Origin: Beijerinckiaceae bacterium
GTDB lineage: Bacteria; Pseudomonadota; Alphaproteobacteria; Rhizobiales; Beijerinckiaceae
Reading direction: 5' to 3'
Assembly (NCBI GenBank): GCA_965198485.1
Contig: CBDAPQ010000005.1
Coordinates: 3,712,129 to 3,776,128 of the forward strand
Length of the DNA stretch: 64,000 bases
The notes under the pieces: generated by a model
The model's database searches: none
The model's input: the letters and a program-made list of their open reading frames with translations, nothing else
What the model was told of the DNA's origin: nothing
Position numbers and translations under genes: made by a program
Shown: in pieces, positions 1 through 64,000 of the stretch
Layout: each line of letters starts with the position of its first letter
Numbering within the stretch: position 1 is the stretch's first letter

Positions 1-2
1 GC

Positions 3-149
3 TTCTCGCGGGACGCAGCCTGTCGCGGCGAACCCGTAGGCGCGATCGCGCGCTCGCTCGGCCACGCATTGGAAGGCGCGTTCGGCACGGCCTTCAAGCG
101 CGTGACGGGCAGCATGGCTCGTTGCCACGCGCGCCCGACCAACGCGTAG
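3..149 (+). CDS. C-terminal fragment of an AraC/XylS-type regulator (starts upstream of window)
   Basis: Frame is open from the window edge to TAG 147-149. The tail ...PVGAIARSLGHALEGAFGTAFKRVTG weakly resembles the second HTH region of the AraC family (IA..vGy.s.saFsraFKr..G). Confidence 0.3.
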   Translation, partial: FSRDAACRGEPVGAIARSLGHALEGAFGTAFKRVTGSMARCHARPTNA

Positions 150-216
150 GAGGCCGTCCGCTTTGGCGCTTCCCGCCGGTGCCTTGCGTCGCGGCCAACG
201 ACGGCAACCAAGCCGA

Positions 217-1284
217 TCAGCGAGGCGCGAAGTCCGTGTCGGGCTTCACCTGCCGGCAGTAGCCCGCCATCAGGCGCGCGCAATCCTCGACGTCCTTGAG
301 GCTGAGCAGCTCGACGGGCGTGTGCATGTAGCGCAAAGGGACGCCAAGCAGCCCCGTCGCCATGCCGGCCCGGTTGAGCTGCATGGCGTTGGCATCCGTT
401 CCGGTGCCGGCAGCGCTGACGCTCACCTGATAGGCGATTCCGGCCTCGCGCGCCGCCGCGGTGATCAGGTCGAAGGTGATCGGGTTGGTGTTCGGACCCC
501 GCGACACGCTCGGTCCCTTCCCGAGCTCGAGGCTGCCGTGCAGGACCTTGTTGGAGCCGGGATAATCGGTGGCGTGGTTGACGTCGACGGCGAGGCCGGT
601 CCGGGCGTCGATCCCGTAGCTGGCCGTCTTCGCGCCGCGCAGGCCGATCTCCTCCTGCACGGTGGCCACCGCGTGGACGCCGACGCCGGGGTCGAGGCCG
701 CCCTCCTCCTTGAGCAGGCGGAGCGTCTCGGCCACGACGAAGGTGCCCATCTTGTTGTCGAAGCCGCGAGCGGTCGCGCGATCACCCATCAGCGGCTGGA
801 ACTCGCATTGGTAGGTCGCCACGTCGCCGAGCGCGACGACCGCCTCCGCCTCGGCGCGCGTGGTGGCGCCGACGTCGATCCACATGTCCTTGATCTCGGG
901 CTTCTTCTTGCGCTCCTCCTCGGTCTGGAGGTGGATGGCGGTGCGGCCGATCACCCCGGCGATGCGATGCTTGCCGTAGATCCAGACGCGCTGCCCGATC
1001 GCGACGGCACTGTCGTGGCCGCCGATAGTGCGGAAGTGCAGCTGCCCCTGATCATCGATGTGGTGGATGATGAAGCCGAGCTCGTCCATGTGGCCGGCGA
1101 GCATGATGCGCATGGAAGCGCCGGGGTTGAGGACGGCCGTGACGTTGCCGTGCACGTCCGTCGCCACCGTGTCGGCGAAGGGCTCGACGTAGGAGCGGTA
1201 GACCCGCGCCGCCGGCTGCTCGTAGCCGCTCGGCGAGGGAGCGTCGGCGATGCGCTTCAGGAAGTCGAGGGATGCTTGTCTCAT
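217..1284 (-). CDS. M42 family metallopeptidase (glutamyl aminopeptidase / FrvX-like)
   Basis: 355-aa ORF. Motifs LAGHMDELGF, ARGFDNKMG and QEEIGLRGA are typical of M42 aminopeptidases. The antisense ORF 163..1299 is a shadow. Confidence 0.85.
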   Translation of the reverse strand: MRQASLDFLKRIADAPSPSGYEQPAARVYRSYVEPFADTVATDVHGNVTAVLNPGASMRIMLAGHMDELGFIIHHIDDQGQLHFRTIGGHDSAVAIGQRVWIYGKHRIAGVIGRTAIHLQTEEERKKKPEIKDMWIDVGATTRAEAEAVVALGDVATYQCEFQPLMGDRATARGFDNKMGTFVVAETLRLLKEEGGLDPGVGVHAVATVQEEIGLRGAKTASYGIDARTGLAVDVNHATDYPGSNKVLHGSLELGKGPSVSRGPNTNPITFDLITAAAREAGIAYQVSVSAAGTGTDANAMQLNRAGMATGLLGVPLRYMHTPVELLSLKDVEDCARLMAGYCRQVKPDTDFAPR

Positions 1285-1468
1285 GCGGGCAATAGCTGAT
1301 CGACCCGTGGTCGCGTCAAGGTCCGACTACGATGCGGGTGATTTGCCGAAGCCCACGTGCAACATCGATGCTGTGCGGCTGGACGGTGGCTCCTTACCGT
1401 CCACGATGAAGAACAACAGCGACGTTCCAGCCCGAACCATGATTAGCACTGACTTGAAAGGCCGACGG

Positions 1469-1544
1469 TGGTGGAGCCATGCGGAATCGAACCGCAGACC
1501 TCTTCAATGCCATTGAAGCGCTCTACCAACTGAGCTATGACCCC
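1469..1544 (-). tRNA. tRNA-Ala (anticodon GGC)
   Basis: The reverse complement folds as a 76-nt cloverleaf: acceptor GGGGTCA/TGGCTCC with the G3:U70 Ala identity pair, D arm GCTC-AGTTGGTA-GAGC, anticodon stem CTTCA/TGAAG with loop ATGGCAT, T arm TGCGG-TTCGATT-CCGCA, and an encoded CCA. Confidence 0.92.
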
Positions 1545-1730
1545 GGCCGTTTTGCCAACCCCTTGACGAGGGCCGGACGCCTCGGCATTGCCGAAGCGAG
1601 GGCGCCGTATAGCCGCTCCGCCGCGGCGCGACAAGAGGCTTCTGCCAGCCCGTCGAACGACCCCCCGCGAGACATCTCGGCGACGCGGAACACGGCGCGT
1701 CGCTCTCATCCCGTCGTGATCGGATTGCTT

Positions 1731-3899
1731 CTAGACTGCCGTCTTCATGTTTTCCACTGAATGCGACAAACGGGTGGCGAACTCGCCTCGCGCGCTGCCT
1801 TCATGCTCGTCTTCGTCCGCTCCACTCGCGGCGCCGCGTTCGAGGCAGAGACGGACCGCCTGCGGCAGGCCCGAGACGCAGACATCCGCGCGCACGTCGC
1901 GACAGAGGCCGGAGATGCGCCCCTCGTCGTCCTCCGACATCCAGAAGGCGGCGACCAGCGGCGCGTTCCCGAGGCGGCGACGCAGACGACGCACCGCAAA
2001 TCGCGCCTGCCCCACGCTGAGATCGGCGTCGAGGAAGGAGAGGATGACCAGTTTGGGCTCGTGTCCGGCAACCACGGCGCCGCCCGCGTCGGCCAAGGCT
2101 TTGGCGGCCTCGACCCGGGTTCCGAAGCCGCGCTGCTGAAGCAGGTCGGCGAGCAGGTGCGCCGCCGCCTCGTCGAGCGGGGTGCGCCCGGCGATGCACA
2201 CGATCGCGCCGTCTCTCGTCCAGGCGTCGTCTAGGGCGCTCGTGTCGGGCAGCTCCTCTTCCGGGTCGCCCTGCGCCGCATCCGGCTCCGGCGCCGCGAG
2301 CGAGGCGGGTGCGCTGCTGTCGTCGACCGGCAGGATGGAATCCTCGCCGCGGTCGACGAGGTCCTCGGCAAGGTCGCGCATCGTGTCGCGGATGCGCAAT
2401 TGGCGATCCTCGCTGAGCGCGCCGCGTCGGACGTCGTCCTGCGCCATCAGCAGCGCCTTCATGGCGATGGCGTCGCAATAGTCGAGCAGCGAATGCTCGG
2501 CGAGGTAGCGGTCGGCATGGTCGAGCACCTCCGACGCGTCGCCCGAAAGCATGCGCTGGTAGAAGCTCTCGACGTCGGTCAGCGGCGGCGCGTCGCCGAG
2601 CAGGACATCGAGGAAGCCGAGGCGATCGATGTGGCGCCCCATCACGACGACGCACACGGTGAGAGGCGTCGCCAGCACGAGCCCGACAGGTCCCCACAGC
2701 CAGGTCCAGAATGTCGCCGAGAGCACCACGGCGAAGGGCGAGATGCCGGTGTTGTGCCCGTAGACCAGCGGCTCGACGACCTGGCCGACGACGAGCTCGA
2801 AGGCGACGAAGAACACCGCCGTCTCCACGGCCATGGTCCAGCCCGGGCTCGCGGCGAGCGACAGCAGGACCGGGAACAGCGCCGAGCCGATCGAGCCGAC
2901 GTAGGGAATGAAGCGCAGAAAGAAGGCGACGATCCCCCACAGGATGGCGCCGGGCACCCCGATGAAGGTCAGCACCACCGCGGTCACGATGCCGAAGCCG
3001 GCATTCAGCAGCACCTGGGCGAGGAAGTAGCGGCTGAGCCGCCGCGCGGCGTCGTTCAGGGCCAGCGTGGTGCGTTGAAGGTCGCTCGACCCGGCGAGAC
3101 GGATGAGGCGGTTGCGCAGGTCCTCGCGCTGCATGAGGATGAAGATGATGAAGACCGCGACGAAGGCGGCGGTGGCGAGCGGCGTCGCCGCCATTCCCGC
3201 CGCGGTCTGCAGCAGCGTCAGGAGACCCGGAGGCGGCTCGACGATCTCGACCCTGGTCGGCGCCGTGGCTTGGTCTTGCGCGGCGGCCGGCGTGGCCGAC
3301 CTCGTCGGCTTGGGCTTGTCCGCCTTGTCCGGCGCGTGCGGATCCATGTCGGCGATGGCCGAGTTCAGCCTCGCGAGAAGCGGATTGTTGGCAGCGAAGT
3401 TGCGGACTCCCGCCACCTTCTGCGACACGGTCGCCTGGTAGCGCGTGGCGTCGTCGGCGAGGTCCGAAATCTGCTTGGCGAGGATGGCGCCGAGCCCGAC
3501 CGTCACGGTGAAGGTGACGACGACCGCGAGGCCGACCGCGAGCTTCTTGCCGAGCCCGAGCCGGCGCATCAGCTTGACGAGCGGCGAAAGGACGAAGCTG
3601 AGGATGACCGCGATGGCGACCGGGATCAGGATCTCGCGCGCGAAATACAGGATGGCGAGCGTGACGAGGATCATCACAGCCGTCGCCAGCGTGTCCAGCG
3701 TGCGGGCGAGGTCGGGCGCATCGTCGCCCGGCGGCCTGCGCGTCGATCGTGGCACCAGATCCGCCAAGTCCGGGTTTCCCGCTCGCGCCTTCCTGGGCCT
3801 TGTAACATGTTGTTTCACCGCGGGTTCCGGTCGTAAGACTACGGCGCCCGACGGCTCGAGGCGCTGCCACCTGCCGCCCTTGACGCGGCCTGGCACCAT
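1731..3899 (-). CDS. AI-2E family transporter (PerM/UPF0118-like) with a long cytoplasmic C-terminal extension
   Basis: Multi-TM core (ILYFAREILIPVAIAVILSFVL..., FIPYVGS..., LVLATPLTVCVVV) followed by about 230 soluble residues. The true start may be internal to the 722-aa ORF. Confidence 0.75.
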   Translation of the reverse strand: MVPGRVKGGRWQRLEPSGAVVLRPEPAVKQHVTRPRKARAGNPDLADLVPRSTRRPPGDDAPDLARTLDTLATAVMILVTLAILYFAREILIPVAIAVILSFVLSPLVKLMRRLGLGKKLAVGLAVVVTFTVTVGLGAILAKQISDLADDATRYQATVSQKVAGVRNFAANNPLLARLNSAIADMDPHAPDKADKPKPTRSATPAAAQDQATAPTRVEIVEPPPGLLTLLQTAAGMAATPLATAAFVAVFIIFILMQREDLRNRLIRLAGSSDLQRTTLALNDAARRLSRYFLAQVLLNAGFGIVTAVVLTFIGVPGAILWGIVAFFLRFIPYVGSIGSALFPVLLSLAASPGWTMAVETAVFFVAFELVVGQVVEPLVYGHNTGISPFAVVLSATFWTWLWGPVGLVLATPLTVCVVVMGRHIDRLGFLDVLLGDAPPLTDVESFYQRMLSGDASEVLDHADRYLAEHSLLDYCDAIAMKALLMAQDDVRRGALSEDRQLRIRDTMRDLAEDLVDRGEDSILPVDDSSAPASLAAPEPDAAQGDPEEELPDTSALDDAWTRDGAIVCIAGRTPLDEAAAHLLADLLQQRGFGTRVEAAKALADAGGAVVAGHEPKLVILSFLDADLSVGQARFAVRRLRRRLGNAPLVAAFWMSEDDEGRISGLCRDVRADVCVSGLPQAVRLCLERGAASGADEDEHEGSARGEFATRLSHSVENMKTAV

Positions 3900-4013
3900 G
3901 GCGACATCGGGTTATCGACGGGCAAGCCGACGGAGCCGCGGACGTTGAAGACAAAGGCCGAAGCCGGCGAAGCGGGACGCGTCGAGCCCGCGCGTGAGTC
4001 CACCCGGGCGCCG

Positions 4014-5447
4014 ATGCGCGATCTCGCGGTGTTGCCGGTGTTCTTCGCGCTCGCCGGCAAGCGCACCCTGCTCGCCGGCGCCACCGAGCGCGCGGTTTGG
4101 AAGGCCGAACTGCTGCACGCCACCGGCAGCCACGTCGACGTCTACGCCGCCGACCCTTGCCACGAGATGCACGAGCTCGTCGCGCAGGCGCCGCGCCTGA
4201 CCCTGCACGAGCGCTCGTGGGAGCCGGCCGATCTCGAGGGCGCGGCGATCGCCCTGCTCGACACCGAGGACGACGGCGAGGCCGCGCGCTTCAAGCAGGC
4301 GGCGCGCACCGCCGGCATCCCGATGAACGCCATCGACAATCCGGCCTTCTGCGACTTCCAGTTCGGCGCCATCGTCGAGCGCTCGCCGCTGGTCATCGGC
4401 ATCTCCACGCACGGCACGGCGCCGGTGTTCGGCCAGGCGATCCGGGCGCGGCTCGAGGCGCTGCTGCCCGACCACCTCAAGCTGTGGGCGCAGACGGCCC
4501 GCGCCTGGCGCGAACGCGTGGTGCCGCTGCGCCTGCCGTTCCACGGCCGCCGCACCTTCTGGGAGCGTTTCTCCGAGCGCGCGCTCGGCCCGGACGCCGC
4601 GCCGCCCGACGAGGCCGACTTCGCGGCCTTCCTCGCCGCCGCGACGAGCCCGAAGACCACCGTCGGCCGAGTCACGCTGGTCGGTGCCGGCCCGGGCGAC
4701 CCCGACCTCATAACGGTCAAGGCCGTGAAGGCGCTGCAGGGCGCCGACGTCGTGCTCTACGACAAGCTCGTCGCCCCGGAGGTGGTCGACATGGCACGGC
4801 GCGAGGCGCGCAAGATCGATGTCGGCAAGCGCGGCTATCTCCCTTCCTGCAAGCAGGACGAGATCACCGGTCTGATGATCGGCCTGGCGCGCGAGGGCAA
4901 GCGCGTGGTCCGCCTCAAGGGTGGCGATCCGATGATCTTCGGCCGCGCCAACGAGGAGATCGACGGGTTGCGAGCCGCCGGCATCCCCGTGACCGTGGTG
5001 CCCGGCGTCACCGCCGCGCTCGGCGCCGCCGCCTCGCTGGGCATTTCGTTGACCGAGCGCAGCGCCGCGCGGCGACTGCAATTCGTCACGGCGCACGCCA
5101 AGGATGGTCGCCTGCCGCAGGACATCGACTGGCGCGCGCTGGCCGATCCCGGCGCCAGCACCGTGGTCTACATGGGCGTGCGCACCATGCCGGCCCTCGT
5201 GGACAAGCTTCTGACCCACGGCCTGCCGCCCGAGACGCCGTGCGTGCTCGTCGAGCGCGCCACCTGCCCCGACGAGCGGCGGCTGTGGGAGAGCGTGTCG
5301 CGCATGCCGGCGCTGGCGCTGGCGGCCGACCCGAAGGGGCCATGCCTCCTGTTGATCGGGCTGGTGTTCGGCAAAGTCGGTCGCGAGACGCCAGCCGATC
5401 TCGCCGAAGCGTCTGCGCGCTCGACAACGATGGCTACGGCGGACTAG
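4014..5447 (+). CDS. cysG: Siroheme synthase (precorrin-2 dehydrogenase/ferrochelatase plus uroporphyrinogen-III C-methyltransferase)
   Basis: N-terminus LPVFFALAGKRTLLAGA is Rossmann-like. The C-terminal SUMT motifs are VTLVGAGPGDPDLITVKA and LKGGDPMIFGR. ATG 4014 is preferred over the TTG at 3945. Confidence 0.9.
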   Translation: MRDLAVLPVFFALAGKRTLLAGATERAVWKAELLHATGSHVDVYAADPCHEMHELVAQAPRLTLHERSWEPADLEGAAIALLDTEDDGEAARFKQAARTAGIPMNAIDNPAFCDFQFGAIVERSPLVIGISTHGTAPVFGQAIRARLEALLPDHLKLWAQTARAWRERVVPLRLPFHGRRTFWERFSERALGPDAAPPDEADFAAFLAAATSPKTTVGRVTLVGAGPGDPDLITVKAVKALQGADVVLYDKLVAPEVVDMARREARKIDVGKRGYLPSCKQDEITGLMIGLAREGKRVVRLKGGDPMIFGRANEEIDGLRAAGIPVTVVPGVTAALGAAASLGISLTERSAARRLQFVTAHAKDGRLPQDIDWRALADPGASTVVYMGVRTMPALVDKLLTHGLPPETPCVLVERATCPDERRLWESVSRMPALALAADPKGPCLLLIGLVFGKVGRETPADLAEASARSTTMATAD

Positions 5448-5543
5448 GGGGAGGGTTCCGGATCCGACTCGAGCACGCGTCGTCCTAACTCGCGTATGCT
5501 TCTGGTCTGACGCTGTCATAAGACTAAGCAAGGCAAGCTCGCG

Positions 5544-6344
5544 ATGATGATGGCACAGACGCTGTTCGAAGAGCTTCGCTCTCGCAAAGTCCTACTGGAA
5601 CCGCACCCCTATGCCGTCAACATCGGCTGCGGCGACGGCCTCCAGTATGAAGATCCCGTGTATCCGCTCTATAGGTCCGGCTTCAGGGGCGTGGCCATCG
5701 ATTCGTGGAACCATGAGGATTTGGCCAGGAACCTTGGATCGTTCGATGTCGTCCTGAAGCCCGGCACGTTCCTCTCGAACGAGAACGTTCTATCAATCCT
5801 GCGCGAAGCGGGATGTCCGGAACGTCCGGCTTTCTTGAAAATCGACATCGATGGGTTGGATGCGGACATCCTGCGCACGATTCTCAAAGGCGGGGTGCGC
5901 CCCCTCGCCATTCAGGCGGAAGTCAACACAGAAATCCCGCCGCCTTACGCCTTCTCGGTCTGCGCGAGCGACAAGTTTGCAGGCGGTAGCGAACAAGGCT
6001 TCTTCGGGTTCTCTTTGTCCTACGGGGTCGACCTTCTCAAGGCCTTCGGCTACCGCTTCTATGCTTTGGACTGTGAAACGCCGTGGACCCATGACGGGCT
6101 TTGGGTCGACGAGGCCGTTCTGGAAGAAGCCGGTTTGCCGCCGGCCGATCCAACCGCCGCGTTTATGTCGCGACACCCGATCCTCTACCACATAGAGACT
6201 GCAACCAAGGAGGTGCTCGTGTCGTGGCGAACGCGTACGGATCGTGACGTCGTCCGAGCCGAGATATGGCGCACTATGCTTGATGCTTGCAAAACCAAGC
6301 TCGGCCACACCGATGTTCCATTCGAACTTTTCATCTCGACGTGA
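5544..6344 (+). CDS. FkbM-like methyltransferase (putative)
   Basis: VNIGCGDG and LKIDIDGLDADILRTIL resemble the FkbM-family motifs DiGAN.G and LKiDvEG.E..vL. Its GC content is lower than that of its neighbours. Confidence 0.45.
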   Translation: MMMAQTLFEELRSRKVLLEPHPYAVNIGCGDGLQYEDPVYPLYRSGFRGVAIDSWNHEDLARNLGSFDVVLKPGTFLSNENVLSILREAGCPERPAFLKIDIDGLDADILRTILKGGVRPLAIQAEVNTEIPPPYAFSVCASDKFAGGSEQGFFGFSLSYGVDLLKAFGYRFYALDCETPWTHDGLWVDEAVLEEAGLPPADPTAAFMSRHPILYHIETATKEVLVSWRTRTDRDVVRAEIWRTMLDACKTKLGHTDVPFELFIST

Positions 6345-6494
6345 TCGTCCCGACGCGCGACGCGAAGAGGCGCGGCAACGCTGAAGCGACGTCCGCCGGG
6401 CAGAAGCTTTCATAAGGAAGTCTCATTGATGACAGGCAGAGTCGTGCCGAGGAGCAGCTCAGAACCAACTTCAACGAACAAGACTAGGGCTGAT

Positions 6495-8453
6495 CTATGC
6501 TCGCACGCTCTGCCGCGATGCTAGCAGATCTTCGGCTTGCGCGACGGCGCCCTGCACGTCGGGGATGTCGATGGTCCACGTTTGAAGGTGTACCGAATAT
6601 TCCGCCTTGCCGGGGTCGAGAGATCGTCCGAGCACGCAGAAGTAGGTGAGCCCACGGGCGGCGGCCAGCCGGCGAAAGCACCAGTTGCGATAGGTGTCCA
6701 TCATCAGCTCGATGACGAGGGTGCCCGGCCTCGCGAAGCCGATGTTCGACAAGCCTGCACCGTGCGGCGCGACGATGATGTCGGCCTCGGCGAAGAGACG
6801 CGCCTGCTCGCGCAAGGACAAAGCCTCCAACCGCACGGGCTCGAAGCCGGGAAGAGCGGCGATCAATTGGTCTTCGCAAACGAGGCTGCGCAGGTTGGAT
6901 CCCCGACGATCCACGACGATGCGCCGCGCGGCCGTTTGCGGCGCCGGGCCGGCATGGGCGAGCAGACGATCGAAGAAAGCGTTGGTCAGGGTGGCGTGGA
7001 AGTCGAACATGCCGTGCAGGCTCGAAGGCTGGACCAGCGTCTCGGCGAGGAAACATTCGCGCGGGCGGACGCTGCGGACCTCCACCCAAGCGGGCACCTC
7101 GAAGAGTTCGGCGAACTCGTGCTGGCGAAGGCCGGTCGAGGGCACGAGAAGCCGTGTGGTCCGACCCCATATCTCGTCATCGATCAGAACCAGGCGAAGC
7201 GCCGCATCGACGAGCGAATGCCAATAGCTCTCCGCCGCTCCGGTCAGGATCGAGACCGTCGTGCCCGGCAGCCTTTCCAGCGACGGCGGGCGAAAGGCGA
7301 TGGCGTCCCCGATCTGGCGATAGTGGTGCCGACGCCAGTCGGTGTGCCACAACGTTTCCTGTAGGACGAAGTTCTGCGCGGCGACGATACCGACGGCACC
7401 GAAGGTCATGGCCTCGTCGAGCTCCAAGACGCGCGGGCTCGTCGAATCGTAATGGTCCACCGTCACGTCCGCACCGATGTCCCCCCGCGTCTCGAACAGC
7501 GGCAGTTTCGAGACGTCCCAGCGGATGGCGGGTACCGCCACCCTTTCGCTGGGAAACGTGCGGATCTCGCGCACCGCAGGATCGTCGGAGGTCGGACCGG
7601 CCAGCGTGCCCGTGTACACGGGCGTGTAGCGCCGATCGAGCGTCGCCGCGAGTTCGCGGATCCCGTCGGGGAAGAACCAGCCCGGCGTGGCTTCCGCGTT
7701 CCCGTAGAGGATCTGGAGGCACTGCGCCGACGTGCGGCTCCAGGCCAGCGAACGGCCGTCGATGGCGAGCATGCTTGGCTGCTCCAGAGTGCCGACACCA
7801 TGGTCGCTCCCCTGAAAGATGGTGCCCAGAAGGCCGCAGAGCTTCTGGCGTAGCACCGAGATGGCGTTGGTCTGATGGGTCAGACCCGCGGTCAAGAGCA
7901 TCACGCGCACGAGCGCCGAGTGCCCGGCCTCGGCCGCCGTGATCGCTGCCAGGCGGGTCAGGTGCGCCCTCTCCAGCGTCGTCGTGAGCGCGCCCTGGTA
8001 GGCGGTCCCCACCAGATCCTCGAACACGTAAGCGGCGAAAAGCAAGTTGGTGTCGTTGGCGAAGGCATCAAAGGATTCGCTTTGCTGGACGACCCCGGCT
8101 GCCCGCATCACCATCGTGAAGCTCTTGTCGAGATCGATCTTCGGAGCGGAAACGGGCTCCGCGCCGAGTTCGGCGATCATCTCGCGGAGGATCAGGACGT
8201 GATCACGCTCCTCCCGCGCGGAGCCTTTGACGAAGGCGGCGACCAAGGGGTTGGAGAAGGCCACGGCGCGACCGCCGACGACGGGACCGGCATGGATGCC
8301 GCGCTCGATCTCGCCGAGGCCGTTGCCGTCGAGCGCGCGCAGGTAGAACTCGGCCTGGAAGTATTCGAGATTGAGAAGCAGTGTCAGGCGATGGAGGTCT
8401 TCTTCAAGGCGCTCGGCGTGCTCGACAGTGATCACGTCAGCTCTCGTCCTCAT
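6495..8453 (-). CDS. Fusion protein: N-terminal ferritin-like domain (PCC13-62/Ferritin_2 type) plus C-terminal GT61/DUF563 glycosyltransferase
   Basis: Single uninterrupted 652-aa frame. Residues 1 to about 270 are collinear with the neighbouring ferritin-like protein (LNLEY, EERDH, FDAFANDTN, FED...TAY, DHGVG, FFP). The C-terminus carries the DUF563 signature IIVAPHGAGLSNIGFARPGTLVIELM and ESYWHSLVDAALRL. Confidence 0.75.
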   Translation of the reverse strand: MRTRADVITVEHAERLEEDLHRLTLLLNLEYFQAEFYLRALDGNGLGEIERGIHAGPVVGGRAVAFSNPLVAAFVKGSAREERDHVLILREMIAELGAEPVSAPKIDLDKSFTMVMRAAGVVQQSESFDAFANDTNLLFAAYVFEDLVGTAYQGALTTTLERAHLTRLAAITAAEAGHSALVRVMLLTAGLTHQTNAISVLRQKLCGLLGTIFQGSDHGVGTLEQPSMLAIDGRSLAWSRTSAQCLQILYGNAEATPGWFFPDGIRELAATLDRRYTPVYTGTLAGPTSDDPAVREIRTFPSERVAVPAIRWDVSKLPLFETRGDIGADVTVDHYDSTSPRVLELDEAMTFGAVGIVAAQNFVLQETLWHTDWRRHHYRQIGDAIAFRPPSLERLPGTTVSILTGAAESYWHSLVDAALRLVLIDDEIWGRTTRLLVPSTGLRQHEFAELFEVPAWVEVRSVRPRECFLAETLVQPSSLHGMFDFHATLTNAFFDRLLAHAGPAPQTAARRIVVDRRGSNLRSLVCEDQLIAALPGFEPVRLEALSLREQARLFAEADIIVAPHGAGLSNIGFARPGTLVIELMMDTYRNWCFRRLAAARGLTYFCVLGRSLDPGKAEYSVHLQTWTIDIPDVQGAVAQAEDLLASRQSVRA

Positions 8454-8625
8454 GCTGGTTCAGCCGAGCCCGGCTCCGATCGAAAGAGACGAGCCGCCCG
8501 CGTTCGGGGCGCGTCGTGATCAATTTAGGCGGGGAGCCTTCTCGACCGCGGTCGCGGGCAGGTCAACGCTTTTCGGCAGTGCGATACCCTTCTGCGACGC
8601 GGGTCAACACAACGCATAAAGGCAA

Positions 8626-8656
8626 CAAAAAAAATCGGCCGGATTTCCCGGCCGAT
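8626..8656 (-). terminator. Rho-independent terminator of the secreted ferritin-like gene
   Basis: On the minus strand, the hairpin TCGGCCGG-GAAAT-CCGGCCGA is followed by a run of nine T, about 30 nt after the stop at 8689. Confidence 0.65.
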
Positions 8657-8688
8657 TCGACGATCAAACGTGATTGACCAAGCTGGCC

Positions 8689-9594
8689 TTACGTCGGCAT
8701 GTTGACACCGGTGGGGAAGAACAGGCCGGACGAGGCGTTCACCGCACCGTACACCACGTTGAGCACCTGACGCGTGGTGCGATCCCAGGCGATCGCATTG
8801 CCGTCGGCATCGAGGATCGACGGAGCCGCGGTCGTGCCGACGCCATGGTCGTTGCCCTGGGCGGGGGTGCCGGCGACACCGGTCAGCTGCTGGCGGAGAT
8901 AGGAGATGGCCTGAGTCTGGCTCGCCGCACCGGCGACGAACAGGGCGGTACGCACGATGCCGGCGTGGTAGGCCTCGGTGGCCATGATGCCGGACGCCTT
9001 GTCGAGGTACACCGGGTTGCTGATCGAGGTCAGCGCGCCGTGGTAGGCGGTCACGCCGACGTCCTCGAAGATGTAGGAGGCGAGCAGGAAGTTCGTGTCG
9101 TTGGCGAAGGCGTCGAAGCCCGAGCCGAGTCCAGCTGCCTGGGCGGCGGTGGCAAAGCTCTGCGAGAAATCGATGTTCGGCATCGAGATCGGCACGACGC
9201 CGGCGGCGGCGATCGCGGCGCGCAGGAACTCCACGTGGGTCTGCTCCTCCACGGCGAGTTCGTTCGCATAGGCCTGGTTGATCGGGCTCGTGAAGGTGAC
9301 CTTGCGACCGCCCGTGACCGTGCCGGGGGTGCCGCCGCGATCCGCGCCGGGAAGGCCCGAGCCGGTGGCCGCGATCAGGTAGAACGACGACTCGAGATAT
9401 TCGAGGTTGAGTGCGAACGTCAGGATCTGGATGTCGACCGAAGCCGTAGCGGCGGCGGGCGTGGTGGCGGCGGCCATGGCCAAGCCACCGGCGGCCGCGC
9501 CGGCTGCACCGTAGCCGAGGCCCTTGAGGAACGAACGACGACCGCTCTTTGTGAGCAGATCGCGCTCCGTGGTCGCTCCGACGTCAATGGTCAT
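8689..9594 (-). CDS. Tat-exported ferritin-like domain protein (desiccation-related PCC13-62 type)
   Basis: Twin-arginine signal SGRRSFLKG plus an Ala-rich h-region. Ferritin-like ligand motifs LNLEY, EEQTH, FED..TAYH and TEAYH. GGGGAGG Shine-Dalgarno sequence upstream. Confidence 0.85.
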   Translation of the reverse strand: MTIDVGATTERDLLTKSGRRSFLKGLGYGAAGAAAGGLAMAAATTPAAATASVDIQILTFALNLEYLESSFYLIAATGSGLPGADRGGTPGTVTGGRKVTFTSPINQAYANELAVEEQTHVEFLRAAIAAAGVVPISMPNIDFSQSFATAAQAAGLGSGFDAFANDTNFLLASYIFEDVGVTAYHGALTSISNPVYLDKASGIMATEAYHAGIVRTALFVAGAASQTQAISYLRQQLTGVAGTPAQGNDHGVGTTAAPSILDADGNAIAWDRTTRQVLNVVYGAVNASSGLFFPTGVNMPT

Positions 9595-9641
9595 TAGGTC
9601 AGCCTCCCCGAGGATTAAAGGGACATGAATTGCCCATCCAC

Positions 9642-9669
9642 ATTATAGAGACGCCTACGGCATAGGCAA
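9642..9669 (-). promoter_or_regulatory. Candidate sigma70-type promoter for the 8689..9594 gene
   Basis: Minus strand reads TTGCCT (9669-9664), 16 nt, TATAAT (9647-9642), about 45 nt upstream of the ATG, in an AT-rich intergenic stretch. Confidence 0.35.
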
Positions 9670-9829
9670 CCATGAAGAAGGCGAACTTGCGAAAAGACAA
9701 AAGAGGATAAGATGTTCCTACGTCGAATACTCGTGGAAACAACGCCGTAGGTCACGCCCGCATTGTCTTTGAAACCCAGGAAATAACCGGGCAAAGCAGT
9801 CCGCTGCTGCAGCTTCGGCTTGCGGGCCG

Positions 9830-10696
9830 ATGGCTGCACCTAGGAAAAGGCCGGACTCCGAAGCCGCGCGGTCGGCTTCCGCAAGCCGCCGGGCGATGCT
9901 AGAGGACGGCGCCTTCCCGCGACCTTCAGGTGAGATGCCCCGATTTTCGGCCACCACCCATCTGCCGAGCCTCAACTTCTTGATGCTCTGCCTGCTCTTC
10001 ACCGGAATGGGGGCGGCGCTTTGGCACGGATGGGTCGCGGGCCAGGCGGCGGTGCTGGTCTTCGTCATCACCGGCTGGATCGTGAGCCTCTGCCTGCACG
10101 AGTTCGGCCACGCCCTCACCGCCTACAAGGCCGGCGACCACTCGATCCCGACGAGCGGCTACCTGACACTGGATCCGTTGAAATACGCCGACCCGTTCCT
10201 GTCGCTCGTTCTGCCCCTGGTCTACATCGTGATCGGCGGCTTCGGCCTGCCGGGCGGCGCGGTCTGGATCAACCACGCCGCCATCCGCAGCGCCTGGTGG
10301 GATTCCGCGGTTTCCGCCGCCGGACCGTTCGCCAACGTGCTGTTCCTCGCCATGCTGGGCGGGCTCTACCAGCTCGTGCCGCACGGCGAGGAGACCTCGG
10401 ACATCGAGGCGGCCCTGGCGGTGCTGGCCTTTTTCCAGGGCACCGCCATCGTCCTCAACCTTTTGCCGATCCCCGGGCTCGACGGGTTCGGCATCATCCG
10501 CCCGTTCCTGCCCGGCCATTACGCCGCGGCCGGCATGGCGATGGCGGCCGGCCTCGGCTTCGTGCTGATCTTCGTGGTGCTGTCGGTCCCCGTCATCGGC
10601 AACTTCATCTTCGAAACCGGCCTCGACGTCACGACGTTCGCCGGCTTCGATCCGCACGACGTCTTCTCCGGCTACAGGTACCTGCGCTTCTTCTGA
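9830..10696 (+). CDS. Site-2 protease family (M50) membrane metalloprotease
   Basis: HEFGHALTAY (HExxH) lies in a TM helix, with several further TM segments and LPIPGLDGF. The start is uncertain: 9830, 9896 or 9935. Confidence 0.75.
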   Translation: MAAPRKRPDSEAARSASASRRAMLEDGAFPRPSGEMPRFSATTHLPSLNFLMLCLLFTGMGAALWHGWVAGQAAVLVFVITGWIVSLCLHEFGHALTAYKAGDHSIPTSGYLTLDPLKYADPFLSLVLPLVYIVIGGFGLPGGAVWINHAAIRSAWWDSAVSAAGPFANVLFLAMLGGLYQLVPHGEETSDIEAALAVLAFFQGTAIVLNLLPIPGLDGFGIIRPFLPGHYAAAGMAMAAGLGFVLIFVVLSVPVIGNFIFETGLDVTTFAGFDPHDVFSGYRYLRFF

Positions 10697-10792
10697 GGTC
10701 TTGCTCTTTCGGGGGCGGGCCGAGGCCGCGTCCGCCGGTCACGCGGCCAACCCGTCCTTCCCTCCATCCCCCGCCCCTGCTACGCCGCCACC

Positions 10793-12595
10793 ATGGCCTC
10801 CGTACCGCTCGACAACATCCGCAACTTCTCCATCGTCGCGCACATCGACCACGGCAAGTCGACGCTCGCCGACCGGCTCATCCAGACCACCGGCACCGTC
10901 GCCCTGCGCGACATGAGCGAGCAGATGCTCGATTCCATGGACATCGAGCGCGAGCGCGGCATCACCATCAAGGCGCAAACGGTGCGGCTGGAGTACACGG
11001 CGCAGGACGGCAAGACCTACATCCTGAACCTGATGGACACGCCCGGCCACGTCGACTTCGGCTACGAGGTCAGCCGCTCGCTCGCCGCCTGCGAGGGCTC
11101 GCTGCTGGTGGTCGACGCCTCCCAGGGCGTGGAAGCCCAGACGCTGGCCAACGTCTACGCCGCCATCGAGGCCGGCCACGAGATCGTGCCGGTGCTGAAC
11201 AAGATCGACCTGCCCGCCGCCGAGCCCGAGCGGGTGAAGCAGCAGATCGAGGACGTCATCGGCATCGACGCCTCCGACGCCGTGTCGATCTCGGCCAAGA
11301 CCGGCATCGGCATCGACCTGGTGCTGGAGGCCATCGTCAAGCGCCTGCCGCCGCCCAAGGGCGACGCCGCCGCCCCGCTCAAGGCGCTGCTCGTCGACAG
11401 CTGGTACGACGCCTACCTCGGCGTCGTCGTGCTGGTGCGGGTGCTCGACGGCAGCCTGCGCAAGGGCCAGCGCGTGCTGATGATGGGCGCCGACGCGCGC
11501 TACGAGGTCGACCGCATCGGCGTCTTCACCCCCAAGATGAAGGACGCGCCCATTCTGGGCCCGGGCGAGATGGGCTTCATCACCGCGCAGATCAAGCAGG
11601 TGGCCGACACCCGCGTCGGCGACACCATCACCGATGCCGGCAGGCCCTGCGACGCCGCGCTGGCCGGCTTCAAGCCGGCACAACCGGTGGTGTTCTGCGG
11701 CCTGTTCCCGGTCGATGCCGCCGATTTCGAGGCCCTGCGCGCCGCCGTCGGCCGACTTCGGCTCAACGACGCCAGCTTCTCCTACGAGATGGAGAGCTCC
11801 GCCGCGCTCGGCTTCGGCTTCCGCTGCGGCTTCTTGGGCCTGCTGCACCTCGAGATCATCCAGGAGCGGCTGGAGCGCGAGTTCAACCTCGACCTCATCG
11901 CCACCGCCCCCAGCGTCGTCTACGAGATGAAGCTGCGCGACGGCACCCAGGTCAGCCTGCACAACCCCGCCGACATGCCCGACCCCACGCAGATCCTGGC
12001 GATCGAGGAGCCGTGGATCCGCGCCACCATCCTCACCCCCGACGAATACCTCGGCAACGTACTCAAGCTCTGCCAGGAGCGCCGCGGCGTGCAGGTGGAC
12101 CTCAACTACGTCGGCAGCCGCGCCATGGCGGTCTACGACCTGCCGCTGAACGAGGTGGTGTTCGACTTCTACGACCGCCTGAAATCGATCTCGAAGGGCT
12201 ACGCCTCGTTCGACTACGCCATCACCGACTACCGCGAGGGCGACCTCGTGCGCATGAACATCCTGGTCAACGCCGAGCCCGTCGACGCCCTCTCCATGCT
12301 GGTCCACCGCGACCGCGCCGAGGGCCGCGGCCGCGCCATGGTGGAGAAGCTGAAGGACCTCATCCCCCAGCACATGTTCGTCATCCCCGTGCAGGCGGCG
12401 ATCGGCGGCAAGATCATCGCTCGCGAGACCGTGCGCGCCATGCGCAAGGACGTCACCGCCAAGTGCTACGGCGGCGACGTCTCACGCAAGCGCAAGCTGT
12501 TGGAGAAGCAGAAGGCCGGCAAGAAGAAGATGCGGCAGTTCGGCAAGGTGGAGATCCCGCAGGAGGCGTTCATCGCGGCGCTGAAGATGGAGTGA
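10793..12595 (+). CDS. lepA: Elongation factor 4 (translational GTPase LepA)
   Basis: [29 protein letters not shown] and NKIDL G-motifs, plus the conserved LepA C-terminus ...[35 protein letters not shown]. Confidence 0.97.
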
Positions 12596-12748
12596 GGGGT
12601 TCGGCATGGCGGTCGGGACGGGTTTCGGCAGAGGCACCGGGCGCTCCTGGTGTCTTGCCGAAGCGTTCATTTAGGTATCTTAACCGGTTTCCAACGACGC
12701 GTCCACCTCCAGCCGCCCTCGGGAACGCGGCCCTGTCGCGTCGCGAGC

Positions 12749-12881
12749 CCTGACATGTGACCCTGCCAAAGTCAGGGTACCGCGACACAAACAGGGGCCG
12801 GTGTCAGCGTACCGCGACATGAAACCCGGCCATCGGCGCGAACCGCGACAAGGGTCGATTCCGAGTGGTCGTTCGGCGACA
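12749..12881 (+). repeat. Array of 4-5 direct repeats with 31-32 bp period (core CGCGACA)
   Basis: Cores are at 12781, 12813 and 12844 (GTACCGCGACA / GAACCGCGACA), with degenerate units at 12749 (CCTGACA) and 12875 (GGCGACA). One inverted core, TGTCGCG, is at 12734-12740. Confidence 0.7.
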
Positions 12882-12920
12882 TGACGAAAGTTTCATGCTT
12901 GGCGGGAGGCGATCGGCGGT

Positions 12921-12960
12921 CGTGGAGGCAGCGTTTATCGCAACGCTGAAGATGCCGAGG
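12921..12960 (+). repeat. Short decayed remnant of the lepA 3' end
   Basis: GTGGAGGCAGCGTTTATCGCAACGCTGAAGATGCCGAGG compared with lepA GTGGAG...GAGGCGTTCATCGCGGCGCTGAAGATGGAGTGAGG. Confidence 0.5.
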
Positions 12961-12980
12961 CGGGCCGGAAATGACAGCCT

Positions 12981-13272
12981 ATGATCCTCATCCGCCAGAC
13001 TGAAGCTTTCGCCGACTGGTTTGCCGGCTTACGCGACGAGCGCGCCGTCGCCCGCGTTTCGGCGCGGCTTCGCCGTATGGCCCTCGGCAATCCCGGCGAT
13101 GTCTTATCTGTCGGCCAGGGCGTCAGCGAAATGAGGATCGACTACGGGCCGGGAATACCGCATCTACTACAAGCAAATCGGCACCGAAATCGTGCTTCTG
13201 CTGTGCGGAGGTGACAAGAGCAGCCAGAAACGCGATATTGCTCGGGCGATCGTCCTGGCTTCGCTGGAATAA
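12981..13272 (+). pseudogene. Addiction-module killer protein (RelE/ParE superfamily, HigB-like), frameshifted
   Basis: The listed ORF stops at 13214. From 13156 the +1 frame reads [38 protein letters not shown], the expected family C-terminus. One extra A lies in GGAATAC at about 13154-13155. Confidence 0.8.
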
Positions 13273-13274
13273 CC

Positions 13275-13577
13275 ATGCCGCTCAAAACCATGCCATGGGA
13301 TGTCGCCGACCATCTCGGGAGCGACAGCGCCATCGCCGCTTATCTGGATGCCTGCCTGGAAGACGGTGACCCGAAGCTCGTGGGTGCGGCGCTCGGCGAT
13401 ATCGCGCGCGCCAAGGGCGTCACCGACCTCGCGGCGCGAACAGGGCTGCCGGTTGCCATCCTCGGACGCGCTTTGTCCGGCGAAGACATTCCCGATTTTG
13501 CGACCATCGTGAAGGTCATTGCCGCATTGGGTTTGCAGCTCGGTGCTCGATTGGCACCTGCGGCGAATGCGGCTTGA
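13275..13577 (+). CDS. Addiction-module antidote protein (HTH, HigA-like)
   Basis: 100 aa, starting 2 nt after the repaired toxin stop. DVADHLGSDSAIAAYLDACLEDGDP...IARAKGVTDLAARTGL is typical of the cognate antidote family. Confidence 0.85.
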   Translation: MPLKTMPWDVADHLGSDSAIAAYLDACLEDGDPKLVGAALGDIARAKGVTDLAARTGLPVAILGRALSGEDIPDFATIVKVIAALGLQLGARLAPAANAA

Positions 13578-13578
13578 G

Positions 13579-13806
13579 TTCATGGTCGTCACCGCCGTGC
13601 AGGCCGCTATCGGCGGCATTATCGCCCGCGAGACGGTGCGCGCCATGCGCAAGGACGTGACAGCAAGTATTGCGGCGTCGACGTACCCGTAAGCGCAAGC
13701 TGCTGGAGAAGCCGAAGACCGGCAAGAAGAAGATGCGGCAGTTCGGCAAGGTGGAGATCCCGCAGGAGGCGTTCATCGCGGCGTTGAAGATGGAGTGAGG
13801 GGTTCG
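13579..13806 (+). repeat. Displaced, decayed copy of the lepA 3' end (about 228 bp, includes stop codon)
   Basis: Collinear with lepA 12373-12603. By my manual alignment the last ~105 bp differ at only about four positions. The upstream part has indels and an in-frame TAA. Confidence 0.9.
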
Positions 13807-13977
13807 TGGTTCGAGATGATGCGTGGTTCGAGAAGCGCCTTCGGCGCTCCTCATCATGAGGGAGTTTGAAGCGCTCCCATGCCCCTCATGGTGGGGAGGT
13901 GCGCAGCGCCGTCTCGAACTACGCACGACCTTGCCGCGCGCGTACCGACCAGATAGCCTCATCTGAGGCAAGTCGAG

Positions 13978-14056
13978 GCGCAAGGACATCACCGCCGAGT
14001 GCTATAGCGGCGACGTCTCCCGCAAACGCAAGCTCTTGGAGAAGTAGAAGGCCGGC
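13978..14056 (+). repeat. Third lepA 3' fragment (internal 79 bp)
   Basis: GCGCAAGGACATCACCGCCGAGTGCTATAGCGGCGACGTCTCCCGCAAACGCAAGCTCTTGGAGAAGTAGAAGGCCGGC aligns to lepA 12442-12520. Similarity ends abruptly at 14056. Confidence 0.8.
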
Positions 14057-14059
14057 TTC

Positions 14060-14584
14060 TTATTTTGCATAGAAAAGGTGTTGCGCAAGAAGAAAGAGGA
14101 CGGAAGCTATAATCGACGCAATAATACCACTGATAAAGCCAAAAAGGCGCTCCTTCCAAACTTGAGCTTGTGTCGGAAATCCGACTACGCGCCGAAACTC
14201 GGCGGTATCTACTTCTGCTACTTTTTTCAAAGTGTCGAGCTGAGTGTCGAGCTGCTGCTTCTGTTTTTCAGCATCAGCAATTCGCGCCAAAGCACGCTCA
14301 AGCTCGACTTTATTTGCGCTCGCCTGCTCTCGCAAATCGTCGACTGCGCGTATAGCATCCTGCAGGTTCTCTCTAGCCGCGTCGATTTTTCGAATGCGAT
14401 CATCAAGACTTATGTCGCTTGGCTCTGCGACGATATCGCGGAGGATCGCTGGCCGGCGGTATTCCGGAATGACGAGACGTAGAAGCTCTTCTATAATGTG
14501 AAAGTAGGCACGAAAAATATCGAAAAGGATACGGGCTACCGCCACAAACAGGCGGTACATATTTTTTCTAGCCTTGCTCGTCAT
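14060..14584 (-). CDS. Hypothetical coiled-coil protein with C-terminal transmembrane anchor
   Basis: 174-aa ORF in AT-rich DNA. Central heptad-like region (RENLQDAIRAVDDLREQASANKVELERALARIADAEKQKQQLDTQLDTLKK) and terminal TM LFGFISGIIASIIASVLFLLAQHLF. It lies 21 nt downstream of the split gene, on the same strand. Confidence 0.6.
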   Translation of the reverse strand: MTSKARKNMYRLFVAVARILFDIFRAYFHIIEELLRLVIPEYRRPAILRDIVAEPSDISLDDRIRKIDAARENLQDAIRAVDDLREQASANKVELERALARIADAEKQKQQLDTQLDTLKKVAEVDTAEFRRVVGFPTQAQVWKERLFGFISGIIASIIASVLFLLAQHLFYAK

Positions 14585-14605
14585 TGTCTAATCTCATATC
14601 AATGC

Positions 14606-14907
14606 TTAAAACGGGATGTCGTCATCGACTTGGCTAGAGGAAGATTGATTCAAATGCCTTATATGTTTATTGTTTATATCATTGCCTAATCCACGCGAAG
14701 GTGCAGGCAGAGCTTTCGGCGGCGGAGTTAAGCGCTTCTGCGCTGCGTCTTCTGTTTCTTTGTCTTGACCAATTAATTGCATGATGTGCGCGATGGCGCT
14801 TTGTCCGTCAGCAGCGATTGTTGTCACGTTTGCAATAGCAGCTATGGCAGCCAGTACAGCCATGGTCTTTGCAAAGCTTAGACGCTGGTCGGACACATCT
14901 CCTGCTA
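14606..14907 (-). pseudogene. 3' portion of the IS-interrupted gene; product ends ...SSSSQVDDDIPF
   Basis: In frame with the 5' portion once the IS is removed (see findings). It contains the hydrophobic segment AVLAAIAAIANVTTIAA, a Pro/Ser-rich linker and an SSB-like tip. Confidence 0.8.
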
Positions 14908-15757
14908 GGCTCAGGACTCATTCTTGTCACAGCCAGAAGATGACGATTGCTGCGATGACGATGGCTGACATGAAGGTGTGGCGCAACGATCGTAGCGGGT
15001 GGCGACGCGGCGCCAGTCCTTGAGGCGGCCGAACATGTTCTCGACCTTGTGGCGGACCCTGTAGATCGCGCGGTCGTAGGCGTGCTGGACCTTGCGGGTC
15101 TTGCGCGGTGGGATGCAGGGCCTGATGCCCTTGTCTTCGAGCGCGGCGCGGTAGCCGTCGCTGTCGTAACCGCGGTCAGCGACGAGGACGTCGGCCGCTG
15201 GCAGCGCGTCGAGCAGGAAGGCGGCGCCGGCGTGGTCGCTCATCTCACCTTCGGAGAGCAGCATGGCGACGGGGCGGCCCTGGCCATCGCAGACCGCGTG
15301 CAGCTTGGAGTTCAGGCCGCCCTTCGTGCGCCCGATACGGCGGGGTAAAGCCCCTTTTTGAAGAGGCTCGCTGCAGTGCGATGCGCCTTGAGATGGGTGG
15401 CATCGATCATCAGAAGATCGGGCTCCCCGGCCCAGCCCGCGAGGGCGGCGAAGATGCGGTCGAACACGCCGAGCCGGCTCCAACGGACGAAGCGATTGTA
15501 GAGCGTCTTGTGCGGACCATAGTCAGGTGGCGCATCGCGCCAGCGCATGCCGGTGCGGATCACGTGCACGATGCCGCTGAGAACACGTCGGTCGTCCACG
15601 CGGGCGATGCCGTGCGACAGCGGAAAGTAAGGTTCGATCCGCGCCATCTGCGCGTCCGAAAGCCAGAACGAATCATCCATGCAGCGCACCTCCCAACCGC
15701 ATGGAATCATCAGCTCGACCTGGCCGAAAGCCTGCCGACGTTAATAGGTCCTGAGCC
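14908..15757 (-). mobile_element. IS5-family insertion sequence (IS427/IS1031-like), about 850 bp
   Basis: Terminal inverted repeats GGCTCAGGAC(T/C)(C/T)ATT... at both ends (10/10 bp, then 16/21). TA is duplicated at 14906-07 and 15758-59 within a reconstructed CTAG target. Two overlapping transposase frames. Confidence 0.9.
14911..15680 (-). CDS. IS5-family DDE transposase (orfA 15312..15680, orfB 14911..15483; putative -1 frameshift)
   Basis: OrfA reads MDDSFWLSDAQMARIEPYFP...RWRDAPPDYGP..TLYNRF.RW and orfB reads ...LHAVCDGQGRP...DRGYDSD.....L...GI.PCIPPRK...YD...Y..RH.VENMFGRLKDWRR.ATRYDR. The frames overlap at the run CAAAAAGG (A-run 15355-15359). Confidence 0.85.
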
Positions 15758-16255
15758 TAGCTGGTCAAGCCTTTGAAAAATTCGCTCCTTCCGCTCGGCA
15801 TCTATATCGGAATTAATTACAAGCTCACGTATCCTCAAAATATAATGATCGATCTTGGTCCGCGTGCTGCCCGCAAGCAACACCGAATAGGGGTGCCGCT
15901 CGCCGCGCTGCCGAATACGGATTCGTGCGACTTCTCCTTGTACAGCCAAACTAAACCGGGAGAAAAAGCTATAAACGTCCTTGTCATCCGGATCATAATA
16001 AACGTTCGCAATACGGCACTCTTGAGCCACAGCTGCTACAGCAGCCATGTATTGATCACGAACGGCCTGATCGAACTCTGAGGTGGTATTCTCGTCGATC
16101 ATCCGAGTCATGTTGCGCCGGCAAATGTTTTCAAACTCAACAAAACAACGCTCATCATCCTCGGGAAGAGAATTATATTCGTCTTCAGAGATTAGCTCGT
16201 AGGCCATAATTAATTCGTCCGGTTGTCTGCATAAACCAGATTCGAGTGAGTTCAC
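15758..16255 (-). pseudogene. 5' portion of the IS-interrupted gene (acidic N-terminal region, unknown function)
   Basis: The last 16 codons of listed ORF 15710..16255 (GSGPINVGRLSARSS*) are read from IS sequence. The native frame continues at 14905. The likely start is ATG 16207 (MAYELISEDEY) or GTG 16255. Confidence 0.8.
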
Positions 16256-16295
16256 GAAGGGAGATGCGGTGTTTTAGCTGATCAGGCGGATTGCC

Positions 16296-16523
16296 TCAGC
16301 AAGGGTCCTTCCGAAAATGATCCGGGTTGGCATGATCGTGGAGATGGCGGACGCGGGCGACGTGGACGGGGCGGTAGCCTTCGGCGCAGGCCTTGTCCTT
16401 GGCCTCGTGCTGCGTCTTGAACGAGCCGTGCTTTTCCTCGCCGCCGGTCACGATGACGTAGTGCGAGACCGTGGCCTCCTTGTCCGTGCTCTTCGGCCTG
16501 TGCTCGATGTAGGCGGCTGCCAT
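16296..16523 (-). CDS. Small hypothetical protein (75 aa)
   Basis: ATG 16523 is preceded by GGGAG at a suitable distance. Product: MAAAYIEHRPKSTDKEATVSHYVIVTGGEEKHGSFKTQHEAKDKA... Confidence 0.5.
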   Translation of the reverse strand: MAAAYIEHRPKSTDKEATVSHYVIVTGGEEKHGSFKTQHEAKDKACAEGYRPVHVARVRHLHDHANPDHFRKDPC

Positions 16524-16673
16524 GGCGTGCTCCCGTAGGTTGCGGACAAGCGTAGGGGCACTCGTGACGCCGGACAAGACGCCGGCAACCGGCGTGCACA
16601 GCCTTGAAGCCTACATCCGAATGCATCGGCGCGGTCCGCGCGGGTCTGTCCCTGGAAGGCACGGCTGGCAGGG

Positions 16674-16766
16674 GAACCCATCCGGATTTTCTTGTCGATG
16701 ACGGCGCCAGAGGCGCCGCCGCCTGCCGCGGTCGCAGATCATTGACAAGAAAATCCGGATGGGTTC
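16674..16766. repeat. Perfect 23-bp inverted repeat separated by 47 bp
   Basis: GAACCCATCCGGATTTTCTTGTC (16674-16696) and its exact reverse complement (16744-16766). Confidence 0.9.
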
Positions 16767-17151
16767 GGGTCGGCCGTTCCATCCAGGGTCAGGTGTGCCG
16801 CGGCGCGGCCGGCGCTCGCGCGCTCTCGGCGGAGGAGGCTTGCACCGTACGGCTGGAACAAGCCGCCTCCCCGGTCATTCTACCCAAGCTGTTTGAATCC
16901 GGTCACGGCGCACGTCGCCTTATGACGCAAAACGGGTGTTTATGATCGCGAGGTGTACCCTTGGACCTGGGACGTCGCCGTACGGCTCCACGCCCCGACG
17001 ATGCCGTACCCTGTCTCCGATTGGCCGCGCCCGCGACGCATCGCGACGCAAAATGCGGATGTGTGATCGCAAGGGGGTGTGTCCCGGGCCGTGTCGGACG
17101 CTGCGCGCTTCCGCCCCTTGAACCGCAGCCGGCTCCGGCGATTAGGCCGGC

Positions 17152-17412
17152 ATGTCGAACAACCAGCACGAACCCATGCCCACGGACGAACTCACCTCGA
17201 AGGTCGTCGATGCGCGGCGGCGCGAGATGGTGGTGGAGCACATCGTGTTCGGCACCGTCCGCTTCCTGGCGGAGCGTCACCCGGAACTGCTCGACCAGCT
17301 CGACGGCAGCCTCGACCACCTCTGGGACCACGAGCACGGCGAGGCGCGCGACGACCATGCGGTGCGCACCATCGCGCGGCGCATGCTCAAGAGCTTGCGC
17401 GCGGAATCGTAG
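17152..17412 (+). CDS. Hypothetical acidic protein (86 aa)
   Basis: Supported only by ORF composition. No recognisable motif. Confidence 0.35.
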   Translation: MSNNQHEPMPTDELTSKVVDARRREMVVEHIVFGTVRFLAERHPELLDQLDGSLDHLWDHEHGEARDDHAVRTIARRMLKSLRAES

Positions 17413-17516
17413 CCGGCTTCGGGGCGGACGAGGCGCGGGGCTCGTAACGGTCTCAAAAGAGATGCTCCTTCTCCCCTTGTGGGAGAAGGGAGGCGCCGAC
17501 CCTCTTCAGTTCTCCC

Positions 17517-17548
17517 AAAATGGCCTCCCTGCTCGCGGCAGGGGGGCC
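17517..17548 (-). terminator. Candidate intrinsic terminator downstream of the YciF-like gene
   Basis: Minus strand reads GGCCCCCCTGC-CGCGA-GCAGGGAGGCC followed by ATTTTGGG, about 25 nt after the stop at 17573. Confidence 0.45.
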
Positions 17549-17572
17549 ATCTTGGTCGTCGGTGGGTAAGGC

Positions 17573-18070
17573 TTACGCCGCCTTCGCCGCCGCCGGGTTC
17601 ACGCTCTTCTCGGCGATGCGGTTGAACTGCACGTCGCCGGCCTTGCTGTCCTTCAGCGCCTCCTGCAGCGGCTTCAGCGCCTCGGTTTTGCCGGCGGCCT
17701 TGGCGTACGCTTCCATCGAGCCGTAGGACGCCACGCGGAAGGCCTGCTGCTGGTTGGCGGCGACGATGAGGGCGGCGTCGCGCACCGGGCCCATCTCGGT
17801 CTCCTTCACCATGCCCTGCACCTCGTGCACCATGGCGGTGGCGATCTTGTTGTCGTTGGTCTTCACCGGCTCTCCGATGGCTTTGAACACCGCCTCGAGC
17901 TGCTGGGCGTAGTGCTGGCTCTTGGTGGCGGTCTTGCCGAACAGCTCCTTGAGGTCGGCATCGTGGCTGGCCTCGGCCATGGCGGGGGCGGCCTTGGCGA
18001 TCTGGTGCTCGAAGTCGAGCACGTAGGTCATGGCGGTCACGAGCAGCTCGTGGATGGTCTTGATGGTCAT
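17573..18070 (-). CDS. DUF892 / YciE-YciF-type ferritin-like stress protein
   Basis: MTIKTIHELLVTAMTYVLDFEHQIAKAAPAMAE...LKELFGKTATKSQHYAQQLEAVFKAIG matches the YciF-family pattern. GGAGA Shine-Dalgarno sequence before ATG 18070. Confidence 0.8.
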   Translation of the reverse strand: MTIKTIHELLVTAMTYVLDFEHQIAKAAPAMAEASHDADLKELFGKTATKSQHYAQQLEAVFKAIGEPVKTNDNKIATAMVHEVQGMVKETEMGPVRDAALIVAANQQQAFRVASYGSMEAYAKAAGKTEALKPLQEALKDSKAGDVQFNRIAEKSVNPAAAKAA

Positions 18071-18259
18071 GCGATCTCCTGGGTGCCGGGTCGCCTCTAC
18101 GGCGACCGCGAGCGCCCAATCCGAACCGGGGGCGCGCGTTGCCTCGCCCCCCTCCGGCATACGAGGGACATAAGCGCGCGCGGCAGCCGCTTGAGCCCCT
18201 CCCCTCGCGCCGGCCGGCGGCCTGATGCGCCTAGCCGCGGTCCCGACGAAAGGCTGCGC

Positions 18260-18871
18260 TCAGACCGAAGGCAGGCCGGCGCGGAGGCGGCGCAGGATCG
18301 CGAGATGGGTCTGGATCGTCGGCACCGAGACGGTGGCGACGCGGCGCACCGCCGGATCGGCGAGGCTGCGGATCGCCTGCTCGTTGGTGGCGAGCAGCTC
18401 CTCGTGGCCGCGGATCTGGCCGACGATGTAATGATGGTCGAAGGCCGCGCCGCGATGCTGGGCGAGCCGCTGCACCATCTGCTCCTGGTCCGGCCGCGGG
18501 GCCACCGAGCCTGGGGTGGCGCCGAGGGCGGCGGCGACCGAGACCTGCTCGTCGATCTCGAGCTGGGCGAAGTCGCGCACGGCGCGGCTGCGGGCACGCG
18601 CCAGGGCGAGATGGCTCGTCTCGATCGAATACTGGCCGCCCTGCAGGTCGGCGAGGCGGAAGCCGCCACCCAAGCCGCCGCCGAGACCGCCGCCGAGGAG
18701 GTCGCCGCCGGCGCCCAGCGTGCCGCCCAGGATCTGACCGGGCGCGGCGAGGCCGGCGCCGATCACGTCGCCGGCCGCGTTGGCGGTGCCGCCGAGAAGG
18801 CCCTGGGCCTTGGCGACCGTGCCGGTCGCGACGAGGCCGCCGAGCGCGGCGAAGAACATGCGCCTGTCCAT
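18260..18871 (-). CDS. DUF4142-like secreted protein with Gly-rich N-terminal region
   Basis: Signal MDRRMFFAALGGLVATGTVAKA, then a Gly-rich low-complexity stretch, then ...FAQLEIDEQ...HHYIVGQIRGHEELL. The 456-aa listed ORF is trimmed to ATG 18871. Confidence 0.7.
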   Translation of the reverse strand: MDRRMFFAALGGLVATGTVAKAQGLLGGTANAAGDVIGAGLAAPGQILGGTLGAGGDLLGGGLGGGLGGGFRLADLQGGQYSIETSHLALARARSRAVRDFAQLEIDEQVSVAAALGATPGSVAPRPDQEQMVQRLAQHRGAAFDHHYIVGQIRGHEELLATNEQAIRSLADPAVRRVATVSVPTIQTHLAILRRLRAGLPSV

Positions 18872-19075
18872 GATCGTACTCCCTGATGAAGACCCAAGGG
18901 TTCGGCTCGTCGCGCGACGATGAGGTGTCGGCTGGGCGTCGAACCGTCCCGGCGCGCAAACACGCGACCCGCGCTTGGGTCCATTCGGACGGACGCGACC
19001 GTCCGTCGCAGGATGCCCGCGCGGACGTCGCGGCCGGCGGACAGGTGCGGCACCCGCGTTGACAGTTCTTTGCCA

Positions 19076-19678
19076 ATGAGGTTCGGGTCGGCCGGCCTTT
19101 TCGGTTCGTCGGGGACATGTCCGTTGAAGCGTTTTTCCCGTGTTCTGCTGTTGCTCGCCGCCGCTCAGGGGCTGCCTGCGTCGGGTGCGGTCGCCCTGGA
19201 GACGCTGCCCACCGGGCGCGACGACAGCGTGCTGGGCGCGTTCCAGTCGCAATGCCTGCGCGAAGAGCCGGACTACGACCGGCTGGAGACGGAGGCCGGT
19301 ACCCTCGGCATGGCCGACCTCGGCGATCATTCTGCGCCGGCGCCCGACGGCGGCACGGCGAAAAGCCATCGCTGGGGCGGCAAGCTGCCCGACGGACCTT
19401 TCGCGCTCTACGTGTCGCGCCTGCCGACGAAGGGCGCGGTCGAGACCAGCTGCGGCGTCAGCGGCATGGTCCCGAGCGCCGAGCATTTCCGCGAGGGCCT
19501 CGTGCACCGGATGGCGTTGCCGCCGCTGCCCGTGCCCACGTTCGATGCCAGCGGCAGCGCCATCTATATCTGGCCGGCGTTCCCGTTGCCCGGCAACCGG
19601 CTGATCCTGCAGACCCGGACCGGCAAGCACGGCGAAGGCTTCGTGCTGATCACGGTGGCCGTCAAGCGGGCGAGCTAG
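19076..19678 (+). CDS. Hypothetical secreted protein
   Basis: Signal-like KRFSRVLLLLAAAQGLPASGAVA. The start is uncertain: ATG 19076 or TTG at about 19124. Confidence 0.45.
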   Translation: MRFGSAGLFGSSGTCPLKRFSRVLLLLAAAQGLPASGAVALETLPTGRDDSVLGAFQSQCLREEPDYDRLETEAGTLGMADLGDHSAPAPDGGTAKSHRWGGKLPDGPFALYVSRLPTKGAVETSCGVSGMVPSAEHFREGLVHRMALPPLPVPTFDASGSAIYIWPAFPLPGNRLILQTRTGKHGEGFVLITVAVKRAS

Positions 19679-19733
19679 CGCCCGGGCAGAATAGACAAGC
19701 CTCGGCGGAGCGCCGGGGACGCCGTGACGCGAC

Positions 19734-20348
19734 TCAGTAGGACGGGCCGCCGAGCAGGGCCGGAACGGTCGTGCTGCAGGTGAAGCTGTCGATGAGGCCG
19801 GCCCGGCAGGCGTTGGCGATCTGCGCGCGCGGGCCGACCGCGTCGGGTGCCGGGTACGGCGGGTAGCCCTCGGCGCGCGGCGGCAGCGCCTCGGACGTGT
19901 CCGTCGTCTCGCGCGGCTGTCGCATGATCTCGCGCTCGTCGTCGCGCGACGCGGGTGCGCGGGCGACGCGCTCGCCGCGTGGCATCGGTGCGCGGGCCTC
20001 GCGCTCAGGGCGCTCGGGCCCGCGACGCTCGGGCATGCGGTGCTCGGCGCGGGTGGCGACCTTCGCGCGTGGCGCCTCGGACTTGCGTTCGGCCGCCTTG
20101 GTCTTGCTGCCGGTGGCGTCGGCGAACGCCGCCTGGCAGCGCGGCGCGAGCTGGGAGAAATGCGCCTTCATGCAGGCGGTGGTCTTGGGAATATCGGGGA
20201 TCGTATCCGAGCACAGCTTCACGGCATCGGGCGTGCAGGCCTGCTGCTGTTCCTCGGTGCCCTGACCGAAGGCGGCGACCGGGACGGTGACGAGCGCCAG
20301 CGCCGCGATGGCGCCGATCACGCGATGAGTCTTGGCAGGCATCCGCAT
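19734..20348 (-). CDS. Hypothetical secreted protein, Cys-containing ends and Arg/Glu/Pro-rich middle
   Basis: Signal MRMPAKTHRVIGAIAALALVTVPVAAFG, with GGAG before the ATG. Cysteines cluster in the N- and C-terminal segments. Confidence 0.5.
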   Translation of the reverse strand: MRMPAKTHRVIGAIAALALVTVPVAAFGQGTEEQQQACTPDAVKLCSDTIPDIPKTTACMKAHFSQLAPRCQAAFADATGSKTKAAERKSEAPRAKVATRAEHRMPERRGPERPEREARAPMPRGERVARAPASRDDEREIMRQPRETTDTSEALPPRAEGYPPYPAPDAVGPRAQIANACRAGLIDSFTCSTTVPALLGGPSY

Positions 20349-20456
20349 CTCCTTTGGTATCGCGAGTTCTATGGCCTGCCGGCCCGCTTGTCTCTTCAAT
20401 ATGACGACAGGCGTTTGGTCCGCGCCGCGGCCGGCGACGTCGGACGACGCTCCACA

Positions 20457-21179
20457 TTACCGCGGATCCGGCTTCGGCGTCAGCCGACTTTGAGGTAGAA
20501 CTGTGTCGGCGTCAGGCCCGGCCGGGCGCCGCCGGATCAGCGCGGCACGGCAGGCGACGATCACCAGGACCACGATCAGCATCGCGCCGACCACGTCGGA
20601 CAGGAAGTGCGCGCCGAGGGCCATGCGCCAGACCGCGGCGGCCGCGGCGAAGGCCAGGGCCGCCGCCATCGCCGCGCCGCGCCAGGGCGGCGGCACGAGG
20701 CTCGCCGGGGCGAGCGTCCAGGCCGCCACACCCGCCTCGCCCGAGGCAAAGGCGCAATTGTGCCGGCAGGCGCCGTCGAAGCGGTACCAGGGGCGGAAGG
20801 CCTCGGGGCCGCCAAAGACGGTGACCGCGAGCGGGCGCGGGCGGTGCGAGACCTCCTTGAGGCCGACGTGGATGAGCAGGCCGGGGCCGACCGCCATGGC
20901 CAGCACCAGCATGGCCAGACTGCGCCCGCCGGGCGCGTAGCGGGCCGGCCATAGGCCCAGGCGGGCGAGGCCGGCGGCGACAGCCATGAGCGCGAGCAGC
21001 ACGAAGGGCAGCGCCCAGGCGACGTAGCGCAGCGCCACCCCCGCGGGCGTGTCGCCGACGAAGCGTCGCGGCGCGACGTAGAACAGGCGGGCCACCTCGA
21101 GATCCGTCGCCGGGCGCAGCGCCAGCACGATCATGGCGAGGTAGAGCACGGCGGCGAGGCTCAGCAGGATGCGCGTCAT
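20457..21179 (-). CDS. PAP2-family membrane phosphatase (lipid phosphatase-like)
   Basis: Six hydrophobic segments. Motifs KEVSHRPRP, ASGEA and GAHFLSDV match the PAP2 pattern KxxxxxxRP / (P)SGH-like / SRxxxxxHxxxD. Confidence 0.75.
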   Translation of the reverse strand: MTRILLSLAAVLYLAMIVLALRPATDLEVARLFYVAPRRFVGDTPAGVALRYVAWALPFVLLALMAVAAGLARLGLWPARYAPGGRSLAMLVLAMAVGPGLLIHVGLKEVSHRPRPLAVTVFGGPEAFRPWYRFDGACRHNCAFASGEAGVAAWTLAPASLVPPPWRGAAMAAALAFAAAAAVWRMALGAHFLSDVVGAMLIVVLVIVACRAALIRRRPAGPDADTVLPQSRLTPKPDPR

Positions 21180-21247
21180 GCCCTGCCATGCCGTGATCGC
21201 GGCCTGTGGGGCAAGCCAAGCGCCGCGAATGCGCCTACATGCCTCCC

Positions 21248-22033
21248 ATGCTGACCGGCCCAGAGATCGAGCGCTACGCCCGCCACATCGTGCTGCACGA
21301 CGTCGGCGGCCCCGGCCAGGCCAGGCTGAAGGCCGCCCGCGTGCTGGCGATCGGCGCCGGCGGCCTCGGCGCGCCGCTGTTGCAATACCTGGCGGCGGCG
21401 GGCGTCGGCACGCTCGGCGTGGTCGACGACGACACCGTGGCGCTGTCCAACCTGCAGCGCCAGGTGCTGCACGGCACGCCCGACGTCGGCCGGCCCAAGG
21501 TCGAGAGCGCCGCCGAGGCGATCCGACGGCTCAACCCCCACGTCACCGTCGTGCCCTTGGCCGAGCGGCTCGACGCTGGCAATGCCCGCGCGCTGGTGCG
21601 GGGCTGGGACGTCGTCGCCGACGGCTCCGACAATTTCGCCACGCGCTACGCCGTCTCCGACGCCTGCTTCCACGAGGGCGTGCCGCTGGTGAGCGCGGCG
21701 GTGGGCAGCTTCGACGCCTCGCTGACGACGCTGCGCCCGCACGAGCGCGACGCCGAGGGCCGACCGAATCCAACCTACCGCTGCCTGTTCCCGCAGGCGC
21801 CCGAGGCGGGAGCCGTTCCCAGCTGCGCCGAGGCCGGCGTGCTCGGCGCGCTGACGGGGATCGTCGGCGCGATGATGGCGCTGGAGGTGATCCGCGAGAT
21901 CGTCGGCTTCGGCGAGGGCCTCGTCGGCCGCCTCGTGCTCATCGACACGATGGGCATGCGCTTCGAGACGCTGCGCTACGGCTGGGACCCGGCCAATCCG
22001 CTGAGCGGGGGCGGGGCGGCGAGCCCGCGCTAG
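21248..22033 (+). CDS. moeB: ThiF/MoeB/HesA-family adenylyltransferase
   Basis: ERYARHIVL..VGGPGQARLKAARVLAIGAGGLGAPLLQYLAAAGVG.LGVVDDD.V.LSNLQRQ. The start could be ATG 21206, 21239 or 21248. Confidence 0.8.
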   Translation: MLTGPEIERYARHIVLHDVGGPGQARLKAARVLAIGAGGLGAPLLQYLAAAGVGTLGVVDDDTVALSNLQRQVLHGTPDVGRPKVESAAEAIRRLNPHVTVVPLAERLDAGNARALVRGWDVVADGSDNFATRYAVSDACFHEGVPLVSAAVGSFDASLTTLRPHERDAEGRPNPTYRCLFPQAPEAGAVPSCAEAGVLGALTGIVGAMMALEVIREIVGFGEGLVGRLVLIDTMGMRFETLRYGWDPANPLSGGGAASPR

Positions 22034-22270
22034 CGAGGTCTCACGTTCATCGATACCCGGATTATGGCCGAGCGAGCTGCAGTACACGGTCCTCTCGCGG
22101 CTAGAACACAGCCACTCTGAGCGACGTAGACGAGCTTCATAACTTCCATGGTCGTCTTGAACGGCAAGATACCGAAGCGGGATTGCGTGTCGTTCCTAAA
22201 ATATGCAAGCCGCCCGACAGACCCGACCCTTACGAAAGCACGTTGCTCGAAGCGAACGAGGGGGCAGACG

Positions 22271-22435
22271 GTGAGTAAGGACGCAAAAGCATCGGCGGCT
22301 CGGAAGCCTAAGCTCAAGGATAAGCGTACCTTTGCCAACTAATTTGAACGCTTCATCGCCAAGGCCCGTGAGCTTGGCCTTGATGAGCGGGAAGAGACGT
22401 CCGATACCGCGCTTACAAAGCGTGGTACGGCATAA
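22271..22435 (+). pseudogene. Small Lys-rich protein gene interrupted by an in-frame TAA
   Basis: GTG 22271, preceded by GAGGGGG, reads VSKDAKASAARKPKLKDKRTFAN*FERFIAKARELGLDEREETSDTALTKRGTA*. The stop at 22340-22342 is in frame with the continuation. Confidence 0.4.
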
Positions 22436-22449
22436 CGTTAAGGCACCAC

Positions 22450-22926
22450 CTAAGTCTGGTGAGCGTAAGCAACAACCCTGCAAAAGTAGCTTTTCTTATA
22501 GTCGGAGTTAACTCCAAATAATTCTTTCCTGCTTCGCTCGCATTCTGAACGTTTTTCGTACGTTTTATCGATTTTTTTGCCGTCTTCGCTTGTCTCGGCA
22601 GCGAAAAGTAATTTTGGTGACAAGTTATAAGACACATATATAGCGTATTGATACATATTAGGTCCGCAGCGATTTTTTAGAATTTGCCAAAGATCTACCC
22701 CAGCAAACTTAGATCCTTTCTCTATGTCAGCTCCGCTAAAAAGCGTCTCGACGCTTTCGCCCATCTTCAATTCAATATTACCAATTGATGTCCAGGTGGG
22801 GCCATCGCTGGTAAAAAGGAAATTGCCACAGCTTAAGTGCATGTAGTCAAACCAGTCATCATCAGAACGAGAGACATAGCTTGGTGGGAAGCAGGCGAGT
22901 AGCACCGATAAGCCGATCCGCAGCAT
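22450..22926 (-). CDS. Hypothetical lipoprotein (AT-rich islet)
   Basis: Lipobox VLLAC at residues 8-12. Markedly lower GC than the flanks. Confidence 0.55.
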   Translation of the reverse strand: MLRIGLSVLLACFPPSYVSRSDDDWFDYMHLSCGNFLFTSDGPTWTSIGNIELKMGESVETLFSGADIEKGSKFAGVDLWQILKNRCGPNMYQYAIYVSYNLSPKLLFAAETSEDGKKIDKTYEKRSECERSRKELFGVNSDYKKSYFCRVVAYAHQT

Positions 22927-22996
22927 GCCTCTCCTCCTGACGGGAGGGCTACGTACCTCAGATTGCCGTTGTGCGACAATGACATGGTCGCCGGAC

Positions 22997-23674
22997 TTAT
23001 CGTCCGATGCTCCAAGACGTTAGCATTGCGTCGAGCGCGGCGAAGTCCCGCGCGATCGACGCCGCACCGGCGGCCGTCAGCGCGCTTTCCTCGTGGTAGC
23101 CCCAACCGACACCGATCGCGCGCACGCCGGCCGCTTGCGCCATCGCCATGTCGTAGGTCGTATCGCCGACGAAGACGGCTCCGCTCGCGGGCACCCGCGC
23201 CTCGGCCAGGGCGGCACGCAGCATGGAGGGGTGCGGCTTGGAGGGATGGTCGTCGGCCGTCTGCACCGTCGCGAACAGGCCGCACCACCCGTGCGTCTCC
23301 AGCATACGCTCGACGCCCTTGCGCGATTTGCCCGTCGCCAGACCGAGCATGATGCTCGGGCACGCGGAGAGCGCGGCGATCGCATCGGCAGCACCGGGAT
23401 AGAGCGGTTCGCAATAGCCGGGCTCCTGCCGCAGCGCGAACCAGGCCGCCTTGTAGCTGTCTGCCAGCGCTACGATGGGGCCGTCCGCGCCGACCAGCGC
23501 GACGAAGGCTTCGGGAAGCGACAGGCCGACGACGGAGAGCGATCGCTCCCGCGTAGGAGGAGTCAGTCCCTGCGCCGAGAAGGCACGGCGCTGCGCCTCG
23601 ACGATGTGGTTCTGGCTGTCGACGAGCGTGCCGTCGACGTCGAAGAGCACCAAGCGGACAGGCTTCATGGGCAA
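22997..23674 (-). CDS. HAD-IA family hydrolase (phosphoglycolate phosphatase-like)
   Basis: LVLFDVDGTLVDS (motif I), ATGKS (motif II) and VFVGDTTYDMAMA (motif IV). Confidence 0.8.
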   Translation of the reverse strand: MPMKPVRLVLFDVDGTLVDSQNHIVEAQRRAFSAQGLTPPTRERSLSVVGLSLPEAFVALVGADGPIVALADSYKAAWFALRQEPGYCEPLYPGAADAIAALSACPSIMLGLATGKSRKGVERMLETHGWCGLFATVQTADDHPSKPHPSMLRAALAEARVPASGAVFVGDTTYDMAMAQAAGVRAIGVGWGYHEESALTAAGAASIARDFAALDAMLTSWSIGR

Positions 23675-23752
23675 GGCGTCTTCGCGAGTCGGTGAAACGA
23701 AAAGAGCGCCCCCGCCTGACGGGAGCGCCCTTCTCTCGTCGGGTCGACGAGT

Positions 23753-25763
23753 TCAGCGCGGCGGTTTGCCGCCGTTGTCGGCCATCAGCTGGGTGATGTT
23801 CTGCACCACGACGCGGCGGTTCTCGACCGACGGACCTGGGGTGTTCACCTTGGGGTTTTGCTGGCCGTAGCCCTGGGTGGTCAGGTTCTCCGGCGGCACG
23901 CCGAAGTCCTTCGAGAGGATCGCGGCGACCGATTGCGCACGATGGTCGGAGAGCGAGAGGTTGTCGTTCGGGTTACCGGTGGCATCGGTATAGCCCTCGA
24001 CGAGGAATACCGAGTTCGGATTGCGCGACACGGCGCGCTTGATGGCGTCGCCGAGCGCCCGGAGCTTGCCTGTCGCCGCACCCGGTACGACCCACGACCC
24101 CGATTCGAAGTTGATCGTGTTGATGTCGACCGAGCGCACGTAGCGCCGGATGTCGGGGCTGTAGCGGATCTGGTCCAGGGTGTAGCGACGCGGCGGCGCG
24201 GCCACCGGCGGCGCGATCAGCGTGTCGTAGATCGCGCCCTCGTCGGCATTGGCGTAGCTGACGTCGTAACGCTCGCGCGGGAGGTCGTAATGCGGCGGCG
24301 GCAGGTCCACCACGTCCTCGGTGTAGGGCCGCAAGCCTCCCTCGTAGGCGTTGTCAATCAGCACGATCTCGCGACCGTCGCGATCGCGACGCACGCGGCG
24401 CAGCATCCTGCCGTCGGGCGTCGTGTAGGTCAGGATCTGCTCGCCGCCGGGCCGGTTGATGACATCGACGTAATCGCCACCGCGGCGCTCGCGGCGCACG
24501 TCGTAGCCGAGCTCGCGGAAGCGGTCGTTCTCGTCATGGACGATGTAGGCGCGGCCGCCGGGCTCGTCGACGATGGTGCGGCCGGGCTCGCGGATGTAGG
24601 TGCGTCCGTCCTCGACCTCCTCGCGACGGTCGCGACGAATGCCTTCCAGGTCGCGCGCGCCGGTCGCGGCGAGGAACCCGCCGGCGAAGCCCGCCGCCGC
24701 GCCGATCGCCGCCGCGCCGCCGACCCCGATGCCGTTGCGGCCGCCGCGGTCACCCTGGCCGCGGCCGTTGTCGGCGTTGCCACGCGGAACTTCGGCGCCG
24801 CGAACACCGCCCTGCGCGCCGGGACGACCGGGCTCACCGGGACCTTCCCGGCCGACAGCAGCGCCGCGCGGCGCGCCGGGCACGCCGGGACGCTCTTCGG
24901 CGCGGGCGGCCGGTGTCGAAGCATGACCGGGCACGCCGGGGCGCTCTTCGGCGCGGGCGGCCGGCGTCGCGGCATGACCGGGCACGCCGGGGCGCTCTTC
25001 GGCGCGGGCGGCCGGCGTCGCGGCATGACCGGGCACGCCGGGGCGCTCTTCGGCGCGGGCGGCCGGCGTCGCGGCATGACCGCACGCCGGGGCGCTCTTC
25101 GGCGCGGGCGGCCGGCGTCGCGGCATGACCGGGCACGCCGGGGCGCTCTTCGGCGCGGGCGGCCGGCGTCGCGGCATGACCGGGCACGCCGGGGCGCTCC
25201 GCAGCGCGTTCGGCAGGGCTGGCCGCGTGACCGGCGGCGCCGGGACGCTCTTCGGCGCGCGTGGCGGGTGTCGCGGCATGACCCGGGCGTTCCGCGGCGC
25301 GCTCGGCCGGCGTGCCGGCCGCGCGATCCGGAGCATGTGCCGCCGGCGCACGACCCGGAGCGCTGCGCTCGGCCGCCGGGGCGGCGCGACGCTCGGCAGC
25401 GGGCTCGCGAGCCCGTTCCGCGGCCGCCGGTGCCTGACGCTCCGGTTGACGCTCCTGATGCGCCCCTCGAGGCGCACCGTCCTCGGCGCCGCGCGGGCCT
25501 GCCGCGCCGTGCTCGGCGCGACCGCCAGCCTCGGGACGCTCGGCGCGTGGTGCCGCTCGCTCGGGACGTGGAGCGGCACCGCCGGCACCGCGAGGAGCCG
25601 GCTCGCCACCATGCGGGCCAGGCCCGCCGGCGCCGCCCGCCGGACCGCCGGGCCCGCCACGCTCGAGACCGTTGGGCGTCTGCGCCCAACCGGCCGTCAT
25701 GGGCGGCAGGACCAGGGCCGGGACAAGGGTCCCGGCGAGAAGGATGTTCTTAAGTCGGGTCAT
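23753..25763 (-). pseudogene. OmpA-family protein with Pro/Ala/Glu-rich 17-aa repeats; reading frame broken by a 2-bp deletion
   Basis: The N-terminal part (signal MTRLKNILLAGTLVPALVLPPMTAGWA plus ERPGVPGHAATPAARAE repeats) is in the frame of ORF 24834..25886. The C-terminal part (more repeats plus the OmpA_C motif LVEGYTDATGNPNDNLSLSDHRAQSV) is in the frame of ORF 23753..25660. The switch is at about 25082. Confidence 0.8.
24870..25290 (-). repeat. 51-bp tandem repeat array inside the OmpA-family gene
   Basis: Near-identical units start at 24921, 24972, 25023, 25074 (only 49 bp), 25123 and 25174. Degenerate units flank both sides. Confidence 0.9.
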
Positions 25764-25993
25764 GGCCTCGCTCGACATCAGGAAGGGGATCGCGCGACGG
25801 CGCGCCTGCGCCTCCTTGAGGAGCAGGTATCCCGGAGGGGCCTCGAGCCCTCGGTCCGGCGCACTCCAATGACACCCTAACGGCAAAGGTTCCGGACGAC
25901 ATGGTCTCAGGGCGCAACGCCGGGCGTTGCGGTGGGCACGGAAAAGGCCGCGGGAACGCCGCGGCCTTGGTCACTCCTTCAGCCCAGATGCGG

Positions 25994-26395
25994 CTACTGG
26001 ACGAGCGCGAGCAGCTTCTTGCCGGCGGGGGTGGCGAGCTCCTTCTTGTCGAGCGTGCCGTCACCGTCCTTATCGGCCTTCTTGAAGGCCGTCTCGACCA
26101 GCGCGCCGTACTCGGTCTTGTCGATCGTGCCGTCCTTGTCGGGGTCGGCTGTCTTGAAGGCGGCCTTGGACATGCCCTTGCCCTCCTTCATGTCGATCGT
26201 GCCGTCCTTGTCGGGATCCATCGCGGCGAACTTCGTGTCGCCCGCAGCCTTGGCCTCGTCGAGGCTGACGGTGCCGTCGCTGTCGGGATCGAGAATCTTC
26301 ATGTCGGCCGACTTGGCGTGGGCGGCGACCGGGGCGGCGATGGCCAGGGCGGACAGTGCGATGAAAGAGGCGGCGAAGAGGCTCTTGGTGGTCAC
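25994..26395 (-). CDS. Periplasmic EF-hand calcium-binding protein
   Basis: GTG 26395 is preceded by AGGAAAGG. Signal TTKSLFAASFIALSALAIAAPVAAHA. Four loops: DPDSDGTVSLDE, DPDKDGTIDMKE, DPDKDGTIDKTE and DKDGDGTLDKKE. Confidence 0.8.
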   Translation of the reverse strand: MTTKSLFAASFIALSALAIAAPVAAHAKSADMKILDPDSDGTVSLDEAKAAGDTKFAAMDPDKDGTIDMKEGKGMSKAAFKTADPDKDGTIDKTEYGALVETAFKKADKDGDGTLDKKELATPAGKKLLALVQ

Positions 26396-26490
26396 GTAGG
26401 CACCTTTCCTAGATCTGCTGCAACGCGATAGCATAAGCCAAGTCGAGAGGCAAAATATCCGCCGTGCTGCAAAGAATACCATCCGATGCT

Positions 26491-26919
26491 TCAAGCCAAC
26501 GTGGCGTCGAGGTTGATCGTGGCGTTGAGCAGCTTGGAAATCGGGCAGTTGGCCTTGGTGGCCTTGGCGACTTCCTGGAACTTGGCGTCGTCGATGCCCG
26601 GCACCGTCGCCGACACCTTGAGGTTGATGGTCTTGACCGCGAAACCCTCGCCCTCCGGCTCCAGCAGCACGTCGGCGTGGGCGTCGATCTTGTCGGCCTT
26701 CAGGCCGTCGTTGCCGAGGAACAACGACATCGCCATGGCGTAGCAGCTCGCGAGCGCCGCGCCGATCTGCTCCTCGGGGTTGGTGCCGGGCTTGCCCTCG
26801 AAACGGGTGTTGAAACCGTAGGGCTGCTCGCTGAGCGCGCCGCTCTGCATCGAGACCGTGCCCTTGCCGTCCTGAAGGCCGCCGCTCCACGTCGCGGTGC
26901 CGAACGTCTTCTTCGCCAT
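26491..26919 (-). CDS. osmC: OsmC family peroxiredoxin
   Basis: MAKKTFGTATWSGGLQDGKGT..., NPEEQIGAALASCYAMA and ATKANCPISKLL, with the two conserved Cys. Confidence 0.9.
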   Translation of the reverse strand: MAKKTFGTATWSGGLQDGKGTVSMQSGALSEQPYGFNTRFEGKPGTNPEEQIGAALASCYAMAMSLFLGNDGLKADKIDAHADVLLEPEGEGFAVKTINLKVSATVPGIDDAKFQEVAKATKANCPISKLLNATINLDATLA

Positions 26920-27080
26920 GGTGATCGTCCTCTCGCTGCATCCCGCCTCCATGGCGAGCGCCTGGCGAAAAGGTGACACTCCTCCCGACGAGATCAAGTG
27001 TGCACAACCAGATTCGCCCTTTGCAGAACGATGTTCCATCTTCGTTCCAAACAAGGAACGAATCGCTTAAGCTGGCCGGC

Positions 27081-28250
27081 ATGGACCGCACGCTGTTCGT
27101 CGTCGCCGACATCCCCGTCACGCCGTTGCACCTCGCCATCGCCGGCGGCGGCACCCTGCTGTTCCTCGTCCTGATGCTGCTTGTGGCGCTGGCGCGGGCG
27201 TCCGGACGCGGCCGGATGGCGCGCGAGGAGGCCGCAGAGCGGCAGGACGAGATCGACGAGCGCATGGCGCAACTGGCGCGCGCCTCGGCCGAGCTCAACG
27301 GGCGCATGGCGACGGTGGCGGAGGTCTTCGGCAGCCGCCAGGCCGATCTCGCCCGGCTGGTCAGCGAGCGGCTCGACGCCGTCGGCCACCGCCTCGGCCA
27401 GAACCTCGAGAGTTCCTCCAAGGCCTCGACCGAGAACCTCGGCCGGCTTAACGAACGCCTCGCCGTGATCGACGCCGCGCAGGGCCGCCTCACCGAACTG
27501 ACGCAGGAGGTGCTCGGCCTCAAGGACATCCTCGCCAACAAGCAGGCGCGCGGCGCCTACGGCCAGGGCCGCCTGGAAGCGATCATCAAGGACGCCCTGC
27601 CCGCCTCGGCCTACGAGTTCCAGTGGACGCTCTCCAACCGCTGCCGGCCGGACTGCTGCATCAAGCTGCCGGGTGACGACCGCATGATGGTGGTCGACGC
27701 CAAGTTCCCGCTCGAGGCTTTCACCGCCGTCAAGGCAGCGGCCGGCGACGAGGCCGCGACGAAGGCCGCGATGACCCGGGTGCGCGGCGATGTCTCCAAG
27801 CACATCAAGGACATCGCCGAGCGCTACTTCCTGCCGGGCGAGACGCAGGACCTCGCCATCCTCTTCGTGCCCTCGGAATCGCTCTACGCCGAGATCAACG
27901 AGCACTACGACGACCTCGTCGCCAAGGCTCACCGGGCGCGCATCATCCTGGTCTCGCCCTCGCTGCTCATGATGGCGGTGCAGGTCATGCAGGCCATCGT
28001 GCGCGACGCTCGCGTCCGCGAGCAGGCGCATCTGATCCAGGACGAGGTGCGCAACCTGGTCGCCGACGTCGCCCGTTTGCACGAGCGCATCGGCAAGCTC
28101 GGCACCCACTTCCGCCAGGCCGGCGACGACGTGGCGGCAGCGCTGACCTCGGCCGACAAGATCCTGAAACGCGGCGAGCGGATCGACGCGCTGGATTTCT
28201 CTGAAGGCGAAGCGGCGGCGGCGGGGCGGGCGCTGCGCGCGGCGGAGTAG
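27081..28250 (+). CDS. rmuC: DNA recombination protein RmuC
   Basis: N-terminal TM, coiled coil, then ...VDAKFPLEAF..., RGDVSKHIKDIAERYF and LFVPSESLYAE, which are typical of RmuC. Confidence 0.9.
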   Translation: MDRTLFVVADIPVTPLHLAIAGGGTLLFLVLMLLVALARASGRGRMAREEAAERQDEIDERMAQLARASAELNGRMATVAEVFGSRQADLARLVSERLDAVGHRLGQNLESSSKASTENLGRLNERLAVIDAAQGRLTELTQEVLGLKDILANKQARGAYGQGRLEAIIKDALPASAYEFQWTLSNRCRPDCCIKLPGDDRMMVVDAKFPLEAFTAVKAAAGDEAATKAAMTRVRGDVSKHIKDIAERYFLPGETQDLAILFVPSESLYAEINEHYDDLVAKAHRARIILVSPSLLMMAVQVMQAIVRDARVREQAHLIQDEVRNLVADVARLHERIGKLGTHFRQAGDDVAAALTSADKILKRGERIDALDFSEGEAAAAGRALRAAE

Positions 28251-28353
28251 GCTTGCAGAGCCTCATCGCAACGCGCCTTTCCGGGTCCTTCAACATCCGG
28301 CAGCGCCCTTGACGACGTCACCGCTGGTCGATGTGCACCTACGGCGCGGCGCT

Positions 28354-31230
28354 TTACAACGGCACGAGCAGCACCTGAGCCGCCGCGAGCCTCATCCGCG
28401 ACATCAGCCATTGCCTCTGACGCGCGTTACCGGACGCGATGGTCTCGAGGTGCGACAGGAGAGGCTTGTTGCGAAGCGCCTTTGCCGCCTGCAGGAGGAT
28501 CGTGATGGCGATGAAGCTCTCGTTTGCCATGAGGTAGAGGTTCTGGATCTCGAGCAGCAGGTCGAGGCCGTGCTGTGATCGTTGCGTGGAGAACGCCTTA
28601 CAGAGGCGGCTCGACGTCACCTGTCCGGCGGCGGGATATTCATCGCGCCAGGAGCGCAGGATCGAGGCCGCCTCGCGCGACCATTCCGCGAGGAGGGAGC
28701 ATTCGCCGACGATATCGGGCACATCGTGAAAGACGGTCTTCGCGTCGATGAGATCACGCGCCAGGCGTTCCTCGCCGACCGCGAGGATCGCGAGATAGTC
28801 GCCGAGGTGGGCGCGCCCCTCATGCGACGGGTCGACGATGCCCGTCGCGATGGATGACCGGCGCTCGTCCGTCTTCGTCTCGCGATCATGCGGCGCGAGG
28901 GTCTCGGGTCGCGCGACCTTCTCGAGCTTGACCGCGGCGTACTTGAAATGCGGCTGCTTGGAGACCGGGTCCCAGGCGAAGAGCGTGAGTTCGTTCGCAG
29001 CGCGCATTCGTCCCGGCGCGTCCCAATAGCCGAAGTGGAAAGGGATGAAGACCTGACCCGGGCCGATGTCGCCCAGGCGCGCGCGCTGCTCGACGGCGCC
29101 GCGGCGTGACGTGACCCGCACCCAATCCCCGGCTTGGATGCCGAGGCTCTCGGCATCCTCCGATGCGATCTGGACGAAAGCGTCCGCCGCGGCCTCGCGA
29201 AGCCCTGGCGAGCGGCCCGTCTTGGTGCGGGTATGGAAGTGATGGACGAGCCGTCCGGTCGTCAGGAAATACGGGTAGTCGGCGTCGGGTTGCTCGCTGG
29301 GCGGCCGGTAATCGACCGCCTTGAAGATCGCGCGTCCCGCCGGGTTGGACGCGCGATAGAACGTGGCATCCACCGGTGCACCGGTATCGAGGTCCTCGCC
29401 GTAGCTTTCGCAATAATCCGCATCGGTCGCAAACTTCAGATCGGTGTAGATGCGAAGGCTGCCATCGGGATGGTCCTGGTTGCACGGCCACGGAATGCCC
29501 GACCCTTCCGACAGTTTGGCATAGGACAGGCCGGTGTAGTCGCAGGGGCGCCCGCGGGTGCATTCGCGCCACGCCTCGAAGGCGCCTTCGGCGTCGGTCC
29601 ACTTGATGAGCGGGGCGCCGTCCTTGTCGCGGAAGTCCATCCGTGACGAAAAATCGAGGAAGATGTCGAGGTCCGAGCGCGCCTCCCCCGGCGGCTCCAC
29701 GGCCTTGTGGGTGATGTGCACCGTCCGACTGACGTTTGTCGTGCAACCGGTTTTCTCACCCCACAGGGCCGCCGGCAGGACCAGGTCGGCGAACTGCGTC
29801 GTTTCCGTCATGAAGGCGTCGCTCACCACCAGGAAGAGCTCTTCCCGGGCCAGGATCTCGCGGATGCGCGCGACGTCGGGCATGGAGACGGCCGGGTTGG
29901 TGCCCTGAACCCAGAGCATCCGTATCGAACCGATCTCGCAGTAGCGGAAGATCTGCAGCGCGTGCGTCGGGCCGACCCAGTGCGGGATGATGTCGGGATC
30001 GACGTTCCACAGGTCCGCAAGCTCGCGGATGTGGGCGGGATTGCTCCAGTTGCGGAAGCCGCACATGTCGCCGTCGGCCCCCGTCTCGCGCGTGTTCTGC
30101 GCGGTCGGCTGGCCGTTCATCTGCAGGATGCCGCAACCGGGACGCCCGATCCGACCCAAGACGAGGTTGACGTTGTTGACCTGCACCGCCGAGGCGCAGC
30201 CCTGGTTGGACTGGTAGACGCCCTGAAGGCAACTCGACAGCAGGCCCTGCGATCTGCCGATGAGGTCAGCGGCGCGGCGCAAGTCGGCCGCCGGCACGCC
30301 CGAGATCGCCTCGACGCGCTCGGGCGTGTAGCTCGACACGCGCTCCTTGAAGTCCTCGAAGCCGATCGTGTGCGCCGCGATGAACGCCTCGTCGGCGTAA
30401 CCGCCTTGGATCAGCAGGTTGTTCAACCCGTTCAGGACGGCGGCGTTCGTGCCGACGCGCAGCATGAGATGCACGTCGGCTTCTTTCGCCGTCGGCGTCC
30501 GCCGCGGATCGATGACGACCATCTTGGGCGGGTTCGCGCCCCGACGGCGATCGAGGACGCGCATCCACAGCACCGTGTCGGTGTGTGCCATGTTGTGACC
30601 GACGTGGAGGAGGCAGTCCGTGACGTCGATGTCTTCGTAGCTGCCGGGCTGTCCGTCGCAGCCGAACGTCTGCTTCAAGGCCGCCGCCGCGGTCGCGGTA
30701 CAAAGGCGCGTGTTGCCGTCCATGTGCGGCGTTCCGAGCCCCGCCTTCCCGATCACGGCCAGCGTGTAATATTCCTCGAGGAGGAGCTGACCGGACGTGT
30801 AGAAAGCGATGGCGGATGCCGTGTAGCGGTCGCGGATCGCGCGCGTGCGCGAAACGAGAAGATCCATCGCCTCGTCCCAGCTTGCCGGTTCCAGCTGGCC
30901 GTTGCGCCGGATCAGCGGATGGGTCAGCCGGTCCGGGCTATTGTTGGCTTCCCAAGCATGGAGGCCTTTCGGGCCGAGGCGCCCCTTGTTCACCGTGTCG
31001 ATGCCGCGTCCGCGCACGCCCACGATGCGCCCATCCTTCACGCCGATGTCGCAGCCGCAACCGTTCGAGCAGAGCACGCAGGCGCTCTGCACCCACCGAT
31101 CCGGCTGGTCGGACGTCCGCTCGTCGATGCGCTCGGGCCAGCTGTCGTCGGCATCGTGAGTCGTGCGTGGACCCCAGACGTCGGCAATGCTGTCTCGGCT
31201 CACGCGCTTCATATTTGCAAGATCCCCCAT
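28354..31230 (-). CDS. Molybdopterin (bis-MGD) oxidoreductase, NasA/Fdh-like, with an extra helical C-terminal domain of about 186 aa
   Basis: 4Fe-4S motif CVLCSNGCGCD, then GPKGLHAWE, NTRLCTATA and a MopB body through ...SKQPHFKYAAVKLEKV. The frame then continues for 186 more residues. Start is ATG 31230 or 31212; the 1152-aa listed ORF is over-extended. Confidence 0.85.
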   Translation of the reverse strand: MGDLANMKRVSRDSIADVWGPRTTHDADDSWPERIDERTSDQPDRWVQSACVLCSNGCGCDIGVKDGRIVGVRGRGIDTVNKGRLGPKGLHAWEANNSPDRLTHPLIRRNGQLEPASWDEAMDLLVSRTRAIRDRYTASAIAFYTSGQLLLEEYYTLAVIGKAGLGTPHMDGNTRLCTATAAAALKQTFGCDGQPGSYEDIDVTDCLLHVGHNMAHTDTVLWMRVLDRRRGANPPKMVVIDPRRTPTAKEADVHLMLRVGTNAAVLNGLNNLLIQGGYADEAFIAAHTIGFEDFKERVSSYTPERVEAISGVPAADLRRAADLIGRSQGLLSSCLQGVYQSNQGCASAVQVNNVNLVLGRIGRPGCGILQMNGQPTAQNTRETGADGDMCGFRNWSNPAHIRELADLWNVDPDIIPHWVGPTHALQIFRYCEIGSIRMLWVQGTNPAVSMPDVARIREILAREELFLVVSDAFMTETTQFADLVLPAALWGEKTGCTTNVSRTVHITHKAVEPPGEARSDLDIFLDFSSRMDFRDKDGAPLIKWTDAEGAFEAWRECTRGRPCDYTGLSYAKLSEGSGIPWPCNQDHPDGSLRIYTDLKFATDADYCESYGEDLDTGAPVDATFYRASNPAGRAIFKAVDYRPPSEQPDADYPYFLTTGRLVHHFHTRTKTGRSPGLREAAADAFVQIASEDAESLGIQAGDWVRVTSRRGAVEQRARLGDIGPGQVFIPFHFGYWDAPGRMRAANELTLFAWDPVSKQPHFKYAAVKLEKVARPETLAPHDRETKTDERRSSIATGIVDPSHEGRAHLGDYLAILAVGEERLARDLIDAKTVFHDVPDIVGECSLLAEWSREAASILRSWRDEYPAAGQVTSSRLCKAFSTQRSQHGLDLLLEIQNLYLMANESFIAITILLQAAKALRNKPLLSHLETIASGNARQRQWLMSRMRLAAAQVLLVPL

Positions 31231-31501
31231 GCGGCCGGCCCGGTCCGAGGGGAACTTACGGTTTCCGCGCGGTCCGGGGTAGATGCAAATGACCTTTGCT
31301 CCCAACATCGACCGCGTGCTGCGCCGGCGTGCCGCCGCCAGAACGCTTGCCTCTTGCACCGGTCCGGACGAGGTGGACGTGACGAACCAGGCTGGACGCT
31401 CGTTCGGTAAGTTACCTAAGGCTGACGGCGGCTGCCAAGCCTTGCATGGCGGGACGCCTTTGTGGAAGGTCGCCGCCGATCCATCCTTCGAGACTAGGCC
31501 C

Positions 31502-32695
31502 ATGAACATCCATGAATACCAGGCCAAGGCGGTGCTGCGGCAGTTCGGCGTGCCGGTGCCGCGCGGCGTCGCGGTGCTCAAGGCGGAGGATGCCGAGGCG
31601 GCGGCAATGGAGCTCGGCGGCCCGGTCTGGGTGGTGAAGAGCCAGATCCACGCCGGCGGGCGTGGCAAGGGCACGTTCAAGGAGGCCGCTGCCGGGGGTA
31701 AGGGCGGCGTGCGCGTCGTCAAATCCGTCGCGGCGGTGACCGAGGCCGTCGGGCAGATGCTGGGCAACACGCTGGTGACGCTGCAGACCGGCGCCGAGGG
31801 GCGCCAGGTCAACCGCGTCTACGTCGAGGACGGCTCGGCCATCGCCAAGGAGTTCTATCTCTCCATCCTGGTCGACCGCGAGACCAGCCGCGTCTCCTTC
31901 GTCGTCTCGACCGAGGGCGGCATGGACATCGAGGAGGTGGCGGCCCACCACCCCGAGCGCATCACCACCTTCTCGGTCGATCCGGCGACCGGCGTGCAGC
32001 CGCACCACGGCCGCACCGTGGCCAAGGCGCTGGGCCTCGAGGGCGACCAGGCGCGCCAGGTCGCGAAGATCGTCGCCCAGCTCTACGAGGCCTTCGTCGC
32101 CAAGGACATGGCGATGTTGGAGGTCAACCCGCTGATCCTCTCGGCCGAGGGCGACCTGCGCTGCCTCGATGCCAAGATCTCGTTCGACTCGAACGCGATC
32201 TACCGCCACCCCGACGTCGCCGCGCTGCGCGACGAGAGCGAGGAGGACGCCAAGGAGATCGAGGCCTCGAAGTACGATCTCTCCTATGTCACGCTCAACG
32301 GAACGATCGGATGCATGGTGAACGGCGCCGGCCTCGCCATGGCGACGATGGACATCATCAAGCTCTACGGCCAGGAGCCGGCGAATTTCTTGGACGTCGG
32401 CGGCGGCGCCACCAAGGAGAAGGTGACGGCAGCCTTCAAGATCATCACCGCCGACCCCAACGTGAAGGGGATCCTCGTCAACATCTTCGGCGGCATCATG
32501 AAATGCGACATCATCGCGGAAGGCGTCATCGCCGCGGTGAGGGACGTCGGCCTGAAGGTGCCGCTGGTGGTGCGCCTCGAAGGCACCAACGTCGAGCTCG
32601 GCAAGGCAATCATCGCTAAGTCCGGCCTCAACGTGATTCCCGCCGACGACCTCGACGACGCCGCGCAGAAGATCGTCCACGCCATCGCCGCGTAG
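31502..32695 (+). CDS. sucC: Succinate--CoA ligase (ADP-forming) beta subunit
   Basis: [22 protein letters not shown]..., [14 protein letters not shown] and [18 protein letters not shown]. Confidence 0.95.
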
Positions 32696-33011
32696 GAAAG
32701 TAGACGGCGGCCGTTTCGGTGCGCACCGAGCCGGCCGGATCGCCTTGGTTGCGGCACGTGCCTTGCGCCGGCGTCCAGGCATGAAAACCTGTTTCGTTCC
32801 GAAACAGACCTGCGCCGCGTCGGGAACGAGCCGGGCGGCGCGAAGATTTCACCATTGTTGACGCGTCCGCTTCTGGGTCAGGCGCGCTTCGTTGCTGACG
32901 TTGATCACGGCACTCCAAAGCAAAGTCACCAATTAAGTGGTTAAAAATGTGTTGCAAGCCCTACGAGCCTCGTGAAATAGAAGTTGTGGAGTTCGAGTGG
33001 GGTGTGCTGAC

Positions 33012-33401
33012 ATGCGTAGGATTGCTAATGCTCTGATGGCGACTGCCGCAGGCAGTTGGATGCTTTGCGGTGCGGCGACCGGCGCCAGCGCGCACCATCG
33101 GCCCGGCTGCAGCGCCTGCGGGCCGATCACGCCGGTGACGATCTACAAGACCGTCCATCCGCAGCAATTCGTGACCAAGTATCACGACGTCTCGAAGACG
33201 CACCTCGTGCACCGCGTCCGCCGCGTCACGACGGTCGTCCGCGTGCAGCCGATCCTCCACATCCACGAGGTGACGCGCGTGCATCACCACACCATCGTCA
33301 CCGTCAGCAACGCCTACAATCGCGAGACGGAGCACCTGTCGCCGATCCGCATGGTCACGCGCAGCGTCGAGAACCTCTACAGCTGCGGTTGCCGGCCGTA
33401 G
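33012..33401 (+). CDS. Hypothetical secreted His/Val/Thr-rich protein
   Basis: Signal MRRIANALMATAAGSWMLCGAATGASA. Cys pairs near both ends (CSAC ... CGC). No recognised domain. Confidence 0.45.
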   Translation: MRRIANALMATAAGSWMLCGAATGASAHHRPGCSACGPITPVTIYKTVHPQQFVTKYHDVSKTHLVHRVRRVTTVVRVQPILHIHEVTRVHHHTIVTVSNAYNRETEHLSPIRMVTRSVENLYSCGCRP

Positions 33402-33429
33402 CAATGGGGCGAGAGCAAGGCCCGCTGTT

Positions 33430-33501
33430 GCGGACTTGCTCCACTATCTGTCGTCGCTACGCTTCTCTTGCTGGAGCAAGTCCGCACTAGCGGACTTGCT
33501 C
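33430..33501. repeat. Three mutually complementary 12-mers (GCGGACTTGCTC / GAGCAAGTCCGC / GCGGACTTGCTC)
   Basis: Copies at 33430-33441, 33474-33485 (inverted) and 33490-33501. The last two form a perfect 12-bp hairpin with loop ACTA between convergent genes. Confidence 0.85.
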
Positions 33502-34346
33502 TATTGCGACGCCGTCTCGGCTTCCGCCTTCTCCTGCGCGTCGGCCCAGCCCTGCCGACCCCAGAGGCGCACCGTCACCTCGGCGCTGCCGTCAGCGACA
33601 GTGATGCGGTTGTAGGCATTGGGCTCGTCGCCGCGCAGGCGGGTCGAGGTGGCCGAGCCGGCCTGCACGGCGAGCAGGCGCGGGCCTGAACGGCGCCCGC
33701 TACGGTCGACCGAGACGTCGGCGGCGGCGGCATCCGCATCCGCGTCGGCGAAGCGGGCGTAATGACGGTGGAGATGCCCGGCGAGCGTCAGCCCGACACC
33801 CTGGCGGCGGAAGGCGGCGAGCGCCGCGCCGGCATTTCCGACGAGCCGCGCCTCCGCATCCCAGGGCGGCGGCATGAACGGGTGATGCCCGACCACGATC
33901 TTGAAGAGATGCCGCGGCATCGCCGCCAGCCGGGCCTCGGCGCGCGCGATCTGCCGCCGCCGGATCGTTCCGTGAGACCAGTCGCGCTCGGGCGCCCAGA
34001 TCCGCACCGTGTTGAGGCAGACGACGCCGATCTCCTCGTCCACGAAGGTCGGCTCGGTGTCCGCCGCGATCGCTGCGCGGTAGCGATCGAAGGGCCTGAA
34101 GAAGCGCTGCATCAGGTGGTAGGGCGAGATGTCGTGGTTGCCCGGCACGCCGACCCACGGCTTCGGCAGCCTCGCCATGAAGGCGCGGGCCTCGGCATAT
34201 TCGAAGCGGCGCGCCGCCATCGTGAAGTCGCCGGAGGCGACGATCAGGTCGGGGCGCCATGCCACGAGGTCGGCGGCCAGCGCGGCCACCACTTCGGGAT
34301 CGGTGCGGCCGAAATGCAGGTCGGAGATCTGAGCGATGCGCCTCAT
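33501..34346 (-). CDS. Metallophosphoesterase
   Basis: [22 protein letters not shown] and VVGHHP motifs. Its start overlaps the upstream stop as ATGA. Confidence 0.85.
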
Positions 34347-35230
34347 GCGGACCATGGGGCGAGAACGGTCAAGGCCTTGGGGCGGATCGTGTAGCGCAGC
34401 GGCGCCTCGATGAGCCGGACCTCGCCGTCGTTCATCACACGAAGTGCCCGCTGCGACGCGGCGAGGTCGAGCGTCTCGACGACGCTGCGCTCGAGGCCGG
34501 GCAGCCGGTGCCAATGGCCGATCGCGACCCCGGACGCCAGGCGCAGCGTGCGCCAGAGCGAGAGCTTGCGCAGCAGGTAGACGGTGAGCCGTCCGCCATC
34601 GAGCGGCTCGCGCATCAGGATCTCGCCGCGCCGCTCGACGAAATCGTTGTTGACGACCGCCAGCAGGTGCAGCCGCCATGGCTCCTCGCCGCCGTCGATC
34701 TTGGCCGTCAGCTCGGTACGCGGATAGCGCCGGAGGTGTCGCGCGAAGCCGCCGAAGAAGCGCGCGACCCCGCGCCCATCGAGACCCTCCCGTTGCGCCT
34801 CGCGGTGCCTGGCCATGCGAGCCGGCATCCCGATCATCGAGCTGGTGATGAAGACGTGGCCGTTGACGTCGCCGAGGTCGATGCGGCGCGCTGCGCCGTC
34901 GCGGACCACGGCGATCGCCGCGTCGAGGGCGAGCGGCACGCCGAGATCCTTGGCCAGGAGGTTCATGGTGCCCAACGGGAGCACGCCGAGCGGCAGGTCG
35001 CGCCCGGCCATCACGCTCGCCGCGCAGGCCATCGTGCCGTCGCCGCCGGCGACCACCAGGGCGGCGATGCCCGGCAATCCCGCCGCGGCCTGCAGCCGCG
35101 CCGGCAGCTCGGCATCGGGGTCGGGCTCGGACACGGCCTCCAGCCCTGCCGCCGCGACCTTCTCGCGGACGACCTTCGGCGTGTGATCACCGGAGCCGGC
35201 GCTCGCGTTCACGACGAGTGCGATACGCAT
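34343..35230 (-). CDS. Diacylglycerol kinase-family lipid kinase (YegS/BmrU-like)
   Basis: [14 protein letters not shown]..., [10 protein letters not shown] and [17 protein letters not shown]. Confidence 0.85.
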
Positions 35231-35747
35231 TGTTGTTCCTCGGCACGATCAGCGCCATAGGACAAGGATACGTCGTGCGTATGTCAGTCGAGGCCGGATT
35301 GTGCACTTGGCAGGTCGGGTTGGCCGGTCCGGTCGCGTTCGCTCCAGCGTGGAGACGAGGTCCGACGCCGGAGACATTCCAGCAGCCTCGGTCCGGATCT
35401 CACCCGTTTGGGTCACGACGGGGCCGAGCCGGTCCTCTATCGATCGTCTCATGGCGCGTGGCCCGATCCTCAAACCCTACCTTTTCTGCGTCGCCACGAG
35501 GCGGGAAAGGTTTTCCGTCGGCTTCAAGGCCGTGGACGATGCCGCTGCCCTGGCGCACGCCTCGCGATGGCTCGCCAACAACCCTGTCGACGAGGACGGC
35601 ACCAGCAGGGTGATCGGACCCGACGGTCGCGACGTCGCGCGGGTGCCGCCGACCGCCGGCCTCGACATGGCAGGCGCCGTCCCGGCGACGCCTGACTGCG
35701 GCGTGGGACGCTGATCCGCGTCTCTGGACGCGCCGAGGCGATGCGGT

Positions 35748-36827
35748 TCAGTCGCGCACCTGCAGCGGCGCCGGCACGGCCAGCCCGGGCGGGATCGGGA
35801 ACAGGCTCGTCTCGAGGCGGCGGACCGCGTCGGGATCGCTCGCGGCCTTGTCGGGGTGCAGGATCGCCGCGAGCGCGACGGCGCCGACGAGGCGGTTGAG
35901 CGAGGGCGCCCCGGTCAGCACCTTGTAGGGCTCTCCGGCATCGAGCACGAACCTGGTGCCTTTGGGCAGGGCAGCCCGCAGCGGCGATCGCAGCGCCTCG
36001 AGGTCGGAAACGACGACCACCGCCGGCTTCAGCGCCACCACGGCGTCGATGTCCATGCGGCGGAACGTGCCGCCGCCGCCCGCGACGACGTTGCGGCCGC
36101 CGGCGAGGCGGATCGGCTCGTCGAAGGAGGTGCCGGCGCGCACCGCGCTGAGGCCGTCGGCGCCGCGGGCGACGTAGACGGCGACGCGCTCGGCCTCGGG
36201 CAGCGAGCCGAAGGGCTTGAGCCTGTCCAGCACCTGCTGCGCCGCGCTCGCCACCGCCTCGCCGCGCTCGACCTCGCCGAGCGGCTTGGCCAGCTCACGC
36301 GCCACCTTCGGCACGTCGGCGAGATCGCCGGAGAAGAGCACCGCCGGCACATGCAGCTCCTGCGCGATCTTCTCGTCGGCGGCGACGTAGCGCGGCGACA
36401 GGCTGCCGTAATCGACCACCAGCCCCGGCTTCAGCGCCGCCACGGTGGCGACGTCGCCGGGCGCGGAACTGCGCGTCAGCATGGCGACCTGCGGCAGGGC
36501 GGCGACCTTGGCGTCGACGTACATCGCGTGGTCGGGACCGAACCCCTCGACCAGAGCCCCGAGCTTGTCGGGCGCGATCGCCTGCAGGAGGATCTGCGCC
36601 GGCGCGCCGGCCGGGACCGCGACGGACACGGGTGCGGCCACCTCCTGCGAGCGGCCGGTCGAATCGACGAGCGGCTCGGCGTGGAGCGAAGCCGACGCGG
36701 GCGCAGCAAAAGCAAGTGACACGGCGGCAACACGGGGCCAATAACCGAGACCGCGCGCGGACACGGCTCGCCTGCGCCGACCGTCGCTGTCATCGCACCG
36801 CCATGCAGGAAGACTACGCTTTGCCAT
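35748..36827 (-). CDS. Periplasmic substrate-binding protein (Fe-siderophore/cobalamin-type ABC PBP)
   Basis: LKPGLVVDYGS, VYVARGADGL and AVVALKPAVVVV resemble the class-8 PBP fold. The start is uncertain, because the listed ORF start overlaps the divergent gene at 36826. Confidence 0.6.
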   Translation of the reverse strand: MAKRSLPAWRCDDSDGRRRRAVSARGLGYWPRVAAVSLAFAAPASASLHAEPLVDSTGRSQEVAAPVSVAVPAGAPAQILLQAIAPDKLGALVEGFGPDHAMYVDAKVAALPQVAMLTRSSAPGDVATVAALKPGLVVDYGSLSPRYVAADEKIAQELHVPAVLFSGDLADVPKVARELAKPLGEVERGEAVASAAQQVLDRLKPFGSLPEAERVAVYVARGADGLSAVRAGTSFDEPIRLAGGRNVVAGGGGTFRRMDIDAVVALKPAVVVVSDLEALRSPLRAALPKGTRFVLDAGEPYKVLTGAPSLNRLVGAVALAAILHPDKAASDPDAVRRLETSLFPIPPGLAVPAPLQVRD

Positions 36828-37968
36828 GATCCTGCCGACCTTTCTTTGCGCGCTCGCTGTCTTCTTCATCGGGATGCACCTCGGTACGCTCGCGATCGCC
36901 TATCTGCGCTGCCGCCCGACGCGCGCGGCGCGGGTGGCGGCGAGCCTGCCGCCGGTCACCGTCGTGCGTCCGCTGTGCGGGATTGAGACCTTCTCGCAGC
37001 GGACCATCCATGCCGCTTTCGCGATGGATTATCCACAGTTCGAACTGTTGTTCTGCGTCGCGCGCGACGACGACGCCATCATCTCGTTGGTCGAGGCGGC
37101 CATTGCCGCCAATCCTCACGTGCCGGCGCGGCTCCTCCTCGGCGACGATCCCATCAGCATCAACCCCAAGCTCAACAACATGGTGAAGGGCTGGCGCGAG
37201 GCCAGCTACCCGTGGATCGCCTTCATTGATTCCAACGTGCTGGTGCCCCCGGCCGTGATCCGCAACATCGTCGGCGCCTGGCGCGACGATACCGGGCTCG
37301 TCACCGCGCCGCCGGTCGGGATCCTGCCCGACGGCTTCGGCGCGACGCTCGAATGCGCCTTCCTCAACACGCACGAGGCGCGCTGGCAGTACGTGATGGA
37401 CGCGTTCGGCGCCGGCTACGCCCAGGGCAAGACGCTGTTCTACCGCAAGGCCGATCTCGATCGCTCCGGAATGCGCGAGCTCGCCGCCGAGCCGGCCGAG
37501 GATGCGGCCTCGACCAAGATGGTGCGCGGCCTCGGTCTGCGTGTCCGCCTGGCGCCGCCTTCGCCGCAGCCGCTCGGTGCGCGCAAGGTCGGGGACGTCT
37601 GGGGTCGGCAGCTGCGCTGGGCGCGCCTGCGCCGCGCGACCTTTCCGCTGGAGTTCTTCCCCGAGATCCTGGCCGGCACGGTGATCCCGGTGCTCAGCGT
37701 CGTGGCCGCCTGCCTCGCCGCCGGCGTTCCGGTTGCGCCGTGGCTCGCCGGCTACCTCATCGTCTGGTACGGCGCCGAGCTGGCGCTCGCCGCCGGCTGC
37801 CGCTGGCCGTTCGGCCCGACGACGCTGCCGGCGCTCGTCGCACGCGACCTGCTGCTGCCGGCGCTCTGGGTCGGCGCGTTCACCGGCTCGTCCTTCACCT
37901 GGCAGGGCAATGCCGTGAAGATGGAGAGGTCCACCAAGGTCAAGCCGACGCTGCGGCCCCGCTCCTGA
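36826..37968 (+). CDS. GT21-family glycosyltransferase (ceramide glucosyltransferase-like)
   Basis: PPVTVVRPLCG, INPKLNNM, FIDSNV and the (Q/R)xxRW motif GRQLRWARL, with N- and C-terminal TM segments. Confidence 0.8.
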   Translation: MILPTFLCALAVFFIGMHLGTLAIAYLRCRPTRAARVAASLPPVTVVRPLCGIETFSQRTIHAAFAMDYPQFELLFCVARDDDAIISLVEAAIAANPHVPARLLLGDDPISINPKLNNMVKGWREASYPWIAFIDSNVLVPPAVIRNIVGAWRDDTGLVTAPPVGILPDGFGATLECAFLNTHEARWQYVMDAFGAGYAQGKTLFYRKADLDRSGMRELAAEPAEDAASTKMVRGLGLRVRLAPPSPQPLGARKVGDVWGRQLRWARLRRATFPLEFFPEILAGTVIPVLSVVAACLAAGVPVAPWLAGYLIVWYGAELALAAGCRWPFGPTTLPALVARDLLLPALWVGAFTGSSFTWQGNAVKMERSTKVKPTLRPRS

Positions 37969-38042
37969 GCCAAGCGCCGAAGGTCGGGCGCCGATCCCGG
38001 TAGAGTGGAGCCGATGACGTCGTCTTTCCGGGGCGGCGCAGC

Positions 38043-38169
38043 CGAGCCCGGAACCCAGGACAACGCGCTCGCTTGGATCGAGCGGCATCGTTCCGCCTCT
38101 ACTTTGACCGCGTTGTCATGGCTTCCGGGCTCGCCTTCGGCGCGCCGGAATGACGGACGCGGCGTGGCC
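38043..38169. repeat. Intergenic repeat element, family B (copy 1)
   Basis: Near-identical to 43821-43959. Has internal inverted arms CCCGGAACCCAGGACAACGCG / CGCGTTGTCATGGCTTCCGGG. Confidence 0.85.
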
Positions 38170-38195
38170 GTGGGTCATCTCCGCCGGGATGCGCT

Positions 38196-38510
38196 CTAGC
38201 GCCGGCTGTATCCTATTCCCGGGCGCGGCTTGCGGGCCAGCGCCAGGATCACCAGTCCGAGCACGCCCAGCACCGCCCAGGTCGGCAGCAGGAACACGCT
38301 GGCCAGGACAGGGTCCCACAGCAGCGGCGCTTTCGCGACGACGAAGGCGTGCAGATGCTCGAATCCCTCGGGCGAGATCCTGGACAGGGTGTCGCCGAAC
38401 GGGTGCAGCACGATCCTGTTGGCCGCCACCGACGTCGTGCCGTCGATGATGATCGCGGCGAACGCCGCGGCGAGACAGGCCAGGCCGAACAGGCGAAACA
38501 GCAGTCGCAT
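38196..38510 (-). CDS. Small membrane protein (3 predicted TM segments)
   Basis: 104-aa ORF with hydrophobic N-terminal, middle and C-terminal segments. Confidence 0.5.
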   Translation of the reverse strand: MRLLFRLFGLACLAAAFAAIIIDGTTSVAANRIVLHPFGDTLSRISPEGFEHLHAFVVAKAPLLWDPVLASVFLLPTWAVLGVLGLVILALARKPRPGIGYSRR

Positions 38511-38672
38511 GCGGCGCGATCCAGCCCGTCGAGGACGCGCGAGAGCCGCGCGGTGGAGGCCGCTCTAGGCTCGCCGCGCGCCGCCGTCAAACCGAGGCTG
38601 GCGCGACGTCCGGTTCTGCGGGGTCGATCCGACAAGGACAAGCGCGGCGGGTCGGCAACGGCGGACGTCGCG

Positions 38673-39398
38673 CTACTCGATCGCCCAGCTCGCCTCGACC
38701 TCGGCCGACAGCGTCGCCGTGCCGGGCTCCACGTCCATCGTCGCCGGGCCGGCGTTGCGCGCGCGCACCACGGGCCGTACCGCCACCGCACGGTCCGGCC
38801 GCTCGACGGAGAGCAGCCGCCCGAGTCTGACACCCGCGGCCGCCGCGAAGGTCTCGGCCTGGTGGCGGGCGTCGCGCATGGCGTCGCCGCGCAGCTTGTC
38901 CTGGATCGGCTCGGGATGCGCCACGGAGAAGGACACGCCGCCGAACGTCTCGGCGCCCTTCCCGATCAGCAAGCCGGTGAGGCTGCCGATGCGCTCGAGC
39001 TCGTTGACGCGGATGCGCAGGTCGTGCGAGGCGCGGAAGCCCTTGAGCTCGCTGCGCGAGGTGCCGTCGGGGCCCCGCACCATCTCCTGCTCCTGGGACA
39101 GGTTCACGCCGGTGGTGGCGATGTCCTGCGGCTTGATCCCGGCCGTCTTGGCGGCATCGATCACGTCCTTGACCCGCCGCGCCGCCTCGTCCCAGGCCTC
39201 CTGCGCCGTCGGCTTCGCGACGCTGACGCCGACGCGGATCTCCGCCTGGTCCGGGACCACCGCCGACGCCGCCGTGCCGGTCACGGTGATGTGCGGGGTG
39301 TCGTCGAGCGAGGGCTGATCGTCGTCCTGCGCGCGGGCCGCCGAGGCGAGGGCGAGACCGGCGACGAGACCGAGCGCGGCGACAGGGGTGAGACGCAT
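38673..39398 (-). CDS. SIMPL (DUF541) domain periplasmic protein
   Basis: Signal MRLTPVAALGLVAGLALASAARA. Pattern ITVTGTA...VPDQAEI.VGV.......EA......V..VI.A....GI...DI.T.. Confidence 0.8.
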   Translation of the reverse strand: MRLTPVAALGLVAGLALASAARAQDDDQPSLDDTPHITVTGTAASAVVPDQAEIRVGVSVAKPTAQEAWDEAARRVKDVIDAAKTAGIKPQDIATTGVNLSQEQEMVRGPDGTSRSELKGFRASHDLRIRVNELERIGSLTGLLIGKGAETFGGVSFSVAHPEPIQDKLRGDAMRDARHQAETFAAAAGVRLGRLLSVERPDRAVAVRPVVRARNAGPATMDVEPGTATLSAEVEASWAIE

Positions 39399-39580
39399 GA
39401 AGCAAGCTCCGAGAGGGGTCGCGCCTAGGCGAAGAGCTGGGCTTTTTGCGGGTGCCGAGGACTCGCCCGTAGGACCTCGGCCGAAGCTGGACAGAAGACC
39501 TCGGACGGCTGCACTGAGGTCGAGATATCCGACCTCTGGTGCCGGTTGTCACCGGCAGTTCCGTCCTTGGAAAGATCGGC

Positions 39581-39916
39581 ATGGACGACCGTACCGACTC
39601 AAGAACAGACAACCTCTACGAGCGCGACTTCTACAGCTGGACGCAGGAGCAGGCTGCGTTGCTGAAGGAGGGCCGGATCTCGTCCGCCGATATCGCGAAC
39701 ATCGTCGAGGAGTTGGAAACGTTGGGACGCTCGGAACTCGGTGCCCTCGTGTCCGCATACAAGCTCGTCGCGCACCATCTTTTCAAGCTGACGTACGCGG
39801 CAGACGAGATGCGGCGAACGAGACCGGGCTCGCATAGAGCGTTTGCCTGCGAAGCCGCCCTTCACCCGGGAGGAGGCGGAAACCGGCGAGTTTTTCCCGG
39901 CGTCGTCGCCGGATGA
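39581..39916 (+). pseudogene. DUF29 family gene, apparently decayed in its second half
   Basis: NLYERDFYSWTQEQAALLKEGR...IVEELETLGRSE is the DUF29 N-terminus. The expected C-terminal signature (AETGEFFPASSP...) appears only in a different frame that ends at 39938, and the middle segment appears to be missing. Confidence 0.5.
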
Positions 39917-40242
39917 CAAGTCTCCTTTGGGGGACTGACCGGAGCTGACGCTCACGCTAAGCGTTCAAAGGGTTGAATTACCGGATGACATAGGTATATA
40001 TACCCTATGCCGTTGCAGGTTCAACCCAGGAGGTCATTGTGATCGGAGCTTGCCAGGACGCGGGTCATCCCGTTCACCGCGCCGTCTGTGCCTACCAGCC
40101 GCCCGAGCCGCCGACGGGTCCGACGCCGTTGCAGCGGATGCGCGAGACGCTCCGCCTCCGCTTCGGAACGCCTCACCCGGACGAGCCGCGCGATGCCGAA
40201 GAGTCGGAGCCGCCGGACTGTCGAAGCGGCGTGCGACCGGTT

Positions 40243-43416
<3,174 letters not shown>

Positions 43417-43577
43417 GGGCGAGGGGCAGAGGACGCCATTGCGAGCGAAGCGATCAATCCAGGAGCATGATGTGAAACGTTGCTTATCCTACTTGATTCA
43501 TTGAGGCCCGCGACTCCTTGGTTGCCTCGCATCCGTCTTCCTTTCCATTGCGCTTCCAGATTTCTACGTCCCGAAGC

Positions 43578-43730
43578 CCCCTTCTCCCCTTGCGGGAGAA
43601 GGTGCCCGAAGGGCGGATGAGGGGTCGGGCAACCTCGCCGGTCCTACCTGCCGCCGCTCCCAATTTTCCAAGATCGCCCGACCCCTCATCCGGCGCTTCG
43701 CGCCACCTTCTCCCGCAAGGGGAGAAGGGA
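43578..43730. repeat. Intergenic repeat element, family A: two inverted copies
   Basis: CCCTTCTCCCCTTGCGGGAGAAGGTGCCCGAAGGGCGGATGAGGGGTCG (43578-43626) and its near reverse complement (43679-43730). Each contains the hairpin CCTTCTCCC-N5-GGGAGAAGG. Confidence 0.85.
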
Positions 43731-43820
43731 TCGTCCTGCCTGACTCTTTCCTTGCGAGCTGGTCCCGGCAAGGTGGAGCCGTCCACGTGGCGTCGTCTTC
43801 CCGGGGGCGAGCGAAGCGAG

Positions 43821-43959
43821 AGCCCGGGACCCATGACAACGGGACCCATGACACCGCGCGTGCCGGATCGAGCGGCATCGTTCCGCCTCTCTTTCGACCG
43901 CGTTGTCATGGATTCCGGGCTCGCCTTCGGCGCCCCGGAAAGACGGACGCGGGGTGCCG
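43821..43959. repeat. Intergenic repeat element, family B (copy 2)
   Basis: GGATCGAGCGGCATCGTTCCGCCTCT.TT.GACCGCGTTGTCATGG.TTCCGGGCTCGCCTTCGGCGC.CCGGAA.GACGGACGCGG is shared with 38075-38169. Confidence 0.85.
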
Positions 43960-44037
43960 CGGCTTGTTTGGCGGGATGCGCGCTTGCGTGCCGGACGTCG
44001 CTTCCGTTCAGATGTCGATTGATCAGGAGAAGCCACC

Positions 44038-44907
44038 ATGTGCGACGACGACATCCACCAGGGCATCGCCCATGACCCCGGCCTGTCGAGGCGCGACTTC
44101 GCGCTGACGTCGGGCACCGCCGCGCTGGTGCTCGCCACCGGCGCGGCCGCAGCGACCGCCGACGTGGTCGAGACCGACGTCGACATCAAGACGCCCGACG
44201 GCACGGCGGACGCCGCGCTGTTCCGCCCCTCGGCCGCCGGCAAGCACCCGGCGGTGCTGATCTGGACCGACATCCTCGGCCTGCGGCCGGTGTTCCGGCA
44301 GATGGGTCGCCGCCTCGCCGCGCAGGGCTACGTCGTGCTGGTGCCCAATCCGTTCTACCGCGTGCGACGCGCGCCGATCGTCGACGGCGCCTTCGATTTC
44401 ACCAAGCCCGAGGACCGCGCCAAGGTGATGCCGCTCGCCGCCGCGCTGACACCGGAGGGCGGCGCCAGCGATGCCAAGGCGTTCGTCGCCTTCCTCGACG
44501 CGCAGCCGCAGACGGACACGGGCAGGAAGGCCGGCGTGCAGGGCTATTGCATGGGCGGCCCGCTCGCCTTCCGCACCGCCGCCGCCCGCGCCGACCGCAT
44601 CGGCGCCGCCGCCACCTTCCACGGCGGCGGCCTGGTCACGGACAAGCCGTCGAGCCCCAACCTGCTGATCCCGAAGATGAAAGCGTCCTTCTACTGCGCC
44701 GTCGCCGCCAACGACGACAAGAAGGACCCCGCAGCCAAGACGGTGTTGCGCGATGATTTCGCCAAGGCGCAGCTGCCGGCCGAGGTGGTGGTCTACGAGG
44801 GCGCCAACCACGGCTGGTGCGTCGCCGGCAGCGCCACCTACGACGCGGACGCCGCCGAGCGCGCCTGGGCGAAGCTCACGGAGCTGTACGCCAAGGTGCT
44901 GGCCTGA
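44038..44907 (+). CDS. Dienelactone hydrolase family protein, Tat signal
   Basis: LSRRDFALTSGTAALVLATGAAAA. Nucleophile motif VQGYCMGGPLAF. C-terminal HGW. Confidence 0.85.
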   Translation: MCDDDIHQGIAHDPGLSRRDFALTSGTAALVLATGAAAATADVVETDVDIKTPDGTADAALFRPSAAGKHPAVLIWTDILGLRPVFRQMGRRLAAQGYVVLVPNPFYRVRRAPIVDGAFDFTKPEDRAKVMPLAAALTPEGGASDAKAFVAFLDAQPQTDTGRKAGVQGYCMGGPLAFRTAAARADRIGAAATFHGGGLVTDKPSSPNLLIPKMKASFYCAVAANDDKKDPAAKTVLRDDFAKAQLPAEVVVYEGANHGWCVAGSATYDADAAERAWAKLTELYAKVLA

Positions 44908-44920
44908 CGCGGGCGGGAAT

Positions 44921-44972
44921 CTCCTTCCCCCTTGTGGGAGAAGTGACGCGAAGCGCCGGATAGGGGGTCGCT
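44921..44972. repeat. Intergenic repeat element, family A (additional copy)
   Basis: CTCCTTCCCCCTTGTGGGAGAAGTGACGCGAAGCGCCGGATAGGGGGTCG lies directly after the stop of the 44038..44907 gene. A hairpin-only copy is at 17467-17489. Confidence 0.75.
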
Positions 44973-45198
44973 CGATCCTGGGAAGTTATGAGCCGCCGCG
45001 CATCGATCGATGGACGCGGCGGAGACAGCGTGCACCGCACGCTGAAGCCTAGTCTAGCACTACGATCCTCGTCGTGGAGACCACCGAAGGTTGAGGTGCG
45101 GCCCGATCCTTGCTCGAATTACGCGCGATTAACGCCGCTTTAACCATCCATCTCACCAAATGGTGTGAAGGCGGATTGGCGCGGGAAGGGATAGAGTT

Positions 45199-46008
45199 TT
45201 GCTCGAGGACGCACTTGTCAGCCATCAAGATTGCGGCGCTGCCGCCGAGGGCTGGACTGTAAAGGCGCCGACGCGCCGCATCCTCGTAGTGCTGCATCAG
45301 GAGCACTCCAGCCCCGGCCGCGTCGGCCGACTTCTACGTGAAGCCGGATACAGCCTTGACATACGTCGACCCCGGTTCGGCGATCTTCTGCCGCGCACGA
45401 TGGACGCGCACGACGGCGCGATCGTCTTCGGCGGTCCGATGAGCTGCAACGACGACGAAGCCTGGATCCGCCAAGAGATCGGCTGGATCGGCGTGCCGCT
45501 GCGTGCCGGAAAGCCGTACCTCGGCATCTGCCTCGGCGCGCAGATGTTGGCGCAACACCTTGGCCAACGGGTCGCGCCGCACCCGCAAGGACGGGTCGAA
45601 GTGGGGTTCTACCCCATCCGCGCCACGGCGCACGGTCTTCGGGCCTGGCCAGAGAACTTCCCGACCAAAGTCTACCAATGGCACCGCGAAGGCTTCGACC
45701 TGCCGGCCGGCGCGACGTTGCTGGCCGAGGGCGACGACTTCGCGGCACAGGCGTTCCGCTACGGCCGCGGCGCGTACGGCTTGCAGTTTCACCCGGAGGT
45801 GACCTATCAGATGATGTGCAGGTGGACCACCGCCGGCAGCGAGCGCATGGCCATGCCGGGCGCCTTCTCGCGCGAGCACCATTTCCGCGACTGGTACCAG
45901 CACGATGCTATGGTGGCGCGCTGGCTCTCCTCTTTTCTCGGTCGTTGGCTCGCCGGGGAGTCCGCACGCGCCCTGCGCCCGATGACGCCGCAGCCGCGCT
46001 TCGCGTGA
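45199..46008 (+). CDS. Class I glutamine amidotransferase-like protein
   Basis: YLGICLGAQMLA (Cys nucleophile) and LQFHPEV. Apparent TTG start. Confidence 0.8.
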   Translation: MLEDALVSHQDCGAAAEGWTVKAPTRRILVVLHQEHSSPGRVGRLLREAGYSLDIRRPRFGDLLPRTMDAHDGAIVFGGPMSCNDDEAWIRQEIGWIGVPLRAGKPYLGICLGAQMLAQHLGQRVAPHPQGRVEVGFYPIRATAHGLRAWPENFPTKVYQWHREGFDLPAGATLLAEGDDFAAQAFRYGRGAYGLQFHPEVTYQMMCRWTTAGSERMAMPGAFSREHHFRDWYQHDAMVARWLSSFLGRWLAGESARALRPMTPQPRFA

Positions 46009-46077
46009 GTGCTTGACAGAACCACCGCGCTGGCCTGCACGTTGAGAGCAGCGAAATGCCCGCGTCAGAGTGTTTGC

Positions 46078-47319
46078 ATGCCTATGCCACGCGTCCTTCT
46101 CGCCGCCATCGTCGTATCGACCCTCACCGCACCGAGCGCGGCATACGCCGGCGCCAAAGCGACCTGGAAGGATCGTTTCGACCAGATTGTCGAAACCTTC
46201 TTGGGCGACCCGGCCGCTGGCGTCGACATCGACATGAAGCACGTGCTCGATCGATGGCGGGAAATGCATCCCAAGCCGCTCGAAACGCTGTCGGCCGCGG
46301 ATGCCCGGCGTCAGCCCTCGCCGATCGAGGCCGCTCAGGACTTGGCGAAGGACAGCCACGTGGCTCTCGTGCCCGCAAGCGTGTCCGTCAAGTCTCTCAC
46401 CTTCACGGGACCCGCGGGCGACCCCCTGGCGATCAAGGTCTACACTCCCGCGCGCGCAGGCGATGACAAGCCGCTTCCCGTCGTGGTGTTCTATCACGGC
46501 GGCGGCTTCGTGCTGGACAACACCGCAGGCTCCGAAGCTTCCGCCCGTGCCATCGCCGAACCTTCCGGCGCCATCGTCGTGACGCCGGAGTACCGGCTCG
46601 CGCCGGAGCACAAGTTTCCCGCGGCGCAGGACGATAGCTTGGCCGCCTACAAGTGGGTCCTGGAGAACGCCGCCAGCTTCGGCGCAGACTCTTCGCGCGT
46701 CGCCCTGGCTGGCGAGGGCGGCGGCGCCCTCCTGGCCGCCGATACCGCGATCGCCGCCCGCAAAGCCGCTTTGCCGAAGCCGTCAGCGCTCATCCTGATC
46801 GCGCCAGCCGCCGGCACCGATCTCAAGACAAACTCCTGGCTGGAGGATTCCGCCGCGAGGCCGTGGAACAAGAAGGCCGTGGAATGGGCGCTCGGCCTCT
46901 ACTTCGCCACTCCGGACGACAGGGACGATCCGCGCATCGACCTTGTCGGCAAGGCCGATGTCGCCGGCCTGCCGCGGACGACCATCGTGACCGCCGAGAT
47001 CGATCCTCTGCGCTCGGACGGTGAACGCCTGGGCGGCAAGCTGAAACGCGCAACCGTGCCGGTTCAGATGCGCGACTATCCCGGCGTCACCCACGATTTC
47101 TTTGGCATGAGCGGCGTGGTCGAGAAGTCGGCGATGGCGCAGTCCTTCGTCGCCGACCAGCTCCGCGAGGCGTTCGCACCAAAGGCGAGCGCGACGGTGG
47201 CTCTCGAGGCGCTCGGCGTCTCGCCCTACCCCGAGGCCGCCGATCCCGCTACCAATTCGACCTCTGCCGCCACGCCGAACGTCCCGACGACGCAGCCGAT
47301 GAACGACAAGAAGAACTAG
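46078..47319 (+). CDS. Secreted alpha/beta-fold protein of the HSL/esterase-lipase family, nucleophile Ser replaced
   Basis: Signal MPMPRVLLAAIVVSTLTAPSAAYA. Oxyanion motif VVFYHGGGFV, YRLAPEHKFP, DPLRSDG and GVTHDFF are present, but the GDSAGG position reads GEGGGA. Confidence 0.8.
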   Translation: MPMPRVLLAAIVVSTLTAPSAAYAGAKATWKDRFDQIVETFLGDPAAGVDIDMKHVLDRWREMHPKPLETLSAADARRQPSPIEAAQDLAKDSHVALVPASVSVKSLTFTGPAGDPLAIKVYTPARAGDDKPLPVVVFYHGGGFVLDNTAGSEASARAIAEPSGAIVVTPEYRLAPEHKFPAAQDDSLAAYKWVLENAASFGADSSRVALAGEGGGALLAADTAIAARKAALPKPSALILIAPAAGTDLKTNSWLEDSAARPWNKKAVEWALGLYFATPDDRDDPRIDLVGKADVAGLPRTTIVTAEIDPLRSDGERLGGKLKRATVPVQMRDYPGVTHDFFGMSGVVEKSAMAQSFVADQLREAFAPKASATVALEALGVSPYPEAADPATNSTSAATPNVPTTQPMNDKKN

Positions 47320-47353
47320 CGACGGCTCGCCGGCAGCCGTGCTAACGCGCGGC

Positions 47354-48154
47354 ATGGCTCGCAGGAACAAGCATCCGTCCGCGCAAATCAACGCCCGACC
47401 GCCGTATGACTCGGCGCGGGAACGGAGGTCTGCACGCGGCGAGACGGTTGAAATCTACGGCTTTCACGCGGTGCTGGCAGCGCTGACGGGCCGTCACCGC
47501 AGGCTGCACGCGATCCACGCCACGACGGCCGCCGCGGGGCGGCTCGCCTCCGAGATCGCAGCTGCCGGCCTCACGGCGACGATCGCGACGACCGAGGAAA
47601 TCGCACGACGCCTTCCGTCCGCCGCCGTGCATCAGGGTGTGTTGCTCCTGGCCGGCCCCATCGAGCTCATCGACCTCGGCGACATCGTCGATCGGAGCGG
47701 CATCGTGCTGGTGCTCGATCAGATTACCGATCCCCACAACGTCGGCGCCATCGTGCGCACCGCGGCGGCCTTCGCCGTAGATGCGGTCGTGACCACGGCG
47801 CGGCACTCGCCCGAACTGTCCGGCGTGCTCGCCAAGGCGGCTTCGGGAGGTTTAGACCACGTGGCTGTTGCGGAAGTTGTCAATCTCGCCCGCGCGCTCG
47901 AGGAACTCGAGCAGATGGGCTATTGGCGCATCGGGCTCGACAGCGACGGCGAAACCAGCTTCGAGGCGGCACCGCTGCGTCGTCCGGTAGCGCTGGTCCT
48001 CGGCGCCGAGGACAAGGGCCTGCGTCGCCTCACGCGGGACGGTTGCGACGTCGTGGCCCGGCTCGACATGCCCGGTGCCATCAAGAGCCTCAACGTATCT
48101 AACGCCTGCGCCGTGGCGCTCACGATGGTGTGCCAGCGCCTGCCGCCGGCCTGA
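47354..48154 (+). CDS. rlmB: SpoU/TrmH-family RNA 2'-O-methyltransferase (RlmB-like)
   Basis: VLVLDQITDPHNVGAIVRTAAAF, ALVLGAEDKGLR and IKSLNVSNACAVAL. Confidence 0.8.
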   Translation: MARRNKHPSAQINARPPYDSARERRSARGETVEIYGFHAVLAALTGRHRRLHAIHATTAAAGRLASEIAAAGLTATIATTEEIARRLPSAAVHQGVLLLAGPIELIDLGDIVDRSGIVLVLDQITDPHNVGAIVRTAAAFAVDAVVTTARHSPELSGVLAKAASGGLDHVAVAEVVNLARALEELEQMGYWRIGLDSDGETSFEAAPLRRPVALVLGAEDKGLRRLTRDGCDVVARLDMPGAIKSLNVSNACAVALTMVCQRLPPA

Positions 48155-48159
48155 CCCGC

Positions 48160-49500
48160 TTAATCGCGCACGGGTGATTCATGACGGGCTTTTTCCGACT
48201 TAGGCGTCCGCTTGAAGCTTTCGCGACGGCCGAACAAGGTTGAGAGGATCGAAGGGGCATTGCTGAGGCTGATGAAGATCATCGCCGGCGGCAGCATCAG
48301 CACCGTCGCAAAATAGCGCCACACCGGCCCGCGGCGCAGCGTGACGTAGGGCATGAAAGTCATGCCAAGCGCGACGACGAGGACGAGGCTCCAGACCACG
48401 ACCGAGATGCCGACGTAAGGGCCGCCGTGACCGCCACGCAGGATCACGCAGGCGAAGAGCGACACGATGGCGATGGCGGCGCAGGGATAGAACAGCTGCA
48501 CGAAGATAAGGAAGCAGGCCGAGAGCTTGAAGCCGACGCTCCAGGGTGCCCGCCAGATCGTGAAAAGCAGCTTACGCGCGACCTCGACGAAGCCGGTCGA
48601 CCAGCGGCGCTGCTGAACACGCCAGTGCGAGACGCGCTCCGGCACGAGGCCCGGGATCGCTGGCTCGGCGACAAAGAGGCCGTGCCAGCCGGCGAGCGCC
48701 ACGCGAATGGTCAGGTCGAGGTCCTCGACAAGAGAGTCGGACGACCAGCCGCCCGCCTCGTAGATCGCCTGTCGCCGCCAGATACCGCCGGTGCCGTTGA
48801 ACTGGAACATCCAGCCGCCGCGATAGCGCCCGGCCTGCTCCACCATGAAATGAGCATCGAGCATCATACCTTGGATGCGGGTCAGCAGGTTGGTCCTGTA
48901 ATTCGAGAATTCGCAGCGCGATTGCAGGAAACCGGCATCGGGATCGGCCAGCAGCACCGGCACGACGTCACGTAGCCAGTGCGACGGCGGCCGAAAATCG
49001 ACGTCGAGCATCGCGATCAGCGGTTCCCGCGTGGCCGCAAGGCCTTCCGCCAGCGCTCCGGCCTTGAAGCCGGCGCGTTCGGTGCGGTGGCGATGTTCGA
49101 CCTGCACACCCTCGCTCTCGAGCGTGGCGGCGGCGTACGCGATCATATCCACGCTCTCGTCGGTCGAATCATCGAGAATTTGGATGCGTAGCCGGTCGCG
49201 CGGCCAGTCGAGCGCCGCTGCGGCCCGCATTGCGCCGATTGCCACCTCATGCTCGTTGTAGACGGGGATCTGCACCAGGACCGGCGGCATGTCTGCCTCG
49301 CGCACGAAAGCGCGCGGCAGATGGTTGCGCCAATGCGGCGGCCCAAGCACGTCATACAGCCGGATCGCGATCAGGGCGACGAAACCACATCCGACCAGGA
49401 TGAGGCCGGCCACGGAGACGTAGAGGCAGGCCTCGCAAGCGGCGAGCAGGAGCCTGTAGAGGATCAAGGAAGAGCCTGCTTGAGAAGGAGCACGAGTCAC
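48160..49500 (-). CDS. Processive family-2 glycosyltransferase (cellulose-synthase-like topology)
   Basis: N-terminal TMs, then VLVQIPVYNE, QILDDSTD, DVDF and the Q(Q/R)xRW motif VQQRRWSTGF, followed by C-terminal TMs. Confidence 0.85.
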   Translation of the reverse strand: MTRAPSQAGSSLILYRLLLAACEACLYVSVAGLILVGCGFVALIAIRLYDVLGPPHWRNHLPRAFVREADMPPVLVQIPVYNEHEVAIGAMRAAAALDWPRDRLRIQILDDSTDESVDMIAYAAATLESEGVQVEHRHRTERAGFKAGALAEGLAATREPLIAMLDVDFRPPSHWLRDVVPVLLADPDAGFLQSRCEFSNYRTNLLTRIQGMMLDAHFMVEQAGRYRGGWMFQFNGTGGIWRRQAIYEAGGWSSDSLVEDLDLTIRVALAGWHGLFVAEPAIPGLVPERVSHWRVQQRRWSTGFVEVARKLLFTIWRAPWSVGFKLSACFLIFVQLFYPCAAIAIVSLFACVILRGGHGGPYVGISVVVWSLVLVVALGMTFMPYVTLRRGPVWRYFATVLMLPPAMIFISLSNAPSILSTLFGRRESFKRTPKSEKARHESPVRD

Positions 49501-49543
49501 CCGTCGCGCAGCCCCGTGGCCTAACGAAGGCGACCGGGAGGCG

Positions 49544-50080
49544 TCAGCCCTTGGCAGCCTTGGCGCGTTCGATCGCCTCGGAGATCAGGCTCTTTGCCTT
49601 TTCGGCGTCGCCCCAGCCGGTGATCTTCACCCACTTCGTCTTCTCGAGATCCTTGTAGTGCGCGAAGAAGTGCTCGACCTGCTCGATGGTGATGCTCGGC
49701 AGGTCGGTGTAGTTGTGGACCTTCTCGTAACGCCGCGTCAGCTTGTTGGTCGGCACGGCGATGATCTTCTCGTCGCCGCCGGCCTCGTCTTGCATCAACA
49801 GCACGCCGACGGGGCGGCACGAGATCACCGCGCCGGGCACGATCGCGCGGGTGTTGCAGACGACAACGTCGCAGGGATCGCCGTCCTCGGACAGGGTATG
49901 CGGAATGAAGCCGTAATTCCCGGGATAGCGCATCGAAGTGTAGAGGAAGCGGTCGACCACCAGGGCGCCGGACTCCTTGTCCATCTCGTACTTGATCGGC
50001 TCGCCCCCGATCGGCACCTCGATGATGACGTTGATGTCTTCGGGTGGGTTCTTGCCGATGACAAGCTTCTCGATCTGCAT
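49544..50080 (-). CDS. ppa: Inorganic pyrophosphatase
   Basis: [49 protein letters not shown]. Confidence 0.97.
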
Positions 50081-50231
50081 GGCTGGCTCCGCGCGGCGCA
50101 GGCGGCCCGCGCTCGATGGATGGGACGCGCGCCGCAGCGAGCGAGGCGCGCTGCCTAGCAGAGGCTCAGGGACGAGGGAAGTTGACGAACGTCGTTTTGC
50201 TTTGGCGCAGCTTTGGCAAAGCCGCGCTTCG

Positions 50232-50783
50232 CTATTTTCCGAAGACCTTGACGAGCCCGATAATCAGCCCTGCCGTCGCGAGAAAGTTGAAGCCTATAGC
50301 CGTCACGATCCAGCGGATGGTATCCGCACGTAGCAGGCTGATTTCTTTGACAAGCCGGACTTCCAACGAAGCGATTTCGGCTGAGATCTCGGCTTTGAGC
50401 GCTTTGAAGTCGGTCTTCAAGGCTGCAAGCTCAATCTTCAATGTTGCCACATCGCTCTTCAGGACAGCCACGTCGCTCTTCAAGACAGCCACGTCGCTCT
50501 TCAGGACAGCCACGTCGCTCTTCAAGACAGTCACGTCGCTCTTCAAGATCGCCACGTCGCTTTTCAAGACAGCCACGTCGCTCTTCAAGATCGCCACGTC
50601 GCTTTTCAAGACAGCCACGTCGCTTTTCAGAACCGTCATGCCGGCATTGAATGCGGCAATATCAGCCTTCGTGGCGAGCTGGTCGTCACCGGCAGAGGCT
50701 AAGACGCGGGCGAGTGTCTCAGCCTGCTGGGGCGAGAAACTTTCCTGTAGGTCTTTGGACAGTTGTAACGTGTCGAACAGCAT
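50232..50783 (-). CDS. DUF1640-like coiled-coil protein with C-terminal membrane anchor and expanded heptad repeats
   Basis: [28 protein letters not shown]...LATKADI..., then 9 x LKSDVA(V/I), then ...[26 protein letters not shown]. Confidence 0.75.
50446..50634 (-). repeat. Nine tandem 21-bp repeats (coding heptads)
   Basis: Units GCCACGTCGCT(C/T)TTCA(A/G)GA(C/T)(A/C) start at 50446 and recur every 21 bp to 50634. Confidence 0.95.
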
Positions 50784-50842
50784 ATGCTCGGATCCGGGCC
50801 AAGGGATCAATAAGATCGCCGGCGTGGTACGGCAAGAAGGCC

Positions 50843-51349
50843 CTACTCGAACGCGAAAGCCACCCGCGCGCGCATCTCGGAACCGAAGCGCTCCTGCGCC
50901 TCGCGTACGAAACGGCCGCCGAGCCGCCTGTAGAAGGCGAGGGCGCGCTCGTTGTCGGCCAAGGCCCACACGATCAGCGACTTGTAGCCATGGTCCTGCA
51001 GATCGCCACGGGCGACGTCGAACAGGCGACGTCCGAAGCCGAGGCCCTGGAACTCGGGCGCGATGTAAAGCTCGAAGATCTCGGCCCCGTACGGCATCGA
51101 AGGCACGCGGTTGCGACCGTAGCTCGCATAGCCGCTGATCGTCTCGTCGAAGTCGAGCACGACGAGGCGCGATTTCCGCACGATCGCCGAATACCACCAC
51201 GCCGGCCCGCGCCGCGCGATCATCTTCTCGAGTTCGCGACCGGGGATGATGCCGCGATAGGCGTCTCGCCATGCCGCGTCATGCACTTCGGCGATGCCCC
51301 GGGCATCCTCCTCTCGCGCATTGCGGATCGTGATGAGCGTCTCGACCAT
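50843..51349 (-). CDS. GNAT family N-acetyltransferase
   Basis: IRNAREEDA..I..., LYIAPEFQGLGFGRRLF and AFYRRLGG. Confidence 0.85.
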   Translation of the reverse strand: MVETLITIRNAREEDARGIAEVHDAAWRDAYRGIIPGRELEKMIARRGPAWWYSAIVRKSRLVVLDFDETISGYASYGRNRVPSMPYGAEIFELYIAPEFQGLGFGRRLFDVARGDLQDHGYKSLIVWALADNERALAFYRRLGGRFVREAQERFGSEMRARVAFAFE

Positions 51350-51404
51350 AGCTTGATGTTAGGCTCGGATTCCATTCCGCGGCAAGAGGTTTAAACGGCG
51401 GAGA

Positions 51405-52679
51405 TCAGGTGCCGGAAGGCACGCCGGCATCGGCCGACAAAGGCCTGCTTTCGGATGGCACGGCGATCGGCCGGCTGTTGCGGCTGGAGCGCGCAAGCAG
51501 TCCGAAGGCGATGGCCTGGAGGCTCACCAGGGTGACGAACCACAGCTCGGCTGTGGCGATGCCGAAGACCGCGATCGTCAGCGTCGCGACGAGACCACCG
51601 AGAAGCGGCGGCGCAACGTGGGGAGCGGCCTCTCCCGCCGCACGCAGCCCGAACGCTAATAGCATTGCGAGCGCCAAGGCCCCTAGTAGGCCGAAATCGT
51701 ACCAAACCTCGAAGAGGATCGTACGCGGGGCATGGGGCGGCAGGTAACCCAGGCTAGCAGCAAGCCGAGCCTCGTCGAGCCCGTGGCCGGTAAGGAGCCG
51801 CGGCAGATCGGCGGCGACGACATCCCGCCAATCGCTCATCGCCGCCACGGTGCTGGCGCCGACCGGCGTTACGGCACGCGACAGCGGCGCCAGCGCGAAG
51901 GGCAGCAAGGGAGCGAAGATGAAGAGACCGGCGAAGACCACGGCGACGCTCTTGCCGAGACGTCGCGGCGCGCCGACAGCGGCCGCGAACGCAAAGGCCG
52001 CGGCGGCGAAGACGGCCATGGCCAGACGCGCGTCCGCCGCGGCCAGGCTGGCGGCGACCAGCACCGCGAGAACGGCGGCAAGGCGCCAGCGAGCGAAAGC
52101 GGCGAGCGCGCCGACTCCGGGCCAGAGCAGCACCGCGAGGGTCAGGACCGAGCGCTCGAGCAGCGAGGGGTCGAACTCGGTGCCGCCACGAAAGGAGGCC
52201 GGGCCGAGCAGCGCCAGCGCCATCGTCGCGAGCGCCGTCAGCGCAACGCCGGACGGCAGGAGATAGAGGTAGGGGCGCGCGCGGCGTTCGGGCAAGTGGG
52301 CGATGATGACCACCGCCGCAAGCACCGTCGCCGCGGTGGCGGCGAGGCGCGGCAGCGCCAGCTCCGGGAACGGCGTCCAGGCGATCGACAGCGCCATCCA
52401 GCCGCCGAGGAAGAGGCCGACGAGACCGATCGGCGTGGTGAAGGCATCCCGCAACGCCCGTAGGCCGATGCGAGAGACCGAGAGACCGTAGCCCGCCACG
52501 AGGATCGCGATACCGACGGGCAGCAGCACCAGGAGCGCCCGGCGCGACAGCACACCGACGAGCGGAGCGCCGATCATCAAGACGGCCAAGCCGAACCAGC
52601 CGAGAAGCCGCGCGGCATCCTTCGCCGGATCGTACAGGCGCGAGGCTTCTGGAGAGGCTAGCGCAGACTTGCGGATCAC
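51405..52679 (-). CDS. Polytopic membrane protein, O-antigen ligase/polymerase-like (Wzy_C-type)
   Basis: At least 10 hydrophobic segments and one larger loop. The assignment rests on topology and composition only. Confidence 0.5.
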   Translation of the reverse strand: MIRKSALASPEASRLYDPAKDAARLLGWFGLAVLMIGAPLVGVLSRRALLVLLPVGIAILVAGYGLSVSRIGLRALRDAFTTPIGLVGLFLGGWMALSIAWTPFPELALPRLAATAATVLAAVVIIAHLPERRARPYLYLLPSGVALTALATMALALLGPASFRGGTEFDPSLLERSVLTLAVLLWPGVGALAAFARWRLAAVLAVLVAASLAAADARLAMAVFAAAAFAFAAAVGAPRRLGKSVAVVFAGLFIFAPLLPFALAPLSRAVTPVGASTVAAMSDWRDVVAADLPRLLTGHGLDEARLAASLGYLPPHAPRTILFEVWYDFGLLGALALAMLLAFGLRAAGEAAPHVAPPLLGGLVATLTIAVFGIATAELWFVTLVSLQAIAFGLLARSSRNSRPIAVPSESRPLSADAGVPSGT

Positions 52680-52985
52680 GACGCTTGCCTGTCTAGCCCT
52701 TCCTGTCCGTCATGGCTACGTCGCCGAAGCCTTGGCGCCCAACGGGCCTCGATCGCTCCTCGGGCAAGCTGTCGAAACAGAAGAGCGCGAGACTTTGCGC
52801 CGATCGCGCAAGTCGAGAACAATCCTCGTGACGCCGTTGAAACCGTCTTAGCGACGCTAGACAAGTCCGCGCCTTACGGTCGTAGGGACCCGAAACACCG
52901 GTTTTTCCGCGCTTAGCCAAGACATGTACGCAGCGGTGCGCTATCGACGGACATAGAGTGCGTCGTATGCGCCGGACGATCATGG

Positions 52986-53894
52986 ATGAAGGAGGCGACG
53001 GTGGACTGGGACAAGCTGCGCATCTTCCACGCCGCGGCCGAAGCCGGATCGTTCACCCACGCCGGGGACGCGCTGAACCTTAGCCAATCGGCGGTCAGTC
53101 GCCAAGTCAGCGCGCTGGAGCGCGACCTGCAGACGCCGCTGTTCCATCGCCACGCCCGCGGCCTGATGCTGACGGAACAGGGCGAGGACCTGTTCCGCAC
53201 CGTGCAGGACGTCATCGCCAAGCTCGATGCCACACGCTCGCGCCTGACCGACAGCCGCGAGCGGCCGAAGGGCGACCTGCGCATCACCACCAACCTCGGC
53301 TTTGGCACGGGCTGGCTGACGCCGCGCCTCAAGGGCTTCCTCGACGCCTATCCCGACGTCAAGGTGAAGCTCCTGCTGACCGACGACGACCTCGACCTCG
53401 GCATGCGCGAGGCCGATATCGCCATCCGCCTGCGCGAGCCGGCGCAGCCCGACCTGATCCGCCGCCGGCTGTTCTCGATCTCCTATCATCTCTACGCCTC
53501 GCCGACCTACGTGAAGGAGCACGGCGAGCCCAACACGCTCGACGAGCTCGACCAGCACCGGCTGCTGAGCCTCTCCTTCGCCGGCAATAGTTTCCTGATC
53601 GACAACCTCAACGCTCATCTCCACCTCGAGCGCGGCGCCAAGAACCCGCGTCCGGCCGCCTTCGCCGTCAACAACATTCCGGCGCTCTATCGTGCCGTGG
53701 TCGACGGGTTGGGCATTGCCACGCTGCCGGACTACCTCGTCGATCCCGACAGCCAGCTCAAGGTGCTGATGCCGCAGACGGTCACGCCAGAGCTCGAGGT
53801 GTTCTTCGTCTATGCCGAGGAGATGAAGAACGTTGCCCGCGTGCAGGTCTTCCGCGACTACCTGGTCGAGACCGCGAAGCGCTGGCGCGCTTGA
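52986..53894 (+). CDS. LysR family transcriptional regulator
   Basis: LRIFHAAAEAGSFTHAGDALNLSQSAVSRQVSALERDLQTPLFHRHARGL.LTE.G. Confidence 0.9.
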   Translation: MKEATVDWDKLRIFHAAAEAGSFTHAGDALNLSQSAVSRQVSALERDLQTPLFHRHARGLMLTEQGEDLFRTVQDVIAKLDATRSRLTDSRERPKGDLRITTNLGFGTGWLTPRLKGFLDAYPDVKVKLLLTDDDLDLGMREADIAIRLREPAQPDLIRRRLFSISYHLYASPTYVKEHGEPNTLDELDQHRLLSLSFAGNSFLIDNLNAHLHLERGAKNPRPAAFAVNNIPALYRAVVDGLGIATLPDYLVDPDSQLKVLMPQTVTPELEVFFVYAEEMKNVARVQVFRDYLVETAKRWRA

Positions 53895-54298
53895 GGGCGC
53901 GCCCGCAGAGGGCGCTCCTGATCAGGCGACGCGCACGTGGCTGGCACGCTCTTTGATCATCGCGATGACGCGCAGGCTCGCCGCCGCCTTAGCCACCGCA
54001 ATTGCGGCCGCTGCTGCGGCAAAGCCGGTACTGTCGTCCGGTTGAACTGGGAGCAGGTTGGCGCAGCAGCTGTAGAGGTCGTTGAAGCCAAGCATGCCGG
54101 CGACCGAGGTGACGACGCGATGCACTGCGATGGCGTCCACGTGCGGGATGCGGAATGCTTGCTCCAGCACATCTCCCACTGCTCAGTTCCCCTTAGCGTT
54201 CCGATCATTGCACGAAAGCTTACCATGGTTAACACAACGTTAAGAAACAACAGCGTTTCCCTTAACGACCGCCGGCGGCCTTGTGGCGAATTGAGAGC

Positions 54299-55114
54299 AT
54301 GATCGACGTGATCTTTGCTTCGGCGCCTGTCGAGCCGGCGCCGATCGAACAATGCTACTTCTATCATTCCACCGACATTCCTGGGCACGGTCGTGTCGAC
54401 GGAGAATGGGATCTCGCCTCCGGGATCGAGGCCTATCTCGGCCATGTCGACTTCGCCGGGCGCACCGTGCTCGACGTCGGCGCCGCGACCGGTTTTCTGA
54501 CCTTCCACATGGAGCGCGCCGGGGCTCGCGTGATTTCCTACGACTTGTCGCCAGAGCAGGGCTGGGACATCGTGCCGCTGTCAAGCCTCGACGCCGCCGA
54601 GCACGCCCGTGTCCGCAAGCACCACATCGGCGCGATCAACGCCGGCTATTGGCGGTGCCACCAGGCTTTCGCATCATCGGCGCGAATGGCGCATGGCACC
54701 GTCTATGCGATGGACGAGGCGCTCGGCCCGGTGGACGTCAGCGTCTTCGGCAGCATCCTGCTGCACCTGCGCGACCCTTTCCTGGCCTTGCATAACGCCC
54801 TGCGGCTCACGACGCAGACCGTTGTTGTCGCCGACATCCTGCCCGGCGCGCACCCCCTGTCGCGATGGACCAGCCTGCTGCTTGGCCGCGCCCAGCAATT
54901 CAAGCCGCGCTTCGCCCGGGGGCTGCCCTGGGAAACCTGGTGGAACCTGCCGCCGCGGCTGGTGGTGGAATACCTCGGCGTGCTCGGTTTCGAGAAGACG
55001 GTGGTGACCTACCACTCGCAGCTTCTGAAAGGTCGCCGCATGCCGATGTACACGGTGGTCGGCACGCGCACGCGGCCGACGGTGCCGTTGGAGCGCGACC
55101 GCGGCGGCGCCTGA
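54299..55114 (+). CDS. Class I SAM-dependent methyltransferase
   Basis: GRTVLDVGAATGFLTFHMERAGARVISYDL (motif I and post-I). Confidence 0.7.
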   Translation: MIDVIFASAPVEPAPIEQCYFYHSTDIPGHGRVDGEWDLASGIEAYLGHVDFAGRTVLDVGAATGFLTFHMERAGARVISYDLSPEQGWDIVPLSSLDAAEHARVRKHHIGAINAGYWRCHQAFASSARMAHGTVYAMDEALGPVDVSVFGSILLHLRDPFLALHNALRLTTQTVVVADILPGAHPLSRWTSLLLGRAQQFKPRFARGLPWETWWNLPPRLVVEYLGVLGFEKTVVTYHSQLLKGRRMPMYTVVGTRTRPTVPLERDRGGA

Positions 55115-55225
55115 TGTTCGCGCTCTGAAGCATGGGACGATTTCAAGGGTCGCTTTGCGATGCTCGTGTGCTCGTCCGCGCTACGTTTTCTTTGTTGGAG
55201 CCAGTCCACGACAGTGGACGTTGCC

Positions 55226-56107
55226 CTAGCGTCGCGGCTCGATCACGGTGCGGCCCTCGAAGACCTCGAGCGCCGGCTTGGCGGCGAGGATCTGGTCCAT
55301 CGTGCGCGCCGGCTCGGCGCAGCCGGCCTCGCCGACGATGCGGGCCGGCACGCCCGCTACGGTCTTGTGGTGCGGCACGGGGTGCAGCACCACCGATCCG
55401 GCGGCGATGCGGGCGCAATGACCGATCTCGATATTGCCGAGGATCTTGGCGCCGGCGCCGATCAGCACGCCGTGGCGCACTTTGGGATGGCGGTCGCCGA
55501 TATCCTTGCCGGTGCCACCGAGCGTCACGTCCTGCAGCATCGAGACATTGTCCTCGACCAACGCCGTCGAGCCGACGACGAGACCGGTGGCATGATCGAG
55601 GAAGACGCCCTTTCCGATACGCGCCGCGGGATGAATATCGGTTTGGAACACCGCAGACGAGCGGCTCTGCAGGTAGAAGGCGAAATCGTGTCGCCCGGCC
55701 TTCCACAGCGCGTGGGCCAGGCGATGCGCCTGTATCGCGTGGAAACCCTTGAAGTAGAGGATCGGCTCGATCAGCCGCGTGCACGCCGGATCGCGGTCCA
55801 CCACGGCGAGCAGGTCTGCGTGGAAGGCCTCGGAGAAGGCCGGATCGGCCGCCACCATGTCGGCGAAGGCCTGGCGTATCAGGTCGCTCGGCACGTCCTG
55901 ATGCGACAGCCGCGCGGCGACGCGATGAATGATCACGCTCTCCAGCGAGGCGTGGTTCAGCACGGTCGAGTAGATGAAGCCGGCGACCTCCGGCTCGCGA
56001 CGGATGATCTCTCCCGCCTCCACGAGCATGCGGGCGAAGGCCGGATCGTCCTCGCCGCGGAACGGGACGATTTTGGCGCCGCCTTCGGGCTTGCCGCTCA
56101 TGCACAC
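55226..56107 (-). CDS. cysE: Serine O-acetyltransferase
   Basis: SATase N-terminal helical domain (LYFKGFHAIQAHRLAHALW) plus hexapeptide repeats (IHPAARIGKGVFLDHATGLVVG...GVLIGAGAKILGNIEIG). Confidence 0.9.
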   Translation of the reverse strand: MCMSGKPEGGAKIVPFRGEDDPAFARMLVEAGEIIRREPEVAGFIYSTVLNHASLESVIIHRVAARLSHQDVPSDLIRQAFADMVAADPAFSEAFHADLLAVVDRDPACTRLIEPILYFKGFHAIQAHRLAHALWKAGRHDFAFYLQSRSSAVFQTDIHPAARIGKGVFLDHATGLVVGSTALVEDNVSMLQDVTLGGTGKDIGDRHPKVRHGVLIGAGAKILGNIEIGHCARIAAGSVVLHPVPHHKTVAGVPARIVGEAGCAEPARTMDQILAAKPALEVFEGRTVIEPRR

Positions 56108-56177
56108 ATTCCAGTTACACTACCTTCACCGAGGAGCCCGCAGAGGCGTTCTCCGCATAGGCAAGCATATAGGCATT

Positions 56178-56954
56178 TCATTCCCGTTCATCGAGAAAGG
56201 CGAGCACGGCCTCCTTGTAGGTCTTGTCGCCGACCGCGCGATTGTGGTCGCGGCCCTCGATGTGCAGCACGCGCGCCCGGGGGATCAGCTCGGCCAGCGC
56301 CTCGGGATCGCCCGCGATGTCGTCGTGGCTTCCCACCGCGACGAGGACGGGGCAAGCGATTTGCGTGACCTCGTCGAGGGGCATCATCTGTCGCGCGCCG
56401 CGGATACAGGCGGCCAGCGCGCGCCGGTCGCTGCGGGTGGCGTCGGCGAAGGCGCGGAACAGTCGCTGGTGTGGATCGGTGAGGCTCTCGAGAGCAGGGG
56501 CGTCCATCGCGTCGGCGATGCTGGTGGGGAGGGTGCCGCCCTCGACCAGGCTGTAGCCCAAGCCACCCAGGACGAGGGAGCGCAGCCGCTCCGGCGCGCG
56601 GCGCTGGAGGAAGGCGCCGATGCGCGCGCCCATGGAGTAGCCCATGACGTCGACGCGGCCGAGCTTGAGCCGGTCCATCACAATCAAAGCTTCTTCTGCG
56701 AGCACGTCGATGGTGTAGTCGCGCGCGTCGTAGAGCTTGGTGCTGCGTCCGTGGCCGCGCACGTCGTAGAGGATCGTGCGGCGGCCGGCGGCGGTGAGCG
56801 TCTTCACCCATAGCGGCAACACCCAGTTGACGGCATGGCTCGAGGCGAAGCCGTGGATCAACAGGATCGGCTCGTCGCAGTCGGCGACGCCGTCCGGCAC
56901 CGGTTCGGTCAGGGTGAAGAGCGTGACACCAGGCGCCGCTTCGATGGTCTGCAT
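56178..56954 (-). CDS. Alpha/beta hydrolase
   Basis: PILLIHGFASS, the nucleophile elbow VMGYSMGARIG and a C-terminal GRDH. Confidence 0.85.
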   Translation of the reverse strand: MQTIEAAPGVTLFTLTEPVPDGVADCDEPILLIHGFASSHAVNWVLPLWVKTLTAAGRRTILYDVRGHGRSTKLYDARDYTIDVLAEEALIVMDRLKLGRVDVMGYSMGARIGAFLQRRAPERLRSLVLGGLGYSLVEGGTLPTSIADAMDAPALESLTDPHQRLFRAFADATRSDRRALAACIRGARQMMPLDEVTQIACPVLVAVGSHDDIAGDPEALAELIPRARVLHIEGRDHNRAVGDKTYKEAVLAFLDERE

Positions 56955-57046
56955 GGCTGGCGGGTTAGCGCGGCGGCGGAACGGCTGCAAATCGAGGCTG
57001 GCTTTTCGCGAGAGCGCGCCATGTTCCGGCAGACAGGAGATTAACC

Positions 57047-57433
57047 ATGCGACCTTTCCTGACCGCCGCCCTCATCGTGTCCGCACTGAAGCCGACGCTC
57101 GCCCACGCCGACGCGCTCGACGACGCCAAAGGCAAGATACGTCCCGTCATCGTACTCTCGGACGCGCGCGACGACCCGCGTGTCGCCAAGCAGATCCAGG
57201 CGCTCGACGGCACCAGGCCGGAGCTGAGCAGTCGCAACATCCAGGTGCTGCAGGAGGCCGGATCGGACGGTCCGCTGCGTAAGAAGCTCGGCGTCGAGAC
57301 CAGAGGTTTCGCCGTGGTGCTCGTCGGCAAGGACGGCACGGTGAAGAAGGTCTGGCGCGCTCCCGTCGATCCCAAGCAGATCTTCACGATCATCGACGCG
57401 ATGCCAATGCGACAGAACGAGATGAACGGGTAG
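57047..57433 (+). CDS. DUF4174 domain secreted protein
   Basis: Signal MRPFLTAALIVSALKPTLAHA, then ...FAVVLVGKDGTVKKVW..PV....IF..IDAMPMRQNEM. Confidence 0.8.
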   Translation: MRPFLTAALIVSALKPTLAHADALDDAKGKIRPVIVLSDARDDPRVAKQIQALDGTRPELSSRNIQVLQEAGSDGPLRKKLGVETRGFAVVLVGKDGTVKKVWRAPVDPKQIFTIIDAMPMRQNEMNG

Positions 57434-57834
57434 CTCACGAATTGCATGCAACGCATGTCGTTTTTGATGCTGCGACGCAGCACAACAGCATCTTCTACGG
57501 GTTGAACAGACCCGCTTCCTGTTCCACTTTCGGCTGATCGCGGGAGACGCCCATGCGCACCATCGCCCTTCTCTTCCTTGCCGCCATGGTCACGATCTAC
57601 GTGGCCGTCCGCGCCGTCGCGCCCAGAGCCTTGCAGAAGGAGACGGCCGCCCAGGCGAGCACCACGGACATCAGTCACCCGCCCAGCTCGATCGGGTCGG
57701 CCACCTTCATCGTCGCGCCGCACATCGCCCACGACGCCAAGGCCGCTTCGGCGCGCTGAGGCCTTCGTGTTGCGCCGCGCCTCACGTTCTCGGCGCCATT
57801 GACGCACGCCGCCGCCGTCTCTTCTAGTCCGGCG

Positions 57835-60534
57835 ATGCGCAGATCCGACCGCGAGCAGGCGGCCTACACACCCGAGCCGCCGGCGCCCTCGCCGATGATG
57901 GCGCAGTACCACGCCATCAAGGCCGATCACCCCGACGCCCTGCTGTGGTACCGCATGGGTGATTTCTACGAGCTGTTCTTCGAGGACGCAGCGATCACCG
58001 CCAAGGTGCTCGGCATCGTGCTCACCAAGCGCGGCCGGCACGAGGGCGCCGAGATCCCGATGTGCGGCGTTCCCGTGGAGCGCCACGAGGATTACCTCCA
58101 CCGTCTCATTGCCGCCGGCCATCGGGTGGCCATCTGCGAGCAGACCGAGGATCCGGCCGAGGCCAGGAAGCGCGGCTCCAAGTCGGTGGTGGCGCGCGCG
58201 GTGGTGCGGCTGGTGACGCCCGGCACCATCACCGAGGAGCGGCTGCTGGAGCCGGCCGCCGCTAACTGGCTCGTGGCGCTGGCCCGCGCCCGCAACGCGG
58301 AGGGCGCCTGGGCCTACGGGCTGGCCGCCGTCGACATCTCGACGGGCGCCTTCGCCGTCACCGAAGCGGCGTCCGCCGCGCTCGGCGGCGAGGTCGCCCG
58401 CATCGATCCGCGCGAGATCGTGGTGGCCGACACGCTCGCCGCCCTGCCCGAAGTCGCCAAGGTGCTCGACGAGGGTCGCGTGCCCGTCACTCGCATCGGC
58501 CGCGAGCCCGGCTCGGCCGAGCGCCGCCTGCTCGACTGGTACGGTCTCGCCACGCTCGACGGGCTCGGGCCGCTGTCGCCGGCCGAGGTCGCCGCCGCCG
58601 CGACCGTGGTCTTCTACCTCGACCGCACGCAATGCGGCGCCCGGCCCAAGCTCGACCCGCCAGCCTCGGTGCGCGGTGCGCCGGCGATGGAGATCGACGC
58701 CGCCACCCGCGCCAACCTGGAGCTGACGCGCACCCTGGCCGGCGCGCGCGAGGGCTCGCTCCTGGCAGCCATCGACCGCTGTGCCACGCCCGCCGGCTCG
58801 CGCCTGCTCTGCGCCCGCCTGTCGAGCCCGCTGACCGAACGGGCGGCGATCGAGGCGCGGCTTGACGCCGTCGCCTACCTGCACGAGAGCCGCGCCACCC
58901 GCGCCGACGCCCGCGCCATCCTCAAGGCGGCTCCGGACCTGTCGCGCGCGCTGGCGCGGCTGGCGCTGGGCCGCGCCGGACCGCGCGACCTCGCCGCGAT
59001 CGGCGCCGGCCTGGAAGCGGCCCATCGCATCACCGAGCTTTTGCGCGAGGGTACCACCCCGCTGGCGCAGTTGCCCGACGAGCTGCGCGCGGCCCGCGAC
59101 CGCGCCGCCGCGCCCGATCCCGCCCTCGTCGAGCGGCTCGCCACCCTGCTCGACGACGCCCTGCCCCTGCAGCGCCGCGACGGCAACTTCGTGCGCCCCG
59201 GCGTCGACCCCGAGCTCGACGCCCTGCGCGCGCTGCGCGACCGCAGCCGCGAGGTCATCGCCGCCCTGCAGGGCACCTATTGCGAGCTGGCCGGTACCAG
59301 GCGGCTCAAGATCAAGCACAACAACCAGCTGGGCTATTTCGCCGAGGTGCCGGCGGCGATCGGCGAGGCCTTCCTGCAGCCGCCGCTCTCGGCGACGTTC
59401 CACCACCGCCAGAGCATGGTCGACGCCATGCGCTTCTCCACCGCAGAGCTGGTCGAGCTTGAAGGGCGAATCGCCAGCGCCGCCGAGGGCGCCGTCGCGC
59501 GCGAGAACGCGCTGTTCGATCAGCTCGCAGCGGAGGTGATGGCTGCAGCCCCCGCCATCGACGCCGCAGCCGCGGCGCTCGCCGCCATCGACGTCGCCGC
59601 CTGCCTCGCCGAGGTGGCCGAGGCCGGCGAGTGGACCCGCCCGGTCATCGAGGAGGGCGGCGCCTTCCGCATCGCCGGCGGCCGCCATCCGGTGGTCGAG
59701 CTGGCGCTGAAGGCCGCCGGCGAGCCTTTCGTCGCCAACGCCTGCGATCTCACCGGCTCGATCGCCGGCGGCGCCATCGCCGTCGTCACCGGCCCCAACA
59801 TGGCGGGCAAGTCGACCTTCCTGCGCCAGAACGCGCTCATCGCCGTGCTGGCCCAGGCCGGGTCCTTCGTGCCGGCGACCGCCGCCACGATCGGCATCGT
59901 CGACCGGCTGTTTTCCCGCGTCGGCGCCGCCGACGACCTTGCGCGCGGCCGCTCCACCTTCATGGTCGAGATGGTCGAGACGGCGGCGATCCTCAACCGC
60001 GCCACGCCACGCTCGCTGGTGATCCTGGACGAGATCGGCCGCGGCACCGCCACCTTCGACGGGCTCTCGATCGCCTGGGCGGTCATGGAGCACCTGCACG
60101 AGAAGAACCGCGCGCGCGCGATCTTCGCCACCCATTTCCACGAGCTGACGCAGCTCTCGCGCCGGCTCGACCGGCTCGTGAACCTCACCACCCGCGTCGC
60201 CGACTGGCACGGCGACGTCGTCTTCCTGCACGAGGTGGTCCCGGGCGCCGCGGACCGCTCCTACGGCATCCAGGTCGCCAAGCTCGCCGGCCTGCCCGCC
60301 GCCGCCGTACGCCGCGCCAAGGCGCTGCTCGCCGAACTCGAGGCCAGCGACCGCGGCGCCTCCCGCCGCCTCGCCGACCTGCCGCTCTTCGCCGCCAGCA
60401 CCAGCGCGCCTCCTGAGCCTGAGCACGACAGGCTGCGCGAGGCCCTTGCCACGCTCGATCTCGACGCTGTGACCCCGCGCGAGGCGCTCGACGCGCTCTA
60501 TAGGCTGAAAGCGCTTGGCAGGGAGGAAGGCTGA
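57835..60534 (+). CDS. mutS: DNA mismatch repair protein MutS
   Basis: [33 protein letters not shown], Walker [22 protein letters not shown] and LDEIGRGT. Confidence 0.97.
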
Positions 60535-61337
60535 GAGGTCCCGCTCTCACGAGGCGCTCCGTAGTGCATAAGCCCGGTGCCGTAGGTCTTCAGCCAAGCC
60601 TCAGCCGACGCCAGCTCCGGATACAGCCCCTGCACCAAAGCCCAGAAGGCGGCGGAATGGTTCATGTGGCGGAGGTGCGCGACCTCGTGGGCGGCGAGGT
60701 AGTCGAGCACGTGCGGGGGCGCCATGACGAGGCGCCAGGAGAAGTTGAGCGCGCCGGCGGACGAGCACGAACCCCAGCGGCTGGTGGTGTCGCGCAGCGT
60801 CAGGCGCTTCGGCGTGATCCCAAGCGCGGCGGAATGGCGGGCGACCGCCTCGGCAAGGTCGGCGCGGGCCTGGCGGATCAGCCAGTCCTGGACGCGCCGG
60901 GCGACGAACGGCGCCTCGCCGCTGACGCAGAGCTTCGAGCCATCCTCGCCGGTCTCGACCCACACCGTGCCGCGCGCGCCCGGCCTGTGCACGATCGCGT
61001 GCGGCACGCCGCGCACCGGCACGCTGGCGCCCGGCCCGAACGGCGTCGCCTCGGGCAGGCGTGCCAGCCGCACCCCGATCCAGCCGGCATGGCGGTCGAC
61101 GAAGACTTTGGCGCGGGCGAGCGAACCCCGCACCGGCATCGTCAGCACCACGTCGCGGGTGGCGGCGCGCACGCGCAGCGTGAAGCGGCGCGCCGTGGCG
61201 ACGCGCTTGATCTGCACGCGGTGCGTCGCACCCTCGTGGCTGACGTCGAAGAAGGCGACGTCGGCCCCGCGCAGCACCGTCCTGGAGGCGAGCCAACCCA
61301 TGCCGCGAACATAGCCGGCGGGCGGGTGAGTCGCCAT
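60498..61337 (-). CDS. DUF45/YgjP-type (M48-like) zinc metalloprotease
   Basis: [42 protein letters not shown] (HExxH). Its 3' end overlaps the mutS 3' end by 37 bp, in convergent orientation. Confidence 0.8.
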
Positions 61338-61343
61338 GGGGCC

Positions 61344-61997
61344 CTACCCCGCCTTCGCGATCCGCGTCAGCGTGAACAGCCCCAGCGGCGGCAGGGTGCG
61401 GCGCTCGGCAAGCGTCATGTCGGGGCGGCGGTCGATCCAGCCGCCGATGGTCTCCCACGGGAACTGCGGGTGCCATCCAAGCTTCTCGGCGCGCCGGCCC
61501 ATCCAGGCCTCCACCGCCGCTACCGGGCCGCGCGCGGCGCCGACGTGGTTGACCAGCACGAGCTCGCCGCCGGGCTTCGTCACCCGCGCCCATTCCGTCA
61601 GGCTGGCGTGCGGGTCGGGCACGACGGTGAGCACGTAGGGCGCCAGCACGGCGTCGAAGTGATCGTCGGGAAAGTCGAGGTGCATCGCGTCCATGACGCT
61701 GAGGTCGACGACGTTGGCGAGCTTGTCCGCTCGCACCCGCTCGCGGGCGCGCTCGAGCATCGGCGCGGAGAGGTCCACGCCGGTGATGGTCGTGCGTCGG
61801 TCGATCATCGGTAGCTCCAGGCCGGTGCCGACGCCGACGTCGAGGATGTGCCCGCCGGGGCGACCCGCCGCCAAGGCGGCGGCGCGACGCCCCGCCCGCA
61901 TGACCAGCGTGAAGGTGAGGTCGTAGACCGGCGCCCAGCGGGCGTAGGCCGCCTCGACCCCGGCGTTGTCGAGCGCGCTCGCGCTGTCGTGTGTCAC
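61344..61997 (-). CDS. Class I SAM-dependent methyltransferase
   Basis: The GTG start overlaps the mnmA stop (GTGA). [15 protein letters not shown] and [13 protein letters not shown]. Confidence 0.8.
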
Positions 61998-63151
61998 GAG
62001 GCCAGCACCGCTTCGCGGGCCGTCTCGACCGGGGCCGGCCGTGCGGTGACCGTACCGCCGCCGAGCACGCGGGCTCCGGGCGCGTCGCTTTCGTAGAACA
62101 CGCAGGCCTGGCCCGGCGACACCGCCGTGTCCGCCGCGGGGAACATCACCGCCACGCCGCCCGCCTCGCGCACCACCCGCGCCGGCACCGGCGCGCGCGT
62201 GGAGCGGGTGCGCACGTGACACTCCAGCGCCTCGGGCAGCTCGCCGCCGCCGAGCCAGTTGACGTCGCGCAAGGCCAGCCGTGCCGTGGCGAGCGCCTCG
62301 CGCGGACCCACCACCACCTGCGCGCGCCGGGGATCGAGGCGCAGCACATAGAGCGGCGCCTCCTGACCGCCGAGCGCGAGGCCGCGGCGCTGGCCGACGG
62401 TGTAGCCGGTGACGCCCTCGTGGCGGCCGAGCACGCGGCCGGCCTCGTCGACGATGTCGCCGGAGCGCACCGCCTCCGGCATCATCCTGGCGACGAGGTC
62501 GGCGTAGCGGCCCGATGGCACGAAGCAGATGTCCTGGCTGTCGGGCTTGTCGGCATTCACCAGCCCGTGGGCGCGGGCGAGGGCGCGCACCTGCGTCTTG
62601 GGCAGGTCGCCCAGCGGAAAGCGCACGAAGGCCAGCTGCGCCGGCGTGATGCCGAACAGGAAATAGCTCTGGTCGCGCGAGGCATCGGTGGCGCGGTGCA
62701 GCGCCCGGCCGCCGCCCGGCAGCGCCCGCGTGGCGCAATAGTGCCCGGTGGCGAGCGCGTCGGCGCCGAGGTCGCGGGCGGTCTCGAGCAGGTCGGTGAA
62801 CTTCACCTTGTCGTTGCACGAGGCGCAGGGGATCGGCGTCTCGCCGGCGGCGTAGGCGGCGGCAAAGGGCGCGATGACCTGCTCGCGGAAGCGCTCCTCG
62901 TAGTCGAGCACGTAGTGCGGGATGCCGAGCCGCGCCGCCACGGCGCGCGCGTCGCCGATGTCGCGGCCGGCGCAGCACGAGCCGGCGCGGGCCGTGGTAC
63001 CGCGGTCGTCGTAGAGCCGCAACGTGACGCCGACGACGTCGTAACCCTCGGCCTTGAGCAGCGCGGCCACCACCGACGAGTCGACGCCGCCGGACATGGC
63101 GACGACGACCCGGGTCTCGCCGGGCGGCTTGGGGATGTCGAGATGGTTCAA
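61994..63151 (-). CDS. mnmA: tRNA 2-thiouridine(34) synthase
   Basis: [19 protein letters not shown] (PP-loop), CNDKVKF and DSQDICF. Confidence 0.95.
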
Positions 63152-63216
63152 GGATTCGACCGGCTTGCAGGGCCTTTGTCATATCGGTCCGCGCCGGGGC
63201 GGCGCAAGGCGACGCG

Positions 63217-63554
63217 TCAGCCCGGATAGGACGCGATCTCGACGAGGTTGCCGTCTGGGTCGCGGCCGTACACCGAGCGGATCGGCCCGCGCGCCCTGCT
63301 TCGTGGTGGGCCCCTCCTCAATGGCGACGCCCAGCTTGGTGAGATGCCGGGCGACCTCGTCCGGCGGCGTCACGGTGAGGAAACACAGGTTGTCGCTGCC
63401 GGGCTGCGGGCGGGCGCCGGTGGACCAGTCGATGTCGCTGGCTGCGATCGGCTGCAGGGCATCGTCTGCGCGCCGGAGTGCATCGCATGCGCTCGAGCTT
63501 CCCGGGCGCCGGCTCGTCGACGGTCAGCCGCACGGTTCGCTTCGCTGGTGCCAC
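63217..63554 (-). pseudogene. Remnant of a VOC/glyoxalase-family gene (5'-truncated, at least two frameshifts)
   Basis: Three frames read in succession ...KRTVRL..., then ...ARPQPGSDNLCFLTVTPPDEVARHLTKLGVAIEEGPTTKQGA, then GPIRSVYGRDPDGNLVEIASYPG*. There is no N-terminal beta-alpha-beta module or start codon. Confidence 0.55.
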
Positions 63555-63673
63555 CTGCGGTGGCGATCTGAAAAGACCGTAATCAACGGTCGGCCAGCTC
63601 TTTATCTTTTTTAGGCTTTCTTCGCTTCCGTGCTAGAGACGCGACCTCCAATCACGGCGGGGCAGCTCCAGGC

Positions 63674-64000
63674 ATGACGAACTCCCGCTTCGACGCTTTC
63701 GATCCGCTTGGCTCCATCCAGACGGACCGCTGCAACGTCCTCCTCGTCTTCCCCGGTTTCGCCGCAAACTCGTTCTGGAACTACCGCGCGACCTGCGAGA
63801 TCGTCGGCGCCAAATATCCCGGCGCCCCGCTCGGCCTCATCACCGTCGCCGCCATGCTCCCGCAGCATTGGGACATCCGCCTCGTCAACCGCAACACCGA
63901 GGCGCTGAGCGAGGCCGACATCGCGTGGGCCGACATGGTGATGACCGGCGGGATGATGCCTCAGGAGGCCGACACGCTGGTGCTGATCGAGCTGATCCAG
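63674..64000 (+). CDS. B12-binding-domain radical SAM protein, N-terminal part (runs off window)
   Basis: Not in the ORF track because it is open-ended. ATG 63674 reads MTNSRFDAFDPLGSIQTDRCNVLLVFPGFAANSFWNYRATCEIVGAKYPGAPLGLITVAAMLPQHWDIRLVNRN..., typical of the B12-binding N-terminus of class B radical SAM enzymes. Confidence 0.65.
   Translation, partial: MTNSRFDAFDPLGSIQTDRCNVLLVFPGFAANSFWNYRATCEIVGAKYPGAPLGLITVAAMLPQHWDIRLVNRNTEALSEADIAWADMVMTGGMMPQEADTLVLIELIQ

What the first reader, a model, noticed from the sequence alone, without database searches (positions are those of the whole stretch)
6495..9594. Ferritin-like domain fused to a GT61/DUF563 glycosyltransferase, next to a Tat-secreted paralogue of the same ferritin-like domain
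ORF 6495..8453 is one uninterrupted frame. Its first ~270 residues are collinear with the neighbouring 301-aa protein (8689..9594). Shared blocks are LNLEY, EE..H, FDAFANDTN, FED...TAY, GHS/YHAG, DHGVG, IAW.RT and FFP. Both belong to the PCC13-62 desiccation-related, ferritin-like type.

The two proteins differ in three ways:
- The neighbour has a textbook twin-arginine signal (SGRRSFLKG), and the fused copy has none.
- In the fused copy one putative metal-ligand His is Gln (TAYQGA compared with TAYHGA).
- The fused copy continues into a complete GT61 domain (...IIVAPHGAGLSNIGFARPGTLVIELM).

I do not know this domain combination. The two genes are separate transcription units, because a strong terminator lies at 8626-8656.

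Speculation: the cytoplasmic ferritin-like module could recognise or template the exported paralogue for glycosylation before Tat export. Alternatively it could make the transferase respond to metal or redox state.
Basis: partly seen in the sequence, partly recalled or inferred. Interest (0 to 1): 0.6.

Follow-up and report, generated by a model that had tools for sequence, protein, structure and literature searches.

The report
Decayed phosphatase copy fused to glycosyltransferase
A rare bacterial gene joins a decaying, signal-less copy of a secreted ferritin-like enzyme to a sugar-transferring enzyme and always sits beside the intact secreted copy, so it may be a built-in adaptor for sugar-tagging that protein before export.

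Summary
On the minus strand, 8689..9594 encodes a 301-aa Ferritin_2 (PF13668) protein with an RRSFLK Tat motif. 6495..8453 encodes one 652-aa protein: signal-less Ferritin_2 domain (48% identical to the neighbour, E 1e-69), then a complete GT61 glycosyltransferase.

The fusion is not an assembly error: 11 clusters, 44-100% identical, all carry both domains.

It is very rare. Two full-length representatives occur among the best 150 hits in 1.84 billion proteins. None occurs in 200 other same-family genomes.

In 3 of 3 informative foreign loci, from three phyla, a Tat-motif Ferritin_2 gene lies directly upstream. Those partners are 76-86% identical to each other; the fusions are 46-51%.

The fused domain loses both bridging metal ligands in 8 of 14 copies. 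All 12 partners keep every position. A metal or redox role is therefore unlikely to be the conserved one.

A complex prediction supports a heterodimer across helix alpha-4 (0.79, best control 0.00). It shows no confident GT61 contact, and interface conservation does not back it.

Best reading (0.4): the decayed paralogue docks the folded Tat substrate for cytoplasmic glycosylation. This is unproven.

The parts
8689..9594 (-). Secreted partner (P0002, 301 aa): Tat-signal Ferritin_2 protein of the FeMP (ferritin-like metabolite phosphatase) type with all candidate metal-site residues intact.
   Evidence: Translation. Pfam PF13668, 128 bits. All 11 tracked positions are kept in 12 of 12 partner-clade proteins. 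11 further clusters are 77-91% identical, then identity drops to 69% and below.
9523..9543 (-). Twin-arginine motif G-R-R-S-F-L-K (residues 18-24) inside the signal peptide, which spans roughly residues 1-52 (9439..9594).
   Evidence: Read from the sequence. Weak sub-threshold hit to TIGR02811 'TAT target' at residues 15-53, E 5e-4. TatC is present in the genome. R19 and R20 are nearly invariant in 53 relatives.
9642..9669 (-). Sigma-70-like promoter match upstream of the partner gene (TTGCCT, 16 nt, TATAAT; 10 of 12).
   Evidence: This is a consensus match only.
8632..8658 (-). Intrinsic-terminator-like hairpin (12 pairs, 7 G-C) with a T-run, between the partner and the fusion.
   Evidence: sequence read. 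A similar site lies in the same gap in L009. None was detected in L007 or L010.
6495..8453 (-). Fusion gene (P0001, 652 aa; possibly 646 aa from the GTG at 8435).
   Evidence: AlphaFold2 model: pLDDT 89.3, pTM 0.80.
7644..8453 (-). Residues 1-270: signal-less, degenerating FeMP-type ferritin-like domain, the predicted docking module.
   Evidence: 48% identical to the partner. VIA-align against RvY_06210 (8w9k): Z 18.1, rmsd 1.9, 168 aligned, above generic ferritin/Dps chains at Z about 13. Ligand decay across the family. Predicted interface residues 69-81, 149-188 and 223-239.
6498..7643 (-). Residues 271-652: a short linker, then a complete GT61 (GT-B) catalytic unit. The Pfam core is 410-581 (6711..7226).
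   Evidence: Pfam PF04577, 71.4 bits. POMGNT2 match: Foldseek E 4.9e-9; VIA Z 18.9, rmsd 4.7, 280 aligned, model residues 292-651. Stand-alone GT61 relatives match from residue 264 or later. The APHGAGL.N motif is invariant in 11 of 11 fusions.
5544..6344 (+). Accessory gene (266 aa, lower G+C): probable FkbM-type methyltransferase, convergent with the fusion.
   Evidence: 66% identical to the ORF beside the Granulicella fusion. The family is rare, 16 clusters, of which 2 carry PF05050. The Atlas features lead points to Methyltransf_21, score 0.95. No Pfam hit of its own. G+C is 0.58 for 5501-6500.

Best explanation
This is a two-gene cassette, with variable extra sugar-modifying genes, that is dedicated to one exported protein.

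The upstream gene makes a Tat-exported, metal-dependent ferritin-like enzyme of the FeMP / PCC13-62 family. It folds and dimerises in the cytoplasm before export.

The downstream gene makes a cytoplasmic GT61 glycosyltransferase. Its N-terminal 270 residues are an old, signal-less and catalytically decaying copy of that same enzyme.

Proposed mechanism:
1. The decayed copy takes the place of the second protomer in the family's alpha-4 dimer and so docks one folded partner molecule.
2. Docking holds the partner next to the GT61 domain, which adds sugar from a nucleotide-sugar donor.
3. Further GT61 and methyltransferase genes in the cassette may extend or methylate the glycan.
4. The modified partner then leaves through Tat.

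Shown here: the architecture, its rarity, its single origin, the strict gene linkage, the ligand decay and the intact GT61 fold. Predicted only: the heterodimer. Inferred only: that the partner is the acceptor, and the order of glycosylation and export.
For: - The fusion is conserved and whole: 11 of 11 clusters carry both domains. The fused N-domains form one clade, SH-aLRT 96.
- Linkage: in the window and in 3 of 3 informative foreign loci a Tat-motif Ferritin_2 gene lies directly upstream on the same strand. These loci are Granulicella L007, Vulcanimicrobiota L009 and Beijerinckiaceae L010. The fourth locus, L008, is cut at the contig end.
- The partner clade has 11 clusters at 77-91% identity, then a gap to 69%. 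The fusion has 11 clusters. Three partner clusters have longest-contig lengths equal to those of fusion clusters (172136, 5271 and 4251).
- None of the 75 loci with stand-alone GT61 relatives has a Ferritin_2 ORF.
- Partners are 76-86% identical across phyla, while their fusions are 46-51% identical. The fused-domain branches are several times longer in the tree.
- Pseudo-enzyme signature: the E117 and E207 equivalents are lost in 8 of 14 fused copies, and E68 and H185 in 14 of 14. In the alignment E117 and E207 align to Glu90 and Asp162, which each coordinate both metals of RvFeMP-1 (PMC11616004). All 12 partners keep 11 of 11 positions.
- Complex prediction: score 0.79 (runs 0.80, 0.78, 0.79), best of 3 controls 0.00. 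The mark was reached by 116 of 157 solved complexes and 2 of 215 mismatched pairs. The runs share at least 54% of contacts and the partner pLDDT is at least 75. The interface is alpha-2/alpha-4 on both sides. That is the geometry published for this family's dimers (PMC11616004 passages).
- The GT61 part matches POMGNT2 best and EOGT by sequence at E 0.002. Both enzymes act on proteins.
- A relative with TPR repeats fused to GT61 exists, which shows a repeat module of a kind known (recalled) to bind proteins joined to this GT family.
- Accessory genes point to glycan tailoring. An FkbM-like gene lies beside the fusion in the window and in Granulicella, and a third member's contig length (6443) equals that of fusion cluster P0013's longest contig. 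A class-I methyltransferase occurs in 2 loci, and a second GT61 directly downstream in 2 loci.
- The closest stand-alone GT61 relatives sit among housekeeping genes, not in polysaccharide clusters. This holds for the 7 loci whose neighbours were annotated.
Against: - No glycan on the partner was observed, and none can be observed with these tools.
- The predicted interface involves only fusion residues up to 239. No confident contact places any part of the partner at the GT61 domain.
- The pass may only reflect likeness to the solved RvFeMP-1 homodimer. A partner homodimer or a fusion homodimer would probably score as well, and neither could be tested because only one job was allowed.
- In the 11 fusions the predicted interface columns are less conserved than the rest of the N-domain (0.55 against 0.68). 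In the secreted family the two are equal (0.64 against 0.66), and in the partner clade 0.90 against 0.87.
- Partner-clade-specific residues are only mildly enriched at the interface: 6 of 17, where 45 of 251 positions are interface.
- The window's own fused domain still has the six canonical ligands, so it could be active.
- Linkage could be a relic of a tandem duplication. A same-genus genome has two tandem Tat Ferritin_2 genes in what looks by eye like the same chromosomal slot.
- Other GT61 fusions (GT2, sulfotransferase, methyltransferase) point to glycan building rather than protein targeting.
Confidence: 0.4

Rival explanations
1. A GT61 for some other acceptor (polysaccharide, lipid or small molecule) that merely uses an inherited ferritin-like domain to oligomerise, as a homodimer. 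On this reading the adjacency to the secreted gene is a leftover of the tandem duplication from which the fused copy arose.
For: - The family dimerises through alpha-4 (PMC11616004), so a fused copy would dimerise a GT by itself.
- The interface is not specially conserved.
- A congener carries a tandem pair of Tat Ferritin_2 genes in the same slot.
- The cassette holds extra GT61 and methyltransferase genes, as glycan pathways do.
- GT61 fusions to GT2 and to a sulfotransferase exist.
Against: - The pair stays together in 4 of 4 informative loci across three phyla while the fusions diverge to 46%.
- The partner clade and the fusion have about the same small number of clusters.
- No polysaccharide export or polymerase genes were seen in the loci examined.
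- The window keeps only partner, fusion and the FkbM-like gene.
Confidence: 0.25
2. Tat 'hitchhiker' export. The signal-less fusion pairs with the signal-bearing partner in the cytoplasm, and the heterodimer is exported as a unit. This would place the GT61 domain in the periplasm.
For: - A heterodimer is predicted between a protein with a Tat signal and one without.
- The fused copy has specifically lost the signal.
- Co-export of signal-less partners is an established property of Tat (recalled, not checked in a paper here).
Against: - GT61 enzymes use nucleotide sugars, as in the UDP complexes of POMGNT2. Nucleotide sugars are not known to be available in the periplasm (recalled).
- The GT61 motifs are strongly conserved, so the domain is under selection as an enzyme.
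Confidence: 0.1
3. A bifunctional enzyme. The ferritin-like domain is an active nucleotide or metabolite phosphatase that removes the NDP product or prepares a substrate for the GT61 domain. Alternatively it makes the transferase respond to metal.
For: - FeMP family members hydrolyse nucleotides (PMC11616004 abstract and passages).
- The window's own copy and 3 close relatives keep E30, E82, H85, E145, E175 and H178.
Against: - 8 of 14 fused copies lack the equivalents of the two carboxylates that coordinate both metals. 14 of 14 lack two positions kept in every partner-clade protein. 2 have also lost the DHGVG motif.
- A function conserved across the family therefore cannot depend on the metal site.
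Confidence: 0.1
4. A cytoplasmic holdase or inhibitor. The inactive copy caps the folded phosphatase until export, protecting cytoplasmic nucleotides, and the GT61 part does an unrelated job.
For: - Tat substrates fold and load metal in the cytoplasm (recalled).
- The heterodimer is predicted.
- The fused copy is a pseudo-enzyme in most members.
Against: - This does not explain why a complete, conserved GT61 is always attached.
- The thousands of other Tat Ferritin_2 proteins have no such partner.
Confidence: 0.05

Closest known systems
FeMP / 'Tar-fer' ferritin-like metabolite phosphatases (Pfam Ferritin_2, PF13668): RvFeMP-1 (PDB 8kce), Deinococcus DRB0118, plant PCC13-62
   Same: Both window proteins pass the Pfam cut-off. 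The fused domain's best structural match among ferritin-like chains is RvY_06210, at Z 18.1 and rmsd 1.9. The partner keeps the dimetal residues and carries a secretion signal, as PCC13-62 and the Tar-fers are reported to. The family forms alpha-4 dimers (PMC11616004), and that is the geometry predicted here.
   Different: The fused copy has no signal. It is joined to a glycosyltransferase and loses its metal ligands in 8 of 14 members. No paper in the searched library holds both 'ferritin-like' and 'glycosyltransferase family 61'.
GT61 glycosyltransferases: POMGNT2 (6xi2, 7e9k, 8kb7) and EOGT (9wjk)
   Same: Pfam GT61 is above the cut-off. The whole catalytic unit, residues 292-651, superposes on POMGNT2 at Z 18.9. 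There is a weak sequence match to EOGT, E 0.002. Both act on protein-linked acceptors.
   Different: Identity is only 13-18%. The protein is bacterial and cytoplasmic, the donor and acceptor are unknown, and the N-terminal module is unrelated to those of the animal enzymes.
Dedicated cytoplasmic protein glycosyltransferases encoded beside their exported substrate (HMW1C with HMW1; TibC/Aah heptosyltransferases with autotransporters; GtfA/B with serine-rich adhesins). Recalled, not read here.
   Same: The logic is the same: a soluble Leloir-type transferase, encoded next to one exported protein, that would modify it before export.
   Different: Those substrates leave unfolded through Sec-type routes and the enzymes belong to other GT families. 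None is known to me to recruit its substrate through a fused, decayed paralogue of that substrate. A search for cytoplasmic glycosylation of Tat substrates listed 15 of 16 papers that held at least 3 of the 4 terms; by title and the start of the abstract none describes it.
Tat co-export of signal-less partners (hydrogenase and DMSO-reductase subunit pairs). Recalled.
   Same: One protein carries the twin-arginine signal. Its binding partner has none and is predicted to bind it before export.
   Different: Here the passenger would be an enzyme that depends on nucleotide sugars, which makes a periplasmic destination unlikely.
O-GlcNAc transferase-type design (a protein-binding module fused to a glycosyltransferase). 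Recalled.
   Same: A protein-recognition module sits in front of a GT-B catalytic unit. A TPR-GT61 relative was seen.
   Different: The module here is not a generic repeat scaffold. It is a paralogue of a single presumed client.

Membership tests
Ferritin_2 / FeMP family (fused N-domain) | Profile match above the curated cut-off | tested here: met
   PF13668: 87 bits against a cut-off of 24.7, residues 19-186. 11 of 11 fusion clusters match.
Ferritin_2 / FeMP family (fused N-domain) | Four-helix-bundle fold closest to the solved family member | tested here: met
   RvY_06210: Z 18.1, rmsd 1.9, 168 aligned, against about 13 for Dps and bacterioferritin chains. Foldseek E 6.7e-4.
Ferritin_2 / FeMP family (fused N-domain) | Complete dimetal ligand set | tested here: inconclusive
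   The window's copy keeps the six canonical positions. E68 and H185 equivalents are lost in 14 of 14 fused copies, and E117 and E207 equivalents in 8 of 14. The ligand mapping rests on a weak profile alignment to 8kce, E 0.49.
Ferritin_2 / FeMP family (fused N-domain) | Phosphatase activity | not testable with these tools
   Activity is published for RvFeMP-1, RvFeMP-2 and DRB0118 only (PMC11616004).
Ferritin_2 / FeMP family (secreted partner) | Profile match and intact metal-site residues | tested here: met
   128 bits. 11 of 11 tracked positions are kept in 12 of 12 partner-clade proteins.
Tat substrate (partner) | Twin-arginine consensus followed by a hydrophobic stretch, and a Tat translocase in the genome | tested here: met
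   GRRSFLKG followed by an Ala/Gly-rich region. R19 and R20 are nearly invariant in 53 relatives. TatC: 234.7 bits. Actual export was not tested.
GT61 (CAZy family 61, Pfam PF04577) | Profile match above the cut-off | tested here: met
   71.4 bits against a cut-off of 27, residues 410-581. 11 of 11 clusters match.
GT61 (CAZy family 61, Pfam PF04577) | Complete GT-B catalytic unit like solved GT61 enzymes | tested here: met
   POMGNT2: Z 18.9, 280 aligned, model residues 292-651 against chain residues 65-476. Foldseek E 4.9e-9.
GT61 (CAZy family 61, Pfam PF04577) | Transfer from a nucleotide sugar, and the identity of donor and acceptor | not testable with these tools
   Needs an enzyme assay.
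Dedicated protein-glycosylation pair (enzyme plus its exported substrate) | Conserved adjacency of transferase and substrate genes | tested here: met
   The window plus 3 of 3 informative foreign loci. Cluster numbers match and three contig lengths are equal.
Dedicated protein-glycosylation pair (enzyme plus its exported substrate) | Physical recognition of the substrate by the enzyme | tested here: inconclusive
   Predicted heterodimer at 0.79 against 0.00 for the best control. It resembles the known family homodimer, makes no confident GT61 contact and is not backed by interface conservation.
Dedicated protein-glycosylation pair (enzyme plus its exported substrate) | Glycan present on the substrate and dependent on the enzyme | not testable with these tools
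   Needs mass spectrometry.

The most novel reading that the evidence does not exclude
A glycosyltransferase has captured a copy of its own client as a built-in adaptor. The fused ferritin-like domain is a decaying pseudo-enzyme paralogue that imitates the second half of the client's dimer. It thereby hands one folded, metal-loaded Tat substrate to a cytoplasmic GT61 for glycosylation before export. This would be the first glycosylation system dedicated to a Tat-exported protein, and a new way of achieving substrate specificity: recruitment by dimer mimicry.
Probability: 0.35. Interest if true: 0.8.

Novelty: new variant of a known kind. Interest (0 to 1): 0.62.

Why it matters
- Substrate recognition. 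If the reading holds, it shows a simple evolutionary route to substrate-specific protein modification: duplicate the client, let the copy decay into a docking module, and fuse it to the enzyme.
- Tat biology. It would add cytoplasmic glycosylation to the steps a folded protein can undergo before Tat export. A literature search listed no paper describing this.
- The ferritin-like family. It gives a handle on the poorly understood desiccation-associated ferritin-like phosphatases. The carriers found here are a lichen-associated Beijerinckiaceae MAG and MAGs of Granulicella and Vulcanimicrobiota (record titles).
- Bacterial GT61. It would give GT61 enzymes, which are almost unstudied in bacteria, a defined candidate acceptor.
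- If the reading fails, the locus is still a clean natural example of a pseudo-enzyme domain decaying after fusion.

Tried and rejected
- Assembly or frameshift artefact: rejected. The same frame occurs in 11 clusters from independent assemblies, including a chromosome-level record.
- Split forms, meaning a stand-alone GT61 next to a Ferritin_2 gene: looked for in 75 loci of GT61 relatives, none found.
- Fusions in JGI metagenome contigs: 0 of 79 best loci cover the N-domain.
- Same family and genus: 0 of 200 other genomes have a full-length match, including 0 of 5 in the genus.
- Interface conservation as support for the heterodimer: not obtained. The result runs against or is neutral. Enrichment of partner-specific residues at the interface is weak, 6 of 17.
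- An N-x-S/T sequon in the loop before GLFFP as a candidate acceptor site: it is present in 12 of 12 partners, but also in 14 of 41 other Ferritin_2 proteins that were not seen with a fusion. I dropped it as specific evidence.
- Origin of the fused domain by duplication of the present partner: the tree neither shows nor excludes it.
- Direct sequence match of the partner to any solved structure: none at E up to 1. A profile reached 8kce only at E 0.49.
- NCBIfam gave no family for the fusion.
- Earlier notes of this scan: nothing by sequence. The one nearby note concerns another element.
- The model's coordinates could not be inspected, so the position of the GT61 active site relative to the docking face is unknown.

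Full report
**What is there.** Both genes lie on the minus strand.
- The upstream gene, 9594..8689, encodes a 301-aa protein (P0002). It begins with a twin-arginine motif (GRRSFLKG) and an Ala/Gly-rich hydrophobic stretch. The rest is a Ferritin_2 (PF13668) domain, 128 bits.
- After a 12-pair hairpin with a T-run at 8658..8632 and a gap of about 180 nt comes 8453..6495. This is one open frame of 652 codons (P0001).
- Pfam places Ferritin_2 at residues 19-186 and Glyco_transf_61 at 410-581 of P0001. Both are far above the curated cut-offs.
- Residues 19-266 of the fusion align with residues 54-298 of the neighbour at 48% identity, E 1e-69.
- The start may be the GTG six codons downstream. The database copy is 646 aa, and two homologues start at the aligned position. 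Neither start gives a signal peptide.
- The genome encodes TatC.

**Structure.** An AlphaFold2 model built on a 103-row alignment is confident, with pLDDT 89.3 and pTM 0.80.
- Residues 292-651 superpose on the GT61 enzyme POMGNT2: VIA Z 18.9, rmsd 4.7, 280 aligned; Foldseek E 4.9e-9.
- The N-terminal bundle matches the tardigrade ferritin-like phosphatase RvY_06210 (8w9k, 8kce) at Z 18.1, rmsd 1.9, 168 aligned. Generic Dps and bacterioferritin chains score about 13.
- The protein is therefore an FeMP-type domain, a short less-confident linker, and a complete GT-B catalytic unit.
- By sequence the GT part also touches EOGT weakly, E 0.002.

**What the ferritin-like family is.** I read the abstract and passages of PMC11616004 (FEBS J 2024).
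- PF13668 holds the 'Tar-fer' or FeMP proteins, plant PCC13-62 and Deinococcus DRB0118.
- RvFeMP-1 has a dinuclear site. Its ligands are Glu51, Glu90, His93, Glu132, Asp135 and Asp162.
- RvFeMP-1, RvFeMP-2 and DRB0118 dephosphorylate nucleotides and other metabolites.
- The proteins dimerise through helix alpha-4, unlike classical ferritins.

**How rare and how real.**
- A word-indexed search of 5.8 billion clusters found 12 proteins. Eleven of them (630-664 aa, 44-100% identical) carry both domains. All 11 were confirmed by hmmscan.
- An exhaustive HMMER pass over 1.84 billion 50%-identity representatives gave 13,096 hits. Among the best 150, only P0007 and P0015 span both domains. P0016 (612 aa) has a nearly unrecognisable N-domain.
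- One genome per species (185,579 species) yielded four full-length loci: Granulicella L007, Beijerinckiaceae L008 and L010, and Vulcanimicrobiota L009. The other 75 loci kept match only from residue 270 or later.
- The JGI metagenome scan gave 0 full-length matches in 79 loci.
- Of 200 other genomes sampled from the window's own family, none has a full-length match. This includes 0 of 5 in the same genus.
- In a tree of 67 Ferritin_2 rows the fused N-domains form one clade (SH-aLRT 96) with long branches. The fusion therefore arose once and is patchily distributed.

**The gene pair is the conserved unit.**
- A phmmer scan with the partner against all 3,399 ORFs of 85 loci found Ferritin_2 genes only in the window's own genome and in L007-L010.
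- In L007, L009 and L010 a Tat-motif Ferritin_2 gene lies directly upstream of the fusion on the same strand. L008 is cut 78 bases before its fusion.
- These partners are 76-86% identical to one another across three phyla. The fusions beside them are 46-51% identical.
- The window genome's third Ferritin_2 protein (L003) is only 50% identical to the partner.
- A search with the partner found 11 clusters at 77-91% identity, one partly garbled copy (P0030), then a drop to 69% and 67% or less into a family of thousands.
- Three partner clusters share their longest-contig length with fusion clusters (172136, 5271 and 4251). This suggests the same contigs but does not prove it.
- A terminator-like site between the two genes was seen in the window and in L009. 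It was not seen in L007 or L010.

**The fused copy is decaying.** I tracked 11 positions that are invariant or nearly so in the secreted family.
- All 12 partner-clade proteins keep all 11 positions.
- All 14 fused copies, including the two strongly degenerate ones, have lost E68 and H185.
- 8 of 14 have lost the E117 and E207 equivalents. In the weak profile alignment to 8kce these correspond to Glu90 and Asp162, which each coordinate both metals.
- 10 of 14 have lost H210, and 3 of 14 have lost H120.
- The window's own copy and three close relatives still have E30, E82, H85, E145, E175 and H178. It could be active, but a role shared by the whole fusion family cannot rest on the metal site.
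- Granulicella carries a second, 614-aa copy with a still more eroded N-domain: 32% identity and the DHGVG motif gone.
- The GT61 part is better conserved than the N-domain. The mean top-residue frequency is 0.71 against 0.65, and 0.47 for the linker. The APHGAGL.N block is invariant.

**Accessory genes.**
- The 266-aa ORF at 5544..6344 is convergent with the fusion and has lower G+C (0.58). It is 66% identical to an ORF beside the Granulicella fusion.
- Its family has only 16 clusters. Two of them carry PF05050 (FkbM methyltransferase), and one sits on a contig whose length (6443) equals that of the longest contig of fusion cluster P0013.
- The Atlas features search also points to Methyltransf_21. 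Pfam itself gives no hit.
- A class-I methyltransferase lies beside the fusion in L007 and L008. A second GT61 (408 and 425 aa) follows the fusion directly in L008 and L010.
- L009 has none of these. The core is therefore two genes, with variable sugar-tailoring additions.

**Binding test.**
The score was 0.79 (runs 0.80, 0.78, 0.79). The best of 3 controls was 0.00.
- The tool's mark was reached by 116 of 157 solved complexes and 2 of 215 mismatched pairs. The tool notes that these counts hold only roughly for alignments supplied by the user.
- The runs agree in at least 54% of contacts, and the partner pLDDT is at least 75.
- The confident interface is fusion residues 69-81, 149-188 and 223-239 against partner residues 104-123, 181-220 and 255-271. 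This is a pseudo-symmetric alpha-2/alpha-4 dimer, the geometry published for the family.
- Caveats: the pass may be memory of the solved homodimer, the homodimers could not be compared, and no confident contact involves the GT61 part.

**Evidence that does not fit.**
- In the 11 fusions the predicted interface columns are less conserved than the rest of the N-domain, 0.55 against 0.68.
- In the secreted family the two are equal, 0.64 against 0.66. In the partner clade they are 0.90 against 0.87.
- Residues specific to the partner clade fall in the interface 6 times out of 17, where 45 of 251 positions are interface.
- A same-genus genome (G187) has two tandem Tat-motif Ferritin_2 genes between an M50-like gene and a CysG-like gene. 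I judged the synteny by eye and did not score it. Adjacency could therefore be inherited from a tandem duplication.
- Bacterial GT61 domains are also fused to GT2, sulfotransferase and methyltransferase domains, as well as to TPR repeats and DUF29. The family is thus not restricted to protein targets.

**Context of the nearest stand-alone GT61 relatives.** In the seven loci whose neighbours I annotated, these genes follow RsmD-like, PqiABC-type or XseA genes, or lie among other housekeeping genes. They are not in polysaccharide clusters. This weakens a capsule or O-antigen role but does not exclude it.

**Interpretation.**
- The most economical account of all the evidence is that the fused domain is a docking module derived from the client. 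It brings the folded Tat substrate to a cytoplasmic GT61 before export. The evidence is a conserved pair, a decaying signal-less paralogue, an intact GT related to protein-acting enzymes, sugar-tailoring neighbours and a predicted family-type heterodimer. I give this 0.4.
- Rivals: a GT for another acceptor that merely dimerises through the inherited domain (0.25); Tat hitchhiking of the fusion (0.1); a bifunctional phosphatase-GT or metal-responsive GT (0.1); a cytoplasmic cap on the phosphatase (0.05).

**Novelty.**
- Both domains belong to known families. The architecture is rare and I found no description of it. No paper in the library holds both 'ferritin-like' and 'glycosyltransferase family 61'. 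The PF13668 and FeMP literature I saw does not mention it. InterPro could not be queried.
- A search on cytoplasmic glycosylation of Tat substrates listed no relevant paper.
- I file it as a new variant of a known kind: a dedicated glycosyltransferase beside its exported client. The unproven mechanism, recruitment by dimer mimicry, would be new if confirmed.

Noticed in passing
window 5544-6344 (+): A 266-aa ORF with lower G+C (0.58) and no Pfam hit. Its family is rare (16 clusters, 2 with FkbM PF05050). It recurs beside the fusion in Granulicella at 66% identity, and probably on a third contig.
   Followed up: partly
L007:11767-13611 (+) (Granulicella) and P0016: A second, 612-614-aa paralogue of the fusion. 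Its ferritin-like domain is eroded almost beyond recognition (no Pfam Ferritin_2 hit, DHGVG lost) while its GT61 part is intact. This is a later stage of the same decay.
   Followed up: partly
L180 (G187:C3:2824000-2837000), 6424-8441: A same-genus genome has two tandem Tat-motif Ferritin_2 genes (327 and 316 aa) between an M50-like gene and a CysG-like gene. By eye this is the slot that holds partner and fusion in the window, so it may be the ancestral state.
   Followed up: partly
window 9830-10696 (+): A 288-aa membrane protein with a sub-threshold M50 (site-2 protease) match (26.7 bits, cut-off 27.2) lies divergently upstream of the partner. A homologous ORF lies near the Ferritin_2 genes in L010 and in G187 as well.
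   Followed up: partly
partner residues about 283-290 (window about 8725-8748, minus strand): An N-x-S/T sequon sits in the loop before the GLFFP motif. It is present in 12 of 12 partner-clade proteins, in 14 of 41 other Ferritin_2 proteins and in 0 of 11 fused copies.
   Followed up: yes
L006:418-2187 (own genome), L008:2133-3410, L010:4967-6193: Other GT61 proteins carry N-terminal regions that look alike by eye (YxxxYPDV...G...H-type blocks). The whole proteins match at phmmer E 4.7e-41. The function of these regions is unknown.
   Followed up: no
window 17573-19630 (-): A DUF892 (YciE/YciF-type ferritin-like) gene and a DUF4142 gene lie side by side. These are stress-type proteins about 8 kb from the cassette.
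   Followed up: no
window 13500-16300: A low-G+C stretch (0.49-0.58) holds a DDE transposase fragment (14911-15483, minus strand).
   Followed up: no

Follow-up and report, generated by a model that had tools for sequence, protein, structure and literature searches.

In the 64-kb stretch of Beijerinckiaceae DNA analysed here (the window), the 3' end of lepA occurs four times in direct orientation, and the three fragments beyond the intact gene are displaced lepA ends, lying in a slot whose gene content differs between close relatives. The reading favoured from these sequences, with a probability of roughly one half, is an exchange of cargo at this hotspot through lepA-anchored recombination, apparently without a dedicated recombinase, with the displaced ends as the scars of such exchanges. 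An earlier note on the same DNA had ascribed the fragments to serial integration of mobile elements into the lepA 3' end. Its view of them as displaced ends is retained here, as their nested order fits successive events and relatives show single-event states. The features of the region are listed in Table 1.

Table 1. Features of the region downstream of lepA in the window; numbers following lepA are relative to the end of the gene.
Feature	Position	Strand	Basis or remark
Intact lepA (elongation factor 4), 600 aa	10793..12595	+	ORF list; LepA Pfam domains in homologues 91-97% identical
Source repeat X: last 223 nt of lepA + 8 nt native 3' flank (GGGGTTCG)	12373..12603	+	blastn against window, alignment
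Spacer S1	12604..12901	no strand	repeat units, metagenome depth
Remnant D: decayed lepA 3' end, lepA -45..-6, 40 nt, 75%	12915..12954	+	alignment, shuffle test
RelE/ParE-family toxin pseudogene (TIGR02683 type)	12981..13272	+	tblastn with intact L084 toxin: two frames
Intact antitoxin (addiction module antidote, TIGR02684 / PF21716)	13275..13577	+	profile match
Copy B: lepA -222..+8	13581..13806	+	blastn, alignment; 5' half decayed with indels
REP-like palindromic element S3	13807..13977	no strand	13820-13925 self-complementary
Copy C: lepA -153..-75	13978..14056	+	blastn, alignment; right side cut off by AT-rich block
AT-rich block, GC ~0.49 over 14-15 kb	14057..16295	no strand	composition, ORFs
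Coiled-coil ORF, 174 aa, in AT-rich block	14060-14584	-	
ORF of ~260 aa, split by IS5-family insertion sequence	14606-14896 + 15765-16255	-	
IS5-family insertion sequence, 22-nt inverted repeats	14901-15764		
orf93, first conserved far-side gene	16296..16577	-	blastn alignments
DUF892 (YciE/YciF-like) gene, conserved distal flank in most relatives	17573..18160	-	Pfam, synteny

The reading frame of lepA ends at 12595, where the earlier note had placed it. The encoded protein, for which an exact-sequence look-up returned no record, terminates in KME*, compared with KMDG* in 13/13 relatives. A blastn search of the window with the lepA 3' end yields three extra copies downstream of the intact gene, all on the + strand. 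Copy B aligns with lepA 12373-12603 over 231 nt (88.7% identity, E 5e-81) and extends through the stop codon to 8 nt beyond it. Identity to lepA is 96% over its last 119 nt and reaches 75/76 positions over its last 76 nt, while the upstream part shows 79-86% identity and contains indels; this 5'/3' identity gradient is significant (Fisher p 2.6e-4), and a 3-nt deletion private to lepA of this lineage recurs in the 3' part of the copy. Copy C corresponds to lepA 12442-12520 over 79 nt (89.9%, E 1e-25), and its left junction is that of the full copy in the relative L081. No dispersed direct repeats in the window are stronger than B and C. The earlier descriptions of a ~228-bp copy with stop codon plus 8 bp, a near-identical 3' part and a decayed upstream part, and of a 79-bp internal fragment at 13978-14056, agree with these alignments.

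Remnant D is a decayed lepA 3' end. Its core at 12931-12954 matches lepA 12566-12589 over 24 nt (87.5%, E 0.026), and its best ungapped local score of 20 compares with 10.3 +/- 1.3 (maximum 18) in 500 dinucleotide shuffles of 12604-12980, of which 0/500 reach 20. A ~40-bp remnant had indeed been reported, and it exists, but it has to be moved from 12921-12960 to 12915-12954, about 6 nt further left; with it, the blastn and shuffle results uphold the fourfold, directly oriented occurrence of the lepA end. The remnant sits just upstream of the toxin start, which is the site of the functional lepA end in the relatives L084 and L184. Another short match, of 12902-12919 with lepA 12391-12408 (16/18), is ambiguous, this stretch being also REP-like.

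Contigs 100% identical to the window in public runs X1-X3 span the passages from S1 to D, from the antitoxin to B, and from B through the REP-like element and C into the AT-rich block, so that these junctions are not assembly artefacts. Across the lepA-to-S1 junction, no exact contig was found in the public runs, where unitigs break in the repeat. A conserved small ORF within the copies was considered and rejected, as the indels differ between L084 and L083, and Rfam and tRNA scans of the region gave nothing relevant. Nucleotide-level constraint or a sweep on the lepA 3' end was likewise rejected: 4-fold-site diversity in the last 32 codons is 0.16 against a gene mean of 0.24, which is ordinary, 14% of windows along the gene being equally low.

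The segments between the lepA ends are of several kinds. The toxin gene carries a +1 frameshift near 13150-13155, and base 13154/13155 is absent from relatives in public runs X4, X5, X2 and X10. The antitoxin is intact, its stop codon lying 3 nt ahead of copy B. The two resemble the type II pair TIGR02683/TIGR02684 (HI1419/HI1420 type, the antidote being an HTH protein) in their toxin-then-antitoxin order with a 2-nt gap and in their profile scores, since the antitoxin (91.2 bits, cut-off 53.7) and the L084 toxin against TIGR02683 (132.3 bits, cut-off 62.85) are both well above the curated cut-offs. They differ from it in that the frameshift leaves the antitoxin of the window alone, and in that the association with lepA is confined to this clade. 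Repeats of the S3 type flank a small GIY-YIG gene in relatives, and this gene is absent from the window. A role for GIY-YIG as a homing nuclease for the lepA end is not supported, because the gene stands beside an SDR gene in four relatives and is single-copy per locus. GC content is 0.49 at 14-15 kb against about 0.68 for the window, and in L081 the position of this AT-rich block is occupied by an Mrr-type nuclease gene.

The variability of this slot becomes clear when the 10 kb downstream of lepA are compared among 13 close relatives with LepA 91-97% identical, mostly represented by metagenome contigs. The window and these 13 relatives show at least 10 distinct sets of genes after lepA, bounded by lepA on one side and by orf93, DUF892, GIY-YIG or SDR on the other. 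They include the toxin-antitoxin pair, GIY-YIG with REPs, AAA with HNH, trypsin with CBS, a haem-oxygenase-like gene, Nmad2 and M78, and AT-rich ORFs. On the lepA side, similarity to relatives ends 0-8 nt past the stop codon in 11/13; cargo starts at +0 after the stop codon in at least six lineages, and the stop itself is changed to TAA in three cases. On the far side, similarity resumes at the orf93 stop codon, with alignments starting at 16295-16299 in L081, L085, L183 and L184, and the variable slot of the window is therefore 12596-16295. Borders that are sharp on both sides fit erosion to the limits of selection better than a one-sided attachment site. A clean exchange is seen in L085 and L086, which come from the same sample, share the same LepA protein and have flanks 99% identical, and yet carry unrelated cargo of 3.4 kb and 2.7 kb, the swap beginning exactly at the final base of the lepA stop and ending exactly where the DUF892 terminator ends. 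In this swapped interval, neither a repeat nor a recombinase was detected.

Fragments of the lepA 3' end are present in 5/13 of these relatives, the others having no such copies. The order is lepA, toxin-antitoxin, lepA' in L084 and L184, and lepA, REP, GIY-YIG, REP, lepA' in L081, so that each represents a single-event state. The junction of the antitoxin stop with lepA -222, which leads into copy B, is the same in L084 and L184, and the junction of REP with lepA -154, which leads into copy C, is the same in L081. In L084 the cargo between the repeats is only 615 nt long, consists of the toxin-antitoxin pair and is flush with both repeats. Divergence of the antitoxin at 4-fold sites (0.38, 0.58) is close to that of the neighbouring M50 peptidase gene (0.34, 0.48). 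Because the same junctions occur in relatives and divergence is as in core genes, the events that produced the toxin-antitoxin/B and REP/C arrangements are old and shared, not recent here. This does not agree with the two or three integrations in this genome that had been proposed, two of the junctions being common to relatives. The left ends of the fragments vary (-228/-222, -154, -45, and -119 in the Bradyrhizobium MAG L077), and in L082 the joint lies inside the antitoxin instead of lepA. The -222/-228 end recurs in L083 beside a different, AT-rich cargo; it may stem from the same old event, with the toxin-antitoxin pair replaced later.

The mechanism proposed for these patterns treats the slot between the lepA stop and the convergent genes orf93 and DUF892 as a gene-exchange hotspot, in which lepA, being highly conserved, would give incoming DNA from relatives its homologous anchor. 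The second crossover or joint would mostly fall beyond the cargo, resulting in simple cargo replacement. Where it fell within the lepA 3' region of the recipient, the donor would contribute an intact 3' end together with its cargo, and the old end would be displaced downstream. Possible routes are one-sided homologous recombination combined with an illegitimate end-join, or single-crossover insertion of a circle carrying a lepA 3' segment. For the window, at least three nested events are envisaged: the oldest would have produced copy C, in common with L081, and the next copy B, in common with L084 and L184, while the last would have brought in S1 and the present 3' end and displaced remnant D. 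Recombination between the direct repeats probably continued after that, with gene conversion holding the last ~76-110 nt of the copies lepA-like and the 5' parts decaying. That the repeats still recombine is indicated by copy B, since the toxin-antitoxin/lepA' unit is old and yet the end of the copy is almost identical to lepA and shares its private deletion. A REP-REP deletion may have taken out the GIY-YIG gene, and the AT-rich block with its IS5 element may have cut off copy C.

Oliveira et al. 2017 (PMC5635113) documented hotspots that contain no mobile-element genes and turn over through recombination in the core genes beside them. The lepA slot resembles them in its differing accessory genes between the same core flanks, its lack of mobility genes in the loci searched, and the cargo swapped between near-identical flanks in L085 and L086. 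It differs in that the double homologous crossover of that model predicts no duplication of a flanking gene, whereas some of the events here have left parts of lepA duplicated and require a variant with one-sided recombination or a single crossover. Such a process is described in a passage of PMC6382021, citing de Vries and Wackernagel 2002, as one-sided homology-facilitated illegitimate recombination (HFIR), demonstrated experimentally in transformable bacteria. HFIR similarly uses one homologous anchor, here lepA, and a non-homologous joint at a variable nearby position, and it generates an insertion, deletion or duplication depending on where the joint falls. The difference is that experimental demonstrations of HFIR are limited to naturally transformable species. 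Its illegitimate joints would be expected to show microhomology of 3-10 nt between donor and recipient, and at lepA the comparison covers the resulting junctions.

Both e14 and phage 21 integrate into the 3' end of icd and bring a replacement 3' end with them. An equivalent origin at lepA would involve integrative elements with a tyrosine or serine recombinase, using the lepA 3' end as attB and carrying the replacement end in attP, of which two or three integrated serially and then lost their integrases and most of their genes. This account is unlikely, although such elements classically leave foreign cargo between direct repeats of a gene 3' end, and the lepA end and copies B, C and D do surround cargo in this way. 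It also finds precedent in a passage of PMC3603311, which records duplication of the icd 3' end by prophage integration and, citing Hermans 2006, lepA as a prophage integration locus in Salmonella. As at those sites, cargo and then a directly oriented, displaced 3' fragment come after an intact, functional gene. The cargo starts 0-20 nt from the stop codon, a toxin-antitoxin pair is typical island cargo, lepA 3' duplicates are seen in two unrelated clades, and the +0 cargo starts and the changes of the stop to TAA could be the mark of a precise site-specific process. Against this stand the tiny cargo (0.3-1 kb at this locus), the differing left ends of the repeats, which reveal no crossover position common to the events, and the distal border of the slot, equally sharp without a repeat. 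Integrase and phage genes, expected of a prophage or island, are also missing from the window locus. No integrase or recombinase Pfam family was listed within 10 kb downstream of lepA in the 13 relatives, and no integrase or recombinase turned up among about 80 further species or along the 51 kb of the window downstream of lepA. A crude motif scan, with serine recombinases outside its scope, detected none in 90 loci or the 64-kb window, extending the earlier observation that none lies between lepA and about 17 kb. Searches for a mobile lepA 3' end were equally negative. In phage and plasmid collections, tblastn with the LepA C-terminus retrieved whole lepA only, in mislabelled or chromosome-like records. 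In IMG/VR, an exact 23-mer of the lepA end had no match, and 14/14 protein-level matches were full-length host lepA. A plasmid search with the toxin-antitoxin pair plus copy B as DNA returned no record covering both parts, and no use of lepA as an attachment site in alphaproteobacteria was found in the literature. The attP-like sequence that the earlier note expected in mobile elements was thus not encountered in these collections. The comparison with related genomes that it suggested did reveal single-event and copy-free states, but no integrase-bearing element within 10 kb downstream of lepA in the 13 relatives. The earlier note had named the lack of a mobile element with a lepA 3' mimic as grounds for abandoning its idea, and on those grounds the view of the cargo as degraded integrase-type elements largely fails.

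A purely local origin without horizontal transfer, in which the lepA 3' region underwent partial tandem duplication or unequal crossing-over with the help of REPs before small genes were inserted between the copies, appears improbable. REP-like repeats do occur at several junctions, the duplicated unit of L081 takes in the REP after lepA, the repeats demonstrably recombine with one another, and P0002, from another genus, has a lepA 3' fragment fused upstream of full lepA in the manner of a partial tandem duplication. However, this origin takes two or more steps for each event and requires the cargo to have hit the duplication joint precisely every time, and it does not account for the foreign composition of the cargo, low in GC in the window and AT-rich in L083. 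Presence of the modules is also out of step with LepA similarity, as L081, with the closest LepA, lacks the toxin-antitoxin pair found in L084 and L184. Still harder to credit is a cycle of integrase-free cassettes that loop out as a circle through their lepA 3' repeats and use one RecA crossover to re-enter at a similar lepA end, toxin-antitoxin genes favouring their retention. A unit of lepA end, toxin-antitoxin and lepA' between direct repeats of 180-230 nt is present in L084 and the window, and a decayed 5' part with a host-like 3' part would be expected after repeated crossovers inside the repeat. Yet neither a circular junction nor an independent re-insertion was seen, the toxin-antitoxin genes diverge in step with neighbouring core genes as under vertical descent, and the distant antitoxin relatives found in 80 metagenome loci (at most 61-63% identity) adjoin lepA in 0/80. 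It is correspondingly very doubtful that lepA-end cassettes form a class of mobile DNA without its own recombinase, in which the final 100-230 nt of a universally conserved gene would serve as portable homology arm. If they did, the identity gradient would be the footprint of repeated cycles of excision and re-entry that leave lepA intact.

Roughly half of the hotspots of gene transfer in bacteria contain no mobile element that can be recognised, and the first entry of genes into them is poorly documented. The lepA slot offers natural evidence on this step at nucleotide level, with borders at a stop codon on the lepA side and at a stop codon or terminator on the far side and a clean swap in strains with 99% identical flanks, and the series of displaced lepA ends dates and orders some of the exchange events. 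If exchange anchored in lepA does proceed by one-sided recombination, scars of gene ends could mark integrase-independent acquisition in other genomes as well. For methods of island detection the locus suggests caution, as an integrase-type element cannot be concluded from direct repeats of a gene 3' end alone.

Spacer S1, the segment next to the intact lepA end, contains four CCGCGACA/CGGCGACA motifs at 12780, 12812, 12843 and 12874, spaced 31-32 nt apart within repeat units of ~17 nt, and occurs nowhere else in the window or among the loci retrieved. In metagenome run X4 its depth is 4997, compared with about 400-500 for the flanking lepA, and the number of units varies. Metagenome joints from 12889, 12896 and 12852 to 13884 were initially taken for alleles without the toxin-antitoxin pair; this interpretation was dropped, as they are better explained by other genomic copies of an array-plus-REP repeat family. 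A separate X4 joint from 12591 to 16295, one side of which is only 22 nt long, may represent a truly empty slot.

Three further segments of the lepA 3' end lie downstream of the gene, all on the plus strand. A blastn search of the whole 64-kb window with the last 400 nt of lepA and its 3' flank recovered two copies, B and C, and a remnant, D, and the coordinates and description of these copies in the earlier note proved accurate, give or take a few bases. No other dispersed direct repeats in the window are as strong as B and C. Counted back from the lepA stop codon, B spans -222 to +8, running 8 nt beyond the stop, and C spans -153 to -75. B is 96% identical to lepA over the final 119 nt and carries indels in its upstream part. 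Remnant D reaches an ungapped local score of 20, which none of 500 dinucleotide shuffles of 12604-12980 attained (10.3 +/- 1.3). Past 8 nt of native flank, the order 3' of lepA is spacer S1, D, toxin, antitoxin, B, the REP-like element S3, C and an AT-rich block. Contigs 100% identical to the window in the independent public runs X1-X3 cross the S1-to-D junction, the antitoxin-to-B junction and the stretch leading from B by way of REP and C to the AT-rich block, so the structure is not an assembly artefact. In the public runs no exact contig was found across the lepA-to-S1 junction, as expected for short-word unitigs, which break inside repeats.

Features of the lepA 3' region and its cargo in the window
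Feature	Position	Strand	Description
lepA	10793-12595	+	600-aa ORF
Spacer S1	12604-12901		four CGCGACA-type motifs, spacing 31-32 nt
Array in S1	12747-12890		~17-nt units (GTCAGGGTACCGCGACA and variants), ~15-nt spacers, period 31-32 nt
Remnant D, core	12931-12954	+	24-nt match to lepA, 87.5%, E 0.026 (blastn)
Remnant D, extended	12915-12954	+	40 nt, 75% to lepA
Toxin, RelE/ParE-family	12981-13272		one frameshift breaks the gene
Antitoxin, TIGR02684/PF21716 family	13275-13577		intact
Copy B	13581-13806	+	lepA 12373-12603; 231-nt alignment, 88.7% identity, E 5e-81 (blastn)
S3	13807-13977		palindromic REP-like element
Copy C	13978-14056	+	lepA 12442-12520; 79 nt, 89.9%, E 1e-25 (blastn)
AT-rich block	14057-16295		GC about 0.49 at 14-15 kb; coiled-coil ORF and ~260-aa ORF
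~260-aa ORF	14606-16255		unknown function; split by IS5-family element
IS5-family element	14901-15764		22-nt inverted repeats, two-frame transposase
orf93	16296-16577	-	conserved gene
Inverted repeat	16674-16766		28 nt, 96% complementary, 37-nt loop; between orf93 and orf86

The frameshift in the toxin gene is a +1 change near 13150-13155; the extra base is absent from related strains in four public runs, so the break is either strain-specific or a sequencing error. Removal of the IS5-family element, the only transposase of the region, reunites the ~260-aa ORF in one reading frame. Beyond the AT-rich block lie the conserved genes orf93, orf86 and DUF892, and parts of the inverted repeat between the first two are found again in two relatives (L081 and L087). 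The S1 array has no second copy in the window or in the 186 fetched loci. In metagenome runs it occurs at about 10 times the depth of its neighbours, with a variable number of units, and is directly joined to the REP half at 13884, suggesting that it is part of a dispersed array-plus-REP repeat family.

The window's own LepA has no entry in the protein collection searched. The closest proteins (91-97% identical) come from metagenome assemblies, those at 86-90% from Beijerinckiaceae MAGs, Lichenihabitans, Methylocella and Methylovirgula, and a lichen metagenome is among the public runs containing the window sequence. The comparison covered 13 close relatives, mostly metagenome contigs, with flanks of up to 10 kb to either side of lepA, and a wider set of 80 species-level loci from a broader range of alphaproteobacteria. 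In relative L084, intact toxin and antitoxin genes begin 20 nt past the lepA stop codon and are followed by a lepA 3' copy and then by a REP, a GIY-YIG gene and another REP; the junction between the antitoxin stop and lepA (about -222) is identical to that of the window. L184 has the same toxin-antitoxin pair and copy, the latter internally deleted. L081, whose LepA is the closest (97%), carries lepA, a REP, GIY-YIG, REPs and a copy starting at -154, with a left junction (…CCTCATCT(T)GAGGC…CGAG/GCGCAAGGAC) that matches that of window copy C. In L083 a copy that begins at -228 and ends at the stop codon lies within AT-rich cargo, and L082 has, distal to GIY-YIG, an antitoxin truncated at its 5' end and after it a lepA remnant of 26 nt. 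Seven relatives (L085, L086, L087, L182, L183, L185 and L186) contain no lepA copy, and among the wider 80 species one was found only in two Bradyrhizobium loci, as a 119-nt copy starting at -119 with 95% identity (L077) and as a 41-nt remnant 2 kb downstream (L050). The window is thus a composite of modules found singly in other genomes, in which B-S3-C corresponds to the L081 series from lepA end to copy, minus the GIY-YIG part, deleted between the REPs.

REP-like inverted repeats enclose a small GIY-YIG nuclease gene (96-132 aa) in 8 of the 13 relatives, among them L081 (5613-6797), L082, L083, L084, L087, L183 and L186; wherever present in the relatives, the gene occupies the lepA to SDR neighbourhood. 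The window retains only an empty palindromic REP pair, and in Aminobacter aganoensis (L038) a GIY-YIG homologue follows lepA at a distance of about 500 nt. Just one species-level genome contig, L001 (1,520 nt), matches LepA at 96%; it breaks off within the lepA 3' end, which would follow if the assembly had failed at a repeat in that place. Its label as a Nakamurella MAG looks wrong for an alphaproteobacterial lepA. In another genus, the 832-aa protein P0002 (235,650-nt contig) comprises a frameshifted copy of the last ~40% of lepA directly upstream of a complete lepA, fused in one called ORF, which is a partial duplication on the 5' side.

The toxin-antitoxin/lepA' unit appears to be old and shared rather than newly acquired by this genome. 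At 4-fold degenerate sites, the antitoxin of the window diverges by 0.38 from that of L084 and by 0.58 from that of L184, and the neighbouring M50 peptidase gene by 0.34 and 0.48, similar values indicating that the unit diverged alongside the surrounding core genes. The identity of the copies to their own lepA rises toward the 3' part: 75/76 over the last 76 nt against 122/147 in the 5' part of window B (Fisher p 2.6e-4), 113/116 against 78/111 in the L084 copy (p 7e-9) and 77/80 against 119/147 in the L083 copy (p 1e-3). In addition, a private 3-nt deletion (KME* instead of KMDG*), found in the lepA genes of 0/13 relatives, is common to window lepA and B. The simplest reading is that lepA and its copies continue to exchange sequence, by gene conversion or crossover, within the stretch where they still match well. 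The gradient is not accounted for by an unusual nucleotide constraint at the 3' end of lepA, where 4-fold-site diversity is ordinary (0.16 in the last 32 codons, with a gene mean of 0.24; values this low occur in 14% of equal-sized windows).

In 11 of the 13 relatives, similarity to the window stops 0-8 nt past the lepA stop codon, where unrelated, often AT-rich DNA begins. The offsets cluster at 0 and tail off to 1-3 and 7-8 nt, a spread that looks more like erosion than one fixed cut; the stop codon itself is TAA in L183, L185 and the L083 copy. According to the gene tables, the cargo differs in almost every genome and includes toxin-antitoxin pairs, GIY-YIG with REPs, an Mrr-type nuclease, an AAA ATPase plus HNH, a trypsin-like protease with or without a CBS protein, a haem-oxygenase-like gene with Nmad2 and an M78 peptidase, and unknown ORFs. 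The clearest case is that of L085 and L086, two strains of a single sample with identical LepA proteins and with flanks 99.2% and 99.0% identical, which nevertheless carry unrelated cargo: 3,399 nt in one (L085 11807-15205) and 2,718 nt in the other (L086 2242-4959). On the left the break coincides with the final base of the lepA stop codon, and on the right with the point where the T-run of the DUF892 terminator ends; a repeat or recombinase is present at neither. In the window, the far border of the slot is the orf93 stop codon, alignments to L081, L085, L183 and L184 starting at 16295-16299. That the borders are equally sharp on the two sides, each at a functional limit, is in keeping with a slot in which many events have trimmed the neutral DNA back to what selection protects, and agrees less well with a one-sided attachment site. 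A contig from run X4 (depth 38, short side only 22 nt) joins 12591, at the lepA end, to 16295, at the orf93 stop, and may come from a strain whose slot is completely empty.

The locus is best filed with known integrase-free transfer hotspots between core genes, a class in which a preserved, dated series of gene-end scars is unusual, as is the evolution of such scars in concert with a live lepA. Recombination anchored in lepA is favoured as the mechanism. Clean swaps would arise by double crossover in both core flanks, as in the model that Oliveira et al. 2017 gave for hotspots lacking mobile elements (PMC5635113). Where a donor brought an intact lepA 3' end together with cargo and the second joint fell inside the recipient's lepA 3' region, a fragment would remain; homology-facilitated illegitimate recombination (HFIR) yields such products in transformable bacteria (PMC6382021, citing de Vries and Wackernagel 2002). 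A single crossover with a circular piece bearing a lepA segment gives the same product. A second joint within the recipient's lepA accounts for the variable left ends (-228/-222, -154, -119, -45), and the model also accounts for L082, with its joint in the antitoxin and no long duplication, for the copy-free state of most relatives and for the absence of integrases. In the window, C would have been displaced first, B next and D last. The place of D before the toxin gene is exactly that of the functional lepA end in L084 and L184, and the arrival of S1 with the present lepA 3' end would have displaced it. D is more decayed than B, though displaced later in this order; this makes sense only if conversion has kept B fresh but not D, which deletion would have shortened.

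The earlier note had attributed the copies to serial insertion, in this genome, of degraded integrase-type elements. Its broad idea survives, namely a succession of events in which a replacement lepA 3' end arrived each time and displaced the old one downstream; the narrower claim is not supported, since the shared junctions and the divergence in step with core genes point to old, shared events. Integration of integrase-type elements at the lepA 3' end would naturally explain why cargo begins at the stop codon and has precedents in the duplicated icd 3' end and in lepA as a prophage locus in Salmonella (PMC3603311), but it needs an integrase lost in 14/14 genomes and a different mimic length for each event, and is considered unlikely. 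No recombinase Pfam family occurs within 10 kb downstream of lepA in any of the 13 relatives, and when 90 loci and the whole window were scanned in all six frames with a crude regular expression for the HxLRH[TSA] box of tyrosine recombinases, the only matches were in spurious frames. Nor was an attP-like fragment found: from 50,697 phage and 72,556 plasmid records, tblastn with the C-terminus of LepA retrieved whole lepA genes only, and in IMG/VR a conserved 23-mer had no exact match and all 14 protein-level matches were full-length host lepA. No plasmid record combines the toxin-antitoxin pair with a lepA piece, and distant members of the antitoxin family at 80 metagenome loci adjoin lepA in none.

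Purely local duplication aided by REP elements could have produced some steps, but it leaves unexplained both the foreign composition of the cargo and the distribution of modules relative to LepA similarity, and is judged improbable. Integrase-free cassettes cycling via recombination between lepA repeats are regarded as very unlikely.

Elsewhere in the window, a second small low-GC islet (22000-22950; GC 0.51 against about 0.7 around it) lies between ThiF-like and HAD-hydrolase genes and contains a 158-aa ORF (22450-22926, minus strand). An intergenic direct repeat of ~220 nt, 77% identical, occurs at 37995-38201 and 43763-43988, with short related inverted pieces at 38021-38071/43895-43945 and 43650-43728/44923-44999.

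Follow-up and report, generated by a model that had tools for sequence, protein, structure and literature searches.

Why would a protein that is not an SSB end in the tail of bacterial SSB? Some 17 or more genome-maintenance enzymes dock on the SSB tail, which is being pursued as an antibiotic target and sets which phage recombinases work in which host. To our knowledge, the natural carriers of this tail are all SSBs, and our literature search for natural non-SSB proteins that bear it found nothing. SSB partners, including phage RecT/Red-beta, recognize the final 7-9 residues of SSB, and the SSB-Ct hexapeptide is DDDIPF (PMC5872125). The stretch of DNA analyzed here (64,000 nucleotides; hereafter the window) contains two open reading frames on either side of an insertion sequence (IS) that, once rejoined, encode a protein ending in exactly this hexapeptide. 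We set out below what this protein is, how widely it and its tail are conserved, and what the tail may be for.

An interrupted gene in an island beside lepA

The features of the window that bear on the question are as follows.

12981..13577, + strand: RelE/ParE-type toxin and HI1420-type antidote; the toxin is frameshifted near 13150
13581..14056, + strand: two degenerate copies of the lepA 3' end (13581-13806 and 13978-14056), the second abutting the AT-rich block
14060..14584, - strand: AT-rich gene of 174 aa for a coiled coil with a C-terminal transmembrane (TM) helix; separate cargo, not a conserved partner
14606..14907, - strand: 3' part of the SSB-tailed gene (rest of codon 150 through codon 249, plus the stop)
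14609..14632, - strand: SSB-type tail QVDDDIPF, residues 242-249, matching the SSB-Ct hexapeptide and the alphaproteobacterial SSB C8
14633..14698, - strand: variable disordered linker, residues 220-241 (pLDDT ~50), differing in length and sequence across the family
14699..14734, - strand: linear motif RL(A/T)PPPKALPAP, residues 208-219, closing the folded body
14816..14875, - strand: hydrophobic helix, residues 161-180 (FAKTMAVLAAIAAIANVTTI), with a Kyte-Doolittle 19-residue mean (KD19) of 1.92; modelled by AF2 as helical (pLDDT 84-96)
14908..15757, - strand: IS5-family insertion sequence of 850 bp with terminal inverted repeats GGCTCAGGAC, inserted in CTAG
14911-15483, - strand: IS orfB (DDE_Tnp_1), overlapping orfA
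15312-15710, - strand: IS orfA (DUF4096), overlapping orfB around an AAAAAG run
15758..16207, - strand: 5' part of the SSB-tailed gene (codons 1-149 and the first base of codon 150); MAYELISEDEY... matches the family consensus MxYELISxEEY
15758-15759: upstream copy of the duplicated TA, within the 5' part of the SSB-tailed gene

In-silico removal of 14908-15759 (852 bp), that is, of the IS plus one TA, fused ORF 15710..16255 to ORF 14606..14896 in the same frame, with ...RLDQ-LAGD-VSDQRLSF... across the join and QVDDDIPF at the C-terminus, reproducing the reconstruction proposed in a first-pass annotation of this DNA. Because the IS sits in CTAG with the TA duplicated (14906-7 and 15758-9), moving the deletion by 1-2 bp gives an identical product. 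The restored ORF is 249 aa long, not the ~265 aa first estimated; all homologues begin M-x-Y-E-L-I-S, which fixes the start at the ATG at 16207 and not at the GTG at 16255. As had been claimed, the upstream ORF now ends in codons supplied by the IS (its tail, GSGPINVGRLSARSS, is encoded inside the element), and abundant uninterrupted homologues establish that the two halves are one gene. The local annotation is corrected accordingly from two ORFs to a single IS-disrupted gene.

The IS itself occurs once in the window. Its transposase domains (PF13340, E 9.8e-24, and PF01609, E 8.8e-18) give the combination of DDE_Tnp_1 with a DUF4096 N-terminal part that marks the IS5 family, as do its perfect 10-bp terminal inverted repeats and short target duplication, and its closest plasmid copies carry the annotation 'IS5 family transposase'. 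By ISfinder criteria it may belong to the IS427 subgroup.

The SSB-tailed gene in the window is dead and lies inside a decayed island at the lepA 3' end (lepA, 10793-12595), which agrees with the placement first given. Serial integrations at lepA left the two degenerate copies of its 3' end as scars, and the toxin-antitoxin pair is homologous to a pair adjoining a relative of the SSB-tailed gene on plasmid pMSC49d. A search of the window for traces of resolvase, HTH_36, Abi-like, Shedu or integrase genes was negative. When the surroundings of the SSB-tailed gene, and of its homologue in a phage contig, were scanned for promoters and terminators, the results were no better than those from shuffled controls.

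The coiled-coil gene does lie 21 nt downstream on the same strand and does encode a single C-terminal TM segment (KD 2.47), and both genes are visibly AT-rich (~48% GC each, against 67.6% for the window). The idea that the two form a cassette failed on comparison, in that the coiled-coil gene is missing from all fetched SSB-tailed loci: tblastn with its product returned nothing from the first 13 of these loci, and across 16 loci (E<=1e-3) its matches were confined to its own three homologue loci, where a reciprocal search with the SSB-tailed protein found nothing significant. Since the coiled-coil protein has just 6 homologues in 5.8 billion proteins, and its gene adjoined the SSB-tailed gene at none of these other loci, a sensor-effector pair with a membrane effector is left without comparative support, and the recurrent neighbour of SSB-tailed genes is a serine resolvase, not a membrane protein. 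Matches of the coiled-coil protein in Pfam, PADLOC, PHROG and NCBIfam were discarded as generic coiled-coil noise.

A helical family and its SSB-type tail

Most of the 111 matches to the restored protein covered it completely (100%), at 45-70% identity, and its homologues are ~246 aa long. The N-terminal motif MxYELISxEEY..LP..D..CF is conserved in these proteins and present in that of the window. A profile search recovered 1018 clusters at E<=1e-3, none annotated or characterized, and cluster look-ups yielded neither names nor taxonomy. As delimited here by alignment A1 and the profile search, the SSB-tailed proteins make up a large, previously uncharacterized family.

The N-terminal region was described as acidic, and residues 1-45 indeed carry a net charge of -9. 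Acidity characterizes the family body as a whole (mean net charge -7.6, with 99% of 208 members negative), and that of the restored protein (pI 5.05) speaks against DNA binding. An AF2 model of the restored protein is all-alpha (pLDDT 88) with just two 3-residue strands, the relative arrangement of the helices being uncertain given a pTM of only 0.62. The earlier judgement that the protein lacks an OB fold and is not an SSB holds: in addition to the all-alpha model, there was no SSB match in Pfam or NCBIfam and no OB-fold match by Foldseek. More generally, Foldseek comparison of the model with PDB and BFVD gave no match below E=0.1, PDB sequences searched with a profile yielded no match below E=1, and searches of Pfam, NCBIfam and PHROGs gave nothing significant. 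The modelled body is acidic, all-helical and ~210 aa long, with no sequence or structural relative in the databases searched.

Two further elements of the body are conserved. The hydrophobic segment originally noted is the helix at residues 161-180, whose KD19 exceeds 1.6 at the same position in 75% of the 208 members; it is rich in Ala, Gly, Ser and Thr, is missing from one distant plasmid member, and could be either a membrane anchor or a buried or oligomer-core helix. In the linear motif that closes the body, R208, P212, L216 and P217 are invariant and L209, P211, K214, A215 and P219 are at least 90% conserved (alignment A1). This motif is retained in the wide family, and a tail-less subgroup terminates just past it. 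The window protein carries the complete family arrangement of motif, linker and terminal tail (RLTPPPKALPAP ... QVDDDIPF).

Across the family, the tail is preceded by a variable Pro-rich linker and the conserved RLAPPPKALPAP motif. Counting from the C-terminus, conservation is F 100%, P 100%, I/V/L 98%, D/E 98%, D 88%, D 91%, L 54% and D/E 69%, with positions -9 and -10 variable. The terminal motif is therefore kept among homologues, its P and F at 100% and positions -3 to -6 at 81-98%, as the most conserved part of the tail. The most frequent C8 forms in the family are DLDDEIPF and DLDDDIPF, in agreement with the alphaproteobacterial SSB tail, whose C8 is DLDDEIPF (PMC13490951); we used the published C7/C8 as the reference because neither the window nor the fetched loci contain a canonical ssb gene for direct comparison. 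In the window protein, as in SSB, a disordered linker leads to the acidic tip DDDIPF (residues 244-249), and the tail is disordered as well. The tail is still present at 33% identity, and its codons differ synonymously across the family (4 Pro, 3 Ile, 2 Phe and 6 Leu codons). Conservation with such synonymous turnover rules out a chance DDDIPF, and the last eight residues are under strong purifying selection.

The same tail occurs on an unrelated body. A family of XRE-HTH proteins, exemplified by WP_161915607.1 from the Methylosinus plasmid pMSC49d and represented by 30 homologues, conserves a terminal (D/E)(D/E)(D/E)(I/V)PF after a short variable linker, and on pMSC49d the XRE protein adjoins a member of the helical family. 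These proteins consist of an N-terminal Cro/C1-type HTH and an alpha/beta domain without a PDB match, and have no TM segment. Like the helical family, they are alphaproteobacterial mobile-element proteins sharing the tail, although their body is unrelated. Together with the helix-less plasmid member, which keeps the tail, the XRE family indicates that the tail is modular and cytoplasmic.

Mobile settings and possible roles of the tail

The family gene is a solitary, AT-rich cargo, with a GC content lower than its flanks in 29/29 loci. One copy lies in the head module of a phage, with the portal gene on one side and that for the prohead protease on the other, on an IMG/VR contig that is the sole phage context found; the 50,697 phage genomes of INPHARED contained no family match. 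Other copies reside on plasmids, including Rep3/ParA and relaxase plasmids (the plasmid collection searched held just two distant members), and in islands that combine an integrase with Shedu and AbiD-like genes. The phage module, the plasmids, the islands and the low GC among homologue loci all support the mobile-element origin suggested for the gene. Several copies besides that in the window are frameshifted or truncated, which, together with the IS insertion, is only a hint of a fitness cost to the host.

Neighbours of family genes include Shedu SduA (E 3.9e-162) and AbiD/PD-T4-5-like, TIR-HEAT, restriction-modification and toxin-antitoxin genes. What recurs beside them is a small serine resolvase gene, often directly upstream; its stop overlaps the start of the family gene in three or four distinct lineages, and resolvases lie within 3 kb in several more. 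On pMSC49d, the family member is surrounded by an HTH_36/DnaD_N/Phage_rep_O-like gene, a resolvase, a toxin-antitoxin pair and ParA. No neighbour is obligatory, and many copies, whether solitary in chromosomes or in the phage head module, lack a resolvase or rep gene in their vicinity. Weak HMM matches to PADLOC PDC-M14B were obtained for 14/36 members (best E 3.5e-5), falling in the last third of the folded body; for the window protein, the match (E 0.0026) places residues 116-195 on positions 183-259 of the 267-position profile. Neither the 10 recurrent neighbour proteins scanned nor the window neighbour matched the PDC-M14A partner. We found no paper on PDC-M14, and the system is itself uncharacterized.

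We reasoned that the tail probably binds the pockets of SSB-partner proteins. The free ...D-D-(D/E)-I-P-F carboxy-terminus would enter the pocket that normally takes the SSB tail, candidate partners being PriA, RecQ, RecJ, RecO, RecG, the Pol III chi subunit, Topo III and phage RecT/Red-beta-type annealases. The negatively charged body would supply a second contact, such that the protein imitates SSB-coated ssDNA and keeps the partner from real SSB-ssDNA, to the benefit of the phage, plasmid or island that carries it. We tentatively favour this account, in which the family would be a natural SSB-tail mimic acting as a decoy or inhibitor, and we are equally guarded about its last step, that docking leads to sequestration or inhibition in place of recruitment or sensing. 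The original suggestion, that a mobile-element protein engages or imitates the SSB hub, has withstood comparison: homologues exist, the two halves are contiguous in them, and the tail is conserved. A single SSB tail per chain binds its partners weakly (in the micromolar range for SSB peptides), so a decoy would need high expression, oligomerization or a strong second contact.

Other observations weigh against a decoy. The frequent coupling to a resolvase and the plasmid maintenance regions fit recruitment as well or better, the weak PDC-M14B matches and defence-gene neighbours fit a defence role, and a TM helix with an outside C-terminus, for which the positive charges on its N-side would speak, could place the tail in the periplasm, out of reach of SSB partners. 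With regard to recruitment, the body might bind a resolvase-res complex, a Rep-origin complex or the membrane while the tail brings host SSB-partner enzymes there, such as PriA, chi or primase for replisome assembly or Topo III/RecQ for decatenating resolvase products, thereby promoting replication, resolution or maintenance of the element. The overlapping resolvase genes, the pMSC49d setting and the Rep3/ParA and relaxase plasmids all accord with such an adaptor, and the neighbouring XRE protein, a sequence-specific DNA binder with the same tail, looks as a recruiter would. The helical body, however, is acidic and has no detectable DNA-binding or known protein-binding domain, and the many copies without a resolvase or rep gene nearby also count against an adaptor, which we consider rather unlikely. 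A periplasmic tail is far harder to accept. An N-in/C-out helix would let the ...IPF end act, for instance, as a ligand for a periplasmic PDZ protein or protease, in the manner of the C-termini of outer-membrane proteins, and would make its resemblance to SSB a coincidence, and the KD19 of 1.6-2.4 at a fixed position in most members, the R and K before the helix with D/E after it, and a Pro-rich spacer that recalls TonB and TolA-type periplasmic spanners are in keeping with this. Yet 8 residues agree with SSB, among them the -7 L and -8 D of alphaproteobacterial SSB, the tail recurs on the cytoplasmic XRE family and the helix-less member, and the helix has the Ala/Gly/Ser/Thr-rich composition of buried helices.

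Several defence systems respond to phage recombinases or SSBs, and the SSB C7 is recognized by phage annealases, which raises the prospect that the tail is a bait. It would lure phage proteins that bind SSB tails (RecT/Red-beta/Erf annealases, helicases, nucleases), whose capture would free the hydrophobic helix and cause membrane damage or aborted infection, giving a single-gene abortive-infection system on prophages and plasmids. The PDC-M14B matches, the defence genes nearby, the moron-like place and low GC of the gene in the phage head operon, the conservation of the helix in most members and the frequent inactivation of copies would be consistent with this. On the other hand, the PDC-M14B match is weak and partial and comes with no PDC-M14A-like partner, there is no effector domain, one distant member dispenses with the helix, the tailed XRE family is not simply explained, and the phage genomes of INPHARED yielded no match, such that we regard a bait as improbable. 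A broader version holds similarly little promise: the tail may be a portable access key gained independently by unrelated mobile-element proteins (the acidic helical family, with at least 1000 clusters, and the XRE regulators) that act as sensors, baiting SSB-docking phage proteins such as RecT/Red-beta-type annealases and responding by abortive infection via the hydrophobic helix or by derepression of element genes via the XRE family, a guard/decoy-style immunity built on the SSB hub.

Relation to known systems

If the tail does dock on SSB partners, phages and plasmids exploit the SSB hub through short-motif mimicry, as two unrelated tail-bearing families would show. These proteins would then be new candidate factors for host takeover, anti-defence or defence, and SSB partners would gain natural ligands of high affinity or inhibitors. 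A simple search rule would follow, namely to look for non-OB proteins ending in the SSB C7 of their host.

The family shares with bacterial SSB a disordered, Pro-rich linker of variable length that ends in a free D-D-(D/E)-I-P-F. It differs in having an acidic all-helical body where SSB is an OB-fold tetramer, no ssDNA-binding domain being detectable in the family, and in being sporadic AT-rich cargo of mobile elements where ssb is an essential housekeeping gene. SSB homologues of plasmids and phages, such as the F-plasmid Ssb encoded in plasmid leading regions, are true OB-fold SSBs that bind ssDNA; they too are mobile-element proteins offering an SSB-type tail to host SSB partners, but the family resembles them in neither sequence nor fold. 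Ocr, ArdA and T7 gp5.9 are acidic DNA-mimic inhibitors of mobile elements, and the likeness here is one of analogy only, to a small, acidic, solitary mobile-element protein with no enzymatic domain that would imitate a nucleic-acid-bound state; there is no homology, those proteins lack an SSB tail, and mimicry by the body of our family is suggested by charge alone. The resemblance to PDC-M14B is partial, well short of confident homology. A further parallel is with engineered SSB-Ct mimics, namely peptide and small-molecule mimetics and a PriB-SSBc chimera (PMC10143822, PMC5872125, PMC8509808), in which the tail, on its own or carried by a scaffold other than SSB, occupies the pockets of SSB partners or competes for them, as is predicted for the family. 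Whereas those mimics are man-made, the SSB-tailed family would be a natural, selected example of such a putative binder.

Restoration of the interrupted gene

The first-pass annotation proposed that an insertion sequence splits a single gene whose product ends in DDDIPF, and the join is restored in frame once the element is removed. Across the insertion the minus strand reads ...CTTGACCAGC-TA-[GGCTCAGGAC ... GTCCTGAGCC]-TA-GCAGGAGATGTG..., and deletion of 852 bp (14908-15759) brings ORF 15710..16255 and ORF 14606..14896 into one frame, with a product ending in QVDDDIPF, a C-terminal tail of the SSB type. Moving the deletion window by 1-2 bases gives the identical product because the TA is duplicated within CTAG. 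The inserted element (14908-15757, 850 bp) is single-copy in the window, has perfect 10-bp terminal inverted repeats and carries two overlapping ORFs matching DUF4096 (E 9.8e-24) and DDE_Tnp_1 (E 8.8e-18); its plasmid relatives are annotated as IS5-family transposase. All homologues of the restored protein begin M-x-Y-E-L-I-S, which identifies the ATG at 16207 as the true start and corrects the proposed length of ~265 aa to 249 residues. The GTG at 16255 was rejected as a start, as it adds 16 spurious residues.

A large family that carries the SSB tail

The restored protein matches 111 proteins, most of them ~246 aa long and 45-70% identical over 100% of the query, so that elsewhere the two halves are joined, and the proposal passes the main check set for it by the first-pass annotation. 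These homologues, from Methylobacterium, Lichenihabitans, Acidiphilium and Rhodospirillales MAGs, are all "hypothetical" and lack a Pfam domain. Searched with a profile, a set of 1.84 billion cluster representatives yielded 1018 clusters at E<=1e-3 (663 at E<=1e-10). Judged by homology, the gene is a member of a real, large, unannotated family.

Searches of Pfam, NCBIfam and PHROGs returned no match for the protein, and PDB sequences none below E=1. The AF2 model is of high confidence (mean pLDDT 88; pTM 0.62); it places eight helices within residues 8-209 and leaves the tail disordered, and Foldseek found no match to it below E=0.1 in the PDB or BFVD. The model, together with these empty searches, agrees with the earlier statement that the protein is not an SSB: its body is not an OB fold. 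Other parts of the original description also held, namely the acidic N-terminus, the disorder of the tail and the hydrophobic segment, which is a helix at residues 161-180. The acidity is family-wide (mean net charge -7.6, with 99% of members negative) and is unevenly distributed, with a charge of about -10 over residues 1-85 and about +5 over residues 86-135.

Conservation of the tail in the 199 family members that have a PF terminus and measure 190 aa or more (positions numbered from the C-terminus)
-1: F 100%
-2: P 100%
-3: I 81%, V 12%, L 5%
-4: D or E 98%
-5: D 88%
-6: D 91%
-7: L 54%
-8: D 47%, E 22%
-9 and -10: variable

A DDDIPF-type end is thus conserved across the family, the invariance of P and F being that of the PF-ending members sampled. 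The most frequent endings are DLDDEIPF, DLDDDIPF and ELDDEIPF. The last seven residues of SSB are LDDEIPF in 5795 of 18,841 alphaproteobacterial assemblies and the last eight are DLDDEIPF in 4352 (2026 survey, PMC13490951), while the classical SSB C-terminal tip (SSB-Ct) is DDDIPF (PMC5872125). Among loci, synonymous turnover has changed the codons of the tail (four for Pro, three for Ile, two for Phe and six for Leu) but not its residues, and the tail is retained down to 33% overall identity. By its sequence the family's tail equals that of SSB, and selection acts on it. It is directly preceded by a non-conserved linker of 20-35 residues; also upstream lies a nearly invariant RL(A/T)PPPKALPAP motif, just past which a minority subgroup terminates without a tail.

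The same tail occurs on a second family. The Methylosinus sp. C49 plasmid pMSC49d encodes a distant family member (226 aa, ending in SDDIPF, without the hydrophobic helix) that adjoins a divergently transcribed gene for an XRE-HTH protein of 253 aa (WP_161915607.1; locus L038, 10007-10768, minus strand) ending in GIDDDIPF. The latter has 30 homologues at 31-99% identity, and nearly every full-length homologue terminates in (D/E)(D/E)(D/E)(I/V)PF. It is modelled as a Cro/C1-type HTH followed by a C-terminal alpha/beta domain without a match in the PDB. The tail thus serves as a module on unrelated cytoplasmic proteins of mobile elements, an argument for its working in the cytoplasm.

Mobile settings and the decayed island at lepA

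The settings of family genes are heterogeneous yet always mobile. In a phage contig (L033, IMG/VR UViG_3300048832_000054) the family gene (10001-10741; 49% GC versus 64% for the contig) is part of a lambda-like head operon whose gene order is terminase GpA, portal, family gene, S78 prohead protease, HDPD decoration protein and capsid E. Other members lie on Rep3/ParA plasmids and relaxase plasmids, or in tyrosine-integrase islands beside genes for Shedu SduA (E 3.9e-162), AbiD/PD-T4-5-like, HTH_36/DnaD_N and TIR-HEAT proteins. In several lineages a small serine resolvase gene precedes the family gene with overlapping stop and start codons; some chromosomal copies are solitary, and several copies are frameshifted or truncated. 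In all 29 loci compared the GC content of the gene is lower than that of its surroundings, with a mean difference of 11 points, and the proposal that the gene is mobile-element cargo is well borne out by these settings.

A head operon is an unusual site for accessory cargo such as the low-GC gene of L033. An unannotated 210-aa protein (MTTTREGNAIVKKQLAQRELLWPG...; L040 5372-6004, also at loci L018, L019, L021 and L034/L035), with no match in Pfam or PADLOC, is encoded next to the SSB-tailed gene on its upstream side in four loci, and in two others ~1 kb downstream of it.

In the window, the neighbouring gene (14060..14584, minus strand) does lie 21 nt downstream and encodes a coiled coil with a C-terminal TM segment; both genes are AT-rich as described (48% GC versus 67.6% for the window). 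It has only six homologues. It was not found at any compared locus with the SSB-tailed gene, nor was the SSB-tailed gene found at three loci with its homologues. What survives of the first interpretation is the idea of a mobile mimic of the SSB hub, which the conserved tail and mobile cargo support; the two-gene sensor-effector cassette does not, as searches in both directions never place the genes together at the compared loci. From these comparisons, each of the two AT-rich genes appears to be cargo in its own right, and their being neighbours here a coincidence.

The pair lies close to lepA, as reported, in a stretch with the following features.

10793-12595: lepA
12373-12603: lepA 3' end
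12931-12954, 13581-13806 and 13978-14056: degenerate downstream repeats of the lepA 3' end
12981-13248: RelE/ParE-type toxin gene, frameshifted near 13150
13275-13577: HI1420-type antidote gene

The repeats (231 nt at 89%, 79 nt at 90% and a fragment of 24 nt) suggest scars of repeated or serial element integration; no integrase remnant was found near them in the window. The toxin/antidote pair is homologous (38-50%) to the pair adjoining the family member on pMSC49d, with the relative arrangement conserved.

Between lepA and the toxin pseudogene, 12771-12884 holds a 15-17-nt unit, GTCAG(G/C)GTACCGCGACA and variants, in four iteron-like copies spaced 31-32 nt apart, which may be repeats of an operator or origin type. 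A 93-aa ORF (16296..16577, start 16577) precedes the SSB-tailed gene, and ~100 nt upstream of that ORF is a 28-nt inverted repeat (16674-16766; 96% complementary, 37-nt spacer). A second low-GC patch (22030-22930; 51% versus ~70%) may be another small insertion; it holds a 158-aa ORF (22450..22926, minus strand) flanked by what we take, from their translations, to be a ThiF/MoeB-like gene and a HAD-like hydrolase gene. At 93 nt, the tRNA-Ile(GAT) that ARAGORN calls at 54619-54711 exceeds the usual length of bacterial tRNAs; it may be a spacer tRNA of an rRNA operon that carries an insertion, or the call may be wrong.

Possible roles of the tail and comparison with known systems

The architecture is that of a non-OB acidic body, a linker and an exact SSB tail, encoded by a cargo gene without a fixed partner. 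SSB-Ct pockets recognise the last 7-9 residues of SSB, whether they belong to host enzymes or to phage RecT/Red-beta, and the family tail probably docks into such pockets of SSB-partner proteins. Our preferred reading, which we hold tentatively, is that of a decoy or inhibitor: the acidic body and tail would together imitate SSB-coated ssDNA, tying up one or more SSB partners to the benefit of the element. An adaptor that brings SSB partners to resolvase or Rep complexes seems rather unlikely, although the coupling to resolvase genes, the plasmid-backbone position and the presence of the same tail on a DNA-binding XRE family are consistent with it.

We consider it less probable still that the protein serves as a defence bait, a role to which weak matches to the PADLOC candidate PDC-M14B in 14 of 36 members, neighbouring defence genes, a moron-like placement and the hydrophobic helix would point. 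That helix and the positive-inside rule could also place the tail in the periplasm, with no relation to SSB, but the eight-residue identity with SSB and the same tail on the cytoplasmic XRE family make this very improbable.

With bacterial SSB the protein has the tail alone in common, whereas the OB fold that defines an SSB is absent from its model. Similarity to PDC-M14, itself an uncharacterised candidate, is weak and partial. The part of the literature searched yielded no description of a naturally occurring protein, other than SSB itself, that bears an SSB-Ct, and the nearest items to such a carrier are engineered chimeras and peptide mimetics. On this computational basis, and across the part of the literature covered, we rate the SSB-tailed family as outside every described kind of system.
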